Part shown: one piece after another, positions 1 to 64,000 of the stretch | Numbering within the stretch: the stretch's first letter is position 1 | Layout of the letters: each line of letters opens with the position of its first letter | Sequence record: PV660463 | Length of the DNA stretch: 64,000 nt | Reading direction: 5' to 3' (one strand) | Origin: Escherichia phage LF82-41 | Program-made: the position numbers and the translations under genes | The notes under the pieces: model-generated | The model's database searches: none | What the model was told of the DNA's origin: nothing | Seen by the model: only the letters and a program-made list of their open reading frames with translations

Positions 1-172
1 CTGACAGCCCAAATATACGTCTTTGTTGTTCAACATTTTTCACCTTACATCCTTGGAGAAATCCTTCAAGACCTCCGAATTGAATACCATCCATAACGAA
101 AGGCCACTGGGCAAAATTACTTAATGCACATGACGGCCATCTAAAATTGCTTCTAATCTCTAACTCAGACAT
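1..172 (-). CDS. hypothetical protein, 3' end truncated by window edge
   Basis: ATG at 172 overlapping TGA of upstream ORF (ATGTCTGA); frame open down to position 1; 57 codons visible; no family recognised. Confidence 0.4.
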   Translation of the reverse strand, partial: MSELEIRSNFRWPSCALSNFAQWPFVMDGIQFGGLEGFLQGCKVKNVEQQRRIFGLS

Positions 173-380
173 CTTTAACACTTATAATTTCAACATCAGC
201 CCAATGACCATAAGCCGGTAGACGGTCTTTGATAGATAAATTTCCGTCATTTTTAGGTAGTTTAATCGATGTGATATACGGTTCTAAATGGTCTTCTGTA
301 TGCGGAGAAACATCTGTCACACGATAAGTAACTTCAACCATTTCCGTACCAAACAATTTCTGGATTAGTTTATTCAACAT
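165..380 (-). CDS. hypothetical small protein (71 aa)
   Basis: ORF track; stop overlaps downstream start, typical T4-like coupling. Confidence 0.4.
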   Translation of the reverse strand: MLNKLIQKLFGTEMVEVTYRVTDVSPHTEDHLEPYITSIKLPKNDGNLSIKDRLPAYGHWADVEIISVKDV

Positions 381-567
381 GTTTCAACCCTTTAATAGGA
401 GATAACTCTTTACCCATACGTATGTCAGAAGTCCAATCAACCCATTGAACAGCATACGCTTCATTGATAATTCCAGCGGCGGTTTTAAATTCAGGGAGAA
501 CTTTAAAAATCACCCCAGGAATTCCAACACCTTTTAATTGGACTGTTTGTGCTATTAAAAATTTCAT
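370..567 (-). CDS. hypothetical small protein (65 aa)
   Basis: ORF track; early-type promoter immediately upstream (592-622). Confidence 0.35.
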   Translation of the reverse strand: MKFLIAQTVQLKGVGIPGVIFKVLPEFKTAAGIINEAYAVQWVDWTSDIRMGKELSPIKGLKHVE

Positions 568-591
568 ATTTTTCCACTTACTAAAGAAATC

Positions 592-622
592 ATTATACTC
601 TAATCCGTCCTTGGATGTAAAC
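592..622 (-). promoter_or_regulatory. early-type sigma70 promoter (-35 GTTTAC, -10 TATAAT)
   Basis: Reverse complement reads GTTTAC-N18-TATAAT upstream of ORF starting at 567. Confidence 0.5.
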
Positions 623-1236
623 TACTTAATGAAATTAATTTCTACCGGATGAACAACAGGTTGAGCAGTGATATATTGAGTAATTGCTTTCATGACTAGA
701 GCTTCAGAGCCAGGATTTTTCTCAACGAATTCACGTGCTTGGTTATGAGCTTCAAGTTCACTTAGTAAACCACTTCGTTGACATCCACGGTCTTGAGTAC
801 CCTGTTCAGATAAAAAGGCGACGATGTATTTTTCATCGTCATAAGGTTTAGGCAGTTGAGCAAATGTTCCTTTACTTCCAAAAGGAGAGTTATGACGCCA
901 CATCACGCCGTGAGGAGTTTCAACCTTCGTATATTCGTGTGGGCCATTTTTCTTAGTTTCTTGATGTGGAACTTCGTAGACCTTAGGGTTAGGACATTCA
1001 ATAAAATGCTCATCTAAATCAGTCGAGAATATTAAAGTAAAACAATTACTGAATTTACCAACACCTGCCTGATAAATTTTACCTTCAGAAGTTCTAATTT
1101 CACAAACTGAGCCAGCATCAGTAACTTCTAAAACTTCAAAAGGCTCGATAAGGTCATATGAGAACATGTTTTTAAGGCGTGGAGTAATATCCCCATTTTT
1201 AAAATTCATTTTATAAAAAGTATTAACTTTAAACAT
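622..1236 (-). CDS. hypothetical protein (204 aa), gene 30.x region
   Basis: ORF track; compact spacing; no recognisable motif. Confidence 0.5.
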   Translation of the reverse strand: MFKVNTFYKMNFKNGDITPRLKNMFSYDLIEPFEVLEVTDAGSVCEIRTSEGKIYQAGVGKFSNCFTLIFSTDLDEHFIECPNPKVYEVPHQETKKNGPHEYTKVETPHGVMWRHNSPFGSKGTFAQLPKPYDDEKYIVAFLSEQGTQDRGCQRSGLLSELEAHNQAREFVEKNPGSEALVMKAITQYITAQPVVHPVEINFIK

Positions 1237-1249
1237 AATTTCCTCAATA

Positions 1250-1265
1250 GGGAGCCGAAGCTCCC
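1250..1265 (-). terminator. UUCG-tetraloop hairpin at gene boundary
   Basis: GGGAGC-CGAA-GCTCCC. Confidence 0.45.
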
Positions 1266-1272
1266 AATTAAT

Positions 1273-1638
1273 TTAGATATCAAATTCGTTAAGAACTACA
1301 TCAAAGATTGCTTCGAGATGTTCAGGTTTAGCTCGGTTACTCAGGATATGACGAATCCAAGTTTTAACCAGAAGTTTACGATTAACACCATTCCAGCAAG
1401 GATGAGTACCTAAATCACGCTGACGGAAATCATCATCTAATGCAATTTTAAAATTTGAACCTTCCATCGTGATTGAAACCGTGATGCCATTTTCAAATCG
1501 CATATAAACGTAATTAGGAGTCATGCACTGTTCGATTTCACATACTGAACCATTTTTATGTTTCCATAAGCAAATAACTTCAGAAGAACCAGCGATACCG
1601 TTAGAAACATATTTGCGTTCGAAGTTGATGTAGTTCAT
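1273..1638 (-). CDS. hypothetical protein (121 aa)
   Basis: ORF track; shares a CMTP motif with neighbouring 122-aa ORF (possible paralogs). Confidence 0.5.
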   Translation of the reverse strand: MNYINFERKYVSNGIAGSSEVICLWKHKNGSVCEIEQCMTPNYVYMRFENGITVSITMEGSNFKIALDDDFRQRDLGTHPCWNGVNRKLLVKTWIRHILSNRAKPEHLEAIFDVVLNEFDI

Positions 1639-1674
1639 TTTATTCTCCAGATGTTTAAGTTGTTTATTGGTACA

Positions 1675-1708
1675 GGTCTATAATAACATAACCTGTACCA
1701 AAGTAAAC
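1675..1708 (-). promoter_or_regulatory. early-type promoter
   Basis: rc: GTTTAC-N17-TATTAT followed by AGACCT. Confidence 0.5.
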
Positions 1709-1712
1709 TGTT

Positions 1713-2081
1713 TTATGCAACTTTAATCCAATTGTCTAAATTTAAAACACCTTTGGCTTTCATTTTTTCGATCAGGTTATCTGCTGTAATGCGTCCATTT
1801 TGATACCATGTAACATCTTCAGAGTAACCAGTTTCTTCGTCAACATATGTTTCTGAACGAATTTTACCGGTAATAATAGTTTTTAATTCGTACGTGTCAC
1901 CTGTGAAAAAGTTTGCTAACACAATTTTCCAAGAGAAATCATCAGAAGGACCTTCAGGGGTCATACAACCTACGAACTCAAATTGCTCTTTGTATAACAT
2001 CCACTGGAATTCTTTAATTTCGATAGCTTTATAACCGTCGTGGTCTTTACATTTGATGTATGAGTTCAGATTGATTTTCAT
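1713..2081 (-). CDS. hypothetical protein (122 aa)
   Basis: ORF track; early-type promoter at 2118-2151. Confidence 0.5.
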   Translation of the reverse strand: MKINLNSYIKCKDHDGYKAIEIKEFQWMLYKEQFEFVGCMTPEGPSDDFSWKIVLANFFTGDTYELKTIITGKIRSETYVDEETGYSEDVTWYQNGRITADNLIEKMKAKGVLNLDNWIKVA

Positions 2082-2117
2082 TTTATTCTCCGGTTGTTTT
2101 ATTGATTAGGTGGTACA

Positions 2118-2151
2118 AGTCTATAGTAACACATCCTACAGGAGAGTAAAC
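2118..2151 (-). promoter_or_regulatory. early-type promoter
   Basis: rc: GTTTAC-N17-TACTAT; upstream of ORF starting at 2081. Confidence 0.5.
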
Positions 2152-2188
2152 ATCTTTTTTAAACTTTTTCTGCCCTAAACGCACAAAA

Positions 2189-2206
2189 GGGAGACCGAAG
2201 TCTCCC
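2189..2206 (-). terminator. UUCG-tetraloop hairpin / putative intrinsic terminator
   Basis: rc GGGAGAC-UUCG-GUCUCCC followed by UUUUG. Confidence 0.5.
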
Positions 2207-2211
2207 TAAAA

Positions 2212-2391
2212 TTATGCAACAACCTTTCCAAAACGAGAAGCATCATCTCGAAGAACTGCACGTGCTCTGCGCATGATCTTCTCAACTGTTTGATTAATAC
2301 GAGAGTTCGACCCACGCTTGTATCCAGCGCGTTTAGAGGTACCATCAACTTTCTTTTCAACTGCTTTCTTTGCTTTAGCTTGTTTTGCCAT
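2212..2391 (-). CDS. small basic protein (59 aa, MAKQAKAKKAVEKK...)
   Basis: My own translation (below 60-aa cutoff of track); ATG at 2391, TAA at 2212-2214, followed by GGGAGAC-UUCG-GUCUCCC hairpin; competes with track ORF 2175-2360 in another frame. Confidence 0.35.
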   Translation of the reverse strand: MAKQAKAKKAVEKKVDGTSKRAGYKRGSNSRINQTVEKIMRRARAVLRDDASRFGKVVA

Positions 2392-2554
2392 TATAAATTC
2401 TCTTTAAATGAAAATGCAGGACTTATTGACATTGCCTGCGCAAGCCCTCAAGGGGAACATAGGTTTTGGGTATTTAACGACAGGATAACCATAAACCCGT
2501 CATCATACCTACCATGACTTACACAGCTAACCTTTTGCTGACGCATGATAGCAA

Positions 2555-2803
2555 TTATTTCAAAGTAATAACAAAATGACGAACTGCTTTGCGTGCTGCA
2601 GAAGCCAGAGGCTTAGCATATTTCAATTCATCTTTAGCTTCCAGTTCAGCAGCCAGAGTAGCCTGAGCAGGATTCAGATGTTTGAAATAACGCAGAATTT
2701 CCAGTGCTTCGGCTTCAACATCAATTGACGCACCGTAGTTTTCGTGACCGTTATTCCATGCGTTGCGTTGCAGTTCAAGAGCGTGTTGTAATTGTTTAAT
2801 CAT
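2555..2803 (-). CDS. rIII: rIII lysis-inhibition accessory protein
   Basis: 82 aa, same length as T4 rIII; position next to gene 31; sequence recalled as rIII-like. Confidence 0.8.
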   Translation of the reverse strand: MIKQLQHALELQRNAWNNGHENYGASIDVEAEALEILRYFKHLNPAQATLAAELEAKDELKYAKPLASAARKAVRHFVITLK

Positions 2804-2927
2804 TTTAAATTCTCAATTCGAGATAATATTTAGTAGCCACGTTCGTCTGAATTTCACCTTCTTTCGACAAGTCTCTCAGTTGTAGGCTACCGCTTAGAAG
2901 AGTGTTCTCTTCATATAGTTATTTATA

Positions 2928-3260
2928 TCACTTATAAAGACACGGAATAGCTTTATAGTGGCATGTTACGAATTTCTGTTTAATTTCTTTAGGTTGTTTA
3001 AGTCCCAAAGCCACAAATGGATGTGGAACATTTCGAATTTGTCCAACTGGTAGTGGAGTCAAATCACCGACTTCAACAAAACCTTCAGGAACATCAGGAC
3101 CTACAGAATGAACTACACATAGTTCAGGAACTTCACCTTGAACACGTTTACCAATCACAAGTCCTGATTCGGTAACTTCTTCATCACCTGCTTGAGCGGG
3201 TTCAGAAACCAGAATGACATATTCACCAACAGCACGAATTGGGAGTTGTACTTCAGACAT
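2928..3260 (-). CDS. 31: gp31 co-chaperonin (GroES analogue for capsid folding)
   Basis: 110 aa; N-terminus [20 protein letters not shown] matches T4 gp31 as recalled; synteny rIII-31-cd. Confidence 0.9.
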
Positions 3261-3317
3261 CTTATTTCCTTGTTGTTTGACGATAGATTAATAATACCAT
3301 ACTATTCGTAAAGCATA

Positions 3318-3626
3318 TTACATAAGAAGCAAACGTTCTACCGGAGTACCATCAACCGAAATTACTTTATCAAGGCGGAAAGAACGCCACTGACCTAACT
3401 TGGTATCAAATGCTCGAACTGATTCACGAGGTTCAGAACGAACTTCTGTTGCCGGATTGTTATTTTCATATTTGACTTCAAGTTCATCGCGGGAGGCAAA
3501 CATAGTGCGTACCTCGCCGTTAGCCTTTTCAAATACAACACAATGAACGCCTACAGACAGAATAGTTTTAATACGTTCACGAAGAACCATAGTTTCTTGT
3601 TCAGTTAAAATCATATTATTCACCAC
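3318..3626 (-). CDS. hypothetical protein (102 aa, 31.x-like)
   Basis: ORF track; between 31 and cd. Confidence 0.5.
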   Translation of the reverse strand: MVNNMILTEQETMVLRERIKTILSVGVHCVVFEKANGEVRTMFASRDELEVKYENNNPATEVRSEPRESVRAFDTKLGQWRSFRLDKVISVDGTPVERLLLM

Positions 3627-4197
3627 AAAAGTTTCGGATTTGTTCCCAATTCAGAGAACGAAGATTATTACGAGAGTACTGAATTACTTCAATACCAGCT
3701 TGTTTAAGAATGTCTGCCCAGTTTTCAGGAGATCGGTCATATAATTCTGCATATACAACCTTTTTAATACCTGACTGCGTAATAGCTTTAGTACAATCAG
3801 GACATGGAGAAAGCGTCGTATATAACGTAGCACCTTCAATAGAATTACCTTTACGAGCGGCAAACAAAATTGCATTCAATTCTGCATGGATTTCATTATT
3901 AGCAGACCATGCACTATGAGCAGCTCGATGTTCTTTGGCTAAAACAAAATTATCTACCCGTCCAAATGCTGTAGTGCCTTCTTTATGTCCAGCAACGATG
4001 ACTGGGATTGGTTTATTCTTCAACCAACCATTTTCAGATGCATGTTCGCAACAGTTAACGCCACCTGCAGGTGAACCGTTATATCCAGTAGAAATAATGC
4101 GTCCATCTTTTTCAATGACGGCACCAACTTTCCATGAACAACATTTTGATTCTTGAGAAATCAGATATGCAATCTGAAGGTATGTGCTAGCTTTCAT
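3616..4197 (-). CDS. cd: dCMP deaminase
   Basis: 193 aa; zinc-deaminase motifs HAELNAI and SPCPDCTKAI; synteny. Confidence 0.93.
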   Translation of the reverse strand: MKASTYLQIAYLISQESKCCSWKVGAVIEKDGRIISTGYNGSPAGGVNCCEHASENGWLKNKPIPVIVAGHKEGTTAFGRVDNFVLAKEHRAAHSAWSANNEIHAELNAILFAARKGNSIEGATLYTTLSPCPDCTKAITQSGIKKVVYAELYDRSPENWADILKQAGIEVIQYSRNNLRSLNWEQIRNFCGE

Positions 4198-5189
4198 TAT
4201 TGAACCTTATTAATATAAGTTAACAGCTCTTTAGTTTGTTCCCAACTGATGCACGCATCGGTAACGGAAACGCCATAGGACATATTATCAGAAATTTTTT
4301 GATTTCCTTCATGTAGGAACGATTCTATCATAATTCCTTTGACCAAATCATTAGCTGCTAAATTTTTACCAATACCAATTTGATTGCTATAATGCCCATC
4401 AGCGTTTGCATGGCTACAGTCAACCATTACATAATGATTCAGACCTACTGCCCTTGCTTTGTTAGAAGCTTCTTGAATATCAGAAGAATGATAGTTCGGG
4501 CCGTTGGTCCCGCCACGCAATACGATATGCGTATTCTGATTACCTTCAGCTTCAACAATGCCTACAGTACCATCGACGTCCATACCCATATACCGATGAG
4601 GCCAGGCGGCACTATACATCGCGTCTGTAGCTACTTTAATAGAACCATTGGTTGCGTTCTTGAAGCCTACGCACATCGGTAGACCTGAAGCAATTTCACG
4701 ATGTGTCTGACTTTCAGTCGTACGGGCGCCAATAGCAACCCATGAGAAAATACCAGAAAGATACTTAATCGTGAATGGGTCTAATACTTCAGTTGCTAAT
4801 GGAAGTCCCATACGTAGAAGTTTACGACACAATGTTCGTGCAACTATAAGACCGTGGTTCATATCAAAACTTCCGTCAAGATATGGATCATTTACAAGAC
4901 CTTTCCAACCTACGGTAGTTCGAGGCTTTTCAAAATAAACGCGCATCACTAACAGAACATTAGGAAGACGAGTTTGAAGTTCAGCCAGACGTTTGCCGTA
5001 TTCAACAGCAGCAATAGGGTCATGAATTGAACAAGGACCTACAACAATAAGTTTGCGTGGGTCTTCACCGTTCATAATCGAATTAACTTGTTCGCGATGA
5101 GAAGCCACTTGTGATGCGTAAGCTTCCGACAAAGGAATAATCTCAGCCAGTTCTTTTGGAGAAATAAGTTTTCCGACGACAGGTAACAT
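4197..5189 (-). CDS. 3-deoxy-D-arabino-heptulosonate-7-phosphate (DAHP) synthase, class I (AroG/AroF-like)
   Basis: 330 aa; motifs GPCSIHD, RVYFEKPRTTVGWKGL, GARTTESQ, CSHAN, EGNQ, TDACISW align with E. coli AroG catalytic residues; RBS AAGGA; stop overlaps cd start by 1 nt. Confidence 0.85.
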   Translation of the reverse strand: MLPVVGKLISPKELAEIIPLSEAYASQVASHREQVNSIMNGEDPRKLIVVGPCSIHDPIAAVEYGKRLAELQTRLPNVLLVMRVYFEKPRTTVGWKGLVNDPYLDGSFDMNHGLIVARTLCRKLLRMGLPLATEVLDPFTIKYLSGIFSWVAIGARTTESQTHREIASGLPMCVGFKNATNGSIKVATDAMYSAAWPHRYMGMDVDGTVGIVEAEGNQNTHIVLRGGTNGPNYHSSDIQEASNKARAVGLNHYVMVDCSHANADGHYSNQIGIGKNLAANDLVKGIMIESFLHEGNQKISDNMSYGVSVTDACISWEQTKELLTYINKVQ

Positions 5190-5309
5190 AACAATCCTTA
5201 GGAGATATAAACAGATTCTGATTCAACAATACCTTTAACCGGATTAGACAGGCTAAGTTGGTAGTGCTCAGATTTATGACCATTCTCGATAGTAATGAGA
5301 TAGCTCTCA

Positions 5310-5546
5310 TTATAGTGTTCCATATACTCGAGTTGCTTCAACAAGACCATCACTGCCTAATTTAAGGCTAGTAATCTGGTCACCATCTTTAGGATTAACG
5401 ATTATGAGAAAAGAACGTGGAGATTCTTGAATAACTCGTAATGTTGCATCCTGGAAACGTTCAGACACTTTATTGATGAGTGCTTGAGCAAATTCTTTTA
5501 CTTTAATCTGAAATTCGTGTACTGTAATTGGGGTTTCACTTAGCAT
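5310..5546 (-). CDS. hypothetical protein (78 aa)
   Basis: ORF track. Confidence 0.4.
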   Translation of the reverse strand: MLSETPITVHEFQIKVKEFAQALINKVSERFQDATLRVIQESPRSFLIIVNPKDGDQITSLKLGSDGLVEATRVYGTL

Positions 5547-5607
5547 TTCGATTTCCTCATTGTGTTGGTAGAGTTATAGTATCACAACTCCACCATGTTG
5601 TAAACCA

Positions 5608-5883
5608 TTAAATTGCTTTGCATTCAATTTTTTGTGTACCGAAATTGATATCACATTGGATAACTAAATCGCCGTCAAGATCAAATACCACTATGACGTG
5701 TGCAGACCCAGGGAGAAGAGTAATAGCAATAGAATCTACTTGGTCTGGGAGTAAAGCATTGAGTACATGAGTTAGTTGAGCATGAACTCTGAGTTCGGCT
5801 GCATTATCAAGCACTTCAAACATATTATTAGCAATAATCTGACTGAAGACTACCTTTACAATTTCAGAATAAGTTGGGAACAT
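5608..5883 (-). CDS. hypothetical protein (91 aa)
   Basis: ORF track. Confidence 0.4.
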   Translation of the reverse strand: MFPTYSEIVKVVFSQIIANNMFEVLDNAAELRVHAQLTHVLNALLPDQVDSIAITLLPGSAHVIVVFDLDGDLVIQCDINFGTQKIECKAI

Positions 5884-5890
5884 AATTACC

Positions 5891-6115
5891 TCAGTGCACA
5901 GTATTTACTTTAACTCGAACAACAAATCGCTCGGTTGGTTCACCTACAGGAACAAACTCTACATGATATTCGCCTTTGTATCGAGTATTCAGGTCATTAC
6001 GAATTCCTGCGAGTTTGTTGATTAATGTAGGACTCATATTAAGTCCCACTAGTTTACGAAGCATTTTGTATGCTTCATCTTCGATTTCATGATGTTTATC
6101 GTACATAGTTTTCAT
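5891..6115 (-). CDS. hypothetical protein (74 aa)
   Basis: ORF track. Confidence 0.4.
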   Translation of the reverse strand: MKTMYDKHHEIEDEAYKMLRKLVGLNMSPTLINKLAGIRNDLNTRYKGEYHVEFVPVGEPTERFVVRVKVNTVH

Positions 6116-6286
6116 TTAACCATTCAATTGCCTGGTCGACGTTATCAAATATGCCACCGTCCAAACGTTCTTCATGCTCATAGTTCAGCACATCAATACC
6201 GAACTGTCCATTTACTAAAGGCCAGGCAACAAACAAATATTCTTTATGCCGTTCAATGGCCTCAATCACTTCATATAATCGTTTCA

Positions 6287-6287
<1 letters not shown>
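6096..6287 (-). CDS. hypothetical protein (63 aa)
   Basis: ORF track; abuts pseT. Confidence 0.35.
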
Positions 6288-7373
<1,086 letters not shown>

Positions 7374-7374
<1 letters not shown>

Positions 7375-7673
7375 TATTTTATTCCTAAGAAAATTTCAAG
7401 AATACGAATGTTATGCTCGCGCCGGTCTTTATTAATTTCAGCAACGTTTTTATTAATTGACGTACTTCTAACGTTTGAAGAAATAAATTTAATCATATGA
7501 CTTTTGAGTTGTTGCAAATCCATCCCTTTTTCTTTAGCAGCTTTACGAAGAGCTTTACCTGCTTCATCTAGTGCCTTTGCTGCATCTTTGTCATAATTGC
7601 CAAGTGACATTCCACGACAGATATCAATATACTCATCAGACCGTTTGATGTAATTCTCTAGTAATGTTTTCAT
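7374..7673 (-). CDS. hypothetical protein (99 aa)
   Basis: ORF track. Confidence 0.4.
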
Positions 7674-7730
7674 TTAGATTTCCTCAATTATCCATAGGAG
7701 CATTATAATCTGCTCCTGAGAGTTTGTAAA

Positions 7731-7955
7731 CTATTTTACTAAAGATTCAATATACTCATGAAGAGCTTTAGTCGCTACTGCCCACTTATTCTGATATTCA
7801 TTTTTCAGATTAGCACGAGACTGAACTAACAATCGGTCATTAGTCGGAGGCAAAGATTCTAATCGTTGAATCTGGCGCCCATAAATCATAGCCGCCATTT
7901 CAGATTCATAGATAAGCCCTTTAATGTATTCATGCTGTTCTTTAGTCATTGGCAT
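7731..7955 (-). CDS. hypothetical protein (74 aa)
   Basis: ORF track. Confidence 0.4.
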   Translation of the reverse strand: MPMTKEQHEYIKGLIYESEMAAMIYGRQIQRLESLPPTNDRLLVQSRANLKNEYQNKWAVATKALHEYIESLVK

Positions 7956-8236
7956 TTTTCCTCTTTTAAACCACTACGATAATAACATATCATAGTCTTC
8001 TGGTCATGTACATATCTTTTTACGTCGTTTAACCAGATACGAAATTCTTGAGAGTCTTCAAACGGCATTCCAACCCATGGATTACCATCAATAACCTTTA
8101 CTTGCCATTTCTGGTTATATTCAACAATAGATTCAGGCCATGGTGGATGTAAAGTTTCTTTAGGGCTTAAGGGCACATCCTGGGCACATCCAGCCAAAAT
8201 ACCAATAGATAATACAACTGCGGTTAATTTAATCAT
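7946..8236 (-). CDS. putative lipoprotein (96 aa)
   Basis: N-terminal hydrophobic signal with lipobox-like LAGC. Confidence 0.45.
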   Translation of the reverse strand: MIKLTAVVLSIGILAGCAQDVPLSPKETLHPPWPESIVEYNQKWQVKVIDGNPWVGMPFEDSQEFRIWLNDVKRYVHDQKTMICYYRSGLKEEKCQ

Positions 8237-8589
8237 TCTGAGAGCTTCCTGAGGTCTTCTGCAAAGGAATCGAAGGACCTGTTGATTTGTTTTTCGACCA
8301 ATCCTGGCTTACTTGCCACCACGTTCTTCTTCTTCGAATCCTTACGGAGCTTTTCATTTTCGGCCTTAAGTTGGTCAACTAAAACACGGTTCTTATAAGT
8401 CATTTCTTCGATTGACTGATATTGAACTTTGAAGTCGTCTAATACTTTAGCATTGTTTTTAGCAGCCTCTTTAACAGAAGCTAATTCAGTATTCAACGAA
8501 TCAACTTTGTTGTTTAAGACAACTATTGTTACCGTAGAAACTAGAGCAAAAGCTGCTACTATAACATAAATCGGATTTACTTTAAGCAT
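8233..8589 (-). CDS. membrane-anchored coiled-coil protein (118 aa)
   Basis: N-terminal hydrophobic helix then charged heptad-like sequence. Confidence 0.45.
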   Translation of the reverse strand: MLKVNPIYVIVAAFALVSTVTIVVLNNKVDSLNTELASVKEAAKNNAKVLDDFKVQYQSIEEMTYKNRVLVDQLKAENEKLRKDSKKKNVVASKPGLVEKQINRSFDSFAEDLRKLSE

Positions 8590-9077
8590 GTTTGAATAAT
8601 CTCAATGATTTCGTCTCGGGATAATCCATTGATAAGAACTGTTTTAGGCCCATCAGTTTGGATTTTGTAGGTCTCAAACATTACACACAACTCTTCTGCT
8701 GTATGATATGGACTTGAAATTCCGAGACGGTTGAATTTGTCGGTAAGAGGGTCGCAAATGATGTAGAATTTTATACCTGCGATATGTACATTTGGTTGAC
8801 TAATATTAATGAACACATTAGCGTCATATTTAGTTAAATTGTTTTGAAGAAATTCTACCATAGCATTAACTGCTTCTGGCATCGCTTCGCGTTTCTCTTC
8901 AGCGTATCGGGTTGAATACTCTTTTTGCTTTAACTTCTTTTTAGCATTTTTCGCTAGAGTAGTACGAAGGTCCGTAAGATAACCAACTGGACGGCCTTTC
9001 TTAAAGACCCGGATTCCATCTGTAGAATCACCAAATGCTGCCACAACCATATCGTTAGTAATCAATTGCATATTCAT
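8577..9077 (-). CDS. alc: probable Alc (host transcription shut-off) by synteny
   Basis: Start reassigned to ATG at 9077 (RBS GAGGAGAAAATT) giving about 166 aa, near T4 Alc length; adjacent to rnlA as in T4; sequence identity not verifiable. Confidence 0.55.
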   Translation of the reverse strand: MNMQLITNDMVVAAFGDSTDGIRVFKKGRPVGYLTDLRTTLAKNAKKKLKQKEYSTRYAEEKREAMPEAVNAMVEFLQNNLTKYDANVFINISQPNVHIAGIKFYIICDPLTDKFNRLGISSPYHTAEELCVMFETYKIQTDGPKTVLINGLSRDEIIEIIQTCLK

Positions 9078-9105
9078 AATTTTCTCCTCGTGTTGTTGAT
9101 AAAAC

Positions 9106-9137
9106 CCATAGTAACACCATCCTTGGTGTTTGTAAAC
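9106..9137 (-). promoter_or_regulatory. early-type promoter (upstream of alc-like gene)
   Basis: rc: GTTTAC-N17-TACTAT. Confidence 0.5.
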
Positions 9138-9139
9138 CA

Positions 9140-10273
<1,134 letters not shown>

Positions 10274-10290
10274 TCAGTTAGTTTTTTTAA

Positions 10291-10320
10291 ATTATACCAC
10301 AATCCTTGTGGTGTGTAAAC
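10291..10320 (-). promoter_or_regulatory. early-type promoter upstream of rnlA
   Basis: rc: GTTTAC-N18-TATAAT. Confidence 0.55.
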
Positions 10321-10730
10321 TACTTTTTCTTATGTTGGATATTCCAAGGCGGGTTGAACTTTTTGATAAAAAGCGGTTCTTCAAGGTCCATTGTTGCGAT
10401 GGTCATTGAACCAAGTTCGTTGGTGACTGAAAGGTCAAAACATTGGCGGGCCCAGAATTCAACCTTTTTGCCTTGCATTAAGGCATCCAAAATCATAAGT
10501 GATTTTCTTGAATCTGAAGTCTGGTCTTTTCGATTTATGGCTGTTCGATAATAGTTAATGCGTTTCTTTAAATTCTTGGTTTTACCAATATACACAAGTT
10601 CGTCATCTATAGCAATAGCGTATATGACATTTTTCTTATTAGGGACATCAACTGTTTTAATTGTTGCATCTTCTAATAGCTCCAATTCTGTATATTTAAT
10701 AAAGGAATATTCGGCGGCAATATCTTTCAT
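10320..10730 (-). CDS. denA: endonuclease II (GIY-YIG family)
   Basis: 136 aa as T4 DenA; GIY-YIG motif VIYAIAIDD...YIGKT; synteny rnlA-denA-nrdB. Confidence 0.85.
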   Translation of the reverse strand: MKDIAAEYSFIKYTELELLEDATIKTVDVPNKKNVIYAIAIDDELVYIGKTKNLKKRINYYRTAINRKDQTSDSRKSLMILDALMQGKKVEFWARQCFDLSVTNELGSMTIATMDLEEPLFIKKFNPPWNIQHKKK

Positions 10731-10738
10731 AATAAAGT

Positions 10739-10752
10739 GGGACCGAAGTCCC
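10739..10752 (-). terminator. UUCG-tetraloop hairpin after nrdB
   Basis: GGGAC-CGAA-GTCCC. Confidence 0.45.
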
Positions 10753-10756
10753 GTCC

Positions 10757-11947
10757 TTAGAAATATTTTTTGTATGAATTGATTACATTTTGGTCTACAT
10801 CATTATCAATTTGTGCGACAAGATAAGAACTGATTTCAACTTCCTGAGGAGCTGCTTGAACTAAATCAGAGTTCAGATATTCACGAATCCAAGGATACGG
10901 ATGCTTGGTCGGAGCATCAGTGATTGGGCATGGCAAACCGCACTGTTTCATACGAGACACAGTCAAGTAATCAACAAAAGCACACATACTCTGCGTATTG
11001 ATACCTGGACATGTACCATCTTTAAAGAGGTGTGCAGCCCATTCCTTCTCTTGACTATTTACTTCCATAAAGATATCTACTGCTTCTTGCTCACACTCTT
11101 TAGCAATTTGAACCCACTCATCACCATCAGTACCAGATTGAAGTTGACGGATAATGTACTGAGTACCCTTGAGGTGGAGTTGTTCGTCACGAGCAATGAA
11201 CTTCATAATCTTTGCATTACCTTCCATAATTTCCATATTTTTATGGAAGTTGAAAGTACATGCAAATGATACGTAAAAACGAATAGCTTCCAACGCGTTG
11301 ATTACATGGAGGCAGAGGTAAAGAGATTTCATTAGCTCACGCTTCCAATATGTCTCATGCTCAATAGCATCTTCAATAACGTCTTCGTCTGCATTAATTT
11401 CTTTTTGGTATTCGATATCAGCTTTAGCGTTTTCCCAATAACGAGTTTTAACCAGAACATCATCGTAATATTTACCTATTGATTCAGCTCGTTTCATGAT
11501 TGCTTCGTCTAATACAATCTCATCAAATACCTTAGATGGGTCTGTATAAAGATTTCGCATAATATGAGTATACGAACGAGAGTGAATAGTTTCACTGAAT
11601 GTCCATGTTGCAACCCATGTATCTAATGAAGGGTCAGAAATCAGTGCCATAAGTACCGCAGATGGGGCCCTGCCTTGGATAGAATCTAATAATGATTGAT
11701 ACTTAAGATTGTTTGTAAAGATGTCCTGTTGGAACTGAGGAAGCTTATTGAACTGCGCAGAGTCCAACATCAAGTTTACCTCTTCGGGGCGCCAGAAAAA
11801 TGAGAGAGATTTTTCAGTAAGGTCTTCAAAAACTTTATGGCGTTGAATATCATAACGCGCAATACCAAGACCAGAACCAAAGAACATCGGTTCATTCAAA
11901 ACATCGACTTGTTGTGTGTTAAAAACTGTACTCATTATATTTCTCAC
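10757..11947 (-). CDS. nrdB: ribonucleotide reductase small subunit (class Ia)
   Basis: Continuous ORF with di-iron/tyrosyl-radical family features; likely true start is the internal ATG at 11935 (MSTVF...); no intron. Confidence 0.93.
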   Translation of the reverse strand: MRNIMSTVFNTQQVDVLNEPMFFGSGLGIARYDIQRHKVFEDLTEKSLSFFWRPEEVNLMLDSAQFNKLPQFQQDIFTNNLKYQSLLDSIQGRAPSAVLMALISDPSLDTWVATWTFSETIHSRSYTHIMRNLYTDPSKVFDEIVLDEAIMKRAESIGKYYDDVLVKTRYWENAKADIEYQKEINADEDVIEDAIEHETYWKRELMKSLYLCLHVINALEAIRFYVSFACTFNFHKNMEIMEGNAKIMKFIARDEQLHLKGTQYIIRQLQSGTDGDEWVQIAKECEQEAVDIFMEVNSQEKEWAAHLFKDGTCPGINTQSMCAFVDYLTVSRMKQCGLPCPITDAPTKHPYPWIREYLNSDLVQAAPQEVEISSYLVAQIDNDVDQNVINSYKKYF

Positions 11948-11988
11948 TTAGTTTTAACTCATCCATGAGTAAATTATAATCAAAAGTC

Positions 11989-14244
11989 TTAAAGCTTACA
12001 AGCAGAACAATCTTCAGCTTTAGGTGTTTCTAATTCATAGTCATCTGTACCTGACCCATCACGAGTGTTATGATAGTAGAGGTTTTTTCCACCAAAGTAC
12101 CAGAAGTAAAGCAGATCGTCAAGCATTACTGACATTGGCACTTTACCTTTCTCAAATACTGCAGGGTCATAGTAAGTATTAGCAGAAGCAGATTGGCACA
12201 CCCATTTCAACATGATAGCAACTTGAGTCAAATAAGGTTTATTACCTTTCTTAGCAAGTTTCCACGCGTAGTCGTAAAGACCCATGTTATGTTCTATATT
12301 AGGAACAACCTGACGGAAGTTGCCTTCTTTAGATTCTTTAATACTCACTGGACCACGCGGCGGTTCAATCCCGTTTGTAGAGTTAGATACTTGACTGCTT
12401 GACTCACAAGGCATGAGTGCAGACAACGTTGAGTTACGAATTCCATGTTCTTTGAGTTCAGCTCGAAGTTCTTCCCAGTCACAGACGTAGTTCGGGGCTG
12501 CGATTTGGTCAATTTTTTTATTGTACCAGTCGATAGGTAATTCGCCTCTAGACCATTTAGTGTCTGAATAATACTCACAAGGTCCTTTTTCTTTGGCAAG
12601 TTTGATTGACGCTTTGATAAGGCCATATTGTAATCTCTCAAACAATTCATGAGTCAAATCGTTAGCATCTTCGTATGAAGCAAAGTTAGAAGCTAACCAG
12701 GCTGCATAGTTAGTAACACCAATACCAAGATTACGACGCTTTTTAGCTTTTAAAGCTTCTGGAACCGGATAGTCTTGATAGTCTAACAGGTTATCAAGTG
12801 CACGTACTTGTACTTCGGCCAGTTCATTAATTTTATCTTGGTCTTGCCAATCAAATTTATCTAATACAAAAGCAGATAACGTACATAAACCAATTTCAGC
12901 ATCAGGACCATTCACATCATTAGTTGGAATAGCGATTTCACAACATAAGTTACTTTGACGAATTGGAGCTTTTTCACGAATAAATGGAGTGTAGTTATTC
13001 GTGTTATCAACAAACTGTGGATAAATTCGAGCAGTACCAGAACGTTCAGTCATGAACAATTCAAAGAGTTCTAGTGCTTTGATTCTTTTCTTTCTGATTG
13101 TTGGGTCTTTTTCAGCTTTCTCATAAAGCTCACGGAATTTATCTTGATCTTCAAAGAACGAGTAATATAGTTCGCCTGACATTTCGTGAGGGCTAAATAA
13201 AGTAATATAATCATTTTTACCAAGGCGTTCCATCATAAGGTCATTAATCTGAATTCCGTAGTCCATATGTCGAATACGGTTTTCATCCACGCCTTTGTTA
13301 TTTTTCAGAACTAATAGGTTCTCTACTTCTAAGTGCCACATCGGATAATACGCTGTAGCAGCACCACCACGAATACCACCTTGAGAACAAGATTTTACTG
13401 CAGTTTGGAAATGTTTCCAGAACGGAATAACACCAGTATGTCGAACTTCACCCATACCGATCTTAGAACCTTCTGCACGAAGCATACCAACGTTGATACC
13501 AATACCAGCTCGTTTAGAAATATATTCAATAATTGATGCCGAAGTTTTGTTAATAGATTTTAACGAATCACCAGCTTCAATAACTACACAACTAGAGAAC
13601 TGGCGAGTTGGAGTACGAGCACCTGCCATAATTGGAGTAGGCAATGAAACTTGATGAGTAGAAACGGCATCATAAAAACGAATAATATGTTTCAAACGGT
13701 CATGAGTTTCATCCTGATGTAAGGCCATGCCAATAGCCATGATAGCAAACTGTGGAGTTTCATAAATCTTCCCAGTTGTTTTATCTTTAACTAGATATTT
13801 TTCTTTAAGCTGCATAGCACCAGCATAAGTCAGGTCAAAGTCTCGTTCATGTTTAATCTGTGAATCGAGATAAATGATTTCTTCTGCTGAATATTGAGAC
13901 AACAGCTCAGGGTCGTATTTGCCTTCATTAACACAATAAGAAATATGGTCGATAAAAGCAGGCGGTTCAAACTGCCCATACACATCTTTACGAAGTGCAA
14001 ACATTAATCCTTTAGCGGCAACATATTGATAGTCAGGTTCTTCGACAGAAATCAAGTTAGCTGCAACTTTAATACAAATCTTCTGGATATCTTTGGTACT
14101 CATCCCATCAACCAGATGAGTCTTAATTTCTTCATACAATTCGTATGGGTCGATTTGTGTTCCTTCACACTGCCAAGTTAAGACTTGAATAATTTTCTGT
14201 GCATCAAAATTTTGGGATACACCACTGCTCTTAGTTACTTGCAT
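11989..14244 (-). CDS. nrdA: ribonucleotide reductase large subunit (class Ia)
   Basis: 751 aa; active-site SNLCCEIA and C-terminal Cys pair (CSACKL). Confidence 0.95.
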   Translation of the reverse strand: MQVTKSSGVSQNFDAQKIIQVLTWQCEGTQIDPYELYEEIKTHLVDGMSTKDIQKICIKVAANLISVEEPDYQYVAAKGLMFALRKDVYGQFEPPAFIDHISYCVNEGKYDPELLSQYSAEEIIYLDSQIKHERDFDLTYAGAMQLKEKYLVKDKTTGKIYETPQFAIMAIGMALHQDETHDRLKHIIRFYDAVSTHQVSLPTPIMAGARTPTRQFSSCVVIEAGDSLKSINKTSASIIEYISKRAGIGINVGMLRAEGSKIGMGEVRHTGVIPFWKHFQTAVKSCSQGGIRGGAATAYYPMWHLEVENLLVLKNNKGVDENRIRHMDYGIQINDLMMERLGKNDYITLFSPHEMSGELYYSFFEDQDKFRELYEKAEKDPTIRKKRIKALELFELFMTERSGTARIYPQFVDNTNNYTPFIREKAPIRQSNLCCEIAIPTNDVNGPDAEIGLCTLSAFVLDKFDWQDQDKINELAEVQVRALDNLLDYQDYPVPEALKAKKRRNLGIGVTNYAAWLASNFASYEDANDLTHELFERLQYGLIKASIKLAKEKGPCEYYSDTKWSRGELPIDWYNKKIDQIAAPNYVCDWEELRAELKEHGIRNSTLSALMPCESSSQVSNSTNGIEPPRGPVSIKESKEGNFRQVVPNIEHNMGLYDYAWKLAKKGNKPYLTQVAIMLKWVCQSASANTYYDPAVFEKGKVPMSVMLDDLLYFWYFGGKNLYYHNTRDGSGTDDYELETPKAEDCSACKL

Positions 14245-14331
14245 ATATTCCTCAGTATAGGTTGATAGACATTACTCCAAACGGGATAGTATTTATCCCG
14301 TTAATTTATTATACACTTTTAAACTGAAGCG

Positions 14332-14586
14332 TTAATTATCCTCAGCAATAATTTCTTCATATTCTTTAGGAGTCAAGACTGTAATATCGAAATAAACCAG
14401 AGGCTCTTTTTCCATACCGAATCCACCACAGAATTCACGATATTCATAAATTCGTTCATGTGAATGGCAAATGAATCGTTCACCTTTAACTGTGATTTCA
14501 CTATTCGGTGAAGGGATATCCAGTTCACTCGGATTTTTCATTTCAAAAATTGTGGTGCCATATGAATTAATAAAACGTAAAATCAT
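14332..14586 (-). CDS. hypothetical protein (about 84 aa)
   Basis: Track ORF 14332-14649 trimmed to ATG at 14586, 1 nt after td stop. Confidence 0.4.
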   Translation of the reverse strand: MILRFINSYGTTIFEMKNPSELDIPSPNSEITVKGERFICHSHERIYEYREFCGGFGMEKEPLVYFDITVLTPKEYEEIIAEDN

Positions 14587-14587
14587 T

Positions 14588-15448
14588 TTATACCGCCATT
14601 TTAGCTTTGATAGCTGGATGTGATTCGTAATTTTTAAGAATGAAATCACTCGGATTCATATGCTCTGTTACCCAATGAAGCTGTAGTGTCGTGCTCCAAT
14701 CAGAGAATCCTTCAGGCCAATCAATTTTAAGTTCACACAGTTCTTTAGGCTCACGACGAAGAACTTCTTTGCATTGTTCTACATGATTGCTGTAGATATG
14801 CGTGTTGCCGCCTGAGAACACTAAATCGCCCGGGATAAGATTACACATCTTAGCTACAATATGAGTCAAGGCAGCGTACGAGGCAATGTTGAACGGCAAA
14901 CCCAAGAAAACATCTACACTGCGTTGATACCATTGTAAATCAAGATGTCCATTACGCACATTGAACTGATAGAACATATGGCAAGGAGGAAGAGCCATTT
15001 GATTTATTTCGGCCGGATTCCAGGCAGAAACAATTTGACGACGATCAGTTGGTAATTTTTTAATACGGTCGATTGTTTCAACTAATTGGTCCACACCACC
15101 GAAATCACGCCATTGTTTACCATATATAGGACCAAGTTCACCACTATGATAACCGAGGTCTTTTGCCTGATTTTCGTAATTATCGTCCCAAATAGTTTTA
15201 CCTTCAATTAGACTACCATGAGTACGAAGACGTAATTCATTAACATTAGTAGAACCGGACATGAACCACAGTAACTCGGCAATACAAGCTTTCCATGCTA
15301 ATTTCTTAGTTGTTACTGCAGGGAATCCTTTAGTCAGGTCCCAACGTAATTTAGTTCCGAACAGGGCAATTGTTCCTGTGCCTGTACGGTCGTCTGTTTC
15401 GTAGCCATTTTCTAGGATATCATTAATCAGGTATTGGTATTGTTTCAT
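14588..15448 (-). CDS. td: thymidylate synthase
   Basis: 286 aa uninterrupted ORF; active-site PCH motif (ALPPCHMFYQF); no intron. Confidence 0.95.
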   Translation of the reverse strand: MKQYQYLINDILENGYETDDRTGTGTIALFGTKLRWDLTKGFPAVTTKKLAWKACIAELLWFMSGSTNVNELRLRTHGSLIEGKTIWDDNYENQAKDLGYHSGELGPIYGKQWRDFGGVDQLVETIDRIKKLPTDRRQIVSAWNPAEINQMALPPCHMFYQFNVRNGHLDLQWYQRSVDVFLGLPFNIASYAALTHIVAKMCNLIPGDLVFSGGNTHIYSNHVEQCKEVLRREPKELCELKIDWPEGFSDWSTTLQLHWVTEHMNPSDFILKNYESHPAIKAKMAV

Positions 15449-16032
15449 TTATATACGCTCTCAGTAATTTCGGTGAGTTCATCGATTCTGTAGTAATGAG
15501 ATTCTACCATAGAACGTTGAAGCATAATATCTTGGATGAAATCTTTATCAAGTTGAACATCGGAATTAACACGACATTTCTTAATGATTTTAGTCATCAC
15601 AATTTCATCGGCATAAGGCAGTGCTTGTTTTAATAAGGCAGAACCGCCGATAACAGATACATCAACATGTTCAGTAGAAAGTTTAAACGGTACGTCTGTT
15701 GAAGGGCCGAACAAGTTAATTTCACTACCAGTCACCAGGGTAATAAATTCTGCTTGGGTGATATAGAACCGTGCAAGTTCGTCGCTTTTAGTCCTAGGCA
15801 GTTTTCTGGCCATATCAGTGACAACCACATGAGTACGATCTGGTAGTAGACGAGGTAATGATGCAAAAGTCTTAGCACCCATAACCAATACAGTGTTTTT
15901 AGTGCGAGCAACAAAGTTACTCATATCTTGTTTGATATGCTTCCACGGCAGTCCATCACCTAATCCAAAAGCATATTCCAGTTTATCATCAACTGTTTTA
16001 GATGGTGCGCATGCGAATACCAATTTAAGCAT
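15445..16032 (-). CDS. frd: dihydrofolate reductase
   Basis: 195 aa; position between td and 32 as in T4; DHFR-like length. Confidence 0.85.
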   Translation of the reverse strand: MLKLVFACAPSKTVDDKLEYAFGLGDGLPWKHIKQDMSNFVARTKNTVLVMGAKTFASLPRLLPDRTHVVVTDMARKLPRTKSDELARFYITQAEFITLVTGSEINLFGPSTDVPFKLSTEHVDVSVIGGSALLKQALPYADEIVMTKIIKKCRVNSDVQLDKDFIQDIMLQRSMVESHYYRIDELTEITESVYK

Positions 16033-16270
16033 CTTTAAGCCCTTTAATAACTTTTTGGATTTGTGATTTTGATGAAACTAAATCACACTGGATTTGGCAA
16101 CCATCGGCAGGGTCAAATGTTGTAACGCAAACACGTGCTGGCATGGTGTATTCGTCAGACAAATCGAATGCATCAGCAATATATTTGGCTAAATCCGGGT
16201 GGTCTAAATTGACCGAAGTATAAACTTCATATCCGTCATCACCCTTGGAGTATTCAACAACAATAATCAT
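16025..16270 (-). CDS. hypothetical protein (81 aa, frd.x-like)
   Basis: ORF track. Confidence 0.45.
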   Translation of the reverse strand: MIIVVEYSKGDDGYEVYTSVNLDHPDLAKYIADAFDLSDEYTMPARVCVTTFDPADGCQIQCDLVSSKSQIQKVIKGLKDA

Positions 16271-16272
16271 TT

Positions 16273-16464
16273 TTATTTCCTCAGATATTTTTTGACCATA
16301 TAGTATTGGAATTCAAACATTCTTGAATCAATAACAAAAATTTGTTTTCTTGGGCATTCATTTAATCGTACAGCTGAACACCCAAACGCAAGTTCATGAT
16401 ATTGTTTCTTTTCTATTTCTGAAAGGAAAGTTCTAAGATAACGGAAAAATAGACAGTTAATCAT
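16273..16464 (-). CDS. hypothetical protein (63 aa)
   Basis: ORF track. Confidence 0.35.
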   Translation of the reverse strand: MINCLFFRYLRTFLSEIEKKQYHELAFGCSAVRLNECPRKQIFVIDSRMFEFQYYMVKKYLRK

Positions 16465-16466
16465 AA

Positions 16467-16778
16467 TTATTTCCTCAGATTTTTCTTAACAACTTTCCAA
16501 TCGGCTTTAAACGATTCAACATCAGAATGGTGAATCCAGAATCCTGCGCTTTCACCATCTTCGTAGAGTGGACATCCATCACATTCTTCATTCCATCCCA
16601 TTTCACGTAAAGCTTCTTCAGCTTGTTCAAGGAGTTCAGCATCTTTACCAACAACGTTGAAGTACCATTTACCTCTAACTTCAGAATCTTTGATGCTCTG
16701 TCGTTGCAATCTCATTTTATTCTCCTTCACTTTTGATTTGATAGGGCTACTATAACATAGCCCTATCTGATTGTACAC
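16467..16778 (-). CDS. hypothetical protein (103 aa)
   Basis: ORF track. Confidence 0.45.
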   Translation of the reverse strand: MYNQIGLCYSSPIKSKVKENKMRLQRQSIKDSEVRGKWYFNVVGKDAELLEQAEEALREMGWNEECDGCPLYEDGESAGFWIHHSDVESFKADWKVVKKNLRK

Positions 16779-17164
16779 TACTTTTTAAAAGTTTTTTGCA
16801 AAAGTTTGATGATTTCGTCGACGTTGGTTTCATCTACAATACAATGGATTTTTGTTACACCTAAAGTTATACCTTCGTTAGTAGATTGTGGCTTTTCTAA
16901 AGTTACCTCAGTAAAGTATTTGAATTCTTCAGAGTAAATCTCAAAATACGTCTCAAGTGGGCCACCAGCCATGTATTCAGTGCCGTCTTCCATAGTTACA
17001 CGTACCACACAGTCACCAGCACAATCATCACTTTCCATTTCATCTACAACAAAACTAGGTCCGTGCTTCTCTATTAAATTTAGCATCATTACATTGCAAC
17101 GGCACTCGTTAGCAAAGTCATCTTTAAATAAAGGGTTAATGATATAAGATTTTCCGATTTCCAT
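16778..17164 (-). CDS. hypothetical protein (128 aa)
   Basis: ORF track; early promoter at 17193-17222. Confidence 0.45.
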   Translation of the reverse strand: MEIGKSYIINPLFKDDFANECRCNVMMLNLIEKHGPSFVVDEMESDDCAGDCVVRVTMEDGTEYMAGGPLETYFEIYSEEFKYFTEVTLEKPQSTNEGITLGVTKIHCIVDETNVDEIIKLLQKTFKK

Positions 17165-17192
17165 TTTGATTTCCTCATGTTGTTGATAAGTC

Positions 17193-17222
17193 TATACTAA
17201 CACATCCAGGGAAGAAGTAAAC
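17193..17222 (-). promoter_or_regulatory. early-type promoter
   Basis: rc: GTTTAC-N17-TAGTAT. Confidence 0.5.
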
Positions 17223-17253
17223 AACTTTTTCAGCAATTTACAGATACTCAAAA

Positions 17254-17271
17254 GGGAGACCGAAGTCTCCC
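17254..17271 (-). terminator. UUCG-tetraloop hairpin after gene 32
   Basis: rc GGGAGAC-UUCG-GUCUCCC then UUUUGAG. Confidence 0.55.
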
Positions 17272-17277
17272 AATTTA

Positions 17278-18177
17278 TTATAGACCAGCTAACAGGTCAT
17301 CGAGGTCGCCATCGTCAGAAGACGAGGAACTCATGAAGTCATCTTCAGTTTTTGCAGAACTAAAGGCTTCCATGTCTTTATCAAAATCGTCAAGGTCGGA
17401 AGCAACTTTATCTGCAACAGAAGCTGCTGCGGCTGCTGCACCACCAAGAGCGGCAGTGCCAAGAACCTTAGCGAAAGATTCATTTAATTTTTCAAAGGAT
17501 TTGAACTGGTCTTTAGCCGTCAAAGTAGTAAGGTCTACCATCTGGTCATATAGTTCTTTCTGGAATGCTTCGTCATTAATACGAGGAATTTCAGATTGAC
17601 CCAAGAATTTAGATTCGTCGTAGTTGCTAAAACCAGAAACCTGCTTAGCTTTCAGAACGAAGTTGGCACCTTCAAACGGGCAAGTAACATCAACCGGAGT
17701 TTCACCCATTTCGGTATCAACTGCAATCATTGCATTGATTTTGTCCCAAATCTTTTTACCGAAACGATATTTAAATACTTTACCTTCATTATCTGGAGCT
17801 TGAGGGTCTTTAACAACCAGAATATTAGCCCAATAAGAAGTTTTACGTTTCAGTTGAGAATATTCAGTTTTGTTGGTATTGTACAGGTCATTTTTACTAA
17901 TGTACTGACATACAGGACAAGAGTCGTAATCACCATGTGTAGAAGAGCAATTTTCAATATACCATTTACCATTTTTCTTGAAACCGTGGTTAACAAGAAT
18001 TGCAAATGGTAGTGCGTCATCAGTTTTTGCTGGCAGGAAACGAATTACCGCTTGACCATTACCTGATGCATCTAGCTTCAGCTTCCATTCGCCTTTATCT
18101 TCTGAAGAGAAACCTTTGTTACCGTTCAGTTTAGCCATTTGAGCAGCGAGGTCAGCAGTAGATTTACGTTTAAACAT
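17278..18177 (-). CDS. 32: single-stranded DNA-binding protein gp32
   Basis: 299 aa; zinc site [16 protein letters not shown]; acidic Ser/Asp-rich C-terminus. Confidence 0.95.
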
Positions 18178-18256
18178 TATATTTACCTTTATTTAGATTA
18201 TTTAAATTATTTACAGTTGGTTACTACGACACTTATACCTCGTAGCTGGTATGATT

Positions 18257-18264
18257 TATTTATA
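18257..18264 (-). promoter_or_regulatory. late-promoter-like TATAAATA box upstream of gene 32, with MotA-box-like AGCTTTA nearby
   Basis: Forward tatttata = rc TATAAATA about 80 nt upstream of gene 32 start. Confidence 0.4.
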
Positions 18265-18293
18265 AAGTAATTTTAACACACAAGAAATAAAGC

Positions 18294-18947
18294 TTAATAC
18301 TTACATGATTTGATTGTTTCTATGAACAATTTCTTAGCAGCATTTCCATCGATTTGAAGTATTTTTCGATATGCCTTTAATTTGGTAGAATAATTTTGCC
18401 AGACTAAATTGTCGGTGAGTTCGTCGTGCTTATCTATAATATTCAAGAATGAATCCAACAACAAGAAGGTTTCAAATGAAATTATATTGCTTTGTAGCAA
18501 TTTAAATATGTAGCTCGACTGAACTTTATTATTATAATCAAATATCTCTTGAAGCGCACTAACTTCCACTTTCTTACTGAAATAGTAGATGTTACGTACA
18601 TCTTCAGCAAACGTCTCCTTGGCTTGTTTGAGTCGTCCAATATATTCCCTATAGAAAACTAATGCATCAGCGTCTGATATCTCACCAATCCATGCGTCTT
18701 GGTTAGCAACTAAGTTGCTTATGAATATCAAGGTGAGTTCCTTCAATTTATATTTCTCTGCTAGTTTTTCAAAGAAATATTTATCTCGGCGTTTTTGATA
18801 CGCATTATCCGAAACACGCATGCACCAGTTATATTTGATTACGTCATACCGACCACCAAAATGGTTTTTGCACATCAAGTATAGTTTGTATACCGATTTT
18901 CCATTAATATAACGTTCTCCATCAGGAGGCATACGTATTTTAATCAT
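18294..18947 (-). CDS. 59: helicase loader gp59
   Basis: 217 aa as T4 gp59; synteny 32-59-33. Confidence 0.88.
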   Translation of the reverse strand: MIKIRMPPDGERYINGKSVYKLYLMCKNHFGGRYDVIKYNWCMRVSDNAYQKRRDKYFFEKLAEKYKLKELTLIFISNLVANQDAWIGEISDADALVFYREYIGRLKQAKETFAEDVRNIYYFSKKVEVSALQEIFDYNNKVQSSYIFKLLQSNIISFETFLLLDSFLNIIDKHDELTDNLVWQNYSTKLKAYRKILQIDGNAAKKLFIETIKSCKY

Positions 18948-19282
18948 AATAAGAAATCTAACGTATTAGTTTTTTCACCACGAGCAACTGATGGGCGAAG
19001 CATGTTTTCGTCAATTGCTTCGCTTGTAATTTTTTCAACAATTCCTGTAGGAATAAATTTAGCAAATTGTGTTTCTGGAATAGAATTTTCTTCTAAGAAA
19101 GCAGTTGTTGCTTCTAAATAAGACATACCAAATTGTTCAACCATAGATTCGATAATGAATCCGTTTTCTTGCCGGTCAAGCAATTTAGCGATATCATCTT
19201 TATCATGTTTTACTGCTAATTCTTGTTCAGATAAACCGGCCTCATCAACCGGTTTAATATCACTTAGTGAAAACTGTGTCAT
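18944..19282 (-). CDS. 33: late transcription accessory protein gp33
   Basis: 112 aa as T4 gp33; synteny. Confidence 0.85.
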   Translation of the reverse strand: MTQFSLSDIKPVDEAGLSEQELAVKHDKDDIAKLLDRQENGFIIESMVEQFGMSYLEATTAFLEENSIPETQFAKFIPTGIVEKITSEAIDENMLRPSVARGEKTNTLDFLL

Positions 19283-19529
19283 AAAGCTCGACTACCTCTT
19301 CGTTTTCAGCTTCAAATTGATCACGAGCGTCTTTATGATAAAGAGCTAACAAACGATTAAACATTTTTCCATCGACACCAAGCTCTTCTTTAGCACGAGT
19401 ACGAATGTCTTTAATCAGTTCATTATAACCAGAAATTTTAAGTTTGTTATCGGAAGCTTCCTTGACTAGTTTAGCCAGTTCTTCACCATGCACATCTTGA
19501 TTAAATTCAACTGCTTCTTTCTTAGCCAT
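19260..19529 (-). CDS. dsbA: dsDNA-binding protein DsbA
   Basis: Start reassigned to ATG at 19529 (RBS GAGGTAAAC), giving 89 aa as in T4. Confidence 0.75.
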   Translation of the reverse strand: MAKKEAVEFNQDVHGEELAKLVKEASDNKLKISGYNELIKDIRTRAKEELGVDGKMFNRLLALYHKDARDQFEAENEEVVELYDTVFTK

Positions 19530-19536
19530 GTTTACC

Positions 19537-20454
19537 TCAGAATTCATTAATTACACTTGTTAATTTAGAAAGACCAGATTTTACAAAGTATGAATAAATC
19601 TTGCCTTTAGGTTGTTGTTTATACGAGTTATAATACTCTATAATGGTTGAAGCAATATTATCAGGGATATAATCAAAATCAATGAGAACCAAATTTTCTT
19701 GATACCGTTTATATTCTTCTGCACTTAATAATACTTCAGCTTGAGAACGGTCATTGGCAATTGCTTCAATAATCGTCGTTTTCATGCTCGGAGTTCGTTC
19801 ACCATCAACTCGAGTAAACCAGAAGTCACCACGAACTCGAACAGATGCAACGCCATCTTTACGGTCACCTTTAAGAATTTTAGTCATGCAATCAATTTCA
19901 GCAGAACCGTTCTTAATTTTAACCCATTTTTTCTGTGGTGGCGACCACTGTTTAACGTTAGGGTATTTGTGTAATTGTGTAAAGTCACCGTCTGATGCAA
20001 CAATACATACCTTATGACCGGCTAATGACAAATATTTAGTTAATACACCGATATGGTCATCCGCTTCATACTTATCAATATCCATTACAACGTATGGCAT
20101 GTATTTCTTAATCTCATCAACAACTTGGCGGAGTGCAGTAAAATATCCTTCCCAATCCCACTTTGAAGCTTCACGATCGGTTTTACGATTTTTCTTGTAA
20201 TAGTAAGCAAAATCACGTCGCCAATAACCTGAAGTAGCATTATCCATACACAATACAAATTTTGTATAGCCTTGCTTACGGAACATCACTACGTTTTTAC
20301 GAATTGAATTCAAGATTACATGACGAACCATCGGAACAGTAATTTTATCGCCGTCTTCAAAGTTGTTTAATGCAGCTGCCAATGCAATGTTACTAAAGTC
20401 GGCAAGTGCAATACCTTCTTTGTAATCTTCATCCAACATCATTTCTAAATCCAT
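19537..20454 (-). CDS. rnh: RNase H (5'-3' exonuclease, FEN-1 family)
   Basis: 305 aa as T4 RNase H; synteny preceding gene 34. Confidence 0.9.
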   Translation of the reverse strand: MDLEMMLDEDYKEGIALADFSNIALAAALNNFEDGDKITVPMVRHVILNSIRKNVVMFRKQGYTKFVLCMDNATSGYWRRDFAYYYKKNRKTDREASKWDWEGYFTALRQVVDEIKKYMPYVVMDIDKYEADDHIGVLTKYLSLAGHKVCIVASDGDFTQLHKYPNVKQWSPPQKKWVKIKNGSAEIDCMTKILKGDRKDGVASVRVRGDFWFTRVDGERTPSMKTTIIEAIANDRSQAEVLLSAEEYKRYQENLVLIDFDYIPDNIASTIIEYYNSYKQQPKGKIYSYFVKSGLSKLTSVINEF

Positions 20455-20483
20455 ATGAACCTCTTGTTCAGTTAGTCAACTTG

Positions 20484-20516
20484 TCTATAGTAACACACTC
20501 ATTTGAAAGCGTAAAC
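20484..20516 (-). promoter_or_regulatory. early-type promoter upstream of rnh
   Basis: rc: GTTTAC-N17-TACTAT. Confidence 0.5.
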
Positions 20517-20519
20517 TGG

Positions 20520-20527
20520 TATAAATA
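20520..20527 (+). promoter_or_regulatory. late promoter (TATAAATA) for gene 34
   Basis: Exact TATAAATA 30 nt upstream of gene 34 ATG. Confidence 0.75.
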
Positions 20528-20557
20528 AGTATTATTGAAACAATAAAGGAAAAACGA

Positions 20558-23500
20558 ATGGCCGACATCAAACGTAAGTTCAGAGCCGAAGACGGTCTGG
20601 ACGCCGGTGGCGACAAGATTGTTAACGTAGCATTAGCCGACCGTACAGTAGGTACTGATGGCGTAAACGTTGACTTCCTGGTACAAGAAAACACCGTTCA
20701 AGTATATGATTCTACGCGTGGATATAACAAAGGATTTGTTGTTCTTTATGACAACCGTTTATATCAAGCAATAAATGATATCGTATCTCCTTCCGGGGCA
20801 TTTAACCTTTTACAATGGCGTGCAGTTCGTACCGATGCACAATGGATAACTGTCGCTTCTGGGACTTATCAACTTTCTTCAGGTGAATCGATTTCGGTTA
20901 ACACTGGTGCCGGCAATGATATGGTTTTCACATTGCCAAATACGCCGGTTGATGGTGATACTGTTGTTTTGGCTGATATTGGTGGAAGAACCGGGACAGT
21001 TAAAGTACAGATTAACGCGTCTGTGCAGAGTATTTTAAACTTTAGAGGTGAACAAGTTCGTACAGTTTTAATGACGCGTCCACGTTCACAACTATTGTTT
21101 GTGTTTAGTAATCGTTTGTGGCAGATGTATATTACCGATTATGGTAAAGAATCAATCACTGTTACACCTGCGACACCATATCAAGCACAAGCAAATGATT
21201 TTATCGTTCGTCGTTTTACTAGTGCAGCACCAATCAACATTACACTTCCACGTAATGCTAACAATGGTGATATAATCAGCCTAGTCGATTTAGATGGATT
21301 AAACCCACTATATCATACAATTGTTAAAACATTTGATGATACAACGTCTATTGGCGAAGTCGGGACTCATATTGCCGAAGGCAGAAATGACTCTGACGCG
21401 TTTTTTGTTTTTGATGCTTCAAATAGTTTATGGCGTATATGGGAAGGCGACCAGAAATCGCGTCTTCGTATTATCCGTGCAGATTCAAATATTCGTCCAA
21501 ATGAAGAAGTTCTTATTTTTGGCACAAATAACGCTACAGCCGGAACTATTAATCTTACGCTGCCTTCCGGAATTTTGAGTGGTGACACTGTTAAAATTTC
21601 AATGAACTACATGCGTAAAGGCCAAACAGTAAAAATTAAAGCTGCCGAAGGTGATACAATTGCTTCTTCTGTTGCATTGCTTCAGTTCCCTAAACGTTCT
21701 GAATATCCACCTGATGCTCAATGGGTCTCTGTTACTGAACTAGAATTCAATGGCACTACTTCATATGTTCCTGTATTAGAATTAGCGTATATCGAAGATA
21801 CCGTTGCTGGTACACGTTATTGGGTTGTGCAACAGAATGTCCCTACAGTAGAACGTGTTGATGCTGGAACTGATGCTACACGAGCTCGTTTAGGTGTTAT
21901 TGCTCTTGCTACTCAAGCGCAAGCAAATGTTGATTTAGAGAATACTCCAGCTAAAGAAGTGGCTATTACTCCTGAAACGTTGGCAAATCGTACAGCAACT
22001 GAAGCTCGACGTGGTATCGCTAAAATTGCTACAACAGCACAAGTTAACCAGAATTCCACAGCAACATTTGTGGACGATACTATTGTTACGCCTAAAAAAC
22101 TAAATGAGCGTACAGCAACTGAAACTCGTCGTGGTCTTGCTGAAATTGCTACTCAGGTTGAAACCGATGCTGGTCTTGATGACACAACGATTATTACACC
22201 TAAGAAATTACAGGCACGTCAGGGTTCTGAAACACTATCGGGTATAGTTAAATATGTATCAACTACTTCTGCTACACCTGCCGCGACCCGTGGAGCTGCA
22301 GGTACTAATGTTTATAATAAAGACACAACCACGTTAACTATTTCTCCTAAAGCCCTTGACCAATATAAAGCAACTTATGCTCAACAAGGTTCAGTAATTT
22401 TAGCTGTTGATAGTGAAGTAATTGCTGGTCAATCACAAGCAGGTTATTCTCACGCTGTAGTAACTCCTGAAACACTACATAAGAAAACTTCTACTGATGG
22501 ACGTATTGGTTTAATTGAAATTGCTACGCAAGCAGAAACTAATGCTGGGACTGATTATACACGTGCAGTAACGCCTAAGACGTTAAATGATAGGAAAGCT
22601 ACGGAAGGATTATCCGGCATAGCCGAAATTGCTACGCAAGTTGAATTTGATACTGGAACTGATGATACTCGTATCTCGACTCCACTGAAAATTAAAACTC
22701 ATTTTGATTCTTCTGACCGTACCAGTGTTAATTCTGATTCTGGACTTATTGAAGAAGGAACCTTGTGGAACCATTATACTCTTGATATTTCTAAAGCAAA
22801 TGAAACACAACGTGGTACACTTCGCGTAGCGACTCAGGCAGAATCTAATGCAGGAACTTTAGATGATGTTCTTATTACTCCTAAAAAGCTTTTAGGGACT
22901 AAGTCCACTGAAACGTCTGAAGGTGTAATTAAGGTTGCTACTCAGGCTGAAACTGTAACAGGAACTTCTGCTAATACCGCTGTATCTCCTAAGAATTTAA
23001 AATGGATTGTCCAGAACGAACCAACATGGGCTGCTACTACAGCAATTCGCGGATTCGTTAAAACTTCATCCGGTTCAATTACATTCGTTGGCAACGATAC
23101 TCAAGGTAGTACCCAGGATCTGAATCTTTACGAGAAAAATAGTTATGCTATTTCTCCATATGAATTAAACCGTGTACTTGCTAACTATTTGCCATTAAAA
23201 GCAAAAGCTGCTGACGCAAATTTATTAGATGGTCTAGATTCATCTCAGTTCATTCGTAGGGATATTGCACAGACGGTTAATGGTTCACTAACCTTAACCC
23301 AACAAACGAATCTGAGTGCCCCTCTTGTATCATCTAGTACTGCTACGTTTGGTGGTTCGGTATCTGCTAATAGTACATTAACTATTTCTAATACAGGTGC
23401 TTCAACTCGCTTAATATTTGAAAAAGGTCCACAAACTGGAAACAACCCTGCTCAGGCGATGAATATCCGTGTATGGGGTAACCAATTCGCCGGCGGTTCT

Positions 23501-24433
23501 GATACATCTCGTGCTACGATATTTGAAGTTGGTGATGAAACATCTAACCACTTTTATTCACAACGGGATAACCTTGGTAATATTACTTTCAGCATCAACG
23601 GTACAGTTCGGCCGATTAATGTTAATGCATCCGGAACATTGAATGCTAATGGTGCGGCAACATTCGGTCGTTCAGTTACTGCTAATGGCGAATTCATTAG
23701 CAAGTCTGCAAATGCTTTCAGAGCAATTAGCGGTGATTACGGATTCTTTATTCGTAATGATGCTGCTAATACCTATTTTATGCTTACTGCATCCGGTGAT
23801 CAGACCGGTGGATTTAATGGATTACGTCCTTTGGCTATTAATAATGCATCTGGCCAAGTAACGATTGGTGAAGGCTTAATCATTGCCAAAGGTGCTACTA
23901 TAAATTCAGGTGGTTTAACTGTTAACTCGAGAATTCGTTCTCAGGGTTCTAAAACATCTGATTTATATACCCGGGCGCCAACATCTGATACCGTAGGATT
24001 CTGGTCAATCGATATTAACGATTCAGCCACTTATAACCAGTTCCCAGGTTATTTTAAAATGGTTGAAAAAACTAATGAAGTGACTGGGCTTCCATACTTA
24101 GAACGTGGCGAAGAAGTTAAATCTCCTGGTACATTGACCCAGTTTGGTAATACACTTGATTCGCTTTACCAAGATTGGATTACTTATCCAACAACTCCAG
24201 AAGCACGTACAACCCGTTGGACTCGTACATGGCAGAAAACTAAAAATTCTTGGTCAAGTTTTGTTCAGGTATTTGATGGTGGAAACCCTCCTCAACCTTC
24301 TGATATTGGTGCTTTACCTTCTGATAATGCAACAATCGGAAACTTGACAATAAGGGATTTCTTAAGGATTGGTAATGTCCGCATTATTCCAGACCCTGTG
24401 AATAAATCTGTTAAATTTGAGTGGATTGAATAA
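20558..24433 (+). CDS. 34: long tail fibre proximal subunit gp34
   Basis: 1291 aa; internal repeated motif (TxxTExRRGxAxIAT); late promoter TATAAATA 30 nt upstream. Confidence 0.95.
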   Translation: MADIKRKFRAEDGLDAGGDKIVNVALADRTVGTDGVNVDFLVQENTVQVYDSTRGYNKGFVVLYDNRLYQAINDIVSPSGAFNLLQWRAVRTDAQWITVASGTYQLSSGESISVNTGAGNDMVFTLPNTPVDGDTVVLADIGGRTGTVKVQINASVQSILNFRGEQVRTVLMTRPRSQLLFVFSNRLWQMYITDYGKESITVTPATPYQAQANDFIVRRFTSAAPINITLPRNANNGDIISLVDLDGLNPLYHTIVKTFDDTTSIGEVGTHIAEGRNDSDAFFVFDASNSLWRIWEGDQKSRLRIIRADSNIRPNEEVLIFGTNNATAGTINLTLPSGILSGDTVKISMNYMRKGQTVKIKAAEGDTIASSVALLQFPKRSEYPPDAQWVSVTELEFNGTTSYVPVLELAYIEDTVAGTRYWVVQQNVPTVERVDAGTDATRARLGVIALATQAQANVDLENTPAKEVAITPETLANRTATEARRGIAKIATTAQVNQNSTATFVDDTIVTPKKLNERTATETRRGLAEIATQVETDAGLDDTTIITPKKLQARQGSETLSGIVKYVSTTSATPAATRGAAGTNVYNKDTTTLTISPKALDQYKATYAQQGSVILAVDSEVIAGQSQAGYSHAVVTPETLHKKTSTDGRIGLIEIATQAETNAGTDYTRAVTPKTLNDRKATEGLSGIAEIATQVEFDTGTDDTRISTPLKIKTHFDSSDRTSVNSDSGLIEEGTLWNHYTLDISKANETQRGTLRVATQAESNAGTLDDVLITPKKLLGTKSTETSEGVIKVATQAETVTGTSANTAVSPKNLKWIVQNEPTWAATTAIRGFVKTSSGSITFVGNDTQGSTQDLNLYEKNSYAISPYELNRVLANYLPLKAKAADANLLDGLDSSQFIRRDIAQTVNGSLTLTQQTNLSAPLVSSSTATFGGSVSANSTLTISNTGASTRLIFEKGPQTGNNPAQAMNIRVWGNQFAGGSDTSRATIFEVGDETSNHFYSQRDNLGNITFSINGTVRPINVNASGTLNANGAATFGRSVTANGEFISKSANAFRAISGDYGFFIRNDAANTYFMLTASGDQTGGFNGLRPLAINNASGQVTIGEGLIIAKGATINSGGLTVNSRIRSQGSKTSDLYTRAPTSDTVGFWSIDINDSATYNQFPGYFKMVEKTNEVTGLPYLERGEEVKSPGTLTQFGNTLDSLYQDWITYPTTPEARTTRWTRTWQKTKNSWSSFVQVFDGGNPPQPSDIGALPSDNATIGNLTIRDFLRIGNVRIIPDPVNKSVKFEWIE

Positions 24434-24441
24434 GAGGTATT

Positions 24442-25569
24442 ATGGAAAAATTTATGGCTAAGTTTGGACAAGGATACGTCCAAACGCCATTTTTATCGGA
24501 AAGCAATTCAGTACGATTTAAATTAAGCATAGCGGGCTCTTGTCCGCTATCAACATCTCCTGCTTATATTAAGTTCCAGGATAATCCACTTGGGTCCCAG
24601 GTTTTTTCTGTTGGATTAAACGTTCGTGTAATAAATCCTACAACAGGTGCAGTAGTTGAATCTAAGTCATATAATTTCTCTACTGAAAACGACGCCACGT
24701 CAAGTGCATTTGTTACTTTCATGGACACATACGCTTCAAATTTTATATTTGCTCTTGTTACTAACGCTAAAACAAACTTTCCGCCAGAAGTTCTTGCATG
24801 GTTTACCAAAGCTGGGAGTTCTGCTATTCCATTAGCTCAACAAGTTTTAAATATAGTGGACATTTCTTATTCGGCATTTTATATTTCTGGTAAGAATGCT
24901 ATAGCGCTAGAACATATTAAGTATAGTAATAAGAAAACTTCAACCGACTATAGTACACCACTTGATGTTGTGTACGACACGATCGATGATATTGGTGCGA
25001 CCGGCTTCCCTAGACGTACGTATGAATCGACAGACACATTTTTATCTGCTGTTGGAGGTACTAATAACGAAATTAAAAGGATGCCTACAACATCCATTAT
25101 TACACCTCTCGCTGGGTATAAATTGAAGCCTGGAGATTTCCTTTATATGAAATTCCAACTAATGGCTGATGCCGATTTGTTAGCACAAGGGACGACACGA
25201 CTTTCTATTCGTTTCTTTAAATCTCCTTCTACTTCACCTATTTCATTTAAGGATACAAACTTTGATGGGGCTGCAGGTGAATGGAAGATATATGAAGACT
25301 ACATAGAAATTCCTGCTGGTGCTGACGGGTTCACGATTTATTGTTATCGTACAGCTCCAGTCGGGCAAGGTGGATTAAGAAACGTTATATTCACTGAAGT
25401 ATCATGTAATGGAAGCGTTTCAAAACCTGCTGAGTTTGGTATAAATGGTATTCGTGTAAATTATGTTTCAGAATCTTTAAGTGCTCCAGACATAATGACA
25501 TTACCTACTCAATCTTCAACTGATACTGGTAAGGTATTTGGACAAGAATTTAAAGAAGCATCAGAATAA
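24442..25569 (+). CDS. 35: long tail fibre hinge connector gp35
   Basis: 375 aa; operon position. Confidence 0.9.
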   Translation: MEKFMAKFGQGYVQTPFLSESNSVRFKLSIAGSCPLSTSPAYIKFQDNPLGSQVFSVGLNVRVINPTTGAVVESKSYNFSTENDATSSAFVTFMDTYASNFIFALVTNAKTNFPPEVLAWFTKAGSSAIPLAQQVLNIVDISYSAFYISGKNAIALEHIKYSNKKTSTDYSTPLDVVYDTIDDIGATGFPRRTYESTDTFLSAVGGTNNEIKRMPTTSIITPLAGYKLKPGDFLYMKFQLMADADLLAQGTTRLSIRFFKSPSTSPISFKDTNFDGAAGEWKIYEDYIEIPAGADGFTIYCYRTAPVGQGGLRNVIFTEVSCNGSVSKPAEFGINGIRVNYVSESLSAPDIMTLPTQSSTDTGKVFGQEFKEASE

Positions 25570-25574
25570 ATTTA

Positions 25575-25592
25575 GGGAGACTTCGGTCTCCC
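25575..25592 (+). terminator. hairpin after gene 35 (terminator / RNA-stability element)
   Basis: GGGAGAC-TTCG-GTCTCCC then ATTTTTG. Confidence 0.55.
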
Positions 25593-25599
25593 ATTTTTG

Positions 25600-25607
25600 T
25601 ATAAATA
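25600..25607 (+). promoter_or_regulatory. late promoter (TATAAATA) for gene 36
   Basis: Exact TATAAATA 24 nt upstream of gene 36 ATG, just after a hairpin. Confidence 0.75.
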
Positions 25608-25631
25608 TGGTATACATATAAGGAGACAACT

Positions 25632-26297
25632 ATGGCCGATTTAAAAGCTGGTAGTACAACTGGCGGTGCCGTTATATGGCATCAAGGTAATTTCCCTTTA
25701 ATGCCAGCAGGTGATGACGTCCTGTATAAAACGTTTAAACTCTATTCAGAATATAATAAACCAAAAGCGGCTGATAACGATTTCGTTTCTAAAGCTAATG
25801 GTGGTACGTATGCATCAAAGGTAACATTTAACGGCGGCGTTCAAGTCCCGTATGCTGTAAACAACACAAACCCGTGCGGTATTTATCCAGGTAACGGTGA
25901 TAATGCTACTTTTGCTGTAGCAAATATCGATATTGTTTCATGGAATGGTATTGGTTTTAAATCATCGCAAGGTTCAGCAGCCCGAACTGTTGTAATTAAT
26001 GCACGTAATGGTGATATTAATACAAAAGGTGTTGTGTCTGCGGCAGGTCAAGTAAGAAGTGATGCAGCTGCTCCTATAGCAGCGAATGACCTTACTAGAA
26101 AGGACTATGTTGATGGACGAATAAATATTGTTACGGATAACGCAAATTCCCGTGTATTGCGTAAAGGCGATACCATGACTGGTACTTTAACAGCACCAAA
26201 CTTTTTCTCACAGAATCCGGCGTCTGAGGCTAATCATGTTCCTCGTTTCGACCAGATTGTAATTAAAGATTCTGTTCAAGATTTCGGCTATTATTAA
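25632..26297 (+). CDS. 36: long tail fibre distal connector gp36
   Basis: 221 aa as T4 gp36; own late promoter at 25600-25607. Confidence 0.9.
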
Positions 26298-26305
26298 GAG
26301 GACTT

Positions 26306-29300
26306 ATGGCTACATTAAAACAGATACAATTTAAAAGAAGCAAAGTAGCAGGAGTTAATCCTACTGCAGCACAATTAGCCGAAGGCGAATTAGCGATAAA
26401 CTTAAAAGATCGAACTCTTTTTACTAAAGACGACCTCGGTAATATTATTAGCCTAGGCTTTGCTAAGGGCGGGCAAGTTGACGGCAACGTTACTATTAAC
26501 GGACTTTTGAGATTAAATGGCGATTATGTACAAACAGGTGGAATGACTGTAAACGGACCAATTGGTTCTACTGACGGCGTAACTGCAAAAGTTTTCAGAT
26601 CTACACAGGGTTCGTTTTATACAAGAGCATCAAACGATACTGCAAATGCTCATTTATGGTTTGAAAATACAAATGGATCAGAACGTGGCGTTTTATATTC
26701 AAAACCACAGTCTGAAAATGAAGGCGTAATTACAATGCGTGTTCGTCAAGGAACCGCTGCGGGAGCTCAAAATTCAGAATTTCATTTCATTTCTACTGAT
26801 GGCGGTATCTTCCAGGCACGTAAGTTAACTGCTTTAACTTCTATTAGTACACCAACTATTAGTGTTAATTTAATTAATCATGATTCTAAATCATTTGGAC
26901 AATACGATTCACAATCATTAGTTAACTATGTATACCCAGGCACCGGTGAAACGAATGGTGTAAACTATCTTCGTAGAGTTCGTGCCAAATCCGGTGGTAC
27001 AATGTATCATGAAATTGCTACTGCACAAACAGACCAGGCTGATGAAGTTTCTTGGTGGTCTGGTAATACACCATCATTTAAATTATATGGTATTCGTAAT
27101 GACGGCCGAATGATCGTCCGCAATAGCGTAGCCATCGGGACCGTGACTGCAGGATACCCGTCAAGCGACTATGGTAATGGTGCCGCTTTAGGATTCGGTG
27201 TTTATTTAGCTCTAGGCGATAACGGGACGGGGCTATCATACAAAAAAACCGGTGTTTATGATTTAGTTGGCGGTGGATATTCTGTTGCTTCTATTACTCC
27301 TGACAGTTTACGTAGTACTCGTAAAGGTATATTTGGTCGTTCCGAGGACCAAGGCGCATCGTGGATAATGCCTGGAATTAACGCGGCATTATTAAGCGTT
27401 CAAACACAAGCAGATAATAACAATGCAGGTGACGGCCAAACCCATATTGGTTATAATTCCGGCGGGAAAATGTCTCACTATTTTCGTGGCGCTGGCCTGA
27501 TGAATATCAACACCCAACAAGGTATGGAAGTCAATCCAGGTGTTTTAAAATTGACTACTGGTCCTAATAATGTTATATTTTATGCTGATGGGGGCATTAC
27601 ATCAACTAAGCAACTTTCAGTTTATAACGGTGTTTATTTAGCGGCTAATAACTCTACAGCAGGTTTAACTTTTGCACCTACAACTACTATTGACGGCACT
27701 AAGCAAATTCTCTGGGAAGGCGGTACTCGCGCAGGACAGAACAAAAGTTATGTGACCATGAAAGCATGGGGTAACTCATTTAATGCCACCGGTGATAAAG
27801 CTCGTGAAACAGTATTTGAGGTTTCTGATGGACAAGGTTATTATTTCTATTCTCAACGCGTAGCTCCGACTGGTTCTGAAACTACTGGTCCTGTTATAAC
27901 TCAGTTCAATGGGCAAGTTAATGCTAATGGAAGTATTAATACCGCAGGAAGTCTTAAAGTTGATGGGCTAAGCACTTTAACCGGCAACGTTACCATGAAT
28001 AACGGTTTGTTTGTTCAAGGTGGGGCCTCAATTACAGGACAGGTTAAAATCGGTGGAACTGCAGATGCCTTCCGTATTTACAATGCGGAATATGGAGCTA
28101 TTTTCCGTCGTTCTGAAGCGGCATTGCATATTATCCCTACACTTAAAGATGCAGGTGAAAGTGGTGGTATTTCTAACCTTCGTCCATTGAGTATTTCTCT
28201 TAACAACGGAATGGTTCAAATGCGTCATTCTGTTACATTGGGTGATGATGGCGCTGGCGGTAATATGGTCACCGTAGACAATGATACAAAACTCGTTGTG
28301 TTGACCACCAATTCGCGTATAAGTCCTAATTTCCGTATGCAAATAGGACAATCGGCATATATCGACGCTGAATGTACTGATACTGCACGACCTGCTGGAG
28401 CTGGTTCATTTGTCTCGCAAAATAATGAAAATGTTCGTGCCCCATTCTACATGAATATTAATCGTACAGATACAAGTACTTACGTTCCTATTTTGAAACA
28501 ACGATATGTCCAGGGCGATAGTTGTTATTCTTTGGGTACATTAATTAGTACGGGTGATTTTAGAATTCACTATCATGAAGGCGGTGATAATGATTCAACA
28601 GGTCCACAAAAGGCGGATTTAGCATGGCAATTTAGACGTGATGGCTCGTTCCGTTCACCTAATAAAATTGAAATTAATACCGTTATAATTGGTACTGATG
28701 GTAATATCACAGGTGGTACTGGTAACTTTGCTAACCTAAATACGACGATAAATAGTCTTAAGACGGATATCATCTCTAGTTATCCGATTGGTGCTCCGAT
28801 TCCATGGCCAACTGATACACCTCCTGTGGGTTATGCTATTATGGAAGGCCAGACGTTTGATACTGACTTGTATCCTAAGTTAGCTGCGGTGTATACTTCA
28901 GGAACTATTCCTGATATGCGTGGACAAACTATTAAAGGTAAACCGAGTGGTCGTGCAGTGTTGAGTACAGAAGCAGATGGTGTTAAATCTCATACCCATA
29001 GTGCTTCTTCTAACTCGGTTGATCTAGGTACAAAAACGACGTCAAGTTTTGACTATGGTACTAAGACGACAAGTAGTTTCGACTACGGTACTAAAACGAG
29101 TAATAATACTGGTGCGCATACACATAGTCTGAGCGGTTCCACAAACTCAACCGGCGCTCATGCTCACACAGATGGTTTAAGGATGAACAGTAGTGGTTGG
29201 AGCCAATACGGAACAGTAACCATTCCGGCAAGTGTATCCACGGTTAAAGGAACCAACCAGCAGGGAGCTGGTTATTGTTCGAAAACAGACAGTCAGGGCA

Positions 29301-29515
29301 ACCACAGTCACTCTTTATCTGGTACTGCTGCAAGTGCAGGAGCACATGCACATACAGTCGGTATAGGTGCTCATACACATACAGTCGGTATAGGTGCTCA
29401 CACGCATACAGTCGCTTTAGGTTCACATAGTCACACAATAACAGTTAACGCAACAGGTAATACAGAGAACACCGTTAAAAACGTTGCATTTAACTATATC
29501 GTTCGTTTAGCTTAA
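26306..29515 (+). CDS. 37: long tail fibre distal subunit gp37 (receptor-recognising)
   Basis: 1069 aa; C-terminal HxH metal-binding repeats (GAHTHS, GAHAHT, HSHS). Confidence 0.93.
29028..29101 (+). repeat. 30-nt tandem coding repeat in gene 37 ([10 protein letters not shown] x2.4)
   Basis: ggtac(a/t)aa(a/g)acga...gactat(/c) units seen directly. Confidence 0.8.
29341..29435 (+). repeat. 27-nt tandem coding repeat in gene 37 (GAHTHTVGI x3.5, HxH metal-binding boxes)
   Basis: gctca(t/c)ac(a/g)catacagtcggtataggt units seen directly. Confidence 0.8.
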
Positions 29516-29520
29516 GGAGA

Positions 29521-29534
29521 GGGCCTTCGGGCCC
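29521..29534 (+). terminator. hairpin between genes 37 and 38
   Basis: GGGCC-TTCG-GGCCC then TTTA. Confidence 0.45.
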
Positions 29535-29543
29535 TTTATAATA

Positions 29544-30095
29544 ATGAAAATTTACCACTACTATTTTGACACTAAAGAATTTTATAAAGAAGAAACATAT
29601 AAACCTGTTAAAGGCGTTGGACTCCCGGCGCATTCTACAACTAAAAAACCACTTGATCCTAAAGAAGGATATGCGATTGTTTTTGACGAACTCATTCAAG
29701 ATTGGATTTATGAAGAAGATCATCGCGGTAAACTAGCTTGGACCTTCGATAAACAACCCGTTAAAATTGATAGTATAGGAAGCTTACAGGGTGCAACATT
29801 TGATGAGCCTGGCGAGTTTGATCTTTGGATAGATGGCGGCTGGAAAGAGGATGAGTGTTATAAACGTTTGACTCTTAGAAATAGAAAACTTGATCAACTT
29901 TTTAAAGAGTACCAAGTCTTGTCTAATTTGGTTGAAGCTTCTGTTGCAAATAAAGACGAGAAATTCTATTACCAGAATCTTAAACGTTTCTTTGCTCTTT
30001 ATGAAAAGCATGAGCATTTAGGTGGCGAATTCCCGGCATGGCCAGAAAAAGAACGAAAATCATTTTTTAAAAGAGTGATAAATATCTTCAGATAA
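29544..30095 (+). CDS. 38: tail-fibre assembly chaperone gp38 (T4-type, not adhesin-type)
   Basis: 183 aa; N-terminus MKIYHYYFDTKEFYKEE matches T4 gp38 as recalled. Confidence 0.92.
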   Translation: MKIYHYYFDTKEFYKEETYKPVKGVGLPAHSTTKKPLDPKEGYAIVFDELIQDWIYEEDHRGKLAWTFDKQPVKIDSIGSLQGATFDEPGEFDLWIDGGWKEDECYKRLTLRNRKLDQLFKEYQVLSNLVEASVANKDEKFYYQNLKRFFALYEKHEHLGGEFPAWPEKERKSFFKRVINIFR

Positions 30096-30105
30096 AGGAG
30101 GTATT

Positions 30106-30765
30106 ATGGCAACACCAAAAGTGTCATTTTCGCCTAGTGATATTCTATTTGGGTTGCTAGATCGTATTTTCAAAGATAACGCTACTGGAAAGGTTTTAAT
30201 GTCCCGAGTAGCGGTAATTATTCTTTTGTTCCTAATGGCACTAATATGGTACAAAGGAAGTATTTTGCTGGATTATTATGTAAGATCTAAGTATGATACT
30301 TATACTGAAATAATCCAAAAAGAACGAGCTTTACGTTTTGAATCTGCGGCTCTAGAACAACTGCAAATAGTTCATATCTCTTCCGGTGCAGATTTTAGTG
30401 CTGTGTATTCTTTCAGACCTAAAAACTTAAATTATTTCGTCGACCTTATAGCTTATGAAGGCAAACTGCCTAGCACAATTTCTGAAAAGTCCCTTGGTGG
30501 ATTCCCAGTAGATAAAACGGCCAATGAATATATAATTCATTTAAGTGGCCGTCATTTCTCGTCTAAATCAGAATTTGCATTTTTGCCTACAAAATCTAAG
30601 ACTGCCGAACTTTCTTATATGTATAGTTGTCCATACTTTAATTTGGATAACATCTACGCTGGAACTGTGACGATGTATTGGTATAAGGGGAGTAATATAC
30701 TTGAGGAAGATCGCTTAGCGGCTATATGCAACCAAGCGGTCCGAATACTAGGAAGGGCTAAATAA
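30106..30765 (+). CDS. t: holin
   Basis: 219 aa; single N-terminal TMD; high similarity to recalled T4 T. Confidence 0.95.
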   Translation: MATPKVSFSPSDILFGLLDRIFKDNATGKVLMSRVAVIILLFLMALIWYKGSILLDYYVRSKYDTYTEIIQKERALRFESAALEQLQIVHISSGADFSAVYSFRPKNLNYFVDLIAYEGKLPSTISEKSLGGFPVDKTANEYIIHLSGRHFSSKSEFAFLPTKSKTAELSYMYSCPYFNLDNIYAGTVTMYWYKGSNILEEDRLAAICNQAVRILGRAK

Positions 30766-31038
30766 TTAGTTGTTAGAATACATCGCTAAATGACGATAAA
30801 TATTTTCAAAACCTTCATTGAATTCACTAATCAGTGTTTTCTTTTCTTCGGCAGTTAAATTTGTAATTAGTTTTCTGAACGAATTCTGATTTAGCTGCCG
30901 ACCATCTTTTTTAATTCCAATCTCATTCAAGAATCCGATGAAACTTGCTCGGTCTTCAACAATATCTTCCCTAGAGAATTTAATCAAAATAGAAGCAATA
31001 GTAATAATTTCACGTACAATTTCAATATCTTTATTCAT
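30766..31038 (-). CDS. asiA: anti-sigma70 factor AsiA
   Basis: 90 aa; MNKDIEIVREIITIASILIKFSREDIVE matches T4 AsiA as recalled. Confidence 0.93.
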   Translation of the reverse strand: MNKDIEIVREIITIASILIKFSREDIVEDRASFIGFLNEIGIKKDGRQLNQNSFRKLITNLTAEEKKTLISEFNEGFENIYRHLAMYSNN

Positions 31039-31084
31039 AACGTTTTATTCATTCCACTTAGTTGATATGGATATAGTACCATTA

Positions 31085-31300
31085 TCAGTGTTGATTGTAA
31101 ACGGCTTTTTCTACGCTTTTAACGTAATCAATGTAGTCTTCCTGTTCGTACGAGTGTAAGACCAAGAACGAGGCTAATAGTTCATTATAGACTAAAGCCT
31201 CACGCTCACGTTCGGCCTCTACTACGTTCTGAAGATTATGACTCATATTGTTCCTTATAACTATCAATGTAGTCCTGTATGTCGAAGAATGACATTTCAT
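31085..31300 (-). CDS. hypothetical small protein
   Basis: ORF track; true start probably internal ATG near 31246. Confidence 0.35.
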   Translation of the reverse strand: MKCHSSTYRTTLIVIRNNMSHNLQNVVEAEREREALVYNELLASFLVLHSYEQEDYIDYVKSVEKAVYNQH

Positions 31301-31448
31301 ATTCTAGGGCATTAAGAGCCCGTTCTTCAGTATAGTCAGAACCAAAGACGATAGTGATTTCACCAGGCTTCATATGATTGAAATCGACACTAAAAGGAAT
31401 ACGAGAACATACTTCGTCTGCCATATCTACGATAACACTACGACACAC
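31236..31448 (-). CDS. hypothetical small protein (non-ATG start in track)
   Basis: Track start is GTG; in-frame with a 17-codon ATG ORF upstream, separated by a single TAA. Confidence 0.35.
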   Translation of the reverse strand: MCRSVIVDMADEVCSRIPFSVDFNHMKPGEITIVFGSDYTEERALNALEYEMSFFDIQDYIDSYKEQYES

Positions 31449-31618
31449 TTCTCGGTTAACCTGATAAAGCTCTGCAAGTTCTTAACAACGAATAACAAGT
31501 TCAGTGGCAGGATTTTCTTTGATTTTAGTAAACATAGTCTTTACCCTTATGTTTTTGTTTGCGTTTAGATTGAAGTTCTGATTTCTTCTTGTCCTTATGG
31601 ACAGAAGCCTTATTGAAA

Positions 31619-31837
31619 TCATGTTTTGCTACAAGATTGTTCATAATGATTTATAACCTCATTTAAACATTTGTCTGTGAAAGAAAACTTTTTAGCCACA
31701 GAACATTCGATAATGTGCTCTTTCAAATCTTTAGAGTCAGTATATCCCATCTCAGTAATAAAGTGGCGAATTAAAGCTTTATTCTTATCATTAACAGAAT
31801 TAAAATAATCTGCTTTAGAATCAATTATTCTCATCAT
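31619..31837 (-). CDS. hypothetical protein (72 aa)
   Basis: ORF track. Confidence 0.4.
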   Translation of the reverse strand: MMRIIDSKADYFNSVNDKNKALIRHFITEMGYTDSKDLKEHIIECSVAKKFSFTDKCLNEVINHYEQSCSKT

Positions 31838-32102
31838 CTAATTTCCTTAATTGATATTGCAACGAGCTAATAATTTCTTCGTTCATTTTAATATACATGT
31901 CGCGCAAGAAAGGTTTTAACCCATCACGAATAATTGCTAACGTATCACCTTTACATAAATTAACCAAATAAGGATGATCTAAAGCATCCCAACCAGGCTG
32001 ATTAGCATACATACCATAATTTTCTTCCATCATAGCATTCAGGCGTTTGATATGATTAATGTGGGCTTCAATAGCATCAATCTGGAGTTGTTTAAGATTC
32101 AT
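31821..32102 (-). CDS. hypothetical protein (93 aa); possibly Arn by position and size
   Basis: Length close to T4 Arn (92 aa) and location between asiA and motA; identity not verifiable. Confidence 0.4.
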   Translation of the reverse strand: MNLKQLQIDAIEAHINHIKRLNAMMEENYGMYANQPGWDALDHPYLVNLCKGDTLAIIRDGLKPFLRDMYIKMNEEIISSLQYQLRKLDDENN

Positions 32103-32563
32103 TAGTAAAGGTCCTCAGAGTAAAGTTCTTTTTCATTACCACCACGTTCAATACGTACTTGTCCAGCGTAAGTTGCAATAATCATTGCTTCTTCACGTGT
32201 CCAATAATTACTATATTGGTCAATAAACCCTTGGTCATCATCACAAACTTGTTGAGTAACTAATTGAGGTTTAACTACATCTAAAACTTCTGCCATATCT
32301 TTAGAATAATGACGAGCACCTGGAATAATAAGAGTTCGTCCATCTTTTAATTTAAAACGGTTGGCTGCGCAGACAATTCGTCGTTGATACTTTTGGTTTT
32401 CATCCCAATACAGAGTCTGCCAACAGATTTCAGGAACTTCGTCTAAAACATTTTGTTCTGTATATTCACCACCGTAAGAAGCTAATTTAGCAGCCAGACT
32501 TTCCGGAGTCTCACGCGACAAAGCTTTATCTAACAGAGCTAAACGTTCTTTAAAAGTTTTCAT
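32102..32563 (-). CDS. hypothetical protein (153 aa)
   Basis: ORF track. Confidence 0.45.
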
Positions 32564-32889
32564 TTAAACCATTCCTTAATACGTTGCCAAATAGATTTTT
32601 GTGCTTGTTTATTTACACCAATCGAACGAATAACCGGTTGTGACTGCTGGTATTCTTTATAATCTTCTTTATAGATTTCGTAAGCTGCATCAACAAATGA
32701 ACTGATCGCAGCCATGTAGTTTTTACGAAGGCCAAATGGCGCGTCATTATTTTCACGAATAACCGTATATTGGCCTGCTTTAATCTTTACAATTGTCCCT
32801 AAATAAGCCCCGTGGTACCAAATATCCCATCCTTCCTGAGTAGGTTCTGCACATTTACGAAGTTCGTTAATAATATTCAGCTTATTCAT
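32560..32889 (-). CDS. hypothetical protein (109 aa)
   Basis: ORF track. Confidence 0.45.
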
Positions 32890-32899
32890 TATGTATTCC

Positions 32900-33532
32900 T
32901 CACAGTACGTTAGTTACAAGGGTAATGATTTCTTTGGACACATTAGGGAAGTCAATGTAAGTATATTTACCACCGATCTTAATCTTAACATCATTTTCAA
33001 GAGAAGTAAACAGCTTTGATTCAGTTTCTGACATGTTGTATGCAAAGATTCTAAGAGCGCCATCTCGACGAATTTCGATCTGACGAATGCCTAGAACTCG
33101 TTTAGCGAATCGAACTTCTAAGTTACTACGGTTTTCACCAATTTCTTTAACTTCAACTTTATCTTTAATATTTTCAAAAACAAAGTTTGCTAATTCATGC
33201 ATTTCAGGAGTAACTCCACGTGCTTTTCTGGTGTTACGTTTCTGAAGAAGTTCTGGAGCATTTTCTTGGGCAAAGAGGTCTGCAGCTTTTTGGATAATAT
33301 CCATTGCTTCGCCGGTTGCCACAAGTCCATCACCGGATTTTTCGACTAAACCTTTCTTAATCAATACACCAATGTTAGAGTTAACAACTGATGCGCTGTA
33401 TTCTGCTTCCAGAGCTTCACGGACATTGGCAGCAGTGGTGAAGTTGTTCTTAATGATATAAACCATTATTGCAGCAGTTTTTTCATTCAGAGCGTTTTCA
33501 GAAGCTTTGATGATGTAAGTAACTTTAGACAT
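32900..33532 (-). CDS. motA: middle-transcription activator MotA
   Basis: 210 aa; MSKVTYIIKAS...NSNIGVLIKKGLVEKSGDGL matches T4 MotA as recalled. Confidence 0.9.
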   Translation of the reverse strand: MSKVTYIIKASENALNEKTAAIMVYIIKNNFTTAANVREALEAEYSASVVNSNIGVLIKKGLVEKSGDGLVATGEAMDIIQKAADLFAQENAPELLQKRNTRKARGVTPEMHELANFVFENIKDKVEVKEIGENRSNLEVRFAKRVLGIRQIEIRRDGALRIFAYNMSETESKLFTSLENDVKIKIGGKYTYIDFPNVSKEIITLVTNVL

Positions 33533-33565
33533 TTTATTTCTCCAAATTAGTATTTGTTTTGATAG

Positions 33566-33598
33566 GTCTATAATATCATGTTTGAAGCAAAAGTAAAC
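33566..33598 (-). promoter_or_regulatory. early-type promoter upstream of motA (also contains TGCTT MotA-box-like element)
   Basis: rc: GTTTAC-TTTTGCTTCAAACATGA-TATTAT. Confidence 0.55.
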
Positions 33599-33635
33599 TT
33601 TATTTTGGGCTCTTTTTAAAAAGCCCTGGTAAAAT

Positions 33636-33851
33636 TTACAAACTCATTTCTTTAATAAGGCCAATAAGTTTTGCCTTTTTAGAACGAAGCTTTTCTAAAT
33701 GACGTCCATTTGAACCGCGAACCACTAAAGAATTGATTTCAACTTCTAAGAAATTTAATTCTTCAACAAGTGCTTTACGAGGAGCATTCATACCAGGTTT
33801 AACTTTACCGAAACGAGTAGTTGTGTTTTGGGTTAATTTCATTTTAGACAT
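33636..33851 (-). CDS. hypothetical protein (71 aa)
   Basis: ORF track; own early-type promoter at 33887-33919. Confidence 0.45.
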   Translation of the reverse strand: MSKMKLTQNTTTRFGKVKPGMNAPRKALVEELNFLEVEINSLVVRGSNGRHLEKLRSKKAKLIGLIKEMSL

Positions 33852-33886
33852 TTTATTTCTCCAATTTGGTTGTTTTGTTTTGATAG

Positions 33887-33919
33887 GTCTATAATATCAC
33901 GTTTGAAGCACATGTAAAC
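33887..33919 (-). promoter_or_regulatory. early-type promoter
   Basis: Near-duplicate of the motA promoter sequence (gataggtctataatatca...gtaaac). Confidence 0.55.
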
Positions 33920-33929
33920 TGTTTTGTGA

Positions 33930-33963
33930 GAAAAAAAAAGCACAAAAGGGAGCTTCGGCTCCC
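33930..33963 (-). terminator. intrinsic terminator after gene 52
   Basis: rc GGGAGC-CGAA-GCUCCC followed by UUUUGUGCUUUUUUUUU. Confidence 0.65.
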
Positions 33964-34039
33964 TAATCATGTTTGTCCAACCAATACAGCCAAATCACTA
34001 GTGCAGCTATTGCACCGAGAAATCCTAAGGCTAGGGCAC

Positions 34040-35365
34040 TCAAAGTGCCTCCAAGTCTTTAGTGTACTCTGTCACAACATCAGTAGACTTCCAATACTCA
34101 TTTTCTTCTTTCTTAGCTTTAGCTTCTTCTGCTAGTTTACGTGCTTCGTCGGAAGTGATATGGAAGATGTTAAGACCTACCAGTTTATCGACATGTTCTT
34201 TATACATTTCGATTTGTGCTAGCTCTTCAGTCAAAGCTTTACGAGTCTTGCCCTGAATCACGATTTCACCGTTGATAACTTTTTTGATGAAGTGTGCCTT
34301 AGCAAAAGCAAGTTTAAATGCTTTTTCGGATTCAAGGATTTTGTTGTCAATACGTTTCTGAACGTAAGTCTTACGGACTTCAACAAAATCTTTGATTAAG
34401 TCCACTACGTTATCGTAGACAGCTAATTTACCCTTTTCATTAATCACTGTGATGTTTTGTGAACGACGTTCGATGAGACTAAAATCTTTCATGATTTTTT
34501 CATGACGTAGCTCTTCATCATCAGGAAGCGAGTATTCTTTGCGGAACTTCACCTTAAACCCAAAGCCGTGTTCACCGCAATCATCTTCCCATGAGATTAG
34601 ACCTTTGTCTTCCAACGGGTCAAGAACTTTACTCACATACGTTTCACGGTCGAATTTATATGGGATTTCAGTTATCTGCATTTGAGTACGAGATGTGAAC
34701 TTGTATGTTCCGTGAATCTCATAACGCCCATCAACTTCATGCACTTCACCATGGAATTCCGGGAATTCAACTTTTGGCTTAGTGACATTTTTACCTTGAA
34801 GAGCTTGTAATACAGCCTTTTTTACCGATTTAAAACTATGAGGCAGAATATTTGTTGCGTAACCGGTTGCAATACCAGATACACCATTCAAAAGAACTGT
34901 CGGAATAATAGGAAGATAGAATTTTGGTGGAATATGTTCTTTATCTTCATGAGCTGGAGCATATTCAGTATCTTTATATACGTTATAGAAATTTTTACTT
35001 ACACGAGCAAAAATATAACGAGATGCTGCAGCTTTTTGGACTGTTCTAGAACCAAAGTTGCCTTGACCATCTAACAGTGGATAGTTGTTGTTCCATGTGT
35101 TAGCCATTAATGCACCTGCATCTTGTGCAGAAGATTCACCATGGTGATAACCTAAATCTGCGACACCGCCTGCAATTGACGCAAGTTTATGAAATTTTTC
35201 TTTATTACCACGAGCTAAATCTAACGCACGATGAACCACAAAACGTTGAACCGGCTTAAATCCATCAATCATATTTGGGATTGCACGGTTTTCAACGGTG
35301 TACATCGCATATGCTAAGGCTTCGTTATCAATAATACTTTTTAGATTACGAGAATTCAATTGCAT
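34040..35365 (-). CDS. 52: DNA topoisomerase II medium subunit (GyrA-like)
   Basis: 441 aa; GyrA-like N-terminus (AYAMYTVENRAIPNMIDGFKPVQRF). Confidence 0.95.
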   Translation of the reverse strand: MQLNSRNLKSIIDNEALAYAMYTVENRAIPNMIDGFKPVQRFVVHRALDLARGNKEKFHKLASIAGGVADLGYHHGESSAQDAGALMANTWNNNYPLLDGQGNFGSRTVQKAAASRYIFARVSKNFYNVYKDTEYAPAHEDKEHIPPKFYLPIIPTVLLNGVSGIATGYATNILPHSFKSVKKAVLQALQGKNVTKPKVEFPEFHGEVHEVDGRYEIHGTYKFTSRTQMQITEIPYKFDRETYVSKVLDPLEDKGLISWEDDCGEHGFGFKVKFRKEYSLPDDEELRHEKIMKDFSLIERRSQNITVINEKGKLAVYDNVVDLIKDFVEVRKTYVQKRIDNKILESEKAFKLAFAKAHFIKKVINGEIVIQGKTRKALTEELAQIEMYKEHVDKLVGLNIFHITSDEARKLAEEAKAKKEENEYWKSTDVVTEYTKDLEAL

Positions 35366-35375
35366 ATTTTCACCA

Positions 35376-35511
35376 TATTAATGAACGAATATCCATTATA
35401 ACATCTGAAATGAAAAGCACTACTTGGATTAGTCCAAACATCACACCGTAGTACAGAACCGTAAGCAACAACAAGAGCCCGAAGGCTCCTGCTAAGATTT
35501 TCTTAATCATT
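35376..35511 (-). CDS. small hydrophobic protein (about 44 aa)
   Basis: My own translation MIKKILAGAFGLLLLLTVLYYGVMFGL...; ATG overlaps stop of upstream mini-ORF (TAATG); coordinates approximate. Confidence 0.3.
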
Positions 35512-35656
35512 ACTCGCCTTTTAACACGTTAATAAGAGCTAAGACCGCTAAGGTGCCTTGTGATACGGCCTGTTGAAATACTGTTGTTTCGCCTGTAACT
35601 AAAGTGTTAACGAATAAAAACGACCAACACAGCAATGCAATAATCCATGATACCAT
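35512..35656 (-). CDS. small hydrophobic protein (about 48 aa)
   Basis: My own translation MVSWIIALLCWSFLFVNTLVTGE...; RBS GAGGTAATT; coordinates approximate. Confidence 0.3.
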
Positions 35657-35708
35657 TTTAATTACCTCAAAAATAAATTAAAGGCCCAACTTAATAGGCC
35701 CGTATAAA

Positions 35709-36155
35709 TTAGTAACTCTGTAGAATGAATTTGAAATTATCAGCCAGAAGACGGTTCATTTCAGTGAGTGTTTGATATTCTGATGTATGATTGCGAGTGA
35801 ATGCCAGAGCCAATTGTCCTTTACCATAACCGGTGGTCAGGGGTTTCATGTTCTTAGCTGCAACAAAGATTACATCATATTCAATATTGTTAGTACCCAT
35901 GGTACGGGCTAGTTGCGAACGGCCTTGACGAATGTGAGAAAGAATTGCATCCAACCCTTGTTTAGAACGTTGACGTCCTACAAAGAATCGTGCTGCTACT
36001 TGTCGCCAATCAGATGAACCTTTAACAAAGAAGTAAAAACCTTCACGAGAACGAAACTCTTTAGAAACTTCAGAACCGTATTCGCCATTACGAACTACTG
36101 CAACAACTTCACCGCCAACTGCCAGAAGGTCTTTACGAGTTAAATATTTGGACAT
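35709..36155 (-). CDS. ndd: nucleoid disruption protein Ndd
   Basis: 148 aa; GFYFFVKGS...[12 protein letters not shown]...[14 protein letters not shown]...[20 protein letters not shown] matches T4 Ndd as recalled. Confidence 0.88.
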
Positions 36156-36231
36156 GCTAATTTCCTCAATTGATTAATGTTTTTGTAATCCATGAGAGCA
36201 TTATACTCTGCTCTCAAGAGTTTGTACAATT

Positions 36232-36432
36232 TTATTCGGCTATATCAGAACGTTCAAAAAGCTCTTCAACAGTTAAACATTCAGTGTCATCTTCAATAAA
36301 GAATCGAGTCCAACACGTTGGGGCGATACAGTTATGAGTTTGTCCGGCGATAGAAGCTACACGAATAAGCTGCTGGCCGTTATCCAGAACAAATTTTTCA
36401 CCAATTTCAACATCTTTAAAAAGCTTAGCCAT
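36232..36432 (-). CDS. hypothetical protein (66 aa)
   Basis: ORF track; promoter at 36461-36490. Confidence 0.4.
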   Translation of the reverse strand: MAKLFKDVEIGEKFVLDNGQQLIRVASIAGQTHNCIAPTCWTRFFIEDDTECLTVEELFERSDIAE

Positions 36433-36460
36433 TTTGTGTTCCTCATGTTTCAGTAAGACT

Positions 36461-36490
36461 ACTATACCATAATCCTACCTTGTTGTAAAC
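36461..36490 (-). promoter_or_regulatory. early-type promoter
   Basis: rc: GTTTAC-N18-TATAGT. Confidence 0.5.
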
Positions 36491-36682
36491 AATTAAATTA
36501 CATTAAAATATGTTAAAGCCAACCATGTTCCAGTGAACGAACATGCAATGTAAAAAACCGTATCACAAATTGTTCTTAGTACAATAAGAAGTGCATTTTT
36601 CATAAGTACCTCAACACAATTGAAAATATTATACAAATCATTGGGATACTAAGCAACCATATTCCTATCCACATTTTAGAGC

Positions 36683-36946
36683 TCATATCTCAACTTCCGC
36701 GAGTTCCATATATCCTTTGTTGATAACCTCTTTAAGGTCTTTAGAAAGAATAACATTAAAATGGTCGTTCATATGCCCGTTAACCAGACGAGTTATTTCG
36801 GCTTCAGATGACATATAAGGCACGTCCGAGTCCCAATGAGATAGACCTAAATGAGTATAAATCATCCCTTCGTCATCTGCGGTGTTGTACATTGAAACAA
36901 ACTCACCAGTCACTTTATGTTTTGCGTAGAAAAATTTAAATTTCAT
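36683..36946 (-). CDS. hypothetical protein (87 aa)
   Basis: ORF track; promoter at 36973-37002. Confidence 0.4.
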   Translation of the reverse strand: MKFKFFYAKHKVTGEFVSMYNTADDEGMIYTHLGLSHWDSDVPYMSSEAEITRLVNGHMNDHFNVILSKDLKEVINKGYMELAEVEI

Positions 36947-36972
36947 GATGTTATCCTCTTTTAGATAGGACT

Positions 36973-37002
36973 ACTATATCATAGTCCTACTTAGTTGTAA
37001 AC
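36973..37002 (-). promoter_or_regulatory. early-type promoter
   Basis: rc: GTTTAC-N18-TATAGT. Confidence 0.5.
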
Positions 37003-37014
37003 ACTTTTATGAAA

Positions 37015-37491
37015 TTAGAGATGAAGATACCAGCCGTTGTAGTTGCTCTTGCGGACGATTTTCTTTAGGTCTTCATGGTCTCCCACGAACTTTATAGAAT
37101 AAGAGAAGACGTCAGGTGAGGTTTCTTTGACATTCAATATAATAATACAGTCAGCGACTCGATGATTAAGGAAGGGCCCTATGTTGATTCCGTTGCCGCC
37201 TGGATAATCACCACTGTATCCTGTGGTAACAGAAATCCATTTAGAATCCATCTGATGTGTCTTGACTTCTACACGAATTCCACAATATTTGGGATGAGCT
37301 AACACGTCCCATGCATACGTATACGGGTCTTCTACATCTTCAATACCTTTATTAACATATCCGTCTAGCCAATTTGCTACTACATACTCTGCAAAGACTG
37401 CAACCTTACAACGTCGAACTACGTCTTCTTTTATTTGACCTGGATCTTGTTTCAACGAGTACCGAGCAGTATCAGCGATCTTAACCTTCAT
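37015..37491 (-). CDS. hypothetical protein, possibly endonuclease IV (denB) by position only
   Basis: Track ORF 37015-37635 trimmed to internal ATG at 37491 (MKVKIADT...) to remove overlap with upstream ORF; location between ndd and rIIB. Confidence 0.4.
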   Translation of the reverse strand: MKVKIADTARYSLKQDPGQIKEDVVRRCKVAVFAEYVVANWLDGYVNKGIEDVEDPYTYAWDVLAHPKYCGIRVEVKTHQMDSKWISVTTGYSGDYPGGNGINIGPFLNHRVADCIIILNVKETSPDVFSYSIKFVGDHEDLKKIVRKSNYNGWYLHL

Positions 37492-37507
37492 TTCGCTAGT
37501 CAAAAAC

Positions 37508-37795
37508 TCATTCGACAGGATAAATGTCGGAAGACTCTTCAGCCTCAACAGTCCCAAGTTCGTCTTTACCATAGATACCTCTAATGTGTAGTTCGCCAAA
37601 ATAAATGCGGTCACCTTCTTCAAGATATTCTGCATCTACCGGTGGGATTTCAATAACAACTTCGTCACATTCTAACCAGCCGTAGTGTGCATCACCAGGA
37701 TGTTTTACCAATTTAGCACAATAAACTGATTTACACTTATGATGACCACGAAGATTAGCAATTTTGGATTCTGATACGTCAAATGGATGAATCAT
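37508..37795 (-). CDS. hypothetical protein (95 aa)
   Basis: ORF track. Confidence 0.4.
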   Translation of the reverse strand: MIHPFDVSESKIANLRGHHKCKSVYCAKLVKHPGDAHYGWLECDEVVIEIPPVDAEYLEEGDRIYFGELHIRGIYGKDELGTVEAEESSDIYPVE

Positions 37796-37815
37796 AATTA
37801 CCCCTAAAGAAAAAA

Positions 37816-37831
37816 GGGGACCGAAGTCCCC
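37816..37831 (-). terminator. intrinsic terminator after rIIB
   Basis: rc GGGGAC-UUCG-GUCCCC followed by UUUUUUCUUU. Confidence 0.6.
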
Positions 37832-37836
37832 AATTA

Positions 37837-38784
37837 TTATTCTGCAAATAATTCAGTAACGTCTGAAATTACTTCATAACGACAAGTACGCATCTTAGCA
37901 TCACCGTAGTCAACCGGGATGGATACAACATCACGTGGATGAACTTTAACCTTAACAACTTTATCTGAGCTTGAACCAAAGTGGCGAATATAAGATTTAG
38001 CACAAACATGGAGACCGCGAGAACAGGTTTGAGTATCATCGTCGTTAACTCGAGTACGAGGCATTGAAACAACTTTACCTGGGGAGTTATCAAATGTACC
38101 ACTATAGCAGTCTAAATAGTCCTTACGAACTACTTTCCATGCATAGAAATACCCATCTTCAGTGATTTCAATATCGTTTGCAACCAAGAAGTCGAATAAA
38201 CGTTGTACAGCTTTTTCGCTTGGGTTTTCTAACAGGTTTTCAAGGAACGGCAGATAGAATTTAAAGTCTTCGCCTTTTTCCATAGAATCAATAATACGAT
38301 TAACCAGGCCAGAACGAATCTCTATACCTTGATAAAATAAACTACCACCTTCAATAACAACATTACCATCAACAAACTTACTAATAGCTTTCTTGATGTT
38401 AATAAGTTCGACAGCTTTACTAAGGTTTCCTGCGACCAGATTAGCTTTAATTTCTTCAAAATTTGCATGACTTGATGGGGTCGCATTGTATGCTACGCGT
38501 CCTTCAATAATTGAAATAAATTTAGATGACGCGTTCCATACGATTTCAGGACGATGTCCGCCGATAATAGGTTCATCATTTTCTGGAACTTCTTCGATTA
38601 CATAAGAGGCATCGTTTGATTCAGGGACAACGCCTTCTGCTTTAAAATTCTTAACAATCTTACGAAGAGTATCTGTTGAAATGTCGAAGTAATCGGCAAT
38701 TTCTTTACGAGTCCATTTGCCTGATTCAACCAGGCCGTAAGCTTCTAACTGTTCTTCTTGGGACAAGCATTTGATATTGTACAT
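37837..38784 (-). CDS. rIIB: rIIB
   Basis: 315 aa; position and size as T4 rIIB; followed by UUCG hairpin terminator. Confidence 0.9.
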   Translation of the reverse strand: MYNIKCLSQEEQLEAYGLVESGKWTRKEIADYFDISTDTLRKIVKNFKAEGVVPESNDASYVIEEVPENDEPIIGGHRPEIVWNASSKFISIIEGRVAYNATPSSHANFEEIKANLVAGNLSKAVELINIKKAISKFVDGNVVIEGGSLFYQGIEIRSGLVNRIIDSMEKGEDFKFYLPFLENLLENPSEKAVQRLFDFLVANDIEITEDGYFYAWKVVRKDYLDCYSGTFDNSPGKVVSMPRTRVNDDDTQTCSRGLHVCAKSYIRHFGSSSDKVVKVKVHPRDVVSIPVDYGDAKMRTCRYEVISDVTELFAE

Positions 38785-38793
38785 AATGTTTCC

Positions 38794-41007
38794 TTATTTA
38801 GCCGCTTCCACGGCCTTCATGAATTTAACGATTTGAGCGACCTGTTCTTTTGAAAGAGTACCACGTCGTCCCATGTATTCTGACACAATATGATAATTGG
38901 TTTCGAATTCAATAACCATTTTATCATCATTATCGTAAGCATTATCTTTAAGCTTATCGAAAATTTTAGCACACAATTCTAACTTCTTATTCAGGTCTGT
39001 ATTAGTAGCACCTGCGAATCGATTCCATCCCCAGCGATTATTTACTGTGGAGAGTTTTGCAAAGTCTTTACTGATTTCTTTGTTCTTAGAGCTAAAATAC
39101 TTACTAAGGAAGTTAAGCTCTTCATTACGAGTAATATGGTTTAGATAGGGCTGTGCTCTACGACTTGGTGATACATACTCATCATAATCCACTTTATCGA
39201 TTAGCGTAATATAGTCATTAATTGATTTTTCGAACAAGCATTCTACTTCACCAAGTTTACGAACTTTCTTAGCAATCTGTGGACGAACTACAGTGAACTC
39301 TTTAATACCTGACAAATCAGCAATACGAGTCAAGAAATTGGAGTCATAGTTCAACCAACCTTTATCTGCATCAAGACATTCAGCATTAGAACGATTACGA
39401 ACTATAGCATAACCTTGGATTTCATCTGCTTCACTTGCCGGAATAAAGAGGTCTTCTGATACCCAAACATCGTTTTCATTCTTAAAGAATCGATGAGCAC
39501 TTGGCGATTTAGGACGAGGCTCATTAGTTCGTTTCCTGACTTCAATCCATGGCTTAACGATTTGTAAAAGCTCTGAAGTCTTGTACATGTTAATGTTGTC
39601 GCCATCAAAGATAACTTTAAGGCGTTCCAGAAGTTTCATTGCATCTTCGTCTGTAGGGTCAACGAATAGTACGCTTTTACCAAAACCGCGTGGAACTTTA
39701 CCAGTTAATTTAACCTCGTCTTTAGACATTTCAATTGAATTAAGAGCTCGCATTAATGGAACGCGTCCCTTAACGTCGTCAATAACAATTTCAACGTTTT
39801 TAATGTTAATGCCAATCAGACTGTTAATTGAAATGGTTGATGATGAGCTACCACTTTCACGAATACGACGAAGACGAGGGGATTCAACGATATCGTATAC
39901 GACACCAAGATTACACCACTCAGGCCCCATTTTAAAACGTTTGTACAACTCAGAATAAGTTAGTTGTTCTTTAGAGTATTTCAGTGATTCAATATTAGAC
40001 CCAGCCTTTTCCATGTATTTACGAGCGGTATAGCCAAGAGAATCAATTTCACGGAACACATGACGCGGGTATTTACAATCAATCCATTTCTTAGAATCTT
40101 CAGCAAATAATTTTGCATCAATTTCTGCAACACGTTTATGGATATTTGCTACTGTACGTTTATCAAATGACAATGCTTCACGAGACGGGGCTACATCTAG
40201 TTCACCCATAGGGAATTTAATATAAGCTGTAGTGCATCGTGTCATCATCCATGTTTGTTCTTTAATAACACTTCCGATTGGATATACAATACCACCGTAA
40301 ACAGCCATGATATTACCGCGTTCACCCCATGGAGCTTCCTTGGCCAAATATACATCGTCAAATTCAGGAAAGTATTTAATATCTTTAACACCACGAACTT
40401 CTGCAATATCACCTAGAGGACGCATAACATAAGCAATTTCAGATGCGAACTTTTCAAAATCTTCCGGGTTAACCGGTACAACTACTTCTACACCCGTACG
40501 GTCATCAGGACCCATCTTATCTACAAAGGTCGGCTTAATCTGTGGACCTGTGTCATCTTGGTAGATTACGTAACCACGAACTTCACCGTTGTGATAAGAC
40601 GTAAGGTTAAACGTATCGGTATATGCTAATGGAGCTTTAGAGCCGAGTCCGAATCCACCAATGAAATCGTTACTCGATGTTTTAGTTGAAGCAAAATATG
40701 AGTTATAAATTCCTGGCTCTTCGTCATTACCTCGAATGGTGAAATCGCTCATACCAGGACCAAAGTCTCGAACTACAAAGCGCGGGTCTAACCGACCTGG
40801 AGCTTGAACAATAAACTTATCAGTGCAACCGTTAAGAATTTGTCCATCGATACAGTTTGTAATTAATTCACGTACACAAGCCAATTCTTTGTTTGTATAA
40901 AGGTCATTAGACAAAATCTTATAAACTTTGCTATTGCCTTGAATAGTGAATGCTGTGCTCTTACCACCTGAACCAATAATAGTTTCTTTAGCCGTTTCAA
41001 TAATCAT
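38794..41007 (-). CDS. rIIA: rIIA
   Basis: 737 aa; GHKL-ATPase-like N-terminal region; adjacent to rIIB. Confidence 0.92.
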   Translation of the reverse strand: MIIETAKETIIGSGGKSTAFTIQGNSKVYKILSNDLYTNKELACVRELITNCIDGQILNGCTDKFIVQAPGRLDPRFVVRDFGPGMSDFTIRGNDEEPGIYNSYFASTKTSSNDFIGGFGLGSKAPLAYTDTFNLTSYHNGEVRGYVIYQDDTGPQIKPTFVDKMGPDDRTGVEVVVPVNPEDFEKFASEIAYVMRPLGDIAEVRGVKDIKYFPEFDDVYLAKEAPWGERGNIMAVYGGIVYPIGSVIKEQTWMMTRCTTAYIKFPMGELDVAPSREALSFDKRTVANIHKRVAEIDAKLFAEDSKKWIDCKYPRHVFREIDSLGYTARKYMEKAGSNIESLKYSKEQLTYSELYKRFKMGPEWCNLGVVYDIVESPRLRRIRESGSSSSTISINSLIGINIKNVEIVIDDVKGRVPLMRALNSIEMSKDEVKLTGKVPRGFGKSVLFVDPTDEDAMKLLERLKVIFDGDNINMYKTSELLQIVKPWIEVRKRTNEPRPKSPSAHRFFKNENDVWVSEDLFIPASEADEIQGYAIVRNRSNAECLDADKGWLNYDSNFLTRIADLSGIKEFTVVRPQIAKKVRKLGEVECLFEKSINDYITLIDKVDYDEYVSPSRRAQPYLNHITRNEELNFLSKYFSSKNKEISKDFAKLSTVNNRWGWNRFAGATNTDLNKKLELCAKIFDKLKDNAYDNDDKMVIEFETNYHIVSEYMGRRGTLSKEQVAQIVKFMKAVEAAK

Positions 41008-41019
41008 ATTTTTCTCTCA

Positions 41020-41220
41020 TCACAAGTTACGTTTAAAAATTTCTGCTACTTCAAGAAGTTCTTCTTTAGTAGCTGTATCGGTTTGTATTTTATATCGAAT
41101 TTCTTTAAAGCGTTCTTTAAAGGACTCTGCTGACTCGATATCAAAAAATCTTTGGATAAGCCGGAATTCCCGGAGCACTGCTTTATCAAAAAGTTCCAAG
41201 TCCACGTTATATGTTCTCAT
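41020..41220 (-). CDS. hypothetical protein (66 aa, rIIA.1-like)
   Basis: ORF track; position. Confidence 0.5.
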   Translation of the reverse strand: MRTYNVDLELFDKAVLREFRLIQRFFDIESAESFKERFKEIRYKIQTDTATKEELLEVAEIFKRNL

Positions 41221-41245
41221 AATATTCTCTTCAGTAGATTCCTAG

Positions 41246-41296
41246 GGCACTATTACTAAAGACCATATAATCTATCATCTTATGTGTAATAGTGCC
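41246..41296 (-). repeat. 11-bp perfect inverted repeat with 29-nt spacer between glycosyltransferase gene and rIIA.1
   Basis: ggcactattac ... gtaatagtgcc. Confidence 0.6.
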
Positions 41297-41312
41297 TCAG
41301 GCTATTCAGGAT

Positions 41313-42413
41313 TTACGCTGTGAAGATTTTATCCCACATCGCAACAACTGCATCTCGGTTATACTTCTTCCATACTGCTTCAGCACGTTTAACTCGAGCT
41401 TCGTATGTGTCAGTGAATTCTAATACAGCTTTTGTGTAAAGCGCAACTACTTCTTTCTTAGGAGTAGAGGAATCAATTTCTACACGCACAGTATCTGGGT
41501 CGTATTCGAATGTCGCGTGCGGATAATCCTTAAAAACTAACTGAATCACAGGGACACCTTTAGAGATGGCTTCAATAGAACTATTCTCTACCGTACCCGT
41601 GTCAGGACACGTATTGATAAGTGCTTTAGCTGTTTTAAGACGTTCCATGATTTCACTGTGTGGAGCATCAATAATAACAGGATACTTAGCCGGCGGTGCC
41701 CATTTACTAGGACAGTATCCTGCACCATTTTCGCCTAGTGCTTTAATCGCTTCAAGAGCAACATCAGTACGACGCATTTTAGTGTCATAACGTTGTGCAC
41801 TAATAATCAGATCAGTCGCCGGAAGAACTTCAGGTTTATCATTCAAACAAATAACCGGATAATCTTCGGCTTCAAACAACGGATTTGCTCGCCAATAATC
41901 ATAATCAATTTTGCCAGTCAGACCTGAAGTCATATAACAATATTTGCGTTCAAATTCACGGAAGGCTTTAGTAGGAGCATAACTCTTACCACCGTTCTTA
42001 TGAATTTGAATAGTCTGGTCCCAAATTTGAACAATGCCACGAGATACCGGTTCAAATGGTGTTGCCATAAAATTCTTATGAACTTTAGAGAGACCTGCGT
42101 CTTTAATTGCCTGAACGGTTAGTTTGGTCGGTTCCATTGTAACAACGAAATCGTACTCATTAATGCCGGCTAGTTCAACAATCTTACGAGCCATAGTATA
42201 ACTCATACCTAGACTGAATTTAGTCAGATGACCAACAGGATGATGATTAACCTTCCAGTCACCAAACGTGTCATTATCAAAGCCGATATAATCAATATCA
42301 GCACCGATGGACACAAGATATTTCAATACATTTAAATGTACTGCTTCAAGACCACCTTGTACACGTTCTGGGTTAAATGGGACTGCGCGAGATGGGATAA
42401 ACATAACTTTCAT
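41313..42413 (-). CDS. GT-B fold glycosyltransferase (GT4-like); candidate DNA sugar-modifying enzyme
   Basis: 366 aa; N-terminal Rossmann start MKVMFIPS...GGLE; C-terminal nucleotide-sugar-binding segment GTVENSSIEAISKGVPVI resembling the GT4 consensus EGFGLVLLEAMAAGKPVI; RBS AAGG; no similarity to recalled T4 alpha-gt or beta-gt. Confidence 0.7.
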   Translation of the reverse strand: MKVMFIPSRAVPFNPERVQGGLEAVHLNVLKYLVSIGADIDYIGFDNDTFGDWKVNHHPVGHLTKFSLGMSYTMARKIVELAGINEYDFVVTMEPTKLTVQAIKDAGLSKVHKNFMATPFEPVSRGIVQIWDQTIQIHKNGGKSYAPTKAFREFERKYCYMTSGLTGKIDYDYWRANPLFEAEDYPVICLNDKPEVLPATDLIISAQRYDTKMRRTDVALEAIKALGENGAGYCPSKWAPPAKYPVIIDAPHSEIMERLKTAKALINTCPDTGTVENSSIEAISKGVPVIQLVFKDYPHATFEYDPDTVRVEIDSSTPKKEVVALYTKAVLEFTDTYEARVKRAEAVWKKYNRDAVVAMWDKIFTA

Positions 42414-42440
42414 AATTAAGCCTTATTAAAATTAAAATGA

Positions 42441-42456
42441 AGCTCCCGAAGGAGCT
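42441..42456 (-). terminator. hairpin after topoisomerase gene 39
   Basis: AGCTCC-CGAA-GGAGCT. Confidence 0.4.
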
Positions 42457-44273
42457 TAGGACATCCATTCTTTACGAAGTTCTGAATCATCACCCATCAG
42501 CATTTCAAAGAGTTCTTTCCAATTTTCAGGAAGTTTAACTACGTCGTACACAGGGTTCTGAATCATTTCACGATACTCTGACTTTTCAAGGGAGCCTAAT
42601 CCCTTGATGTATCGAATACTATGCTTAGGCAGTGTATCTTTAACTTCTTCATACTCAGCTACAGTATAAAACCATTTTTGAGTTTTGCCAATTTGTGCAA
42701 TAATTACAGGTGTTTTAACAAAGCGAATACGTCCTTGTTCAAACAATTCAGGCCAATTACTAAAGAAAGCAAGCAAAGCAGGATAAATACTTCCAAGGCC
42801 GTCATGATCGGCATCGGTCATAATTGCAATATTACGATAGTTCGTATTCTCTGCCTTTTCACCAAGAATAAGACCTGTGATAGCACAGATATCAAAGAGC
42901 TCTTTGTTCTTCATCATATCAGCATATGACATACCCCAGCTATTCATCACCTTACCACGTAATGGGAATCCGCCGTGTAGTTCACGGTCACGAACATCAA
43001 TGAGATAACCAATTGCCGAATCACCTTCTGTTAAGAACAATGTCGTATCTGCATCTTTACCACATTGGTTAGCTTTAATATGTTTATGAACCTTAGCTTT
43101 AGTTGCCTTTTTAGCTGCTTTAGTTTCTGCTGCCTTTTCTGCTGCCAATTTACGAGCTAATGCTGCTTCAACAATAGGCATAATCAAGGCTTCATTTTTA
43201 AGAAGTGCCTGAGCAATTTTCTTAGCATCTAATTGGATATGATTACGAATATCACCATACGTTGACGTTAAACGTTCTTTAGTCTGAGAATCAAAACGCA
43301 TGTTGCTCATGTCTCTAATAAACATCAACATTGTGAGACATTCTTTAACACGAGCTTTAGTGACTTCAATACCCTTATATTTCTTTTTAATACCCGGCAA
43401 AAGATGTTCGCAGATATCGTCCATTACACATTCAACATGATGACCACCATTTTTAGTATGGATGTTATTCACATAAGTTAAATGACGGAAGCCATCTGGT
43501 GATGTTGTGAATGCTATAGAGACTTTATCATTTTCTTGAATGATATTATCTTCACCAAATTGTTTAGCAAATCGTTTAAAATTACCATCAACCTTTTTAC
43601 CATTAAATGTGAACTTGATATCAGGATAAACGACTGCCAATGTTTGAAGTCGGTCTAAAGTAATATCTAAATAAATTTGAGATAAATTATGCTCTTCAAA
43701 TGAAGTGAAATCAGGAGTGAATATTACTTTAGTGCCTTTACCTTTAGATTTCTTAGAAGACCATGATTTGTTTTCCATTCCGTTTGAACAGTTAACAGTG
43801 ATTTCATTTTCGCCATCTGACGTGATGCCTGTAAACAACGTAGAGAAGATATTAGTTAAACTACTCCCGACGCCGTTCATACCACCAGTCTTGCGTTCAG
43901 AGTCATCGCCAAAGTTACCACCGGCCTTTGGAATAGTCCAGGCTGCTACAGGCCCAGGAATTTGTTCACCTGTTTGGTCTGTAACTAAACCTTGAGGAAT
44001 ACCACGTCCGTTATCTTCCACTGAAACTTGATTATTTTTAATTTGCACATCAATTTTATTTGCAAACTTAAATGATGTACGAATAGCTTCATCAACCGAG
44101 TTGTCAATAATCTCATCGATTAATTTAACCAGACCAGGAACATATTCAACTTGTTGATATTTACCAAACAAAAAACGCTCATGGGCTTCTTTGGCCGAAG
44201 AACCAATATACATGCCACTACGTTTCTTAATATGTTCTACATCTGACAGTACCTTAATTTCATTTTTAATCAT
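42456..44273 (-). CDS. 39: DNA topoisomerase II large subunit (GyrB-like), single uninterrupted ORF
   Basis: 605 aa; GHKL ATPase VSVEDNGRGIP and Toprim LFLTEGDSAIGY; corresponds to T4 genes 39+60 fused. Confidence 0.93.
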   Translation of the reverse strand: MIKNEIKVLSDVEHIKKRSGMYIGSSAKEAHERFLFGKYQQVEYVPGLVKLIDEIIDNSVDEAIRTSFKFANKIDVQIKNNQVSVEDNGRGIPQGLVTDQTGEQIPGPVAAWTIPKAGGNFGDDSERKTGGMNGVGSSLTNIFSTLFTGITSDGENEITVNCSNGMENKSWSSKKSKGKGTKVIFTPDFTSFEEHNLSQIYLDITLDRLQTLAVVYPDIKFTFNGKKVDGNFKRFAKQFGEDNIIQENDKVSIAFTTSPDGFRHLTYVNNIHTKNGGHHVECVMDDICEHLLPGIKKKYKGIEVTKARVKECLTMLMFIRDMSNMRFDSQTKERLTSTYGDIRNHIQLDAKKIAQALLKNEALIMPIVEAALARKLAAEKAAETKAAKKATKAKVHKHIKANQCGKDADTTLFLTEGDSAIGYLIDVRDRELHGGFPLRGKVMNSWGMSYADMMKNKELFDICAITGLILGEKAENTNYRNIAIMTDADHDGLGSIYPALLAFFSNWPELFEQGRIRFVKTPVIIAQIGKTQKWFYTVAEYEEVKDTLPKHSIRYIKGLGSLEKSEYREMIQNPVYDVVKLPENWKELFEMLMGDDSELRKEWMS

Positions 44274-44324
44274 GTTGTCTCCTCGTTATGAAGGTATTCT
44301 ATCATCCGAAATCTAAAGCAAAAA

Positions 44325-44336
44325 GGGCCGAAGCCC
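44325..44336 (-). terminator. hairpin after goF-like gene
   Basis: rc GGGC-UUCG-GCCC followed by UUUUUGCUUU. Confidence 0.5.
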
Positions 44337-44762
44337 TTATTTAAATTTAATTTTCTGAAGTGCATCAATTGCAGCCAGTCGCCCTTGTTCACTTTTAACT
44401 GTAATGACCACATCGCCTGATACGATCACCGAACCATCAACAAATTCTATAGAGCCTTTTTTGAAATCAACAGATGTATCTGGTTCCGGAACTTCTTCAA
44501 AGAATTTAAATTCTGCACCATAAAGCAGAATATCACCTTGCATACTATGAATAGTTCGGCCATAATCGCCTACGGCTTCTACAGCAATCACTGAAACGCC
44601 GTAACCAATCATCTCTTCTACAATAAAATCTTTGGACAATAAAGTAGTATGCAGATTAGTATTAAGACGTTTACCAGTCGTATTAAGAATTCTCAAGAAA
44701 TTATCTTCCTGTCCTTTGATAATACGATATTTCTTACCAACTTCAAAACCTTTAAAAGCCAT
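44337..44762 (-). CDS. hypothetical protein (141 aa); goF-like by size and position
   Basis: Same length as T4 goF, immediately downstream of gene 39; identity not verifiable. Confidence 0.45.
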   Translation of the reverse strand: MAFKGFEVGKKYRIIKGQEDNFLRILNTTGKRLNTNLHTTLLSKDFIVEEMIGYGVSVIAVEAVGDYGRTIHSMQGDILLYGAEFKFFEEVPEPDTSVDFKKGSIEFVDGSVIVSGDVVITVKSEQGRLAAIDALQKIKFK

Positions 44763-44764
44763 AA

Positions 44765-44944
44765 TTAACCCTTCTTAAGTAAGTCGTAAAAACCACCGTT
44801 CACATGTTTAGGAGCAGAAACCCGACGAGTAGACAGACGATGACATTCAGGGCAAACATCGTTTTCTCGTTCAGAAATCCTTTTAATTTTTTCATATTCA
44901 TGTCCACAATCTTCAGATTGACATTTATAGTCGTATAACGGCAT
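44765..44944 (-). CDS. small zinc-ribbon protein (59 aa, FmdB-like CxxC...CxxC)
   Basis: My own translation MPLYDYKCQSEDCGHEYEKIKRISERENDVCPECHRL...; below track cutoff; tightly packed between neighbours. Confidence 0.5.
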   Translation of the reverse strand: MPLYDYKCQSEDCGHEYEKIKRISERENDVCPECHRLSTRRVSAPKHVNGGFYDLLKKG

Positions 44945-44946
44945 TA

Positions 44947-45357
44947 TTATTCCTTAAAATGTGCTTTCAACATTTGATACAAAGACCATGCCTGGTCGTT
45001 ATTTTCGATAGTAATCGTCATCACAGGAAATTCAGACAATTCGTCAAGTTCGTCAGAATCTTGCTCTTCAGACTCTTGATATGGATTTCCAACTTCATCA
45101 AAAAACTCTGCTTCACTAGTAGAGAGCCAGATAAAGTTTTCATCAAGAATATCACCACCTGTCGCGTATCCAACCATGCCAGTAGATGTCACAATTTTAG
45201 TAGGACGTCCAAGATGGTCAACATCTAATACTTTAAATGGTTCCATGCCAAGACGTCGTGCATAAATCCCATTATCAGTATGGTCTTTAATAAACTCTTC
45301 TTGGGCACGTTTATCTTTAAATTGGTACCATGAGTTAACGCGGAATTTATTAGCCAT
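44947..45357 (-). CDS. hypothetical acidic protein (about 136 aa)
   Basis: Track ORF trimmed to MANKF start with RBS GGAAGGAAA. Confidence 0.45.
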
Positions 45358-45629
45358 TAGTAAGTTTCCTTCCAATAAGTTGTACCGTTTTCAGTGATTT
45401 CACGGAAGATACCATAGATAGGCATTTCATCACCGAGTTTTTCGTAAACGTAAACCACTTCGGTGTAGCATAAAAATTCGGTCCAGCTTTTCTGTACAAC
45501 AACTAAATCAGGATTAAACAGAACATCTTCAAACTCATCGATGTTTGAATCAGTAGTTACGTTTTTAATGATTTGACGTTTCATAATATTCTCCTCTTGT
45601 TTTGATAGGTCTATAGTATCATAGACCAT
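45357..45629 (-). CDS. hypothetical protein (90 aa)
   Basis: ORF track. Confidence 0.4.
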
Positions 45630-45641
45630 AGTTGTTGTACA

Positions 45642-46166
45642 TCATTTTAGCAAAATAAAATCAACTTGTTCTGCCAATGAACGTCTAAACATTAATTGAC
45701 AACTTCCGAGGATGAAATCAGGTGCTTCATAGACCGCGATGTAGTATCCTTTAGCTTTCAAGAGTTCAACATCCACTTGGTCATCAAACCATGCATAAAC
45801 CGCGTCAACACTTTCAAATCCAAAATAGAACCCTTGAGCCCAATCTTCGTTCAATTCAAATGTGTGCTCAATTCTATAGTATCTTAAGATATTTTGTTCA
45901 AGGAGTTTGTCTTCATTTACTGTAGGACGATTAGGGACATTATAGTTGTCGCCGTGATGGTAGAAGTTACCTGAGAGTATTCCATGCTTATCAAGGAACT
46001 CCCATGTTTCTTCAGAGTTGTCGGTGCCCGACCAACCGTATGGCGAACGAGGTTCTTTATTCCAAGAGGTTTCCCAAATTCTGACGGCTTTACCATCTTC
46101 GATAGCAACTCCTGGTAAAGATTCACGTTGAGTGCAAAAACTACGTTCTACGCGGTAAACTAACAT
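45642..46166 (-). CDS. hypothetical protein (174 aa)
   Basis: ORF track; promoter at 46191-46221. Confidence 0.45.
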   Translation of the reverse strand: MLVYRVERSFCTQRESLPGVAIEDGKAVRIWETSWNKEPRSPYGWSGTDNSEETWEFLDKHGILSGNFYHHGDNYNVPNRPTVNEDKLLEQNILRYYRIEHTFELNEDWAQGFYFGFESVDAVYAWFDDQVDVELLKAKGYYIAVYEAPDFILGSCQLMFRRSLAEQVDFILLK

Positions 46167-46190
46167 ATTATTCTCCTCTGGTTGATATGG

Positions 46191-46221
46191 TTATAATATC
46201 AAAAACAGAGGAGAAGTAAAC
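46191..46221 (-). promoter_or_regulatory. early-type promoter
   Basis: rc: GTTTAC-N17-TATTAT. Confidence 0.5.
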
Positions 46222-46225
46222 AACT

Positions 46226-46645
46226 TTATGCAAAAGATGCTGGACAATATTTTTTGATTTGGAACTCAGGAACTACCATGAACTGTCCAGCGAAAACGAT
46301 GTTATAAAGCTTAACACCATCTTCTACCCAACGGTCGCTAATAAATCCGGCTATTTGCTTAGTTTTCCATGGCGTTCCATCAGTTGCAGCATCAATAGTA
46401 AATTCATGGTCTTTTACAACTAAAACAGACCTGCATAGTTTCCATTTGAACGCTTTTTCTTCTGGTTCAATGAATTGGCTTTTAACGTAACCAATGTTGC
46501 CATCAGCATCACGAACTTTAACTTCATTGCGACCAAAAACAGGATCACTTACATAAAGAACTTCAACCAACTTACCAGCAACTTTAGAGCGAGAAGCATC
46601 CGATACGTGTACGTAATCACCAATAGAGAGATTTACAATATTCAT
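46226..46645 (-). CDS. paralog family member A (139 aa)
   Basis: Shares C-terminal motif GFISDRWVEDGVKLYNIVFAGQF with two adjacent ORFs. Confidence 0.5.
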   Translation of the reverse strand: MNIVNLSIGDYVHVSDASRSKVAGKLVEVLYVSDPVFGRNEVKVRDADGNIGYVKSQFIEPEEKAFKWKLCRSVLVVKDHEFTIDAATDGTPWKTKQIAGFISDRWVEDGVKLYNIVFAGQFMVVPEFQIKKYCPASFA

Positions 46646-46654
46646 AATAATTCC

Positions 46655-47110
46655 TTAAGCTTTACGAGGAGACACATAGCGAGTGATTTCAGATTCTTTA
46701 ACAACTCGGAAGTCACCTAAGAATACGATATTGTATAACTTTTCACCATCTTCAACCCATTGGTCACTAATGAAGCCACACATAATATCAGTTTTGTTTG
46801 GATAACCGTATTCATCGATGAAGTCAAATTCTTTATCAGTCTGGAATTCAACACCTTTGCAAAGGGCCCATTTGAACTGTACATTGGGTTCAGTAGAAGC
46901 AAAATGAGCGCTCACATGAGTTTCCAAGAATTTAGGACTTACGTAAGCGTACTGAGTTTCAGTTTTTCCAGAACTAGGAATGATTCGAACTTTAACTTCT
47001 TTAACACGACCAGTACCATTAGTACGAAGTCCTACCACTTCAACTAGACGACCTGCAGCTTTAGAACGAGATGCAGACGATACACGCTTAATTTCACCAA
47101 TAGTAATCAT
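46655..47110 (-). CDS. paralog family member B (about 151 aa)
   Basis: Motif GFISDQWVEDGEKLYNIVFLGDF; start moved to ATG at 47110 (downstream of promoter that lies inside the track ORF). Confidence 0.5.
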   Translation of the reverse strand: MITIGEIKRVSSASRSKAAGRLVEVVGLRTNGTGRVKEVKVRIIPSSGKTETQYAYVSPKFLETHVSAHFASTEPNVQFKWALCKGVEFQTDKEFDFIDEYGYPNKTDIMCGFISDQWVEDGEKLYNIVFLGDFRVVKESEITRYVSPRKA

Positions 47111-47172
47111 AATTTCTCTCTCTTTGTTTAAGTTGAATTCATTATACTCCATCCGTCCTTGGATGTACAACA

Positions 47173-47667
47173 TTAATTAAGGATATTAACCACAGCACTA
47201 CGTGGAACTACACTAAAATCACCTGCATGAACAACGTTCAGAAGTTCAACACCGTCTTCAATCCACTGATCAGTTACCCATCCATTTACTGGACCAGCGA
47301 ATGGTCGTCGAATTGAAACATATTTACACAACAAATCAGTAGGCTCAATAGGCTTAATCAGAGTACCATACATACAAGCGATATCCATATCAATACAGAT
47401 GTCTTTAACAGGTTCTACTTCTTCAATCAACAGTTCAAAGTCGGTGCTTGGAAGGGCGGTAGTAGAAATTGTACCATATGAATTTTTAATTTCTAAGAAT
47501 AACCAAGGGCCTTCAACTTGTTTGATGAAGTTAACAATAGTGAAACTATTACCTTGAGTGGCACCTAAAATTTCACAAAACTTTTCATAAGCTCGCACTG
47601 AAGCACCGTACCAGTTGATTTGTTTTTCATCTTTCAGGATGTAAGTAGCCGTGGTATTGATATTCAT
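47173..47667 (-). CDS. paralog family member C (164 aa)
   Basis: Motif GWVTDQWIEDGVELLNVVHAGDF; promoter at 47696-47725. Confidence 0.5.
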   Translation of the reverse strand: MNINTTATYILKDEKQINWYGASVRAYEKFCEILGATQGNSFTIVNFIKQVEGPWLFLEIKNSYGTISTTALPSTDFELLIEEVEPVKDICIDMDIACMYGTLIKPIEPTDLLCKYVSIRRPFAGPVNGWVTDQWIEDGVELLNVVHAGDFSVVPRSAVVNILN

Positions 47668-47695
47668 AATATTTTCCTCTCGTTAAGATAGGTTC

Positions 47696-47725
47696 ATTAT
47701 ACTCCAACCATCCTTGGTTGTAAAC
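47696..47725 (-). promoter_or_regulatory. early-type promoter
   Basis: rc: GTTTAC-N18-TATAAT. Confidence 0.55.
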
Positions 47726-47730
47726 TGGTT

Positions 47731-48408
47731 TTATCGCTGTTTTACACTTAACGGGTCAGGATTCTCAGGGACATCTTCAAGGCCAAGCGCATAACGCTGA
47801 GCATATTTTAACATCAAAATATCTTTAGCACAATCGTGAATACTATCATGGGCAACGAATCCTTTTAGCGTACCCATCGGTAATGGACACATACTTAATC
47901 CTCGTGTCAACGAGTAAGCTTCGATTGCCGTACGAATATCACGTTGAGCCCAGAATTTAACAGGTTCTAATTTATCGGTATCAATATCTGGTTCAAGAAC
48001 ACCTTCATCACGATAGAGGTCACGAATCAAATCGACCAAGATAGGGAAGTCAAAGCTCATACCACGGCACCACATCTGTGATTTCCATTGGTCAACTTTA
48101 TTAGCTCGACAATAATCTAAAAAGATTTTAATGCCTTCAAGCGTAGTGACATCGTCTTCAGACGGGGCCAGGTTTTTACGTGCTTCTGCTGATTGTTCTT
48201 TCCACCATTTCATAGTGGATTTAGCGAAAACTCGCTTCCCTTTTTGAGAAGCTAAATTAAATTTAATTCGCTTACCTCGTTGAACAAGTTCTTCAAATGT
48301 TTCAACAACATCAGGGTCCGAATTATATGCAATAACCGCAAGGTCAATAACAGCAGCTTTTGACGTATTGCCGAATGTTTCAAAATCTATAATAACATCA
48401 GTGCTCAT
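47731..48408 (-). CDS. dexA: exonuclease A (DnaQ-like 3'-5' exonuclease)
   Basis: 225 aa; Exo I-like motif IIDFETFG; adjacent to dda as in T4. Confidence 0.85.
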   Translation of the reverse strand: MSTDVIIDFETFGNTSKAAVIDLAVIAYNSDPDVVETFEELVQRGKRIKFNLASQKGKRVFAKSTMKWWKEQSAEARKNLAPSEDDVTTLEGIKIFLDYCRANKVDQWKSQMWCRGMSFDFPILVDLIRDLYRDEGVLEPDIDTDKLEPVKFWAQRDIRTAIEAYSLTRGLSMCPLPMGTLKGFVAHDSIHDCAKDILMLKYAQRYALGLEDVPENPDPLSVKQR

Positions 48409-48417
48409 AATTTTCTC

Positions 48418-49731
48418 TCAAATAAAATGGACGTCAAAACGACCACGAGTTGTGCCGACATACAATAACTGTTTAGCTAGTTCTGAATCGGCATAATGGA
48501 TACACGGTGTATAAACAAAGGCCGTGTCAACAGACATACCCTGGGCCTTATGGAAGGTTGATACTGGTAGTGCCTTCACCTTAGTGAACATGCGTTTAGC
48601 ATCCCAGAATTCGCTCCATGGAGCTTTACCACCTTTATTCCAGAATTTGTATGTTTCTGCAGTCTTAGCCAAAAACAAATTGAATTTATAAAGCTCTTCT
48701 TCAGAAGAAATAACCTTTATATCTTCGCGGACGTATTCTTCATCATCGCCATATGTTTCTACTGTAAGATTCCAGTATCGTATCATATATTCGCCTGAAA
48801 CACCACGTGCTTTAACAAATGTAGACGTTTCTACGGCATCTCGAATACGAACGAATTGCCCGTTATTGAAAAGCATTTCAGACATATTTTTGCCATCTAG
48901 CTTATACGTCTTGGTAAACGGCTCTTGTAGAACAATGACCTCGTCTTTAATAAATGGCTTTTCTGTTTCGAGAAGTTTTCGGCGAATAATTGAATTTAAC
49001 TTGTCCACCGACTTATTTGTGAATGCCATCATTCGATTTTCGAAAAGGTCTTCAGGAGTTTTAACGACATTAAAATAGTTCATCATATATGATTTAAGGT
49101 CTGTATATCCATGAACACCGTGCCCATCAACTACTTTATCATAAATCCATTTGCCATTACGAATATCAGTCGCAACATCAATAATTGGTGCATTGCTACG
49201 TTTAACTTCTGTAAGGTTGCATTGCACGAAGTCTTTGTGAGTGAAGAAAGGACTTAGATACGCAGTTGATTCGCCTGGGTCTACCGGTCGAATCTGGCAT
49301 CGGTCACCAATTCCAATTACTGTACACCATTTAGGGATACTAGCTAACATTATTTTAAACAGAGAACGGTCACACATTGACGCTTCATCAAATAACAGTA
49401 CACGACACAAGGCTAAGTCGGGAACCTTTTTCTGTTCAAACAATACGTTTTCTTCGTATGTGGTTGGGTTGATTTTAAGAATGCTATGAATGGTTGATGC
49501 TTCTTGACCCGCAAGTTTGCTTAGAACCTTTTTAGCAGCATGTGTAGGGGCTGCTAAAATAATACCTGATTCTCCAGAAGAAATAAGGGCTTCAACGATG
49601 AATCTAGTAAGGGTTGTTTTACCTGTACCGGCAGGTCCATTAATAGTTACATGATGTTTCTTTTCTTTAATAGCTTCCATAACAACGTTGAAGGCGTTTT
49701 TCTGGCCTTCAGTCAAATCATCAAATGTCAT
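48418..49731 (-). CDS. dda: DNA helicase Dda (SF1)
   Basis: 437 aa; Walker A GPAGTGKTT. Confidence 0.93.
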   Translation of the reverse strand: MTFDDLTEGQKNAFNVVMEAIKEKKHHVTINGPAGTGKTTLTRFIVEALISSGESGIILAAPTHAAKKVLSKLAGQEASTIHSILKINPTTYEENVLFEQKKVPDLALCRVLLFDEASMCDRSLFKIMLASIPKWCTVIGIGDRCQIRPVDPGESTAYLSPFFTHKDFVQCNLTEVKRSNAPIIDVATDIRNGKWIYDKVVDGHGVHGYTDLKSYMMNYFNVVKTPEDLFENRMMAFTNKSVDKLNSIIRRKLLETEKPFIKDEVIVLQEPFTKTYKLDGKNMSEMLFNNGQFVRIRDAVETSTFVKARGVSGEYMIRYWNLTVETYGDDEEYVREDIKVISSEEELYKFNLFLAKTAETYKFWNKGGKAPWSEFWDAKRMFTKVKALPVSTFHKAQGMSVDTAFVYTPCIHYADSELAKQLLYVGTTRGRFDVHFI

Positions 49732-50039
49732 CGTAAAGTCCCTGCAATTGGAATACTAACAATACGGCCTGTGTCCAGGATTCGTTGATACAATCTTTGC
49801 GTCTCCGCATCTAGTTTAACGTGTTTCATTTCAAGCTTATTAAACCAGAACTTACGCGGAGTTTCGACCATTCTTAGAACTCCCATTTTTAAATCTGTTT
49901 TATACTGTGTTTTCAAAGTATCGAAAACTTTATCTGCAATATCCTTTCTAAAAAATACTGCAGGACGATGCTCATCAAGTGGAACCGGGACAGTAAATCC
50001 TTCCATATCTCGATAAACTATTGCATATACATAAACCAT
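49728..50039 (-). CDS. hypothetical protein (103 aa, dda.1-like)
   Basis: ORF track; overlaps dda start by 4 nt. Confidence 0.5.
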   Translation of the reverse strand: MVYVYAIVYRDMEGFTVPVPLDEHRPAVFFRKDIADKVFDTLKTQYKTDLKMGVLRMVETPRKFWFNKLEMKHVKLDAETQRLYQRILDTGRIVSIPIAGTLR

Positions 50040-50041
50040 AA

Positions 50042-50788
50042 TTAACCTTTAATCAGTTGGAATAATGATGCGCTAAGTGGTAAGCCACGTTTCAATTTTA
50101 ATTTACCAATGAAACCAATCTTTTCAAAACGTTGCAGACCTTGGATAACTTTATCATATGTATCGAAAAGCGATTCAGCGTCAGTTAATTTAGTTTTAGT
50201 TTTCCAGTCAGAGCCTTTAAGAAGAACGTTGAGTTTAGTAAGTTCATGGCCTTCTGCTTGATGTGAGCCATTAATGCGTGCTTTCAAAGCAACAATTCTA
50301 AGTTTAGATTCGTTAGATAAAGGTTGATTTTTCATCATGTTCGCCATATGCTTAACACGATTTTCACGTTTTGCTCGGATTTTTAAAATAGTACCATAAA
50401 CCTTTTTAATTTGGGCCCATTTCTTCTCGTCGAGATTAAGTTTCTCTACTTTACGGGCAGAAGGATTAGCGATACGTCTTGCAATGGCGTCACGTTTCTC
50501 AATAAGTTCTTCTAATGTTAAATCAGAACGAGCCGTGTTATATTTTTTCTTAACCGGGATAACATTACCTTTAATGTAGCCTATATCATTATTAAAACGT
50601 TCTAAGGATAATTTCTCACCTTCAACAGAGTTATTAAAAGATTCACCTGAGTAAGCGCAGACCTTTTGATCAAGAATGTTTTTAAGGTAATTAAAGTCTA
50701 AGTTAAAATCCTTAGAGCGTCTCTTCGCAGAAGCTCTGGTGTGGTCAAGTCGACGATTGATTTTGTTAATTTTATTATTTGATAACAT
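50042..50788 (-). CDS. probable Srd by position; basic 248-aa protein
   Basis: Position between dda.1 and modA and size comparable to T4 Srd; identity not verifiable. Confidence 0.5.
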   Translation of the reverse strand: MLSNNKINKINRRLDHTRASAKRRSKDFNLDFNYLKNILDQKVCAYSGESFNNSVEGEKLSLERFNNDIGYIKGNVIPVKKKYNTARSDLTLEELIEKRDAIARRIANPSARKVEKLNLDEKKWAQIKKVYGTILKIRAKRENRVKHMANMMKNQPLSNESKLRIVALKARINGSHQAEGHELTKLNVLLKGSDWKTKTKLTDAESLFDTYDKVIQGLQRFEKIGFIGKLKLKRGLPLSASLFQLIKG

Positions 50789-50940
50789 AATATTTTCCTC
50801 TGTCTTACGGACGTTAGGTCATTTAGCTGATAGGTCTATAATATCATGCCCTCAGGTAGTGTACACTCTTTTTTCATAAAATGCTTTAATTTTTTATGTG
50901 TTATAATGGTTCTGAGTTCCATCCGGTTATTCCAATTCAG

Positions 50941-51549
50941 TCAGTAACTGACAATAGACAGATTCCAGATTGTATAACGTCCATCCTGAATAATAGAATC
51001 TACACGCAGTGTAGTCCCTATAGGGAGCATAAATTCACATTCGTCAGATATAAGTCTAGCATTAGACCGTCTTGTCGCTTCAGGAAAAGCTCCATTGAAC
51101 TCACAAGATGGCGCAGCCAGAATCATGTTAAGCATATGTTCACGGAAGTTGAAAGCAAATGGTGCATCTTTGATGCAGAACATATTAAATGTTCCGTAAA
51201 AATTATACGAAGCAAAGTTACGTGCTACACCGAACACTGGACTAAAGCTCATTACTCTATCAAATTTAATAATACTACCAATACCTTTATCATCGAGTGC
51301 GGCCATAGTTTTCTTAGAGATTCCACGATACATTGTCTCAGGAACAGAAGACGTCCAATTTCTACGAACGATTGAACTTAACTCCTGTTGAATACAGTCT
51401 GGCTTGTTTTCCATACACTGCCAAAGGATGCTTTGTTCAATGTCGCTGAATTGACTATCAATTTCGTACTGCAATACATCTTGATATTCGGGGTTTTGAG
51501 CACGACGAACCATTTCTTCAATTTCACACTCGTTATACGGCATAAACAT
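50941..51549 (-). CDS. modA: ADP-ribosyltransferase ModA-like
   Basis: 202 aa; paralogous to next ORF; YRGIS (R of R-S-E ART motif); position. Confidence 0.7.
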   Translation of the reverse strand: MFMPYNECEIEEMVRRAQNPEYQDVLQYEIDSQFSDIEQSILWQCMENKPDCIQQELSSIVRRNWTSSVPETMYRGISKKTMAALDDKGIGSIIKFDRVMSFSPVFGVARNFASYNFYGTFNMFCIKDAPFAFNFREHMLNMILAAPSCEFNGAFPEATRRSNARLISDECEFMLPIGTTLRVDSIIQDGRYTIWNLSIVSY

Positions 51550-51606
51550 TTAGGTTTCTCCTGTGGTTGATAAAGGTATAGTATCATCATCGGAAGAGTT
51601 TGTACA

Positions 51607-52188
51607 CTAAAAATTCAACATTTTTAAATGAATGATTTTGTATAGTCGAGATAAAGGGTCATATTCTAAGTCTTCAATTTCCACAATCTCAAATCTAGAG
51701 ATACCTGAGACCATGTATTCTTGTTCAGATTCAATCATATCTAGGACGTCAACACGCGTTTCTTCCATAACATGCTTAGGATTCTTTCCGGCAAGTACAA
51801 TGTTAACCATGTTTTGGTAGTAATCAAAAATGAATGGAGCATTCCTGAGACTAAGAATAGTGTACGTCTGATATTCCCATCTCCCGGAGAATTGACGAGC
51901 TGTACCGAAATCAGTTGTGAACGATGTTACTCGTCCAGGAGACCATTGGCATCCAACAGAAAGAAGGGAAAGACGTTCTACTTCTTCTGGAGTTACACCA
52001 CGGTAGAGTTCTACTGGTACTGTAGAAGTCATATGCTTACGAACAAGATGGTCTAATTCATAGTGGAAATCCGGGTCTTCCTTAGAATCGGTGCAAGCCC
52101 AGAGAATGTTTTGTTCTTGGCGGGTGAATTTACTATCAATCAGATTTGTTAGGTATTCGCGTTCTTGAAGTTCAGATTGACATGTCAT
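51607..52188 (-). CDS. modB: ADP-ribosyltransferase ModB-like
   Basis: 193 aa; paralog of modA (LYRGVT, shared conserved blocks). Confidence 0.7.
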   Translation of the reverse strand: MTCQSELQEREYLTNLIDSKFTRQEQNILWACTDSKEDPDFHYELDHLVRKHMTSTVPVELYRGVTPEEVERLSLLSVGCQWSPGRVTSFTTDFGTARQFSGRWEYQTYTILSLRNAPFIFDYYQNMVNIVLAGKNPKHVMEETRVDVLDMIESEQEYMVSGISRFEIVEIEDLEYDPLSRLYKIIHLKMLNF

Positions 52189-52243
52189 GATAGACCTCCA
52201 TTTAAAGATAAGCCTATCATAACACGAGAGGAGGGAATGTAAA

Positions 52244-52408
52244 CTACTTTTTAAGCTTTCCTACTAAAGGACCATCTGGGCCAGGTTGTTCTAACATGAA
52301 TAAGGACGCTTTAAAAAGCAATGTCAACCCTTTCACCATTCGATACCATGTCTCAAAGTCTTTTTCCTTGATTTCTAGTAAGAATTTCTCTTTCAATTTA
52401 TCTTTCAT
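52244..52408 (-). CDS. hypothetical small protein (54 aa)
   Basis: My own translation MKDKLKEKFLLEIKEKDFETWYRMV...; ATGA overlap with upstream ORF; below track cutoff. Confidence 0.35.
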   Translation of the reverse strand: MKDKLKEKFLLEIKEKDFETWYRMVKGLTLLFKASLFMLEQPGPDGPLVGKLKK

Positions 52409-52593
52409 TTCCAAGGACTCCATGGTGGAGGGTCGTCATAATAAGAGGCAAGGTCTTTCAGGGCTTCGACAGGTAAACTAAAGCCGTGTCGTTGTATAAT
52501 ACTATCTAGTTCATCAACAAGTTCACTACGATGCACTTTAGGAGCCTCAACTTCAGGCTCGTCAAACATACTCATAAGGTCCATATTATTCAC
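52405..52593 (-). CDS. hypothetical small protein (62 aa)
   Basis: ORF track. Confidence 0.35.
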   Translation of the reverse strand: MNNMDLMSMFDEPEVEAPKVHRSELVDELDSIIQRHGFSLPVEALKDLASYYDDPPPWSPWK

Positions 52594-53050
52594 CGAGATA
52601 AAAACTAACAGGTTCAGAGAATGTTTCTAGCGCTACACCTTTTGTCTTAAAAAATTTCCAAATAGCTCGTTGCAAATGGACTAAATCTGCTAATGATGTA
52701 ATAAAGTATTTTTTGGCAAAATACTTATGGTCCCGCTTTTCAAACAGGTCTAAACGCTTTTCAGGATTCACATAAACAGCATTTTCTGTAGATTCGTACC
52801 CTAAATCCTTTATGCCTTCTTCAAGACTAAACGGAGAATTTTTAGAACGAGTAATAGCTCCAACTCGCTCTACACGAATTTTGTAACCTTTAGGAATCTG
52901 CAATTTGCAGAATTCTTCTACGATATATTGCGGATTATTTAGACTTTTGTTAATGAGAATAACTATTTCTAGTGGAGTCTTATCTTCCACTGGTATATGT
53001 TTAAATGACTTGGCTTCAAGCAAATACATTTTAAATAGCATAGCATCCAT
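52586..53050 (-). CDS. hypothetical protein (154 aa)
   Basis: ORF track; in the mrh/srh region of the T4 map. Confidence 0.45.
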   Translation of the reverse strand: MDAMLFKMYLLEAKSFKHIPVEDKTPLEIVILINKSLNNPQYIVEEFCKLQIPKGYKIRVERVGAITRSKNSPFSLEEGIKDLGYESTENAVYVNPEKRLDLFEKRDHKYFAKKYFITSLADLVHLQRAIWKFFKTKGVALETFSEPVSFYLGE

Positions 53051-53256
53051 TATAATTTCCTCGATGGTTCACCCATATAAAGTTTTACAATACGTTCGCC
53101 TTCATCTTCGACGAGCTTTTCTTCATGTTTCTGGAATTCTTTAGCCATATTCTCTTCAAGAACATCCAGCCAATCTTCTGGACCGACACCATCGTCCCAG
53201 CTTTTAAACCATTTAACTATCTTGTTCATTCGCAGCTCCCTGAGCTTGAACCACAA
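53050..53256 (-). CDS. hypothetical small protein (68 aa)
   Basis: ORF track. Confidence 0.4.
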   Translation of the reverse strand: MWFKLRELRMNKIVKWFKSWDDGVGPEDWLDVLEENMAKEFQKHEEKLVEDEGERIVKLYMGEPSRKL

Positions 53257-53537
53257 TCAGAATAACTTGACCCGGAATCACCAGACCAAGACGATACGTA
53301 TGAATGATTATAACTTGATGAGTTTGAAGCAGACTTAGGACGAACAACTTCTTCCATCATGCCGTCACCGATATATTCCCAACCTTTTTCGTGTGTATCA
53401 GGAATAGGCATCATACCTTCGCCTGGTTTAACAGCAAAAAACTTCTTCAGCATCGTAAGCATTAATTGTTCCTCGAACAAAACGAACACCACCATCATCC
53501 CAACGGATTTCGGCATTAAATTTGACGTCTTCACCAT
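53226..53537 (-). CDS. hypothetical protein with Ser/Cys-rich C-terminus (start uncertain)
   Basis: ORF track; N-terminal part overlaps next gene, true start probably internal. Confidence 0.3.
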   Translation of the reverse strand: MVKTSNLMPKSVGMMVVFVLFEEQLMLTMLKKFFAVKPGEGMMPIPDTHEKGWEYIGDGMMEEVVRPKSASNSSSYNHSYVSSWSGDSGSSYSDCGSSSGSCE

Positions 53538-53655
53538 CCATCATGAATGAGTGTACGACTACATCATCGTAATATCCAAGACCGTATTTCAACGAAACTT
53601 CTTGAGCAATCAAAGCACCTAATGTGTTATTAGGTTTAATCCAACGATTTAACAT
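53428..53655 (-). CDS. hypothetical small protein (about 75 aa)
   Basis: Track ORF trimmed to ATG at 53655 with RBS AGAGGAGAA. Confidence 0.4.
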   Translation of the reverse strand: MLNRWIKPNNTLGALIAQEVSLKYGLGYYDDVVVHSFMMDGEDVKFNAEIRWDDGGVRFVRGTINAYDAEEVFCC

Positions 53656-53730
53656 ATTGTTCTCCTCTTGAGTAAGTAAGAATATCTTAACACAGTTTTT
53701 ATTGGTTGTAAACTGTAGAAACAAAAAAAA

Positions 53731-53748
53731 GGAATCCCGAAGGATTCC
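53731..53748 (-). terminator. intrinsic terminator after soc
   Basis: rc GGAAUCC-UUCG-GGAUUCC followed by UUUUUUUU. Confidence 0.7.
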
Positions 53749-53757
53749 TTAAATTAT

Positions 53758-53994
53758 TTAACCACTTACTGGTGTAGGGGTAAACATTGCAGCGTTCTTA
53801 GTTTTCCAAGTTGCTGCATCAGAAACGACATCAGAATAAGCTGCCTTTTCTGATGGAAAGATTTGGTAATGGGAATCTGCAATCCGATGTTCGTTTGAAT
53901 AAATCTCAAACGGCACAGAAACTTCCATACCTTTAACTTCTTTGCCTTCACCAGCAGGATGCGTAAAGGTTTTGATGTTTACATAACCACCCAT
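53758..53994 (-). CDS. soc: small outer capsid protein Soc
   Basis: 78 aa; GYVNIKTF...AHYQ.FPSEKAAYS resembles T4 Soc; late promoter 32 nt upstream; strong terminator downstream. Confidence 0.8.
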   Translation of the reverse strand: MGGYVNIKTFTHPAGEGKEVKGMEVSVPFEIYSNEHRIADSHYQIFPSEKAAYSDVVSDAATWKTKNAAMFTPTPVSG

Positions 53995-53996
53995 AA

Positions 53997-54317
53997 TTAA
54001 CTCCTTTGTTGTTTAATTACAGGTGTATTTATAATGAATTTCTTCGGGACAATAAAATATCCGAATTTAGCTAATATAACAACATCACCGTTAATTATTA
54101 CCGGAGAATAATCATCTGGAGTATTAAATTTCCAGTGGAGTCTAGTATTATATCCATCAGAGCCGAATGCTTTATTAGCCGGTCTCCCGGCTTTTTGCCA
54201 TGCATAAAAATCAAGTTTCATTTGCAACCCAATCAACCATATGTAGATGGTCTGATAATTGACTAACATGCTGAAGCTGATTAGACAGGAGCTTACAAAT
54301 AAGCTCACTGTTATCAT
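53997..54317 (-). CDS. hypothetical protein (106 aa)
   Basis: ORF track; contains the soc late promoter near its 3' end. Confidence 0.4.
   Translation of the reverse strand: MITVSLFVSSCLISFSMLVNYQTIYIWLIGLQMKLDFYAWQKAGRPANKAFGSDGYNTRLHWKFNTPDDYSPVIINGDVVILAKFGYFIVPKKFIINTPVIKQQRS
54026..54033 (-). promoter_or_regulatory. late promoter (TATAAATA) for soc
   Basis: Forward tatttata = rc TATAAATA, 32 nt upstream of soc ATG, inside the preceding ORF. Confidence 0.65.
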
Positions 54318-54383
54318 TTTTAAATAGCTGGTTAATACGTTTCTTGTGGGCTTTCTTAAGCTGGCGTTTATTTAAACGAGCCA

Positions 54384-54905
54384 TTAATAACCTCGGTCTT
54401 GACGTGCGAAGTTTTCAGCATTTTTCAGGTAATACAGTTTAAAGATTTCTTCTGCAGTAAGTCCAAGGCCTTGGAACATATTCAGAACAAAGTGGAGGAT
54501 ATCAATCATCTCAAATTTAATTTCAAGCTGGTCTTCAGGAGACAGTTCATCGATACGACGATTTCGATATTCAGCATGGTGTGCTTTCCATGGCTTCCAT
54601 ACAGAGCTAGCGGCTTTTTCACCGTTGGACATACCACCAAGTGAAGTCAGCAGTTCACGGAATTCATCATCAATATAATCTTTCTGATTACGCAGCCAAT
54701 CAACAACATCACCGGCAGTAGCCAATTCATCAGGATGTTTGTTATGTTCAGGCTTGTCATTTGCCAGACGAACCTGTAAAGATTTCTGCATATCAAGCAT
54801 TACCTGCAGTGGGTCTTTATCTTCGTGAATCAGAGCATTAAAATAAGCTTCTTCTGCTTTATCAACACCAGAAATAAGTTGTGAACATTCGTTAAAGTGT
54901 GCCAT
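54384..54905 (-). CDS. 56: dCTPase/dUTPase gp56 (MazG-like)
   Basis: Start set to ATG at 54905 (MAHFNEC..., RBS AAGGAAAAATA) as in T4 gp56. Confidence 0.85.
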   Translation of the reverse strand: MAHFNECSQLISGVDKAEEAYFNALIHEDKDPLQVMLDMQKSLQVRLANDKPEHNKHPDELATAGDVVDWLRNQKDYIDDEFRELLTSLGGMSNGEKAASSVWKPWKAHHAEYRNRRIDELSPEDQLEIKFEMIDILHFVLNMFQGLGLTAEEIFKLYYLKNAENFARQDRGY

Positions 54906-54993
54906 TATTTTTCCTTTCAATTCAGTATAAGAGAGTTAATTCTAACATTAATTTTATAAAGCGTAATAAATAATAGGTAACTAAGGAGATATT

Positions 54994-55191
54994 ATGTTTA
55001 AACTTCCATCGTTAATCAACGCTATTAAAGGCAATAAAAAGAAAACTGCTATCGCTGCAATAGTTGTAGGTGGCATTATTTCATGGAACTTCGGGATTGC
55101 ACCATTGTTAGTTGCTAATGGTATTATAGTTCCTTCTGTTCCATTGGATACTGTAGTTGATTTGGCCTTTGCTATTATAGGGCTTGTTTAA
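54994..55191 (+). CDS. small hydrophobic protein (65 aa) on the opposite strand
   Basis: Strong SD AAGGAG 7 nt upstream of ATG; two hydrophobic segments; converges on gene 61. Confidence 0.45.
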   Translation: MFKLPSLINAIKGNKKKTAIAAIVVGGIISWNFGIAPLLVANGIIVPSVPLDTVVDLAFAIIGLV

Positions 55192-56210
55192 ATCTTCGAA
55201 TAACGAGATAATCTCATTTTAGCATGCAACCCACTTGAAATATTCTGTTTCATATATTCTAAAATTTCTTGTGGTGTTGCATTTTCTTTCATTACCATAT
55301 CATTCACATCCTTTGATCTCCATGGACTTCGGTCCCAGAACATGACACGTTCGCCTGCATCAACTAATCGCTTCATGCGAGCTATAGTATCCGGATGCCT
55401 AGGTTCATTATCCATTACCCATACCCGACGTTCTTTAAATGGTACCACATCTAAATCTATTGAGCCGCCTGTAATAGCGATTGCATTGGGTATGAATAAA
55501 CTATCAATAGGGCCTTCCATTACCCAGACGTCCCCTTCCTTAACACGTTCAACACCATAAATTTTTGTTGCAGACTCAAACGCTTTAATAGTGATATATT
55601 TCTGAGGAGCATCTTTACGAAGTGCACGTCCTTGGAATGACTCGGCCTTCCCATCTTTATTAAAAATAGGAATCACTAAACGCGGTTCAGGAATCTCTTT
55701 CTTATACGTACCAGGTTGAATCTTGTTGACCAATTTAGGCCATTCTAATGTGAACCATAATCTGTTCCATGATTCTTTAGGAATACACCGAGACTTAACA
55801 TATTTCACAATAGGATGCTCTTCAGGCAGCTTGTCCAGACGAGAACAAGACGGCAAAGAATTTATAGTCTTTTTCTCTGGGGCAGGCTTAGCTTCAGGAA
55901 CCTTTTCAATCTTTGGTTCCATTCTAGCTTTTTCTTTACGAACTTCCATTAGATATTCGCGATAAAGCTCTTCATCATACTCTTTTAAGTATCCGGAAAT
56001 TGTATTATGATATTGACAGTTATAGCAATGCACATTACCTGGAGTACCGCCATAATACCATCCACGAGCTTTCATTGCATCTGTCTGGGAGTCGCCACAA
56101 ACTGGACATCGAAATGTTAATTTAAATGTGCTTGAATTATTGATTTGTCTAAAACGAGGTAGGTGAGAAAACGCACGATAAGCAAATTCATTATCTATCC
56201 ATTCAGCCAT
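55188..56210 (-). CDS. 61: DNA primase gp61
   Basis: 340 aa; N-terminal zinc ribbon CPVCGDS...CYNCQYH; Toprim-type core. Confidence 0.93.
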   Translation of the reverse strand: MAEWIDNEFAYRAFSHLPRFRQINNSSTFKLTFRCPVCGDSQTDAMKARGWYYGGTPGNVHCYNCQYHNTISGYLKEYDEELYREYLMEVRKEKARMEPKIEKVPEAKPAPEKKTINSLPSCSRLDKLPEEHPIVKYVKSRCIPKESWNRLWFTLEWPKLVNKIQPGTYKKEIPEPRLVIPIFNKDGKAESFQGRALRKDAPQKYITIKAFESATKIYGVERVKEGDVWVMEGPIDSLFIPNAIAITGGSIDLDVVPFKERRVWVMDNEPRHPDTIARMKRLVDAGERVMFWDRSPWRSKDVNDMVMKENATPQEILEYMKQNISSGLHAKMRLSRYSKI

Positions 56211-56249
56211 AGTATTCTCCAGAGGCCTTAAATTAATAAGGCCATCATA

Positions 56250-56744
56250 TCACAACTTATTAATATTTACTTTAATTCGCTTTCTTTTCTTGGAAGGAAT
56301 TTGTTCTGGACCTTTATTTACGACTGCACCTGTAGTTGTTCCTGATGCAATAGCTTGAGGGCTGCCACCTGAATCACCAGCAACCATATCCTCAAATAAA
56401 GGGAGTTCTTTAAATATTTCTTTCTGCTGTTCTTCCGTAATGTTATAGCGGGATGCTACGGCACTCCAGGCAGACATCATTGAGGCCATTCCATTAAGAC
56501 CTGGAACAGTGCTCATCATTCGCTTCATTGAACGAACTGAAGCATGAAAAGGTGTATAAGCCGCTTTCTCTTCTGGAGTAGAAGGACGTTTAAGAACACT
56601 TCCACGTTCATCGATGATTTTGGCTTCGTATGCTTTCCATTCGGTAAAAGGTTTTTGCATTAGTCGAATAAACTTATATGCATAAACTGAATCTATTGCA
56701 GTGTTAATAATACCCATAGGTACCTCCTGAGTATATTTAATCAA
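56250..56744 (-). CDS. hypothetical protein (164 aa, 61.1-like)
   Basis: ORF track. Confidence 0.5.
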   Translation of the reverse strand: MIKYTQEVPMGIINTAIDSVYAYKFIRLMQKPFTEWKAYEAKIIDERGSVLKRPSTPEEKAAYTPFHASVRSMKRMMSTVPGLNGMASMMSAWSAVASRYNITEEQQKEIFKELPLFEDMVAGDSGGSPQAIASGTTTGAVVNKGPEQIPSKKRKRIKVNINKL

Positions 56745-56934
56745 TCACAAAGATCGCTTTATCACCGTTTGCATCTGTGACTTCATATGTAGTGTCTTCA
56801 TAGTGTGGAATATTCCAAATTACACCATCATTAGCTTTTACGCTAATATGGCATTGGTGTTTTGAAACAACTTCATAATCTTCAAAACTTGTAAAAACAC
56901 TAATTTTAGAACCAGTGCAAATTGCAGTAGTCAT
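56737..56934 (-). CDS. hypothetical protein (65 aa)
   Basis: ORF track. Confidence 0.4.
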   Translation of the reverse strand: MTTAICTGSKISVFTSFEDYEVVSKHQCHISVKANDGVIWNIPHYEDTTYEVTDANGDKAIFVID

Positions 56935-56935
56935 T

Positions 56936-57595
56936 TTAACCTCGATTCATAAATGCATTAAATATTTGGTCATCAACAGAAATTTCTAATTCGACTTCAA
57001 TTGTTTCAGCCTTTTCTTCAGGTGGTAATTCGTATCCACACACTACAATTTTTTCATCGATATCAAAATATACAGAAGCAATACGGTTAATGTTACTTTC
57101 AGTTAAGTCTAAATCAACATCAACATCTTTTTGACCTACACTTAAAGGATAACTAATACGGGTTATTTTATTATCTTTAACAAAGAGTCCACCAACATAC
57201 TCTGTACTACGTTTGAAGTTTACACGTTTCCGAATTGAAAGATATGATACATCTTTACCGTGAGCTCGGCTCATAGGACATAATGAATAACTAGAATAAG
57301 AGATATCAAATCCTACGCCTTCAACATGTGCCAGAGTATCATGAGTAAACCAATTATAGTCGTATGCCAAATCCATTAAATTATAATATGTGAACGGAAC
57401 TGGATTAACGTCATACGTTGTACCTTTAAAATCTGCCCAGGCAACGATTTCGTTATCTTTAACAATTACAAAAATTACACCAATATGGTATCCGTTATTA
57501 TTTTCATTCGGCGTTATATTATAACATTGTGCATTAGGAAATTTACCATATTTAAATGGCGCATTTTTGTGCATATAATAAATCATATTATTCAC
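56936..57595 (-). CDS. hypothetical protein (219 aa)
   Basis: ORF track. Confidence 0.5.
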   Translation of the reverse strand: MNNMIYYMHKNAPFKYGKFPNAQCYNITPNENNNGYHIGVIFVIVKDNEIVAWADFKGTTYDVNPVPFTYYNLMDLAYDYNWFTHDTLAHVEGVGFDISYSSYSLCPMSRAHGKDVSYLSIRKRVNFKRSTEYVGGLFVKDNKITRISYPLSVGQKDVDVDLDLTESNINRIASVYFDIDEKIVVCGYELPPEEKAETIEVELEISVDDQIFNAFMNRG

Positions 57596-57881
57596 CTGTG
57601 ATTTCGGTTACGATATCTTTGTTATCGAAATTAGGGTCACAATACAAAACATAGTTGTACTGCATGATACCGCCAGACTTAAGTTGTTCAACAACTTTAT
57701 TAACCATATTAGGACGGTCTCGTTTAGTGATGTTCATGATATCAGAGAAGATTTGTTGTTCAACATCTTCTTGATTTGCAGTCATTGACCACTCACAGAG
57801 GTCTTTATCATAACCTGCTGTAACTGGAGCTGGTGCACATGATACTGCGAGTAAGATTGCTGCCAATGATAACTTTTTCAT
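57588..57881 (-). CDS. sp: periplasmic superinfection-exclusion protein Spackle
   Basis: 97 aa as T4 Sp; signal peptide; GYDKDLCEWSMTA...SGG.MQYNYVLYCD matches T4 Sp as recalled. Confidence 0.8.
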   Translation of the reverse strand: MKKLSLAAILLAVSCAPAPVTAGYDKDLCEWSMTANQEDVEQQIFSDIMNITKRDRPNMVNKVVEQLKSGGIMQYNYVLYCDPNFDNKDIVTEITGE

Positions 57882-57907
57882 TTTAACTCCTTAGTTGATT
57901 TGATAGG

Positions 57908-57940
57908 ACTACTATACTATAGTCCATCTATAATGTAAAC
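57908..57940 (-). promoter_or_regulatory. early-type promoter upstream of sp
   Basis: rc: GTTTAC-N18-TATAGT. Confidence 0.5.
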
Positions 57941-57944
57941 AAGT

Positions 57945-58193
57945 TTATTCTTTTTCGCGAATAATAATTACTTGATGAGGCTGCTGAGCAGATTTCTTTT
58001 CGGCAACGATAGACCAAATTAAAGTTCCAATCCAACCAACCATCGTCCAGTTAAAGAGTAAAGATACAAAGAAGATTGCTGTTGTGCTTTTTGTGTCACG
58101 AATAAGTGCGATTACCCAAGGCAACATGTAAATGATGATTGAACCAATACCTGCGATTAAAACTGCTACTGAACTAGCCACGAATAATTCCAT
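57945..58193 (-). CDS. small integral membrane protein (82 aa)
   Basis: Two long hydrophobic segments. Confidence 0.5.
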   Translation of the reverse strand: MELFVASSVAVLIAGIGSIIIYMLPWVIALIRDTKSTTAIFFVSLLFNWTMVGWIGTLIWSIVAEKKSAQQPHQVIIIREKE

Positions 58194-58254
58194 GTTAATT
58201 TCCTCTTGATTTGTTATGTTTATAGTATCTTGTTTTAACTTCGGTGTAAACCAA

Positions 58255-58623
58255 TTAATTAAATTTGTTTAAACGTTCAATACACTGGACGTAGTTATTC
58301 GCGATTTGTTTCTGGGTAGGCTCTTTACCAGTTGTTTCAACATAGCGAATAAATGCGATTTCAGTAGCCTGTAGACAATGTTCTTTAACGCGTTGTTCTT
58401 TTGACATAGCTACAGTATCAGAGTCACGATAACGTTGAGCATGAGCATCAGCTTGAATCATTCGATTACCTACAGTAACCGGGTCTTCCACTTCAACTTT
58501 AGGTTGGTTATACTGTTTAACATTCGGGTTATAAATCAATTGGCCAACGTTATTAGGGATAAAGCCATGAGCACCACATCCGGTTAATCCAAATACCATT
58601 GCTAAAGCGATTAATTTTTTCAT
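58255..58623 (-). CDS. putative lipoprotein (about 122 aa)
   Basis: Start moved to ATG at 58623 (RBS GAGGAAATTGAA); signal peptide with lipobox LTGC. Confidence 0.5.
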   Translation of the reverse strand: MKKLIALAMVFGLTGCGAHGFIPNNVGQLIYNPNVKQYNQPKVEVEDPVTVGNRMIQADAHAQRYRDSDTVAMSKEQRVKEHCLQATEIAFIRYVETTGKEPTQKQIANNYVQCIERLNKFN

Positions 58624-58650
58624 TTCAATTTCCTCTATAGTTGATAGGTC

Positions 58651-58681
58651 TATAGTATCACTACCATAGACCCCTGTAAAC
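58651..58681 (-). promoter_or_regulatory. early-type promoter
   Basis: rc: GTTTAC-N18-TACTAT. Confidence 0.5.
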
Positions 58682-58693
58682 AATTATTTTATT

Positions 58694-58834
58694 TTATTCC
58701 TCGTCTTCATGCTCGTAAGCATGTTCTTCAGATTCACGGTCGCAGTCTAAACAAGTCGCATTATCATATGCATCGAAAACAGCTTCGTCTTCATAGACGC
58801 TACAACCACACACTACACATTCTACTTCTTCCAT
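58694..58834 (-). CDS. small acidic CxxC...CxxC protein (about 46 aa)
   Basis: Start moved to ATG at 58834 with RBS AAAGAGGAAATCTAAA; ECVVCGC...CLDC motif. Confidence 0.4.
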   Translation of the reverse strand: MEEVECVVCGCSVYEDEAVFDAYDNATCLDCDRESEEHAYEHEDEE

Positions 58835-58835
58835 T

Positions 58836-59039
58836 TTAGATTTCCTCTTTACGCCAATCGGATTCAAAAACTTTCTTATCATCAACAAATGCTTCAACTA
58901 AAGCTTTATTTACTTCAGCAAATTGAGAAGTGGCCCGTAGGATTTGGTCTTTATCAGACACGTCCATGGTAACTTCTTTGGTAAACATATTCCCATTTTC
59001 AAACCAACCAATAAACAACACTTTAGCCATATTTTTCAT
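58836..59039 (-). CDS. hypothetical small protein (about 67 aa)
   Basis: Start moved to ATG at 59039 with RBS GAGGAAATCTAAA. Confidence 0.4.
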   Translation of the reverse strand: MKNMAKVLFIGWFENGNMFTKEVTMDVSDKDQILRATSQFAEVNKALVEAFVDDKKVFESDWRKEEI

Positions 59040-59040
59040 T

Positions 59041-59358
59041 TTAGATTTCCTCACAGAAGGCCCATTCAGCGTGATAAACTGTAGCACCTTTAGTATCATT
59101 CATTTGAACTACGTCTACCGGAGAAATTACTCGATAGAGACGTGGTTCACCTCCATAAGAGCGTGCTGCTCGTCCTGCATAAATCTTTGCTAAACCGATA
59201 TCTTCAGTAAAGAATACACGATCCAAGTTTTTCTTACGTCCAGTTTCAGACAGAACTCCTGTTTCTTCAGGAGGACAAAGCATGTTTTCGATGTTAGCTG
59301 AACTACTTGAACCGTGATAAAAAATCTTAAATTCTGCTTTACAATCGATGGTTTTCAT
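59041..59358 (-). CDS. hypothetical protein (105 aa)
   Basis: ORF track. Confidence 0.45.
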   Translation of the reverse strand: MKTIDCKAEFKIFYHGSSSSANIENMLCPPEETGVLSETGRKKNLDRVFFTEDIGLAKIYAGRAARSYGGEPRLYRVISPVDVVQMNDTKGATVYHAEWAFCEEI

Positions 59359-59383
59359 TTTGTTCTCCAGTAGTTGATAGGTC

Positions 59384-59413
59384 TATAATAACACAACTAC
59401 TGGAGAAGTAAAC
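59384..59413 (-). promoter_or_regulatory. early-type promoter
   Basis: rc: GTTTAC-N16-TTATTAT. Confidence 0.5.
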
Positions 59414-59788
59414 TTAAAAACGTAATTTAGATATATCTGCGTTGATTTCGTTTTGGTTTGCGTCGTATGCAATTAAACGAACCGCTTTAGATGGGTCATT
59501 CAATGCATAGAAATGATGGAACATTGCTCGAACGATATCACCATTTACGAGTTCTACCTGGATAGGAGAACCTTTTTCGAGTTGGAAATGTTCATAAGCT
59601 TTGATGGTTCGTAGATAATCAAGTTTTTGATTTCCAGCTCCAACTATTTGTACGATACGTTTGCCCATGTTTTCCATACGAGATACAATAGTTTTAGGAG
59701 CAAGAATAACGTAGGTTGCCAGCGGAGAAACTACTTCAACAGTTGTGTTTTCGGTGATTGCAGTAAAAATTGCTTGAGACATATTCAT
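59414..59788 (-). CDS. hypothetical protein (124 aa)
   Basis: ORF track; promoter at 59818-59847. Confidence 0.45.
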   Translation of the reverse strand: MNMSQAIFTAITENTTVEVVSPLATYVILAPKTIVSRMENMGKRIVQIVGAGNQKLDYLRTIKAYEHFQLEKGSPIQVELVNGDIVRAMFHHFYALNDPSKAVRLIAYDANQNEINADISKLRF

Positions 59789-59817
59789 AATGTTTTCCTC
59801 TTGGTTGGTGTAAGTTC

Positions 59818-59847
59818 ATCATATCATGCCTAGAGGAAGATGTAAAC
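59818..59847 (-). promoter_or_regulatory. early-type promoter
   Basis: rc: GTTTAC-N18-TATGAT. Confidence 0.5.
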
Positions 59848-59854
59848 CCCGAAA

Positions 59855-59870
59855 GGAGACCGAAGTCTCC
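59855..59870 (-). terminator. UUCG-tetraloop hairpin after gene 41
   Basis: GGAGAC-CGAA-GTCTCC with T5 on the plus side. Confidence 0.5.
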
Positions 59871-59876
59871 TTTTTA

Positions 59877-61319
59877 TTAAAATTTTAACTCATTGGCTAA
59901 GCTATCTAGGTCAGCACGTGTTGCTTTGGCTTTACCTACGCGTTCCGTACGATTCACCTCTGCCTGACGCATCTGAGCACCTGCGTTTTCATTTACTGTG
60001 TTAGGTGTGTTCATGCCTTCTTGCTCAATCTCAATCCATTTCTGGTTGCCTTTACGTACACCCATCAAGAACTTGTTCCACTTATTCTTATCACCGTATC
60101 GTGATTTGATTTGTTTGATAAGTTGTTGTTCAGCTTGTGCAAGTTCTTCAGTTTCAATTACAGCCAACATGAAATCTGCTGTTGCTGGTAAACCTGCTGA
60201 TTCTGCAATATCACTCATGTTCATGTCTGAAGCATCCCATGCTGCACGTCCTACTTGAGCTGCAGTCCATAGAACTGTTTCAGATTCTACTGCTAATGCA
60301 CGAAGTTCTTCTGCGATAGCTTTAACTAATGTGTAGCTATTTTCAGTGTAAACTCTGATACGACAAGACCCACAAATACCTAAGTAATCAACCATGATTA
60401 CAGATGGCACAAAGTTCTTCTTGAGTTTCAATTCATTAAGCAATGCACGAAATGTATTAGCATTAGCTCCACCGGTAGGATACTGTTTAACTACTAAACG
60501 TCCTAATGTTGTTTTTGAACGCCATTTTTCCATCTTGGCTTTATATTCAGCATAAGATACGTTACCATCATCGATATCATCGAGTGATACGTCAAGCATG
60601 TTTGCATCTATACGCTTAGCACAAACTTCTTCAGCCATTTCCATGGAAATATAAAGAACATTATGTCCTGTTTGAAGATAATCTGCAGCAAGTGAACAAA
60701 GGCCTAAAGATTTGCCGACGTTAACACCGGCCATTAAAACATTCAGTGTACCGGTTTCAGCACCACCTTTAGTGATTTTATTCAAAATGTTTAATTTGAA
60801 CGGGACCTTACGTGCTTTATTTAGATAAGAAAGCCAGCGTGCTTCATAGTCTTCCATCCAGTCATGACCAACATAACTATCAAACGAAATTGAAAGTGCT
60901 TGACGCATAATATCAGGAATAGCTCCTACGTCAGGCATTTTCTTGTTACGTTGTTCTGGAGGTAGTTCAGCATTAGACTGAATCTCAATGATTTTGGATG
61001 TAGCATTATACATCGCTTTTTGCTGGACATATTTCTCAGTTTCTTTAACCAACCATTCGTGGTCTTCAGGAGTATCAGCCAATTTTTCAATTAGGTCTGA
61101 AGTTCCTTTATATTCGGCTTCAGTTAAAGAACTGTTATCTAAAGCCACCTTTAATGCGTTGATAGATGGCATTGCATTATATTCGTTAACGTGGCTCTTT
61201 ATAATTTTAAAGACATTTTTTGCCGGTCCACGCTCAAAGTAATCAGAATCCATATAAGGCCAGACCTTAGAAAAATAAGCCTGGTCGTATACGAGATGAG
61301 ACAAAATAATTTCTACCAC
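59877..61319 (-). CDS. 41: replicative DNA helicase gp41 (DnaB-like)
   Basis: 480 aa; Walker A GVNVGKSLG; position between uvsX/40 and 61. Confidence 0.95.
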   Translation of the reverse strand: MVEIILSHLVYDQAYFSKVWPYMDSDYFERGPAKNVFKIIKSHVNEYNAMPSINALKVALDNSSLTEAEYKGTSDLIEKLADTPEDHEWLVKETEKYVQQKAMYNATSKIIEIQSNAELPPEQRNKKMPDVGAIPDIMRQALSISFDSYVGHDWMEDYEARWLSYLNKARKVPFKLNILNKITKGGAETGTLNVLMAGVNVGKSLGLCSLAADYLQTGHNVLYISMEMAEEVCAKRIDANMLDVSLDDIDDGNVSYAEYKAKMEKWRSKTTLGRLVVKQYPTGGANANTFRALLNELKLKKNFVPSVIMVDYLGICGSCRIRVYTENSYTLVKAIAEELRALAVESETVLWTAAQVGRAAWDASDMNMSDIAESAGLPATADFMLAVIETEELAQAEQQLIKQIKSRYGDKNKWNKFLMGVRKGNQKWIEIEQEGMNTPNTVNENAGAQMRQAEVNRTERVGKAKATRADLDSLANELKF

Positions 61320-61328
61320 GATAACTCC

Positions 61329-61673
61329 TTAAAAGAATTTAAATTTTTTCTTGGTTCGTTCATTAAAAGCTTGTTGTACTTGCATTGTAACACATTTTTC
61401 AACATGTGGTGCAAGTTCTGCTTTTCTGTCCTGGTCAAGAACTGCAAAGTCCATTACGATTTTACCATCAACCCAGTCTAGTTTTGTAATATAGACTATA
61501 TGATGGGAACCGTCTTCAAGTGTAATCAGAATCTCTTGAATGACATTTTCCATTGCTGAACGGACAATTTTAAGAGATTCATTAAACACTCGTTCTTTGC
61601 GAATGTCCTCCCCTTCCGAAGAAGGGGATTCATCAACGATTTCTAGATTTAAATCATCGAGATTATTCATCGA
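61329..61673 (-). CDS. 40: probable gp40 (head vertex assembly chaperone) by position
   Basis: Track ORF trimmed to internal ATG at 61673 (MNNLDDL...) to remove 150-nt overlap with uvsX; about 114 aa vs 120 aa in T4. Confidence 0.5.
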   Translation of the reverse strand, partial: SMNNLDDLNLEIVDESPSSEGEDIRKERVFNESLKIVRSAMENVIQEILITLEDGSHHIVYITKLDWVDGKIVMDFAVLDQDRKAELAPHVEKCVTMQVQQAFNERTKKKFKFF

Positions 61674-62835
61674 AATCTTCCATTTCGTCAAGGTCGTTTT
61701 CAATATCTGCTGCAGACGGAGCATCAGAAGCTTTAACAGGAACTTTAGTTGTTGCTTTGCAATTAATAAGGTCGTTAACAGCGTCATCAACTTCTTTAAT
61801 AGAAGAGATAGCACCTAGTTTATATTTAGTTTCAATTGCATCTCGGAAAGGTTTGTGTTTAAACAACGGTCCCCAGAATTCTACACAATCAGTAGCTTTA
61901 GCACGCCACGATTTCTCTTCACGAATCATTTCGCCTGTTTCTTCGTCAAGGAATTCACGAGCATACCAACCGGCTTTAGGCTTAACAACAAATCCAATTT
62001 CAGTTGCCATTTCTAACAAGCCACTGAATGGGTCGATACCACCATCAAAATTAACTGTGATTGGGAAAGTAGATTTCTCTTTAACTGTACGAGATTTTTC
62101 TGCTTTCAACGTGAAGTCATAACCGGTCAATTCTGTACCTTCTTTAACCTGACGTTTAGAGATAAAGAATACAGTGTTAGCAGAATAAAGAATACCTGTA
62201 CCACCGCCCATAATCTCTTTAGGATACAATCCGCCAATTTCCATTGCGGTATGGTTAATTGCAACACACGGAATATCTTTAATAGTCAGATACGGGGTCA
62301 CAATACGGAAAAGAGATTTAAGTGCCTTAGCACGAGACATATCACCTACAACTTTCTCGTTCAATGCATCTTCAGTTTCTTTCTTAGATGCAGTATTACC
62401 GATTGAATCGATAAAGATAATAACTTTATCACCGCGTTCAATCGCGTCAAGCTGATTAGTCATATCAACTTTAAGTTGTTCGACTGACTGAATTGGTGTA
62501 TGAACTACACGGTCTAAATCAACACCCATTGAACGAAAATAAGATTCTGAAGCACCAAATTCTGAATCATAGAACAAACAGATTGCATCTTTATATTTCT
62601 TCATATACGCTGCAACCATAGTTAGTCCAAACAACGTTTTAAAGTGTTTAGAAGGAGCAGCAAAAATAGTCAAGCCTGATTGCAATCCTGCATTCAGAGC
62701 ACCACCTAGTGCAATATTCAACATCGGAATACGAGTAGGGACTTCATCACGATTATTAAACAGCTTAGACTTAGTCAAGTCTGCAGTCATTTTAGAAGTA
62801 GAAGCTTTAATCAGACGAGATTTTAAATCAGACAT
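61663..62835 (-). CDS. uvsX: recombinase UvsX (RecA/Rad51 family)
   Basis: 390 aa; RecA-like P-loop region FAAPSKHFKT; acidic C-terminus. Confidence 0.95.
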   Translation of the reverse strand: MSDLKSRLIKASTSKMTADLTKSKLFNNRDEVPTRIPMLNIALGGALNAGLQSGLTIFAAPSKHFKTLFGLTMVAAYMKKYKDAICLFYDSEFGASESYFRSMGVDLDRVVHTPIQSVEQLKVDMTNQLDAIERGDKVIIFIDSIGNTASKKETEDALNEKVVGDMSRAKALKSLFRIVTPYLTIKDIPCVAINHTAMEIGGLYPKEIMGGGTGILYSANTVFFISKRQVKEGTELTGYDFTLKAEKSRTVKEKSTFPITVNFDGGIDPFSGLLEMATEIGFVVKPKAGWYAREFLDEETGEMIREEKSWRAKATDCVEFWGPLFKHKPFRDAIETKYKLGAISSIKEVDDAVNDLINCKATTKVPVKASDAPSAADIENDLDEMEDFDE

Positions 62836-62933
62836 TGTATTTTTCCATAGGCATCATTATATTTTACTCATGTTTAAAAGATAAAACGATTATATACTAA
62901 GGGTTATACAGCATTTAAAACTTTAAATGGCTC

Positions 62934-63482
62934 TTAACGAGCCCATTTAATGATTTCTGTAATCAAATTATTACGTTCGCTTGCATTAAATCCTATAACT
63001 TTGTTAGAACCATCATGATTAAGTAATTGATACGTTTGGATTTTGTTATGAATTGCAAACTCTTCAAAATGTGAAATGACTGTATTAAAACCGAATGAAG
63101 ACAAAGTAATAAGGTCGTCTTCAAAACTTTCAGTCATTTCGTTACGTGTTAAAATAATTGTGAACACATCATGGTTTTGGCAAAGACGAACATAATCCTG
63201 TTCATAAACGTCAAGAACCGAGTCCGCATCTTGTCGAATACGTCCATAAACCCAGTTACTAATATATCCACGGTCTAATAGATAAATCTTAGTAGGGTCT
63301 AAATAATTCAACATCGTTTCGAAACAGCCAACTTCATTTCGAGACTTAACATCGAAACGCCCATCAACTGTTCGTTTAGGGAAATCAATCTTTACATATC
63401 TTTCACTAATTTCCATTATGTCATTAATGAAAGTTGTTTTACCAGCATTATCCGGCCCGTCTACTAAAATAATTTTAGCCAT
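62934..63482 (-). CDS. thymidylate-kinase-like P-loop (d)NMP kinase
   Basis: 182 aa; P-loop LVDGPDNAGKTT (cf. TMK IEGLEGAGKTT) and LDRGYISNWVYG (cf. TMK DRH..S..AYQG); occupies position of T4 beta-gt. Confidence 0.6.
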   Translation of the reverse strand: MAKIILVDGPDNAGKTTFINDIMEISERYVKIDFPKRTVDGRFDVKSRNEVGCFETMLNYLDPTKIYLLDRGYISNWVYGRIRQDADSVLDVYEQDYVRLCQNHDVFTIILTRNEMTESFEDDLITLSSFGFNTVISHFEEFAIHNKIQTYQLLNHDGSNKVIGFNASERNNLITEIIKWAR

Positions 63483-63483
63483 T

Positions 63484-64000
63484 TTATTCCTCGATTACGA
63501 CATCTTCGTATTTAGGTATATTATACGGCGAAGAAATTAAAGCATTAAAGTAGATGAACTCACCAAGACCTGGATGGAATACTTCTTCAGGATTTTCGAA
63601 ATATTGAATCTTCGGACGTCCTTTAAGAATTTGATAGTACTCAGTTTTAGTTGGATTAAAAATTCGAATCAGCGCTTCTTCAGGATACTTATTTCTGTCG
63701 AAACTATTATTTGGATCAGTTATATAAAGCGGTTGACCTAATTGAATTGCGCATTCAACAACTTGTTCAAAACGATAGCATGGGTCACTAATTCGAAATG
63801 GATGAAAAATACCATCTAGATGAATAGGAGCCAAATCACCTACAAGACGCTGCATGACGGAAGGACGTATAACTTTCTGCGTTACGATAATCTTATTACC
63901 ATCTGCACCTGCGTTAACCAGCACTTCTTTTTGACGTTCATTCAACACAGTAGTTTGAAGTGAACGATTAACAGACAACATGTCGGTTTTTAAGAATTCA
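63484..64000 (-). CDS. hypothetical protein, 5' end probably beyond window
   Basis: Frame stays open upstream of the track start at 63981 to the window edge with no SD; no recognisable family; not dCMP hydroxymethylase-like. Confidence 0.45.
   Translation of the reverse strand, partial: EFLKTDMLSVNRSLQTTVLNERQKEVLVNAGADGNKIIVTQKVIRPSVMQRLVGDLAPIHLDGIFHPFRISDPCYRFEQVVECAIQLGQPLYITDPNNSFDRNKYPEEALIRIFNPTKTEYYQILKGRPKIQYFENPEEVFHPGLGEFIYFNALISSPYNIPKYEDVVIEE

Follow-up and report, generated by a model that had tools for sequence, protein, structure and literature searches.

A DAHP synthase gene with a rebuilt inhibitor site in T4-like phages and its possible role in prephenate supply for 5-hydroxycytosine

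The window considered here is the whole analyzed stretch of 64,000 nucleotides of Escherichia phage LF82-41 (sequence record PV660463), which is 99.5% identical to Mosigvirus genomes. Within it, a gene for DAHP synthase (DAHPS) is located between pseT and cd (Table 1), in an early nucleotide-metabolism region that also includes td and frd at a distance of about 10 kb. Variable small ORFs occupy the pseT-cd interval in all T4-like phages compared; in T4 nothing but cd.1-cd.5 separates cd from pseT, as an earlier note on this DNA had stated in assigning small cd.x ORFs to T4.

Table 1. Features of the window referred to in the text, in order of position.
Feature	Positions	Strand	Basis
cd (dCMP deaminase of 193 aa), whose start codon overlaps with the stop of DAHPS	3616..4197	-	ORF, Pfam
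Imperfect direct repeat of 19 bp, right copy, ATAATGAAAGCTAGCACAT; DAHPS stop, cd start and first cd codons	4182..4200	-	
DAHPS, CDS of 330 aa, type I-alpha, phage clade	4197..5189	-	ORF, profile matches, alignment, predicted structure
Segment of 1,094 bp (remnant and DAHPS) absent in RB69	4201..5294		blastn vs RB69
Spacer of 120 nt 5' of DAHPS; what remains of a Kanagawa/Marfa-type cd.2 (3' half)	5190..5309	-	
Shine-Dalgarno sequence TAAGGA, 5 nt 5' of the DAHPS ATG; overlaps the stop of the remnant frame	5195..5200	-	sequence
Left copy of the 19-bp repeat, ATAATGAGAGCTATCTCAT, 16/19 identical; cd.2 stop (TAATG) and remnant start	5295..5313	-	
cd.2 homologue, DUF7320, 78 aa; 5' of the inserted segment	5310..5546	-	Pfam, comparison
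Early-promoter-like TTTACA-17-TACTAT (with TG), between cd.3 and cd.2	5576..5604	-	positional homology only
pseT, polynucleotide kinase/phosphatase; upstream boundary of the conserved pseT...DAHPS...cd interval	6287..7186	-	
Start of the arabosyl-5-hydroxycytosine gene cluster: nucleotide kinase (62934..63482) and start of a glycosyltransferase	62934..64000	-	

The DAHPS ORF begins with ATG and its translation contains the motifs GPCSIHD, KPRTTVGWKGL, GARTTESQ, CSHAN, EGNQ, and TDACISW. It matches PF00793 (Pfam, E = 5e-75), the NCBIfam models TIGR00034 for aroFGH (427.7 bits, cut-off 173.2) and NF009395 (455.1 bits, cut-off 343), and E. coli AroF (PDB 6agm, E = 5e-105); judged by these scores, the family assignment is far beyond chance. 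The NCBIfam models specific for AroG (363, cut-off 568) and AroH (386, cut-off 463) are not reached, and identity to the E. coli isozymes amounts to 51% for AroF, 47% for AroG and 43% for AroH. The earlier note's description of a complete class-I enzyme of 330 aa is thus confirmed, all six motifs and the catalytic residues having been found, and the AroG/AroF type of family stands as well, but the nearest isozyme is AroF and not the AroG that had been used for reference. Both termini are slightly shortened relative to AroG, as had been observed, the total difference of 20 aa being made up of 8 N-terminal residues, about 5 C-terminal residues and two internal loop deletions.

An AlphaFold model of the protein (pLDDT 90.2, pTM 0.91) superimposes on solved type I-alpha enzymes (Neisseria meningitidis DAHPS, E. 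coli AroG) with TM values of 0.94–0.95 and an rmsd of 1.6–1.7 Å, and keeps the predicted (beta/alpha)8 barrel with the beta6a/6b hairpin (strands 198–203 and 209–214). The metal ligands C53, H260, E289, and D311 (Cys61, His268, Glu302, and Asp326 of AroG) are invariant in the 10 aligned sequences, and the degeneration of the metal site that had been named as a possible objection is not seen. All PEP residues (R83, K88, G154, A155, R156, K177, and R225) and the KPRTT motif for erythrose-4-phosphate (E4P) at residues 88–92 are invariant too. The phage protein is very probably a DAHP synthase in activity (PEP + E4P to DAHP + Pi), as predicted from these residues and the profile scores.

Comparison of the window with RB69 by blastn shows collinear sequence (96–98% identity) on both sides of a clean gap, at which exactly the 1,094 bp with DAHPS and the cd.2 remnant, bordered by the two 19-bp repeat copies, are missing. 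The remnant reads SYLITIENGHKSEHYQLSLSNPVKGIVESESVYIS up to its stop codon in a frame without a real start and matches positions 43–76 of Pfam DUF7320; it is 51% identical over 39 aa to CIP9_041 (E = 4e-7) and 55% identical over 33 aa to PWKp18_177, while identity to the cd.2 of Mosigvirus is only 26%. The overlap of the DAHPS stop with the cd start was correctly described: the plus strand reads CATTA at 4195–4199, that is, TAATG on the coding strand, and one base is common to the DAHPS stop (4199–4197) and the cd start (4197–4195). However, because the cd.2-cd junction of RB69 shows the same TAATG without a DAHPS gene, the overlap belongs to the insertion site, and since RB69 does without the gene, DAHPS is dispensable; the argument that translational coupling sets it apart from a passenger does not hold. 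According to the annotation of the region, no homing endonuclease is attached to DAHPS in Mosigvirus. DAHPS is an accessory gene, and recombination within the pseT-cd interval moves it from one T4-like phage to another. A scan for promoters and terminators gave no enrichment over shuffled sequences, and only the site at the position equivalent to the T4 early promoter Pe133295 was retained; by this positional correspondence it is the likely source of a transcript covering cd.2, DAHPS, and cd.

About 200 T4-like genomes in the databases, from at least seven lineages, carry the gene, which is usually annotated; they include about 139 of about 150 Mosigvirus records. In the T4-like phage records that carry it, its position is always between pseT and cd. 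Host labels are Escherichia (124), Klebsiella (25), Shigella (12), Proteus (7), Serratia (6), Enterobacter (4), Edwardsiella (3), and Providencia (3). The copies of phiC120, an O157 typing phage and LF82 phages are 99–100% identical to the window protein, and all phage copies (212/212) are full length and in one piece. In the phylogenetic tree the phage enzymes form a single clade (bootstrap 100/100), alone on a long branch; no bacterial protein more than 55% identical to phage DAHPS was found in 5.8 billion sequences and none more than 51% identical among 1.84 billion representatives. GC3 is 30%, a phage-like value, vs. 50–57% in E. coli aroF/G/H. Recent capture from a host or an identifiable donor was rejected on the basis of the missing close bacterial match, the long isolated branch and the phage-like GC3, and the search for a donor lineage by phylogeny that the earlier note had recommended ended without one. 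A fecal contig labeled "Bacteriophage sp." that carries DAHPS was set aside as a bacterial-looking fragment.

Between genera dN/dS is about 0.15–0.3, and the identity of DAHPS is intermediate between those of cd and pseT. With its location in a phage genome, purifying selection and absence from RB69, the gene has the properties of a phage auxiliary metabolic gene (AMG), yet hardly of an unusual one, as had been claimed: besides its occurrence in some 200 genomes, the DAHPS of Kanagawavirus KLB31 was already called an AMG in 2025 (PMC11845039) and the same gene was discussed as ORF64 of phiC120 (PMC8022965). No functional study of phage DAHPS was found in the literature, in which recent papers were covered in part. 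The gene itself is not new; the proposed link of its distribution to prephenate supply is unreported in the literature covered. Only the first of the seven shikimate steps is encoded by the phage, so that pre-existing host enzymes have to supply the rest, and no other shikimate gene is annotated in the region of phiC120 equivalent to the window. In Aeromonas phage HJ05, which represents an independent DAHPS lineage, no U32 or chorismate mutase gene occurs within 9 kb.

The regulatory part of the enzyme has been altered in the entire phage clade, which lacks 8–10 N-terminal residues including the equivalents of AroG D6/D7. In AroG, residues D6, D7, and I10 are presumably Phe contacts, and alongside them stand the AroF variants with N8K or N-terminal deletions. 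Six changes are fixed in the clade (P150I, Q151K, D155G, L175I, S180P, and F209Y in AroG numbering), at an inhibitor site where P-Q-D-S is kept in 85 of 96 bacterial homologues, although these positions also often vary in distant family members whose regulation is uncharacterized. The main chain of the inhibitor is bound by Q151/Q152 and S180/S181, and the AroG variants P150L, S180F, L175D, and F209A are feedback-resistant (PMC9529685). Because the N-terminus is short and the fixed changes affect positions tied to feedback resistance, phage DAHPS has probably lost its inhibition by Phe, Tyr, and Trp; the earlier suggestion that shortening may alter feedback regulation agrees with this residue-level reading, which adds the inhibitor-site changes to the N-terminal loss. 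For resistance caused by N-terminal truncation alone, no direct evidence beyond one title was found in the literature. Four of the 11 non-synonymous polymorphisms of DAHPS fall within residues 2–6. Members of the clade share only 55–77% identity overall, but the block DPFTIKYLSGIFSW...ASGLPM does not vary, and such invariance of the remodeled site across genera agrees better with a new function than with mere loss. In the host, aromatic amino acids act on the DAHPS isozymes both through feedback inhibition and through repression (PMC11802643).

Among T4-like phages, DAHPS occurs only in lineages encoding a U32 protein (gp50 of RB69), often beside chorismate mutase and 5-hydroxy-dCMP (5hodCMP) synthase. 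RB69 gp50 and its Entb_45 homologue match PF01136 (U32) with E = 7e-11 and 2.7e-11, respectively, and in the lineage of the window the genes for 5hodCMP synthase and U32 lie just past the window end, the latter about 1 kb beyond. phiC120 and a further 220 records carry the gp50-type U32 gene, with host counts of 136, 26, 14, 7, 7, 4, 3, and 3 in the same order of hosts as for DAHPS (Escherichia to Providencia), which parallel the DAHPS counts. This co-occurrence was read from counts of organism labels and a sample of rows instead of being scored genome by genome, and it is confounded by shared T4-like ancestry. A chorismate mutase of the AroQ type (PF01817, E = 2.4e-10; PDB 1ybz, E = 3.5e-8) is encoded between U32 and 5hodCMP synthase in 51 records of at least eight lineages. 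In Mosigvirus an unrelated 79-aa ORF occupies this position; RB69p049 was considered as a chorismate mutase and rejected, as it has neither a Pfam or NCBIfam match nor similarity to the Entb_45 enzyme, and Mosigvirus is therefore taken to lack this mutase. Besides this lack in Mosigvirus, two further cases speak against strict linkage of the three genes: RB69 has U32 and no DAHPS, and Yersinia phage phiR1-RT encodes U32 and chorismate mutase without DAHPS. RB69 still makes 5-hydroxycytosine (5hoC) aerobically; the one phage 5hodCMP synthase known so far requires flavin and O2, and gp50 carries no assigned role (PMC13326640).

Outside the T4-like group, an unrelated metagenomic phage of 80 kb (L031) encodes the regulator-less core of a type I-beta DAHPS 58 nt downstream of a gp50-like U32 gene. 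In all seven metagenomic contexts examined the gp50-like gene was part of a DNA-replication or nucleotide module, while DAHPS was nearby in only this one. Other U32 proteins depend on prephenate: UbiU/UbiV need it as the oxygen source in anaerobic ubiquinone hydroxylation (PMC10990095), and RlhA is required for 5-hydroxycytidine in rRNA, a modification that needs prephenate (PMC5727448). The identity of gp50 to RlhA, UbiU, and UbiV is 15–20%, and the alignment of its cysteines with those of UbiU is weak for this reason: C196/C212 of gp50 correspond to C169/C193 of UbiU, one of the four cluster cysteines of UbiU is unaligned, the position of C176 being a Gly with other cysteines nearby, and gp50 has an additional C-terminal CX4CX3CX2C motif.

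As U32 enzymes are tied to O2-independent, prephenate-dependent hydroxylation, it is proposed that phage DAHPS may feed prephenate to an anaerobic route to 5hoC. According to this proposal, cd.2, DAHPS and cd would be transcribed together early, and an active phage DAHPS would convert PEP and E4P to DAHP; with its rebuilt inhibitor site it would drive carbon into the shikimate pathway of the host regardless of feedback inhibition and repression of the host's own AroG/F/H. The host enzymes AroB to AroC would then yield chorismate, to be turned into prephenate by chorismate mutase, phage-encoded in many relatives and supplied by host PheA/TyrA in Mosigvirus. Prephenate would be the oxygen donor consumed one-for-one by the phage U32 protein (the homologue of RB69 gp50), which, encoded beside 5hodCMP synthase, could open an O2-independent route to the 5hoC that replaces cytosine, formed either as a nucleotide or in DNA. 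At 37.8% GC, a genome of about 169 kb comes to about 64,000 cytosines, and about 6 million prephenate molecules would thus be consumed for a burst of 100. By analogy with the known U32 systems, supply of prephenate for U32-dependent anaerobic 5hoC, rather than bulk provision of aromatic amino acids, may be the purpose of DAHPS, a view adopted here tentatively as the likeliest of those considered. The more specific claim that a virus-encoded prephenate line, composed of deregulated DAHPS and in most relatives an AroQ mutase, feeds gp50 as an Fe-S hydroxylase generating 5hoC without O2 is possible but more doubtful.

Other explanations have to be weighed against this proposal. The hypothesis published for Kanagawavirus KLB31 (PMC11845039) makes DAHPS a generic AMG that sustains aromatic amino acids, or folate, quinones and enterobactin, after host shut-off; it is in accordance with an intact enzyme under purifying selection, with the proximity of td and frd in the early nucleotide-metabolism region and with the expectation that a deregulated entry enzyme would raise all chorismate-derived products. 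Supply of aromatic amino acid, folate or quinone precursors, which the earlier note had also put forward, is thus possible, but it leaves the confinement to phages encoding gp50-U32 unexplained, and T4 and the Acinetobacter T4-likes lack the gene despite having the same protein and folate needs. Folate demand should even be greater in hmC phages (T4, without the gene) than in 5hoC phages with a flavin-based hydroxylase, RB69 grows without DAHPS, and a separate, monofunctional chorismate mutase, to which neither a dehydratase nor a dehydrogenase is joined, suggests that prephenate itself is the product of interest, so that this explanation appears rather unlikely. Less likely still is a conversion of the inhibitor site into one for novel regulation or protein binding, at which another effector or a phage or host partner would control the enzyme instead of its being unregulated, a possibility compatible with either purpose of the enzyme. 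The invariance of the DPFTIKYLSGIFSW...ASGLPM block in so divergent a clade would suit such a site, as would the retention in the model of the beta6a/6b hairpin of the regulatory element; however, replacement has affected precisely the residues that contact the backbone of the amino acid, the conserved block also adjoins catalytic loops, and no candidate ligand or partner is known.

A role of DAHPS as a carbon-flux valve, by which consumption of E4P and PEP pulls transketolase flux to pentose phosphates and UDP-arabinose or a drain on PEP stops host functions, is improbable. These phages do divert ribulose-5-P to UDP-arabinofuranose, and arabinose-5-P isomerase also occurs in most DAHPS-positive lineages, but removal of E4P lowers the pentose yield per hexose by pathway reasoning and the two distributions differ: 57 Acinetobacter records with the isomerase and the arabinose pathway are without DAHPS, and Klebsiella Marfavirus has DAHPS and no isomerase among the sampled matches. 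For the same partial match, arabinosylation was rejected as the primary link of DAHPS, and the published UDP-arabinofuranose route of these phages requires no DAHPS step. That the gene is a neutral or selfish passenger of a hyperplastic region, of no benefit to the phage, is very improbable; its absence from RB69, the short repeats and the foreign cd.2 remnant that mark its insertion, and the variable small ORFs that fill the interval are what would be expected of a passenger, whereas the intactness of every copy, the low dN/dS across genera, the invariant catalytic residues, the use of one locus in at least seven lineages and in most Mosigvirus records, and the lack of a homing endonuclease in Mosigvirus are not. 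Hardly credible is an aldolase repurposed for another sugar phosphate, e.g., arabinose-5-P to give KDO8P or another ulosonate: KDO8P synthase does belong to the same Pfam family and the phages make arabinose-5-P, yet KPRTT and every contact to E4P and PEP are invariant and as in DAHPS, the aroFGH equivalog is matched at 2.5 times its cut-off, and KdsA models are absent among the NCBIfam matches at E ≤ 0.001. A KDO8P-synthase-like function was rejected on these grounds, and the KPRT motif, the model scores and a UDP-arabinose route that needs no such enzyme likewise contradict the idea that DAHPS feeds a sugar-acid precursor pathway.

As a gene, DAHPS is ordinary and already annotated. What gives the phage clade its interest is an apparently natural feedback-desensitized enzyme, changed at positions that metabolic engineers have mutated, which makes it a candidate for the production of aromatic compounds and a natural experiment in allostery. 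Returning to prephenate supply, the confinement of DAHPS to gp50-U32 lineages, the adjacent chorismate mutase and the convergent U32-DAHPS pair offer a testable answer to how 5hoC might be formed without oxygen and what gp50 may do. If correct, enteric T4-like phages would build arabinosyl-5-hydroxycytosine genomes in the anoxic, amino-acid-rich gut by a route that works where the flavin/O2 synthase cannot and where host DAHPS is switched off. It would be the first viral prephenate/U32 chemistry and the first tie of U32 chemistry to DNA modification; phage fitness and the state of DNA modification would depend on host shikimate flux and oxygen, with implications for the selection of therapeutic Mosigvirus phages, for how restriction is evaded in the gut and for how widely prephenate serves as an oxygen donor in biology.

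Compared with known systems, phage DAHPS shares with E. coli AroF/AroG/AroH the family, fold, Cys-His-Glu-Asp metal site, PEP residues, KPRT motif and beta6a/6b hairpin, and differs from them in the missing first 8–10 residues, two shorter loops, the virus-encoded gene with its phage-like GC3 and, relative to AroG, in having I, K, G, I, P, and Y at positions 150, 151, 155, 175, 180, and 209. Engineered resistant enzymes (the four AroG variants cited above, AroF P148L, and N-terminal-domain engineering) have natural counterparts in the phage clade, which is substituted at four such positions and has a shortened N-terminus; its replacements are different (I, K, P, Y), combined and evolutionarily fixed, and the resistance is one predicted from sequence. 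The DAHPS of other T4-like phages (KLB31, phiC120 ORF64) belongs to the same clade and pseT-cd locus with no difference at the gene level, and the reports on them (PMC11845039, PMC8022965) analyze neither residues nor distribution and do not connect the gene with U32, chorismate mutase or prephenate. Phage L031, whose DAHPS lacks a regulatory element, resembles the phage of the window in combining a phage-encoded DAHPS, a gp50-like U32 and sugar-nucleotide genes in one genome, but its DAHPS is of subclass I-beta, has 248 aa, occurs in a phage with a DnaE-type polymerase and adjoins U32, which is about 60 kb away here. The logic proposed for gp50, in which the shikimate pathway delivers prephenate to an O2-independent hydroxylation by a U32 Fe-S protein, would be that of UbiU/UbiV, RlhA, and TrhP; RlhA acts at C5 of cytidine, as gp50 may on cytosine, and, as for ubiquinone, two parallel routes would exist, one aerobic and flavin-based, the other anaerobic and U32-based. 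In contrast to these systems, the entry enzyme and often the chorismate mutase are virus-encoded, and gp50, a distant member of U32, would presumably act on DNA or a DNA precursor instead of RNA or a quinone.

The 330-aa product of the ORF between pseT and cd matches Pfam DAHP_synth_1 (E=5e-75) and exceeds the cut-offs of the NCBIfam aroFGH equivalog (427.7 bits; cut-off 173) and NF009395 (455 bits; cut-off 343), and no KDO8P-synthase models were among its NCBIfam matches. An AlphaFold model built with 70 homologues as input (pLDDT 90, pTM 0.91) resembles solved type I-alpha enzymes with TM 0.94–0.95 and rmsd 1.6–1.7 Å. In a residue alignment with E. coli AroG, AroF and AroH and six phage orthologues, the metal ligands C53, H260, E289 and D311 (AroG C61, H268, E302, D326), the PEP-binding residues R83, K88, G154, A155, R156, K177 and R225 and the KPRTT motif are invariant. 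An earlier note had quoted six motifs, all of which occur in the translation, and its reading of a complete class-I DAHP synthase (DAHPS) is borne out by the family models, the fold model and the invariant catalytic residues; the protein is very probably an active enzyme. The likeness to AroG stated there holds for the enzyme family, but AroF is closer (51% identity, against 47% for AroG and 43% for AroH) and is also the top relative of solved structure (E=5e-105).

Features at the DAHPS locus (window positions)
Feature	Position	Strand	Remark
DAHPS ORF	4197..5189	-	330 codons, ATG start
DAHPS ribosome-binding site TAAGGA	5 nt upstream of ATG	-	read from sequence
Early-promoter-like site TTTACA-17-TACTAT	5604-5576	-	between cd.3 and cd.2
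19-bp imperfect direct repeats	4182-4200 and 5295-5313		16/19 identical; bound the 1,094-bp segment
120-nt spacer upstream of DAHPS	5190-5309	-	remnant, 3' half of Kanagawa/Marfa-type cd.2

The gene itself is already known. The Mosigvirus genomes phiC120, ATK47, CAU_ECP01 and phiEC1 share 99.5% identity with the region, and the phiC120 genome paper notes the DAHPS domain in passing (PMC8022965). A tblastn search retrieved 212 phage records, all full length and 139 of them at least 95% identical to the window protein, most being annotated as phospho-2-dehydro-3-deoxyheptonate aldolase, aroF or DAHP synthase, so that the description of the gene as unusual was overstated. No functional study of a phage DAHPS was found in the literature. 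With its rebuilt regulatory site, however, the phage clade stands out as a distinct variant of the enzyme.

Phage DAHPS N-termini begin 8–10 residues later than bacterial ones, with 9–11 residues ahead of AroG V20 where bacteria have 17–22 or more; an upstream stop sets the start, and the short N-terminus is common to every genus. At AroG positions 150, 151, 155 and 180 the phage clade carries I-K-G-P, whereas 85 of 96 bacterial homologues (48–55% identity) carry P-Q-D-S, and L156I, L/M175I, F209Y and T223A are likewise fixed. In AroG, P150L confers full feedback resistance and S180F, L175D and F209A/S confer resistance as well, Q151/Q152 and S180/S181 hold the inhibitor main chain and D155 makes a stabilising salt bridge (PMC9529685). 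The window protein lies under the NCBIfam cut-offs of the AroG- and AroH-specific models. The importance of the N-terminal arm for inhibition rests partly on the AroG-Phe structure. The proposal that a shortened terminus may alter feedback is thus strengthened by the short N-terminus and the fixed inhibitor-site changes, and the phage enzyme is probably freed of feedback by aromatic amino acids, although the same positions vary in more distant members of the DAHPS family. Among six Mosigvirus alleles, 4 of the 11 non-synonymous polymorphisms fall in residues 2–6, a cluster that fits an N-terminal stub without function. A further caveat to the loss of feedback is that the rebuilt inhibitor-site segment does not vary between phage genera, which speaks for a new role more than for decay.

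In a neighbour-joining tree the 25 phage-type sequences group together (bootstrap 100/100); the branch leading to them is long and no bacterial sequence is their specific sister. Protein database searches found no bacterial protein with more than 55% identity to the window DAHPS. Its GC3 (30%) is like that of adjacent phage genes, compared with 50–57% in E. coli aroF/G/H. The interval from pseT to cd holds the gene, always in one orientation, in seven lineages with names (Mosigvirus, Marfavirus, Bragavirus, Winklervirus, Kanagawavirus, Kagamiyamavirus and Providencia phages) and in one metagenomic T4-like contig. Protein identity between genera (55–77%) falls between those of cd (64–86%) and pseT (42–85%), and dN is 0.18–0.44 with dS saturated (dN/dS roughly 0.15–0.3); together with the constant locus, these values indicate that T4-like phages have carried the gene for a long time and that purifying selection acts on it. 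Aeromonas phage HJ05 (79 kb, non-T4; 3899-5546 of its locus) has a separate, distant DAHPS (38% identity, 387 aa) adjoining genes for a methyltransferase and for an anti-defence sponge of the Acb2/Tad1 type, with no U32 or chorismate mutase gene within 9 kb. In MT837410, a contig filed as 'Bacteriophage sp.', DAHPS and AroD occur together with an ABC transporter and a MarR regulator, and the contig looks like a bacterial fragment. Some long homologues, including the 799-aa representative P0121, contain two DAHPS stretches or are fusions of 600–800 aa.

T4, as the earlier note stated, lacks DAHPS here, having cd.1–cd.5 alone between cd and pseT. It has an annotated early promoter in a position matching the promoter-like site of the window, and a scan found no terminator-like site between cd.2, DAHPS and cd; from positional homology, DAHPS would be co-transcribed early with cd. 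The DAHPS stop and the start of cd, the dCMP deaminase gene downstream (3616..4197), have one base in common within TAATG (coding strand 4199-4195). This overlap had been taken as a sign of operon integration, which goes too far: RB69, the type Mosigvirus, lacks DAHPS and keeps TAATG at cd.2/cd, so the overlap belongs to that junction. The window and RB69 are collinear at 96–98% identity, bar a clean 1,094-bp segment at 4201..5294 that RB69 lacks (RB69 site, 8237-8255 of its locus), and both repeat copies contain TAATG. The spacer remnant is 51% identical to CIP9_041 over 39 aa (E=4e-7) and only 26% identical to Mosigvirus cd.2, and it is a footprint of transfer between T4-like phages. This foreign remnant and the repeat-bounded segment indicate that Mosigvirus gained a 3' cd.2–DAHPS–5' cd segment from another T4-like lineage by recombination, DAHPS being accessory and mobile in T4-like phages. 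Since DAHPS is present in most Mosigvirus-type records (about 139 of roughly 150), secondary deletion between the repeats is the simpler reading of the RB69 state.

Among six Mosigvirus genomes, synonymous variation is about ten-fold lower in DAHPS (9/227 sites) than in cd (49/130) and pseT (69/186). Nucleotide diversity is 0.000–0.023 over the DAHPS/cd.2 tract (4256-5555) and 0.03–0.16 in the flanks (3656-4255 and 5656-7155; cd, cd.3, pseT). As other low-diversity tracts exist, this is only suggestive of a recent spread of one allele. Hypervariable patches (nucleotide diversity 0.11–0.17) occur among similar genomes at 6456-6555, 5656-5855 (cd.3) and 2497-2756, the first corresponding to pseT residues ~217–240 and looking like a swapped segment. 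Annotation errors also occur: in phi25-307, HX01 and JK45 cd is named 'ribD riboflavin biosynthesis protein', cd.2 'olfactory receptor-like protein' and the gp31.1 homologue 'tail fibers protein', some records annotate a spurious 50-aa ORF in the spacer (JK45 gp197), and JK45 is filed as Tequatrovirus while being Mosigvirus-like at this locus.

With regard to the purpose of the enzyme, a tie to DNA arabinose modification fits poorly. The published route runs from ribulose-5-P through arabinose-5-P to UDP-arabinofuranose and does not need DAHPS (PMC13326640), and the distributions disagree: of the 269 records with an arabinose-5-P isomerase gene, 57 are Acinetobacter phages without DAHPS, and no Klebsiella phages were seen among the 269, though Marfavirus carries DAHPS. 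The distribution of another gene of that cluster, gp50, which encodes the peptidase U32 family protein of RB69 (PF01136, E=7e-11; 221 records in all), is a good fit. Counts by organism label (gp50/DAHPS records) are Escherichia 136/124, Klebsiella 26/25, Shigella 14/12, Serratia 7/6, Proteus 7/7, Enterobacter 4/4, Providencia 3/3 and Edwardsiella 3/3; the co-occurrence, read from these counts and from sampled rows, is confounded by shared ancestry. Under Acinetobacter no gp50 is listed, and the DAHPS records come from a single set, 'Acinetobacter phage MD-2021a' (4 contigs), whose proteins (45–48% identity) fall outside the phage clade. Every DAHPS-positive T4-like lineage checked has gp50. 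A genuine AroQ chorismate mutase gene (PF01817, E=2.4e-10, above cut-off; PDB 1ybz, E=3.5e-8) lies between gp50 and the gene of the thymidylate-synthase-like 5-hydroxy-dCMP (5hodCMP) synthase in 51 records from at least eight lineages, for example in Enterobacter phage Entb_45 (5001-7104 of its locus). In Mosigvirus its slot holds an unrelated 79-aa ORF (RB69p049; RB69 locus 1498-3662). The window ends within the arabinosyl-5-hydroxycytosine cluster (62934-64000, minus strand: a nucleotide kinase gene followed by the beginning of one for a glycosyltransferase), with the 5hodCMP synthase and U32 genes just past its end. Across genera gp50 is 76–87% identical, more conserved than cd, pseT or DAHPS.

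Many metagenomic gp50 homologues exist (48–58% identity), and in all 7 contexts examined they lie in replication or nucleotide modules of unrelated phages, with neighbours including DnaE-type polymerase, dCMP deaminase, dUTPase, ThyX, kinase-like and UDG-like proteins and glycosyltransferases; this recurrence hints that DNA modifications linked to U32 are a wider family. Across six of these contexts (L029, L030, L032–L035) the neighbours also include radical SAM enzymes and UDP-galactopyranose mutase, one contig being 466 kb long. In the remaining one, an 80-kb contig with a DnaE-type polymerase (Logan SRR13394437_29825; L031 8001-9891), a DAHPS gene lies 58 nt downstream of the U32 gene. It encodes a 248-aa type I-beta catalytic core without regulatory domain (NF006421, E=2.6e-70, model positions 95–327 of 338; KDO8PS models only E=3e-17), and SIS-domain and choline-kinase-like genes adjoin the pair. 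That another DAHPS subclass, likewise stripped of regulation, stands next to the same U32 in an unrelated phage speaks, by convergence, for the two being functionally linked.

The genomic company of DAHPS points to a testable, apparently unreported mechanism, in which a deregulated phage DAHPS and an unregulated chorismate mutase would supply prephenate to the phage U32 protein. The need would be about 64,000 molecules per genome copy, as estimated from a GC content of 37.8% and a genome length of about 169 kb. The gut is a setting rich in aromatic amino acids. Where these are plentiful, the DAHPS isozymes of the host are under feedback inhibition and their transcription is repressed (PMC11802643). 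Prephenate supply is tentatively proposed as the purpose of DAHPS, at somewhat under an even chance. Strict linkage is opposed by RB69 (U32 without DAHPS), Yersinia phiR1-RT (U32 and chorismate mutase without DAHPS), the unrelated ORF at the chorismate mutase position in Mosigvirus, and the presence of DAHPS in only 1 of the 7 metagenomic contexts. The more specific version, a U32/prephenate route to anaerobic 5-hydroxycytosine, is possible, with rather lower odds. These phages have arabinosylated 5-hydroxycytosine in place of cytosine, and the sole synthase known for that base is flavin- and O2-dependent; the paper on that enzyme assigns no role to gp50 and is silent on prephenate, chorismate and U32 (PMC13326640). 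Generic aromatic or cofactor supply, the purpose put forward in the earlier note, is in keeping with a 2025 paper that treats the Klebsiella phage KLB31 orthologue as an auxiliary metabolic gene serving aromatic amino acids (PMC11845039); it is an unlikely reading and only one of several, and a new effector site, a carbon-flux valve, a neutral passenger and an altered substrate are less likely still.

The prephenate proposal has counterparts among cellular U32 proteins. UbiU/V require prephenate, which gives oxygen in anaerobic ubiquinone hydroxylation; the family is linked to prephenate-dependent, O2-independent hydroxylation, with direct hydroxylase activity yet to be demonstrated for any member, and the proposed mechanism uses one prephenate per hydroxyl (PMC10990095). 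RlhA is required for 5-hydroxycytidine in 23S rRNA, a modification that depends on the aro pathway, chorismate mutase activity and Fe-S clusters (PMC5727448), and TrhP is likewise linked to tRNA 5-hydroxyuridine (PMC6599085). With only 15–20% identity to RlhA and UbiU/V, and a cysteine motif partly aligned in a weak alignment, gp50 is a distant member of the same U32 family, which weighs against the proposal.

What the first reader, a model, noticed from the sequence alone, without database searches (positions are those of the whole stretch)
28950..29515. Distal tail-fibre tip: dense HxH repeats, two tandem coding repeats and a very short inter-repeat head region
The C-terminus of gp37 contains at least 10 His-x-His boxes (metal-coordinating needle motif in T4 gp37) arranged partly as perfect 27-nt and 30-nt tandem DNA repeats, with only about 45 residues ([42 protein letters not shown]) between the two His-box clusters. 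Gp38 is the T4-type chaperone (183 aa), so receptor specificity should reside in this compact gp37 tip. Tandem repeats make the locus prone to slippage/recombination and rapid host-range variation.
Basis: partly seen in the sequence, partly recalled or inferred. Interest (0 to 1): 0.45.

Follow-up and report, generated by a model that had tools for sequence, protein, structure and literature searches.

The report
Lambda-type receptor tip on T-even fibre
This is the ordinary receptor-binding end of a T4-like phage's long tail fibre, carrying the same tip type as phage lambda's side fibres; its repeats are old structural building blocks of a metal-stapled needle, not unstable DNA repeats.

Summary
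The region is the C-terminal tip of gp37 (window 26306-29515, 1069 aa) of a Mosigvirus-like T-even phage, followed by a T4-type gp38 chaperone. It aligns end to end with the solved T4 gp37 tip (2XGF, E 3e-90). There are 8 HxH boxes, not 10 or more. The DNA repeats are not perfect: 22/30 nt for the 30-nt pair, and 25/27 then 19-20/27 nt for the 27-nt units. The 45-residue stretch between the His-box clusters is longer than T4's 34 and mid-range for the family (30-67). The tip is closest to ESCO47 gp37 (93% aa), siphovirus 9g (84%) and lambda Stf (80%), all with the same repeat architecture, so OmpC is the likeliest receptor by inference. Among 191 unique tips, the number of 10-aa units on the outgoing arm and of 9-aa HxH units on the returning arm change together (n9 = n10+1, and 14-aa units are equal on both arms) in 188. 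Only one sequence truly departs from this. The repeats are therefore length-matched rungs of the hairpin needle, with 8 predicted metal sites against T4's 7. Host-range variation lies in the head cassette, which is swapped between the conserved His boxes. This is a new allele of a well-known kind, of low to moderate interest.

The parts
26306..29515 (+). gene 37, distal long-tail-fibre subunit (1069 aa). It is mosaic: 26306-26494 is ~90% nt identical to Mosigvirus FP43; 26500-27690 resembles T4 (78%) but not ESCO47 or FP43; 27692 onward is 89% identical to ESCO47.
   Evidence: 69% aa to T4 gp37 over the full length; exact sequence is a singleton cluster from a Logan assembly
28790..28933 (+). 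collar/knob domain (aa 829-876), Pfam Collar PF07484
   Evidence: E 9e-11; aligned to 2XGF
28988..29167 (+). outgoing (up) arm of the needle stem, aa 895-954, 60 aa. It is equivalent to T4 882-931 (50 aa) plus one extra 10-aa unit, and carries HxH boxes 1-3 (aa 896, 938, 952).
   Evidence: T4 domain limits from PMC9603124
29027..29086 (+). two 30-nt units, each encoding [10 protein letters not shown] (aa 908-917 and 918-927), followed by a partial GTK. They are 22/30 nt identical. T4 has one such unit.
29168..29284 (+). head / tip subdomain (aa 955-993, 39 aa, [39 protein letters not shown]). It is the predicted receptor-binding surface and belongs to the lambda-Stf head family.
   Evidence: 0.96 to ESCO47, 0.84 to 9g, 0.76 to lambda; unrelated to T4's head; T4 tip 932-959
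29138..29344 (+). variable cassette at the DNA level. FP43, TuIb and ATK47 lose homology here (29161-29308 for GiZh). Only ESCO47, 9g, lambda and L005 match across it. The breakpoints fall in the His boxes and 14-aa units.
29285..29461 (+). returning (down) arm of the needle stem, aa 994-1052, 59 aa. It is equivalent to T4 960-1009 (50 aa) plus one extra 9-aa unit, and carries HxH boxes 4-8 (aa 1000, 1014, 1023, 1032, 1041).
29354..29434 (+). three 27-nt units: [27 protein letters not shown] (aa 1017-1043). Units 1 and 2 are 25/27 nt identical with a 20-nt exact repeat. T4 has two such units.
29462..29512 (+). C-terminal strand [17 protein letters not shown], which returns into the knob (T4 1010-1026)
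29514..29543 (+). gene 38 translation-initiation region: SD AAGGAG (29514-29519) and a hairpin (29518-29537) that brings the SD next to the ATG at 29544
   Evidence: compensatory changes in T4, TuIb, FP43; -14.2 kcal/mol; known for T4 gene 38
29544..30095 (+). gene 38, T4-type tail-fibre assembly chaperone (183 aa), not an adhesin
   Evidence: same 90% cluster as ESCO47 'distal long tail fiber assembly catalyst'

Best explanation

Structure (inferred by homology). Each chain of the trimer leaves the collar/knob, runs out as an extended strand, forms a small intertwined head, and runs back to the knob. This gives a six-stranded needle. Every HxH box from the three chains coordinates one metal ion on the axis. 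The window version has 8 boxes, so 8 metal sites are predicted per fibre against T4's 7.

Repeats (shown from sequence). The 'tandem repeats' are the rungs of this needle. 10-aa [10 protein letters not shown] units on the outgoing arm lie opposite 9-aa (T/S)V(G/A)IGxHxH units on the returning arm, and 14-aa HxHSLSGTxxSxGA units lie on both arms next to the head. Because the two arms must stay in register, unit numbers change only in matched pairs. The window, like lambda Stf, TuIb and many others, is one rung longer than T4 (stems of 60 and 59 aa against 50 and 50).

Receptor (inferred). Specificity resides in the 39-45-aa head. Here the head is of the lambda-Stf family, 76-80% identical to lambda, so the most likely receptor is OmpC. 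The substitutions may shift allele preference or add glycan binding.

Assembly (gene presence shown, function inferred). gp38 is the T4-type folding chaperone and is not part of the virion.

Evolution (shown as mosaic homology). Host range changes by recombination that swaps the head cassette between the conserved His-box flanks, across myo-, sipho- and prophage backgrounds. It does not change by repeat-number slippage.
For: Homology. The 2XGF chain matches end to end, E 3e-90. Identity to T4 gp37 is 69% over the full length, with only three indels in the tip. Collar and Phage_fiber Pfam hits are present.

Architecture. There are 8 HxH boxes with intervals [42,14 | head | 14,9,9,9] against T4's [32,14 | head | 14,9,9]. 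The same architecture is found in ESCO47, 9g, lambda, TuIb, ATK47, GiZh and PhiZZ6.

Matched-arm rule. It was derived on 84 unique tips and then tested on 12 diverse phages and on an independent set of 50%-identity cluster representatives. In the combined set, 188 of 191 unique complete tips obey n9 = n10+1 and n14up = n14down, across 11 architecture classes with n10 = 0 to 5 and n14 = 0 to 2. One sequence has both 14-aa units shortened to 12. Two of the three 'exceptions' are parsing artefacts.

T4 structure from the literature. Stems of 50 and 50 aa; the chain goes out and turns back, with both termini in the knob (PMC9603124). Seven iron ions lie in the needle, and the His residues are essential (PMC6957217).

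Head family.. Lambda Stf binds OmpC (PMC12617516).

Chaperone..

Cassette boundaries.. Conservation is 0.73-0.76 in the arms against 0.28 in the head.

Age of the repeats..
Against: No trimer structure could be computed. The monomer AF2 model was uninformative (pLDDT 51, pTM 0.22), so the spatial pairing of 10-aa and 9-aa units is inferred from counts plus published T4 geometry, not observed.

The surveyed tips are phylogenetically related, so 188/191 overstates the number of independent events. The conservative count is about 10 architecture transitions.

The receptor assignment rests only on 76-80% head identity to lambda Stf. T4 itself uses OmpC with an unrelated head. Ur-lambda fibres may also engage O16 O-antigen (PMC11990801). 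ESCO47, the closest relative, has no receptor data and a narrow host range.

L014 shows that a single-arm variant can at least be assembled from reads.
Confidence: 0.82

Rival explanations
1. One reading: the 27-nt and 30-nt tandem repeats form a hypermutable (contingency-like) tract. Frequent slippage changes repeat number within phage populations and so changes host range quickly.
For: The 27-nt array holds a 20-nt exact direct repeat at 27-nt spacing, which is a plausible slippage substrate. One metagenomic T-even gp37 (L014) has exactly one 27-nt unit missing relative to TuIb and ATK47, with an otherwise intact 37-38-t locus. In the window, D1 and D2 share lineage-specific codons (25/27 to each other against 19-24/27 to orthologous units), hinting at some intragenic homogenisation.
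Against: The 30-nt units are only 73% identical, with TCA/AGT serine codon differences, and are closer to their orthologues than to each other. Repeat numbers are identical across tips that are 16-46% divergent in protein sequence. 188/191 tips keep the arms matched, so single slippage events appear to be selected against. The variable part is the head, not the repeat number. No read-level data were available to test heterogeneity directly.
Confidence: 0.08
2. The tip is of the lambda-Stf architecture but recognises something other than OmpC, such as LPS core, an O-antigen or another porin. In that case the head substitutions relative to lambda (11 of 45 positions) define a new specificity.
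For: Head positions differ from lambda at TD/TS, V/A, PA/TG, V/L, NQ/ST, AG/IA, C/L and N/S. The family includes LPS binders such as phiNP ORF6, which binds Glc-II of the core (PMC9659904). Ur-lambda fibres may use unmodified O16 antigen. In T4, point changes in the tip shift LPS and OmpC use (Table 1 of PMC9603124).
Against: The head is the same length as lambda's and 76-80% identical to it, with conserved blocks ([27 protein letters not shown]). Lambda Stf-OmpC binding is established.
Confidence: 0.3
3. Specificity is carried by gp38 acting as a tip adhesin (T2/T6/S16 type), with the gp37 C-terminus serving only as its dock.
For: Gene order 37-38-t is the same in both types.
Against: The protein is 183 aa, 76% identical to T4 gp38 over 178 aa, homologous to lambda Tfa and matches phrog_105 'tail fiber assembly'. 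gp37 has the complete T4/lambda-type needle and head that T2-type gp37 proteins lack.
Confidence: 0.02

Closest known systems
Phage lambda (Ur-lambda) side tail fibre Stf, C-terminal ~215 aa (orf-314), with Tfa
   Same: The repeat architecture is identical: two FDY units, 8 HxH boxes with intervals [42,14|45-aa gap|14,9,9,9], and the same C-terminal strand. The last 191 aa are 80% identical, and the heads are the same length and 76% identical. A chaperone gene lies immediately downstream.
   Different: Here the tip is fused to a ~800-aa T-even gp37 shaft on a contractile-tailed Mosigvirus-like phage. The chaperone is T4 gp38-like (29% identity to Tfa). There are 11 substitutions in the head, including a Cys (GYCSK against AYLSK).
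T4 gp37 receptor-binding tip (PDB 2XGF)
   Same: The knob, needle and head plan is the same, with 69% identity over the whole protein. The collar, HxH boxes and C-terminal strand are conserved. The gp38 chaperone is 76% identical.
   Different: T4 is one rung shorter: one FDY unit, two 9-aa intervals, 7 HxH boxes and 7 Fe. Its head is unrelated in sequence and 11 aa shorter (28 against 39 aa in the tip subdomain).
gp37 of Mosigvirus vB_EcoM_ESCO47, and the side tail fibre of siphovirus 9g (Nonagvirus)
   Same: These are the closest tips: 93% and 84% aa identity (92.5% and 81.7% nt), with the same architecture and head family.
   Different: ESCO47 gp37 diverges from the window upstream of 27692. 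Its first 9-aa unit is NVAVGAHTH rather than TVGIGAHTH, and both its FDY units read GTKTSSSFDY. In 9g the tip sits on a siphovirus lateral fibre with a Tfa-type chaperone.
TuIb, ATK47, GiZh and PhiZZ6 gp37 tips
   Same: They have the same 8-HxH scaffold and ~77-81% nt identity in both arms.
   Different: Their head cassettes are unrelated and 34-52 aa long. From memory of Montag et al. 1990, which I did not verify here, TuIb uses OmpC.

Membership tests
T4 gp37 / lambda Stf-type receptor-binding fibre tip | Full-length sequence homology to the solved tip (2XGF), including the collar/knob domain | tested here: met
   E 3.3e-90, query 1-271 against chain 2-242. PF07484 Collar, 42 bits (cut-off 24).
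T4 gp37 / lambda Stf-type receptor-binding fibre tip | HxH boxes on both sides of a variable head, with conserved 14-aa and 9-aa spacing, and the C-terminal strand NTENTVKN(I/V)AFNYIVRLA | tested here: met
   intervals [42,14|head|14,9,9,9]; the C-terminal 26 aa are conserved
T4 gp37 / lambda Stf-type receptor-binding fibre tip | Intertwined homotrimer with axial metal ions, each coordinated by six His | not testable with these tools
   Only monomer prediction is available, and the model was of low confidence (pLDDT 51). The property of T4 is taken from PMC6957217.
T4 gp37 / lambda Stf-type receptor-binding fibre tip | Dedicated gp38/Tfa-family chaperone encoded immediately downstream | tested here: met
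   76% to T4 gp38; 29% to lambda Tfa, E 1e-13; phrog_105. Functional dependence was not tested.
Lambda-Stf head subtype (OmpC-binding) | Head sequence homologous and co-linear with the lambda Stf head | tested here: met
   same 45-aa inter-box length, 76% identity to lambda. Nine other members were found (ESCO47, 9g, L005-L011, P0002).
Lambda-Stf head subtype (OmpC-binding) | Binds E. coli OmpC | not testable with these tools
   Known for lambda Stf (PMC12617516). No data exist for this allele or for ESCO47.
T2/T6/S16-type gp38 adhesin system | gp38 of ~250-260 aa with glycine-rich motifs and hypervariable segments, bound to the gp37 tip | tested here: not met
   183 aa, 76% identical to the T4 chaperone gp38; no other Pfam domain.
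Slippage-prone (contingency-type) coding tandem repeat | Near-identical DNA units, and repeat-number polymorphism among close relatives | tested here: not met
   30-nt units are 73% identical and closer to orthologous units than to each other. The repeat number is the same in all eight 8-HxH phage tips examined. 188/191 tips keep the arms matched. Partial exceptions: a 20-nt exact repeat in the 27-nt array and the L014 deletion. Within-population heterogeneity was not testable.
Programmed tail-fibre diversification (DGR or invertible segment) | Template repeat elsewhere, or inverted repeats flanking the variable region | tested here: not met
   no second copy of the tip DNA in the 64-kb window; only one weak 18-nt inverted pair in 25500-31000, and it does not flank the tip.

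The most novel reading that the evidence does not exclude
The needle of T4/lambda-type fibre tips may be a modular ruler. Rungs (a 10-aa unit paired with a 9-aa HxH unit, and 14-aa units paired with each other) are added or removed only as matched pairs, giving needles from about 4 to at least 10 metal layers. Single-arm intermediates such as L014, which could arise by slippage at the 20-nt exact repeat present in this window, may be viable and may alter how the head is presented. That would make stem length a second axis of host-range tuning, for example reach through O-antigen or capsule, alongside the head sequence.
Probability: 0.12. Interest if true: 0.45.

Novelty: new member of a known kind. 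Interest (0 to 1): 0.22.

Why it matters
For annotation, this locus should be read as a T4-type system (gp37 as adhesin, gp38 as chaperone) carrying a lambda-Stf-type head, so OmpC is the first receptor to test. It is another clear case of one receptor-binding cassette shared among T-even myoviruses, a Nonagvirus siphovirus and lambdoid prophages.

For fibre engineering, the matched-arm rule (n9 = n10+1, equal 14-aa units) has practical use. Chimeras should be joined in the His boxes next to the head, or must carry both arms from the same donor. If not, the needle goes out of register. The rule also predicts the number of bound metal ions from sequence alone.

None of this overturns current understanding.

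Tried and rejected
1. AF2 (ColabFold, monomer, 53-sequence alignment) of aa 799-1069 gave mean pLDDT 51 and pTM 0.22. That is too poor for fold search or contact analysis, so no fold search was run. A trimer cannot be submitted with the tool.
2. The original structure paper (Bartual et al. 2010, tried as PMC2996694) is not held. Domain limits and the iron count were taken from PMC9603124 and PMC6957217 instead.
3. My first automatic parse took the largest HxH gap as the head. This mis-assigned tips whose H1-H2 stretch exceeds the head, so I re-parsed them.
4. I looked for a DGR-like second copy of the tip or flanking inverted repeats and found none.
5. I looked for receptor data on the closest relative, ESCO47. 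Only a narrow host range is reported.
6. I considered the antisense ORF 29244..29438 (64 aa). I rejected it as a by-product of the repetitive coding strand, since it has no independent support.
7. I looked for a near-identical public gp37. The exact sequence is a singleton from a Logan assembly, and the best named hit is 92.5% nt over the tip only.
Full report
WHAT IS THERE

The finding lies in the last 190 codons of a 1069-aa ORF (26306..29515, +). Upstream are genes for gp34, gp35 and gp36 homologues. Downstream are a 183-aa ORF (29544..30095) and holin t (30106..30765). Over 20 kb the window is 93-95% identical to Mosigvirus genomes such as ATK47, mar005P1 and FP43. The ORF is 69% identical to T4 gp37 over its full length. 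Its last 271 aa match the solved T4 tip (2XGF) end to end with E 3e-90. The exact protein is a singleton in the 15-billion-protein collection and comes from a Logan assembly.

CHECKING THE OBSERVATION

- The tip has 8 HxH boxes (aa 896, 938, 952 | 1000, 1014, 1023, 1032, 1041), not 10 or more. All 16 His residues in the last 190 aa are in these boxes.
- Two tandem arrays exist (TRF: period 30 at 29019-29099, 78% matches; period 27 at 29338-29429, 84% matches), but neither is perfect.
- The two [10 protein letters not shown] units are 22/30 nt identical.
- The three 9-aa units are 25/27 and 19-20/27 nt identical. The longest exact repeat is 20 nt.
It is longer than T4's 34 aa and mid-range for the family (30-67 aa).
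- With T4's published domain limits (stem 882-931 and 960-1009, tip 932-959; PMC9603124), the window has stems of 60 and 59 aa and a tip subdomain of 39 aa. T4 has 50, 50 and 28.
- The 183-aa protein is 76% identical to T4 gp38, 29% to lambda Tfa, and hits phrog_105 'tail fiber assembly'.

NEAREST RELATIVES

The tip is not especially T4-like. By tblastn, the last 191 aa are:
- 93% identical to gp37 of Mosigvirus ESCO47;
- 84% identical to the side tail fibre of siphovirus 9g;
- 80% identical to lambda Stf (orf-314);
- only 54-66% identical to T4 and TuIb.

All four lambda-type tips share exactly the same repeat numbers and a co-linear 45-aa head region.

At the DNA level, other T-even phages (FP43, TuIb, ATK47, GiZh) match both arms at 77-81% but lose homology across 29138-29344 (29161-29308 for GiZh). 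Only ESCO47, 9g, lambda and an IMG/VR prophage (L005) match through the head. The head is therefore a cassette bounded by the conserved His-box units. It has moved between myovirus, siphovirus and prophage fibres. This fits the T4/lambda RBP family described in PMC9659904.

WHAT THE REPEATS ARE

I measured the spacing between successive HxH boxes in every complete homologous tip I could collect. The sources were 80 IMG/VR loci, 120 proteins from the word-indexed search, 16 phage records and 145 cluster representatives from an exhaustive HMMER scan.

In the first 84 unique tips, six architectures appeared. A simple rule fitted all but one:
- the number of 9-aa HxH intervals on the returning arm equals the number of 10-aa FDY-type units on the outgoing arm plus one;
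- the number of 14-aa units is the same on both arms.

I then tested the rule on sequences not used to derive it.
- Twelve diverse phages conformed, with Felixounavirus Ro111lw built somewhat differently.
- 112 of 114 parsed representatives conformed. The other two had simply lost box 2, which misled the parser.
- 15 sequences the parser had skipped all conformed on inspection.

In the combined set, 188 of 191 unique complete tips obey both rules. They fall into 11 architecture classes with n10 from 0 to 5 and n14 from 0 to 2. One protein has both 14-aa units shortened to 12.

In T4, each chain runs from the knob to the head and back, with equal 50-aa stems and seven axial irons held by the HxH boxes. 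The natural reading is that these units are rungs of a hairpin needle that must stay in register. The window, like lambda Stf and TuIb, is one rung and one predicted metal site longer than T4. The spatial pairing itself is inferred. The only structure prediction available, a monomer, was of low confidence (pLDDT 51).

ARE THE REPEATS UNSTABLE?

The evidence is mostly against this.
- The two 30-nt units differ at eight synonymous positions, including TCA versus AGT serine codons.
- Window unit 2 is 29/30 nt identical to unit 2 of GiZh and L005, and 27/30 to TuIb's, but only 22/30 to window unit 1. The duplication is therefore old and each copy evolves in place.
- Repeat numbers are constant among tips that differ by up to about 45% in protein sequence.
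- No DGR template or invertible segment is present.

Two points go the other way.
- The first two 27-nt units share a 20-nt exact repeat and lineage-specific codons.
- One metagenomic T-even gp37 (L014) has a clean 27-nt deletion of one unit relative to TuIb and ATK47, in an otherwise intact 37-38-t locus. That is the expected slippage product, or an assembly artefact. Its rarity (1 in 191) suggests such single-arm variants are selected against.

Population-level heterogeneity could not be tested.

FUNCTION

By homology with T4 and lambda, the head is the receptor-binding surface. In T4, alanine scanning maps essential residues to the tip subdomain and its flanking His residues. Lambda Stf binds OmpC. 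The window head is 76% identical to lambda's and the same length.

OmpC is therefore the leading candidate, at roughly even odds. LPS core or O-antigen recognition is the alternative, because other family members bind LPS (phiNP) and Ur-lambda fibres may also use unmodified O16 antigen. ESCO47 offers no receptor data.

VERDICT

This is a real and correctly located feature. The allele is new, being a lambda-type head on a mosaic Mosigvirus gp37. The matched-arm rule is a tidy and useful regularity that I did not find stated in the papers searched. It follows naturally from the known T4 structure.

Scores: interest about 0.22; novelty 'new member of a known kind'.

Noticed in passing
window 29514-29544: The Shine-Dalgarno AAGGAG of gene 38 lies 24 nt from the ATG. 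A GC-rich UUCG hairpin between them (29518-29537, -14.2 kcal/mol) would bring the two together. The stem is kept by compensatory changes in T4 and TuIb (GGGGC/GCCCC) and in FP43 (GGGAC/GTCCC). This is the known 'split SD' of T4 gene 38 (PMC3014915).
   Followed up: yes
L002 (phage 9g, KJ419279.1 55479-56086) against window 28908-29502: A Nonagvirus siphovirus side tail fibre carries essentially the same tip (81% nt, 84% aa), closer than any T-even phage except ESCO47. This indicates fairly recent cassette exchange across tail morphotypes.
   Followed up: partly
L014 (IMGVR_UViG_3300030021_000020), tip near locus 2100-2310: This is the only real exception to the matched-arm rule. It is a T-even gp37 with two FDY units but only two 9-aa intervals, caused by a clean 27-nt deletion relative to TuIb and ATK47. 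Genes 38 and t downstream are intact. It could be a natural slippage variant or an assembly artefact.
   Followed up: partly
window 26306-29515: gp37 is a three-part mosaic. The N-terminus is ~90% identical to FP43. The middle (26500-27690) is alignable to T4 (78%) but not to ESCO47 or FP43. The last third, plus genes 38 and t, is 89% identical to ESCO47.
   Followed up: partly
window 29270-29272 (aa 989): The head contains a single Cys (GYCSK), shared with ESCO47 and 9g, where lambda and its prophage relatives have Leu. In a trimer, three such Cys could lie near the axis. The significance is unknown.
   Followed up: no
P0218, P0240, P0176, P0216 (cluster representatives): These are extreme needle architectures. 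P0218 has no FDY unit but two 14-aa pairs. P0240 has 14-aa units shortened to 12 on both arms. P0176 and P0216 have 4-5 FDY units with 5-6 nine-aa intervals (10 and 9 HxH boxes respectively).
   Followed up: partly
L095 (Felixounavirus Ro111lw tail fibre): This related tip has a different collar region, an extra HxH 11 aa upstream of box 1, and a 13-aa final interval, so it does not fit the simple counting scheme cleanly.
   Followed up: no

Follow-up and report, generated by a model that had tools for sequence, protein, structure and literature searches.

The rIIA.1-gene 39 junction of Escherichia phage LF82-41 is occupied by a gene for a glycosyltransferase, which raises the questions of which acceptor the encoded enzyme decorates, at which step of DNA modification it would act, and whether the gene is a resident of this junction or a mobile insertion. 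Which restriction, CRISPR-Cas, glycosylase and type IV systems can attack RB69-like phages is determined by the sugar chains on their cytosines, and many of these phages are candidates for phage therapy. These questions are considered here for the window, that is, the whole stretch of 64,000 nucleotides that was analyzed (sequence record PV660463). The gene is already known, having been nominated as a candidate in 2018, represented by a structure released in 2025 and re-examined in 2025-26; the value of the result for the window lies in its correct annotation, and no new question is opened by it.

Genomic context of the glycosyltransferase gene

The window derives from an RB69-like phage (Mosigvirus) and is collinear with bases 1-25,113 of RB69 at 95-96.5% nucleotide identity. 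At the glycosyltransferase locus, it shares 99.2% identity with several Mosigvirus phages and 98.7% with Mosigvirus NP. The locus contains the following features:

41020..41220, rIIA.1, the downstream neighbor of the glycosyltransferase gene (Pfam PF24210, 2e-30)
41241..41301, minus strand, long hairpin in the spacer that separates the glycosyltransferase stop from the rIIA.1 start, with arms at 41241-41256 and 41286-41301
41313..42413, minus strand, glycosyltransferase coding sequence, orthologue of RB69 ORF003c/gp3 (361/366 identity, PDB match, PHROG 8302, Foldseek GT4 neighbors)
42421..42425, minus strand, Shine-Dalgarno-like TAAGG, 7 nt upstream of the ATG at 42413, read from the sequence
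42440..42457, minus strand, stem-loop AAGCUCC-UUCG-GGAGCUU, then CAUUUUAAUU, with a 7-bp stem and a UUCG loop, overlapping the gene 39 stop codon
42456..44273, gene 39, type II topoisomerase large subunit of 605 aa, the upstream neighbor of the glycosyltransferase gene

The 366-aa ORF between rIIA.1 and the topoisomerase gene thus stands as originally predicted, with the addition of its strand, which that prediction had omitted; the interval of 41221-42455 given there corresponds to the ORF together with both intergenic spacers. The equivalent interval of T4 was said to hold gene 60 and mobA, which is correct, and 60.1 is found there as well. In the window, as in RB69, gene 39 has the unsplit 39+60 form of 605 aa, and the split of T4 gene 60, with its translational bypass element, is therefore absent from the phage. 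It also follows from the unsplit gene that no gene 60 was displaced from this junction.

The gene had further been credited with its own ribosome-binding site and with flanking hairpins, and all of these elements were recovered, the former as TAAGG at 42425-42421. The upstream stem-loop looks like a terminator or an mRNA-stabilizing element, and is annotated as a rho-independent terminator in the relative SA79RD. The downstream hairpin has 16-nt arms and a 29-nt loop, with a folding energy of -28.6 kcal/mol (z -4.6) that none of 200 shuffled sequences equaled; no U-run follows it, and it might serve in RNA processing, stability or translational coupling. Promoter matches near the gene were no commoner than in shuffled sequence, and for this reason no promoter is claimed.

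Identity and fold of the encoded protein

The window protein is identical to RB69 ORF003c/gp3 (RB69p003, NP_861693.1) at 361 of 366 residues (98.6%), and matches PHROG 8302 over residues 1-366 of 366 (E 1e-221). It also matches PDB entries 9IQZ (apo) and 9IR0 (with UDP), released on 2025-07-16 as 'phage HY126 glycosyltransferase', at ~97% identity across all 366 residues (E 5e-247). The HY126 structure is reportedly described by He et al. in Nat Chem Biol in 2026. When an AlphaFold model of the window protein was compared with known structures by Foldseek, the HY126 entries ranked at the top and were followed by GT4-type GT-B enzymes, the best non-phage match being PimA (2gej, 5e-9), then BshA, WaaG and others; the listed non-phage matches share 9-17% identity with the window protein. 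PimA, BshA and WaaG were likewise reported as structural neighbors of RB69 gp3 by Lee et al. (PMC13326640). Confidence in the model itself is low (pLDDT 60, falling below 50 over residues 109-188), because the word-indexed protein search yielded five clusters and the six-sequence alignment used as input was correspondingly shallow. It was used purely as a Foldseek probe, and the weakness of the model is why the assignment of fold rests on the deposited structure. From the ~97%-identical crystal structure and the Foldseek neighbors, the protein is a GT-B, GT4-like, UDP-binding glycosyltransferase, in agreement with the class originally proposed.

A Pfam scan of the protein returned no family even at E values up to 10, Glycos_transf_1 included, and therefore no family could be assigned from sequence alone; when the six-sequence alignment was used as a profile against the PDB, 9IQZ was recovered again and nothing else. 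The expectation that the protein would be unlike the T4 glucosyltransferases was borne out by BLASTP, which detected no similarity to alpha-gt or beta-gt (E 7.1 and 2.9, respectively). The C-terminal segment that had been likened to a donor-binding consensus, GTVENSSIEAISKGVPVI at residues 273-290, holds up in part. It includes E281, which is invariant among homologues and corresponds to the ribose-binding Glu of GT-B enzymes as described by Thomas et al. 2018 (PMC6024577), but the E-x7-E motif of GT4 enzymes is incomplete: E281 is its second Glu, whereas the position of the first is taken by Gly273, and E276 is conserved instead, being likewise invariant among homologues.

Cytosine arabinosylation in RB69-like phages

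Arabinose was reported in RB69 DNA by Thomas et al. 2018 (PMC6024577), who nominated ORF003c, with a predicted GT-B fold, as the arabinosyltransferase on the basis of HMM and HHpred similarity to alpha-gt-like enzymes at the remote profile level. The modified base was described by Lee et al. (NAR 2026; PMC13326640) as mono- or poly-arabinosylated 5-hydroxycytosine (5hoC) in the DNA of RB69 and Acinetobacter phage DLP3, with the arabinose ether-linked to C5; RB69 DNA contains mono- and di-arabinosyl-5hoC and DLP3 DNA the tri-arabinosyl form, while the DNA of Thanatos, which encodes a single arabinosyltransferase of the gp46:47 type, is mono-arabinosylated. According to the same study, 5-hydroxy-dCMP is made by RB69 gp48, a homologue of thymidylate synthase; gp46:47 was proposed as the first transferase and gp3 as the second, and RB69p003 is listed in Table 1 as 'beta-arabinosyltransferase 2'. 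For the bond to the first sugar, the study favors a beta linkage, probably at C3. In vitro, DLP3 gp76 and gp77 supplied with UDP-arabinofuranose added one further arabinose to RB69 DNA, while the single DLP3 transferases were inactive alone and bare 5hoC DNA likewise gave no activity as a substrate (PMC13326640). A paper on the Durham Collection (PMC13390438) reported 5-ara-dC and 5-ara-ara-dC at a ratio of 1:4 in Mosigvirus NP and considered the earlier hmC assignment for RB69 to be erroneous. As related in a T4 paper citing Mahler et al. 2025, deletion of the Aat arabinosyltransferase in coliphage Bas46, an arabinosyl-5hoC phage, renders it sensitive to a plasmid-borne defense. For the window enzyme, the suggestion of a non-canonical hmC transferase was thus correct as to DNA hypermodification with a sugar other than glucose, as expected of an RB69 gp3 orthologue, but not as to the base, which is 5-hydroxycytosine with an ether link rather than hmC.

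Annotations of the gene in GenBank are heterogeneous. Most records use 'hypothetical protein', others 'ATP-binding protein', 'glycosyltransferase' or 'putative GDP-mannose-dependent alpha-(1-2)-phosphatidylinositol mannosyltransferase', and at least one has 'putative hmC-arabinosyltransferase', which retains the outdated hmC label. The Acinetobacter homologues are labeled 'putative DNA alpha-glucosyltransferase'.

Several other parts of the arabinosylation pathway, listed here with the adjoining uvsX gene, are located in the window:

54384..54905, minus strand, gene 56 dCTPase orthologue (RB69p028; tblastn, 99.4% identity)
61663..62835, uvsX, adjoining the orthologues of RB69 gp45 and gp46:47
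62934..63482, minus strand, gp45 orthologue, a thymidylate-kinase-like nucleotide kinase, 98.4% identical to RB69p045
63484..64000, minus strand, gp46:47 orthologue, 3' part (171 codons), open to the window end

The gene 56 dCTPase is a member of the cytosine-replacement pathway in Table 1 of PMC13326640. The arabinosylation cluster next to uvsX starts with the gp45 orthologue, and the window includes its first two genes, the second of which, gp46:47, is cut at base 64000. That no beta-gt adjoins uvsX had been pointed out originally, and the start of the arabinosylation cluster is what occupies this place. WFbE185, the closest relative, and RB69 both have the complete cluster, and the gp46:47 orthologue of the former is a full-length single ORF of 299 aa. 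The gp46:47 orthologue (63484-64000, minus strand; L001 24597-25497) runs continuously across the point at which RB69 ORF046c and ORF047c are split, and as far as the sequence goes this continuity agrees with the published view that the split in RB69 is a sequencing error.

Phyletic distribution and proposed role

A tblastn search with the window protein identified gp3-family genes in 211 phage records, which fall into two groups: ~155 records at the Mosigvirus level (matches with at least 90% protein identity), each with one copy, and 56 Acinetobacter phages, each with matches of ~42% identity at two places. In Acinetobacter phage Berthold, these correspond to the tandem paralogues gp074 and gp075, which are 41-43% identical to the window protein and are located inside the arabinosylation cluster, adjoining the kinase, a gp46:47-type transferase, the thymidylate-synthase homologue and sugar-nucleotide genes, in the same cluster positions as DLP3 gp76 and gp77. 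Transfer of arabinofuranose from UDP-arabinofuranose to DNA is thereby documented for Acinetobacter-phage paralogues with 42% identity to the window protein. The gp46:47-type transferase, which has no sequence relation to the gp3 family, is more widely distributed, being identified in 348 phage records from more than 10 host genera, including Escherichia, Klebsiella, Enterobacter, Serratia, Proteus, Yersinia, Erwinia and Acinetobacter; in most cases, a gene of the thymidylate-synthase type is annotated under the matched region or next to it. Among these phages, the cluster transferase is thus universal, and the gp3 family is accessory. At the level of at least 95% identity, the cluster transferase was found in ~153 records, essentially the same set as the ~155 with the gp3 gene. 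The number of gp3-family copies (zero, one or two) tracks the reported length of the sugar chain, which is mono-arabinosyl in Thanatos, di-arabinosyl in Mosigvirus and tri-arabinosyl in DLP3. As a comparison of sequences, this phyletic pattern supports a function of gp3-type enzymes in extending the chain on DNA from UDP-arabinofuranose.

It is quite likely, in our judgment, that the window gene encodes a DNA arabinosyltransferase of the Mosigvirus gp3 type with a role in the chain-extending, second-sugar step. The notion that it is the transferase touching the base would then have to be abandoned, as both the proposal in PMC13326640 and the phyletic pattern point to a probable action one step later. 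Under the proposed mechanism, dC would be replaced by 5-hydroxy-dC, which the thymidylate-synthase homologue makes as a mononucleotide, and gp46:47 would place the first arabinose on the C5 oxygen. The gp3-type protein, a soluble GT-B enzyme with two Rossmann-like domains and the UDP-sugar bound in the cleft between them, would then move a second arabinofuranose from UDP-arabinofuranose to the first sugar on polymerized DNA. The expected product, di-arabinosyl-5-hydroxycytosine, accounts for most cytosines in these phages, and the longer sugar chain protects their DNA against restriction enzymes, CRISPR-Cas and DNA-glycosylase defenses. We infer the second-step activity of the window orthologue and the exact linkage that it would form, in keeping with the role proposed in PMC13326640. 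Activity of gp3 on its own is an assumption, since DLP3 gp76 and gp77 work only together. A stronger version, in which the Mosigvirus enzyme is a self-sufficient add-on extender that became detached from the cluster and was parked beside a hot spot of homing endonucleases, seems to us unlikely; if true, chain length could be picked up or shed as a unit among phages under pressure from defenses that read the length of the glycan.

Two other roles have to be weighed against chain extension. According to one, the protein is the first and only base-directed transferase, which attaches arabinose or another sugar straight onto the hydroxylated cytosine, a base taken at that time for hmC. This is how ORF003c was presented in 2018, as 'the' arabinosyltransferase (PMC6024577), and how some GenBank records with the 'putative hmC-arabinosyltransferase' label still have it, but the base is 5hoC and not hmC (PMC13326640, PMC13390438), and every arabinosylating lineage, including those without a gp3 homologue, has an unrelated second transferase beside the 5hoC synthase. 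As mono-arabinosylated Thanatos moreover encodes solely the cluster-type enzyme (PMC13326640), a base-directed gp3 is very unlikely. The other role would be the glycosylation of a non-DNA acceptor, such as a host envelope lipid, LPS or a protein, with a coincidental link to DNA modification. The nearest solved folds are indeed lipid or LPS transferases, for example PimA and WaaG, and the gene is located among early genes ~20 kb from the arabinose cluster. However, its sole homologues outside Mosigvirus are those of Acinetobacter phages, where they lie within the cluster for DNA arabinosylation; the DLP3 representatives have activity on DNA in vitro (PMC13326640), and the gp3 family is limited to two phage groups that both have multi-arabinosyl DNA, so that a non-DNA acceptor appears extremely improbable.

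Plasticity of the rIIA.1-gene 39 junction

The gene had been described as 'inserted' and, together with its flanking hairpins, as consistent with a mobile cassette. A recently acquired cassette that is bounded by hairpins and moves between phages would fit the plasticity of this junction, at which T4 has 60, 60.1 and mobA and, in some Mosigvirus phages, gene 39 is separated from the glycosyltransferase gene by a gene for a homing endonuclease. It would also fit the scar in Tequatrovirus fPS-90, where an endonuclease gene is accompanied by the hairpin, the ribosome-binding site and the first ~46 nt of the glycosyltransferase gene, as well as the different genomic place of the Acinetobacter-phage homologues, from which it follows that a relocation took place at some point. 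Against this, essentially all Mosigvirus records have the gene, it is found at the same rIIA.1/gene 39 junction in each of those inspected, and the ~155 gp3 records and ~153 cluster-transferase records are essentially one set. Signals of foreign DNA around the gene were searched for in GC content and flanking direct repeats and none was found: its GC content of 0.39-0.41 compares with 0.35-0.41 in the neighbors, and no direct repeats flank it. The hairpins are ordinary intercistronic elements of the T4 type, and it was a 46-nt fragment, not the whole gene, that crossed into Tequatrovirus. With gene 60 not displaced either, we regard a recent mobile cassette as improbable. The gp3 gene may nevertheless have left the cluster long ago; such an old relocation is plausible because the Acinetobacter homologues lie inside the cluster.

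At the junction of Yersinia phage fPS-90 (LR215723.1, locus 1440-1620), a homing endonuclease gene adjoins gene 39. After the endonuclease gene come the Mosigvirus UUCG hairpin, the ribosome-binding site and ~46 nt of the gene start, fused to a remnant of the 3'-end of gene 39, and this scar corresponds to window positions 42367-42457. In some Mosigvirus phages, a homing endonuclease gene of equal size (798 nt) is found at the same position, abutting gene 39 (the locus listed is that of phi25-307). Judged by its sequence, the fPS-90 junction looks like a co-conversion scar of endonuclease-driven exchange between genera, and not like mobility of the transferase gene.

A separate irregularity was observed in Shigella phage JK45 (MK962757.1, 2520-4123), a record classed as Tequatrovirus with a Mosigvirus-like transferase locus. 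Besides the full transferase gene, it has another copy of the 3' part of this gene, 136 codons long, in a tandem duplication of ~500 bp that includes the intergenic hairpin and may be real or an assembly artifact.

Comparison with known systems

The window gene and RB69 ORF003c/gp3 are the same gene in sister phages: their length is equal, both lie between rIIA.1 and gene 39, and the proteins differ by five substitutions. The phage HY126 glycosyltransferase, with ~97% identity and a GT-B fold with bound UDP, shows no difference of substance. DLP3 gp76 and gp77, to which Berthold gp074 and gp075 (41-43% identical to the window protein) correspond, are full-length homologues with a different arrangement: the DLP3 pair consists of two tandem in-cluster copies that are jointly required and add a third sugar, whereas the window phage has one copy ~20 kb from the cluster and belongs to a group that stops at two sugars. 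The bacterial enzymes PimA, BshA and WaaG act on small-molecule or lipid acceptors, and the window protein lacks the first Glu of their E-x7-E motif.

The alpha- and beta-glucosyltransferases of T4 share the logic of a GT-B enzyme that acts on phage DNA once it has been replicated and glycosylates modified cytosines from a UDP-sugar, but they transfer glucose rather than arabinofuranose, and they do so to the hydroxymethyl group of hmC and not to a sugar on 5-hydroxycytosine. In T2 and T6, the beta-1,6-glucosyl-alpha-glucose transferase acts as a second transferase by building on a sugar that the base already has, giving gentiobiosyl-hmC. The gentiobiosyl modification is also mentioned in PMC13390438. 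The T2/T6 transferase is a functional analogue of the window enzyme, from which it differs in the chemistry of both the sugar and the base.

Follow-up and report, generated by a model that had tools for sequence, protein, structure and literature searches.

Three consecutive minus-strand open reading frames (ORFs) of Escherichia phage LF82-41, lying within the 64,000-nt stretch of record PV660463 analyzed here (the window), raise the question of whether they are a group of diversifying host-takeover or anti-defense genes, as an earlier note had proposed, or members of a family that is already known. The ORFs were found at the positions and with the lengths given below, and very probably they are the motB.1-motB-motB-like cassette of an RB69-like (Mosigvirus) T-even phage, belonging to the known family PF17613, in which ORF2, by orthology, would coat DNA and counter H-NS.

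46226..46645, minus strand: ORF1, 139 aa, shorter MotB paralogue of the RB69p010 / RB69ORF010c / RB51ncORF010c type (PF17613 82.6 bits; phrog_1671 E=1e-51)
46466-46645, minus strand: ORF1 N-terminal domain, residues 1-60
46229-46453, minus strand: ORF1 C-terminal domain, residues 65-139, without the long linker
46655..47110, minus strand: ORF2, 151 aa, orthologue of T4/RB69 MotB (PF17613 131.9 bits, profile positions 2-157 of 162; phrog_1671 E=4e-64)
46925-47110, minus strand: ORF2 N-terminal domain, basic and KOW-like, residues 1-62 (AF2 model, alignment)
46877-46924, minus strand: ORF2 linker, disordered and indel-prone, residues 63-78
46658-46876, minus strand: ORF2 C-terminal domain, residues 79-151 (stop codon 46655-46657)
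47173..47667, minus strand: ORF3, 164 aa, orthologue of T4 MotB.1 (phrog_2333 E=1.7e-82, residues 1-164; PF17613 35.1 bits, residues 84-159)
47413-47667, minus strand: ORF3 N-terminal domain, GoF-like/LSm-like, residues 1-85
47344-47412, minus strand: ORF3 linker, disordered, residues 86-108, with the DMDIACMYGTLIKP motif
47176-47343, minus strand: ORF3 MotB-type C-terminal domain, residues 109-164 (stop codon 47173-47175)

The C-terminal block described in the earlier note proved to be real. Alignment of the three proteins gave the consensus G[FW][IV][ST]D[QR]W[VI]EDGxxLxN[IV]V..G.F.VV, the similarity was recovered by blastp, and all three proteins exceeded the gathering score of Pfam PF17613 (MotB; 25 bits), the match of ORF3 taking in just the model's C-terminal half (profile positions 78-153). 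ORF1 and ORF2 matched each other over their full length (blastp, E=2e-30; 45-51% identity), and ORF3 matched ORF1 or ORF2 over 29-36 residues (E=2-3e-9). A KOW-like N-terminal barrel with the motif V-S-x-x-S-R-S-K-x-A-G, together with the conserved C-terminal domain, was present in ORF1 and ORF2 (alignments; AF2 model). The N-terminal domain of ORF3 was of another type, without the KOW-like barrel, and because of this difference ORF3 is filed as MotB.1 and not as MotB proper; the PHROG families matched were 1671 (MotB-like) and 2333 (MotB.1 type, "Category 2" in PMC7827196). Divergent N-terminal halves can thus be claimed for ORF3, but not for ORF1 and ORF2, which are homologous end to end, and the term triplication holds for the C-terminal domain, which occurs three times, but not for the N-terminal domains, of which there are just two types. 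Exactly three copies of the conserved core were found in the 64-kb window (tblastn and a core HMM), and these searches returned neither a fourth copy nor a counterpart of a published "29-aa peptide" of RB69.

ORF2 is, judged by its sequence, the orthologue of T4 MotB. It was 95% identical to RB69 MotB (P0126) and 48% identical to T4 MotB over the full length (blastp, E=2e-43). With the T4 protein it has in common the KOW-like N-terminal domain, the linker, the C-terminal domain, the dexA-cef interval as its location, and a predicted early-type promoter in a comparable place, but it is 11 residues shorter, in the linker. The AF2 model had a pLDDT of 84, with net charges of +8 for the N-terminal and -4 for the C-terminal domain, and a PDB sequence search with ORF2 gave nothing relevant (best 4ghn, E=0.7). 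The start codon was assigned to that of the 151-aa form, which begins MITIGE. The longest ORF at this location has 172 aa, and readings of 172 or 165 aa found in some annotations were rejected: the extension overlaps the promoter-like site, and in relatives its 21 codons fall out of frame or contain stops, owing to the variable length of a (GA)n run.

ORF1 is, as the alignments indicate, an old duplicate of motB in which the two barrels have been kept, and the window phage has two motB copies compared with one in T4. It was 39% identical to T4 MotB and retained both domains, but most of the linker was gone and its N-terminal domain was not basic (pI of the protein, 6.7). The gene begins 9 nt after the ORF2 stop codon and is preceded by an AAGGA ribosome-binding site. 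The 90%-identity cluster that holds ORF1 has 205 members, named "MotB-like", and full-length orthologues (≥80% identity) occurred in 207 of 754 MotB-bearing phage records and were missing from the other 547.

ORF3 is MotB.1, with a predicted GoF-type, LSm-like N-terminal barrel fused to a MotB-type C-terminal domain, and is acidic overall (pI 4.5). It matched T4 MotB.1 with E=2e-26 (blastp), and 164-aa proteins 98% identical to it are encoded in Mosigvirus genomes. An LSm-like fold in common with GoF has been described for the MotB.1 N-terminal domain (PMC12152347), and the N-terminal profile of ORF3 matched the GoF-like profile, as a remote match (hhalign, probability 76%, E=2.3e-5). GoF and Frd.2, LSm-like early proteins of Tevenvirinae, are probably remote homologs of this domain of ORF3, but they lack the MotB-type C-terminal domain and carry other C-terminal domains instead. 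Like full-length T4 MotB.1 (143 aa), ORF3 has the putative LSm-like N-terminal domain and the C-terminal PTDLLCK..GWVTDQWIEDGVELLNVVHAG.[FY]SVVPRSAV, and its gene lies directly before motB; it is 21 residues longer, with an additional linker with DMDIACMYGTLIKP that is absent from T4 and present in many other family members. The pLDDT of the AF2 model was 79, falling below 50 at residues 86-106. An Rfam scan of 44000-50000 gave just a sub-threshold Y_RNA match within ORF3 (26.6 bits, E=0.035; gathering score 38), and this was taken as chance.

The genomic setting is that of the early, dispensable dexA-cef region of Tevenvirinae. The window comes from a T-even phage of the RB69 type (Mosigvirus), whose sequence over the cassette region is 99.4% identical to that of ATK47, and its gene order, dda-dexA-ORF3-ORF2-ORF1-motB.2-cef-goF, is also found in RB69, ATK47, and others, with all genes transcribed in the same direction. 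Two neighbors delimit the cassette.

47731..48408, minus strand: dexA exonuclease (PF16473 E=3e-20; phrog_255 E=2e-81; annotations in relatives)
45642..46166, minus strand: motB.2 homologue, 174 aa (phrog_1106 E=2e-45; T4 motB.2 E=6e-15; RB69 and mar005P1 annotations)

The three genes had been placed upstream of dexA; dexA is transcribed ahead of them, and ORF3, ORF2, and ORF1 are therefore downstream. The motB.2 homologue has no MotB domain and stands outside the paralogue family. In T4 the order is dexA-motB.2-motB.1-motB-cef, so that motB.2 lies between dexA and motB.1 there but downstream of ORF1 in the window. The order ORF3-ORF2-ORF1 is likewise annotated in ATK47, RB69, mar005P1, RB51, and CAM-21, and in RB69 the corresponding cassette (RB69p010 / motB / motB.1) has 92-95% protein identity to that of the window. 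Two motB genes and one motB.1 with a common C-terminal domain and differing N-terminal domains have been reported for RB69 (PMC7827196). The genes are homologs of well-characterized T4 proteins, which the earlier note had itself named as a finding that would speak against its reading, and they are annotated in relatives as motB.1, motB, and a second motB. The cassette and the family are already published and annotated in about 200 phage genomes, and the finding is real but ordinary; it adds little, as the family, the common C-terminal domain, the two RB69-type motB copies, and the link between MotB and H-NS are all in the literature.

An early-type promoter had also been ascribed to each gene. 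Candidate sites were found before ORF3 and ORF2 and coincided with a direct repeat.

47696..47724, minus strand: putative sigma-70/T4-early-type promoter-like site before ORF3, TTTACA-17-TATAAT, 11/12 consensus
47141..47169, minus strand: putative sigma-70/early-type promoter-like site before ORF2, TGTACA-17-TATAAT, 10/12 consensus
47128..47167, no strand assigned: direct repeat copy 1, 40 nt, spanning the motB promoter-like site and leader (83% identity to 47683-47722, spacing 555 nt)
47683..47722, no strand assigned: direct repeat copy 2, 40 nt, spanning the motB.1 promoter-like site and leader (repeat search, partner 47128-47167)

These two sites are consensus matches, and the 10 promoter-like sites found in the region were not above the chance expectation from shuffles (8.9). 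The position of the ORF2 element was kept in relatives and in T4 (GTTTAC..TATAAT). For ORF1, the scan gave no promoter-like site above its threshold, and visual inspection of the sequence offered none that convinced, so the claim held for ORF3 and ORF2 but not for ORF1, which is probably served by the predicted ORF2 site as well. In T4-type phages, variable genes are flanked by PeSL (promoter-early stem-loop) elements, repeated intergenic sequences in which a stem-loop is followed by an early promoter. The PeSL consensus for the T4-type early promoter is TTTACW-N17-TAYWAT (PMC4122927), and one of the 40-nt repeats fits it exactly, while the other has TGTACA. Stems in the two repeated promoter regions were found only within the promoter spacer and were no more stable than those of shuffles (z -1.5 and +0.1).

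What the proteins may do can be read mainly from T4. T4 MotB, made early in infection, is toxic to E. coli and binds DNA non-specifically. It has been co-purified with H-NS/StpA, and it changes both the footprints of H-NS and the repression that depends on H-NS (PMC6070864, PMC7827196). Since knock-down of motB barely changed the T4 transcriptome (PMC6070864) and deletion of T4 motB.1 gave no phenotype (PMC12152347), the physiological role is modest or conditional. By orthology with T4 MotB, ORF2 would be made early and would cover the DNA of host and phage irrespective of sequence. It would restructure complexes of H-NS with DNA or override them, lift the silencing by H-NS, and increase burst size modestly. 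Contact with DNA would be made by its basic (+8) KOW-like barrel, which the disordered, indel-prone linker is predicted to join to the C-terminal domain, a conserved and mildly acidic beta-barrel. The common C-terminal domain, the most constrained part, would be an interaction or assembly module. Of the three N-terminal domains, just that of the MotB orthologue is basic, which argues against the common C-terminal domain as the surface for non-specific DNA binding. ORF1 and ORF3 would work in the same pathway as ORF2, but they may act otherwise, because the basic character of a DNA coater is missing from both. Two early-type promoters are predicted to drive expression, the first that of motB.1 and the second that of motB and ORF1 on a common transcript. 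The outcome proposed for ORF2, early relief of H-NS silencing, is like that of T7 gp5.5, T4 Arn, and LUZ24 gp4, but neither in sequence nor in mechanism are these related to MotB (gp5.5 targets the oligomerization region of H-NS, Arn is a DNA mimic, and MotB itself attaches to DNA), and the likeness is one of function, not of family.

The reading of the earlier note, that these are tandem host-takeover or anti-defense paralogues under diversifying selection, was examined through sequence variation; in its full form, the paralogues would diversify fast in an arms race, each being fitted to a host target of its own by positive selection on the variable N-terminal half. An IMG/VR scan yielded just 23 loci, a set too small and too divergent for dN/dS, and GenBank phage records were taken instead; gene-wide values were calculated pairwise (NG86, 36 pairs) from the same nine genomes for the three genes. 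Among close relatives, the cassette genes were indeed far more variable than their neighbors, with protein identities to the window of 85-95% for ORF1 and 75-99% for ORF2 compared with 97-100% for dexA, dda, cef, and motB.2, and their dN was 6-35 times that of dexA. However, dN/dS was 0.18, 0.24, and 0.12 for ORF1, ORF2, and ORF3, respectively (0.03 for dexA and dda), in each of the three genes dN stayed at or below dS throughout the 36 pairs, and the C-terminal domain was the most constrained part (0.09-0.14). Diversifying selection was thus unsupported gene-wide. Because the extra variability comes mostly from a synonymous divergence 2-5 times higher than in the neighbors, as expected with recombination between divergent alleles, the raised divergence suggests allele exchange, not positive selection. 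The cassette clearly moves between phage genera, and N-terminal domains are swapped within the family (KOW-type, LSm-type, and longer 180- and 250-aa forms), an exchange that would also suit tuning to different targets. Opposing xenogeneic silencing by H-NS can count as counter-defense, and the homology to T4 MotB does uphold the host-takeover part of the proposal. On the other hand, MotB-family proteins are not known as inhibitors of any defense system, and neither NCBIfam nor PADLOC, whose library holds defense systems and not anti-defense genes, gave a match for ORF1, ORF2, ORF3, or the motB.2 homologue. We consider anti-defense paralogues shaped by positive selection improbable.

It is similarly unlikely that RNA or the transcription-translation machinery, and not DNA and H-NS, is the target of the family, with KOW-like barrels (cf. 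NusG/Spt5) and an LSm-like barrel (cf. Hfq) binding RNA polymerase, ribosomes, or mRNA. The LSm-like fold of the MotB.1 N-terminal domain and the stabilization of an mRNA by a GoF mutant (PMC12152347) would agree with such a role, as would the presence of goF and a second, goF-like gene 1-2 kb from the cassette in the same direction of transcription. Yet T4 MotB binds DNA tightly, RNA-seq revealed almost no effect on T4 transcripts (PMC6070864), and wild-type GoF and MotB.1 are reported as without effect in an mRNA reporter assay (PMC12152347). An action on RNA would revive the original meaning of the MotB name, "modifier of transcription". Least credible, and in our view highly improbable, is that ORF1 and/or ORF3 are decaying, functionless duplicates hitch-hiking beside motB. 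The silent T4 motB.1 deletion, the 1-nt insertions that break motB.1 in the T4 and RB69 reference genomes, and the many MotB-bearing records without ORF1 fit decay, but ORF1 and ORF3 are intact, their low dN/dS and a C-terminal domain strongly kept in all relatives compared argue against it, ORF1 orthologues are full length in all 207 genomes, and intact 143-aa MotB.1 of the T4 type occurs on 256 contigs versus 2 for the truncated form.

Within the preferred reading of a MotB cassette that counters H-NS, the common C-terminal barrel might be a docking or assembly module that binds H-NS/StpA or joins the paralogues in hetero-oligomers, bringing three different nucleic-acid-binding heads to one nucleoid target, a suggestion we regard as doubtful. 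The heads would be a basic KOW, a neutral KOW, and an acidic LSm-like domain, and this assignment is just as tentative. If true, the two MotB proteins and full-length MotB.1 would be one multi-component counter-silencing system, and the published negative results for MotB.1 would concern a truncated protein without the C-terminal module.

The motB.1 genes of two reference records deserve a separate remark. In RB69, the gene is split by two 1-nt insertions into a 132-aa and a 29-aa ORF, and the window copy is intact; the published "29-aa peptide" was accordingly rejected as a separate gene, being the displaced tail of the broken motB.1 and an artefact of the RB69 reference record. In T4, a 1-nt insertion (a single extra G) shifts the frame, leaving a protein of 119 aa that has lost the final 28 residues of its conserved domain. 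This 119-aa protein is the form of T4 MotB.1 used in recent experiments, which could matter to workers on these proteins.

The three consecutive ORFs reported in the earlier note are present in the window with the lengths it gave, in a region where every gene from dda to a goF-like gene is carried on the minus strand:

48418-49731, minus strand, dda, 437 aa
47731-48408, minus strand, dexA, 225 aa
47173-47667, minus strand, ORF3, 164 aa
46655-47110, minus strand, ORF2, 151 aa
46226-46645, minus strand, ORF1, 139 aa
45642-46166, minus strand, motB.2 homologue, 174 aa
45357-45629, minus strand, cef, 90 aa (longest ORF)
44947-45375, minus strand, goF, 142 aa (longest ORF)
44765-44944, minus strand, 39.2-like zinc-ribbon gene, 59 aa
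44337-44762, minus strand, goF-like gene, 141 aa

The direction of transcription puts ORF1-ORF3 downstream of dexA, not upstream of it as had been claimed. Over the 2.9 kb around the cassette (ORF3-ORF2-ORF1), identity was 99.4% to Enterobacteria phage ATK47 and 96-97% to many other Mosigvirus (RB69-like T-even) phages. Gene order is locally rearranged at the motB.2 homologue, which lacks a MotB domain in spite of what it is called: this phage and the other Mosigviruses have it 3' of ORF1 and adjoining cef, whereas it is found between dexA and motB.1 in T4, RB51 and CAM-21. It was also noted that a dda.1 homologue (103 aa, 49728-50039) shares 4 nt with the start of dda, and that this stretch is unannotated in the nearly identical ATK47 RefSeq record.

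Alignment and blastp bore out the shared C-terminal block as a true protein-level similarity, and according to both tblastn and an HMM of the core the 64 kb holds three copies and no more. ORF1 and ORF2 matched over their full length (E=2e-30), including a common N-terminal motif (IG..V.VS.ASRSK.AG.LVEV), while ORF3 matched either of them across 29-36 residues (E=2-3e-9). The N-terminal divergence ascribed to all three is thus confined to ORF3, and only the C-terminal domain can be called triplicated. All three proteins scored above the Pfam gathering threshold of PF17613 ("MotB, modifier of transcription"). ORF2 matched the whole model; its identity to RB69 MotB is 95%, and to T4 MotB 48%. 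ORF1, a full-length but shorter paralogue (45-51% identity to ORF2, 39% to T4 MotB), has counterparts in RB69p010 and RB51ncORF010c. ORF3, in which the PF17613 match is limited to the last ~75 residues, matched phrog_2333 along its entire length (E=1.7e-82) and T4 MotB.1 with E=2e-26. GenBank records of relatives label these genes MotB.1, motB or MotB-like. It has previously been reported that the C-terminal domain is common to MotB and MotB.1 whereas their N-terminal domains differ, that one probably derived from the other via duplication, and that RB69 has two motB genes and one motB.1 (PMC7827196, section 3.2). The observation is therefore real but partly misdescribed, and the finding was already known; the earlier note had itself named homology to characterised T4 proteins as evidence against its proposal, and such homologues are what these genes are.

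Host take-over, one half of the proposed interpretation, was supported, but the other half, gene-wide diversifying selection, was not. Cassette and flanking genes were drawn from a dozen relatives, and no pair had dN>dS among the nine genomes compared.

dN/dS and dS of cassette and neighbouring genes (Nei-Gojobori, same nine genomes for each gene)
ORF1: dN/dS 0.18, dS 0.27
ORF2: dN/dS 0.24, dS 0.39
ORF3: dN/dS 0.12, dS 0.16
dexA: dN/dS 0.03, dS 0.08
dda: dN/dS 0.03, dS 0.11
motB.2 homologue: dN/dS 0.06, dS 0.09

With dN/dS of 0.12-0.24 and no such pair, ORF1-ORF3 are under purifying selection. The C-terminal domain was the most constrained part of each gene (0.09-0.14), and the ORF2 linker, which carries indels, the least (0.33). 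The main reason why the cassette has diverged more than its neighbours is that its synonymous divergence is several-fold higher as well, a pattern that points to divergent alleles having been exchanged. Such exchange between phage genera is directly visible in the Tequatrovirus phages CAM-21 and RB51, where ORF1 and ORF2 show 85-88% protein identity to the window (ORF3, 96% in CAM-21), while dexA, cef and goF reach only 65-70% and dS is saturated for dexA and cef. The number of genes with a MotB-type C-terminal domain was three in Mosigvirus-type loci and in the Tequatroviruses CAM-21 and RB51, two (motB.1-like, then motB) in most T4-, JS98- and VR-type loci, and one in six more distant loci. 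Among 754 records with a MotB-family match in the GenBank phage collection, 207 had an ORF1 orthologue with an identity of at least 80%, clearly set apart from the next matches, at <60%.

AlphaFold2 models of ORF2 and ORF3 (from alignments with 30 and 24 homologues) showed two beta-rich domains separated by a low-confidence linker. In ORF2 (pLDDT 84) the N-terminal domain spans 1-62, the linker 63-80 and the C-terminal domain 80-146; the corresponding spans in ORF3 (pLDDT 79) are 1-83, 86-106 and 110-163. An OB-fold has been predicted for the C-terminal domain in published work. The MotB.1 N-terminal domain is reported to be an LSm-like barrel common to GoF and Frd.2 (PMC12152347), and profile-profile comparison of the ORF3 N-terminal domain with GoF gave a probability of 76% (E=2.3e-5, 82 columns). 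Near the cassette, goF and the goF-like gene both belong to phrog_622, and the N-terminal half of the 141-aa goF-like protein weakly matched phrog_2333, the MotB.1 family profile (E=0.0012); counting ORF3, the LSm-like N-terminal domain family has three representatives in a 3.4-kb stretch. The disordered ORF3 linker (residues 86-108, 47344-47412) carries a short conserved motif, D-M-D-I-A-C-M-Y-G-T-L-I-K-P, which may be a docking motif. It is missing from T4 MotB.1, and many other MotB.1-type proteins have it within the linker or at the N-terminus, among them proteins of 180 and 250 aa and some whose N-terminal domain is of the KOW type.

Domain charges differed sharply: ORF2, N-terminal +8 (pI 10.7), C-terminal -4, whole +2; ORF1, -1 and +2, whole pI 6.7; ORF3, -5 and -2, whole -9 (pI 4.5). 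From these sequences, we infer that the basic KOW-like N-terminal domain would be the seat of MotB's non-specific DNA coating, and the shared C-terminal domain is therefore more likely an interaction module. By orthology, ORF2 would act as T4 MotB does (PMC6070864, PMC7827196): made early and toxic when expressed alone, it would bind host DNA and glucosyl-hydroxymethyl-cytosine phage DNA non-sequence-specifically, co-purify with H-NS and StpA, dominate H-NS footprints, de-repress part of the H-NS regulon and double burst size. Other papers credit Son et al. 2021 with describing nucleoid compaction by MotB. Conservation and the shared C-terminal domain suggest that ORF1 and ORF3 may work in the MotB pathway, and the fact that neither is basic suggests a molecular activity other than MotB's.

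The claim that each gene has its own early-type promoter held for two genes. The promoter scan identified sigma-70-type sites ahead of ORF3 (47724-47696, 11/12) and ORF2 (47169-47141, 10/12), and none ahead of ORF1, which starts 9 nt past the ORF2 stop, behind AAGGA. The regional count of promoter-like sites was at chance level, so both promoters are predicted from position and consensus alone. Small stems in their spacers differ by paired substitutions (CATCC/GGATG and CAACC/GGTTG), with stability no greater than that of shuffles. The two copies of a 40-nt direct repeat (47128-47167 and 47683-47722, 83% identity, spacing 555 nt) cover the motB and the motB.1 promoter and leader, respectively. 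They bracket ORF3, and recombination between them could delete or duplicate motB.1. Such a role has been proposed for PeSL shuffling elements, but the likeness to these is limited to the promoter consensus.

The 151-aa estimate for ORF2 uses the right start. A 21-codon upstream extension in some annotations overlaps the promoter, and in several relatives it carries stops or lies in another frame, owing to length variation in the (GA)n run that precedes the start codon. This run (47111-47125; also in relatives' loci L027-L031) also forms the ribosome-binding region, and its variants among close relatives include AAAGAGAGAAATT, AAAGAGAGAGAAATT and AAAGAGAGAGAGAAATT. In several relatives the motB -10 hexamer is TATAGT or TATAGC, not TATAAT. 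Changes in (GA)n length or the -10 could alter motB expression.

The T4 reference motB.1 (NC_000866, 2222-2651, homologous to 47173-47667) is frameshifted. It is annotated as 119 aa, ending in GWVTDQWIGRWR and a stop, and its conserved GWVTDQWIEDG core contains a single additional G relative to the window (CAATGGATTgGAAGAT); in the +1 frame the sequence runs on as EDGVELLNVVHAGEYSVVPRSAVVAILN to the homologous stop, encoding the remaining 28 residues. The intact 143-aa MotB.1, which has accessions from re-sequenced T4 strains, was found on 256 contigs and the 119-aa form on 2. Neither MotB.1 paper mentions the frameshift, and the 13.8-kDa protein assayed in published experiments (PMC12152347) appears to be the truncated form. 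The RB69 reference motB.1 (NC_004928, 3377-3873, homologous to the same interval) is also broken, with two single-base insertions relative to the window, either sequencing errors or real, and is annotated as a 132-aa ORF and a separate 29-aa ORF (RB69p012). The latter is the C-terminal tail of motB.1 in a third frame, which explains the "Category 3" 29-aa peptide of PMC7827196.
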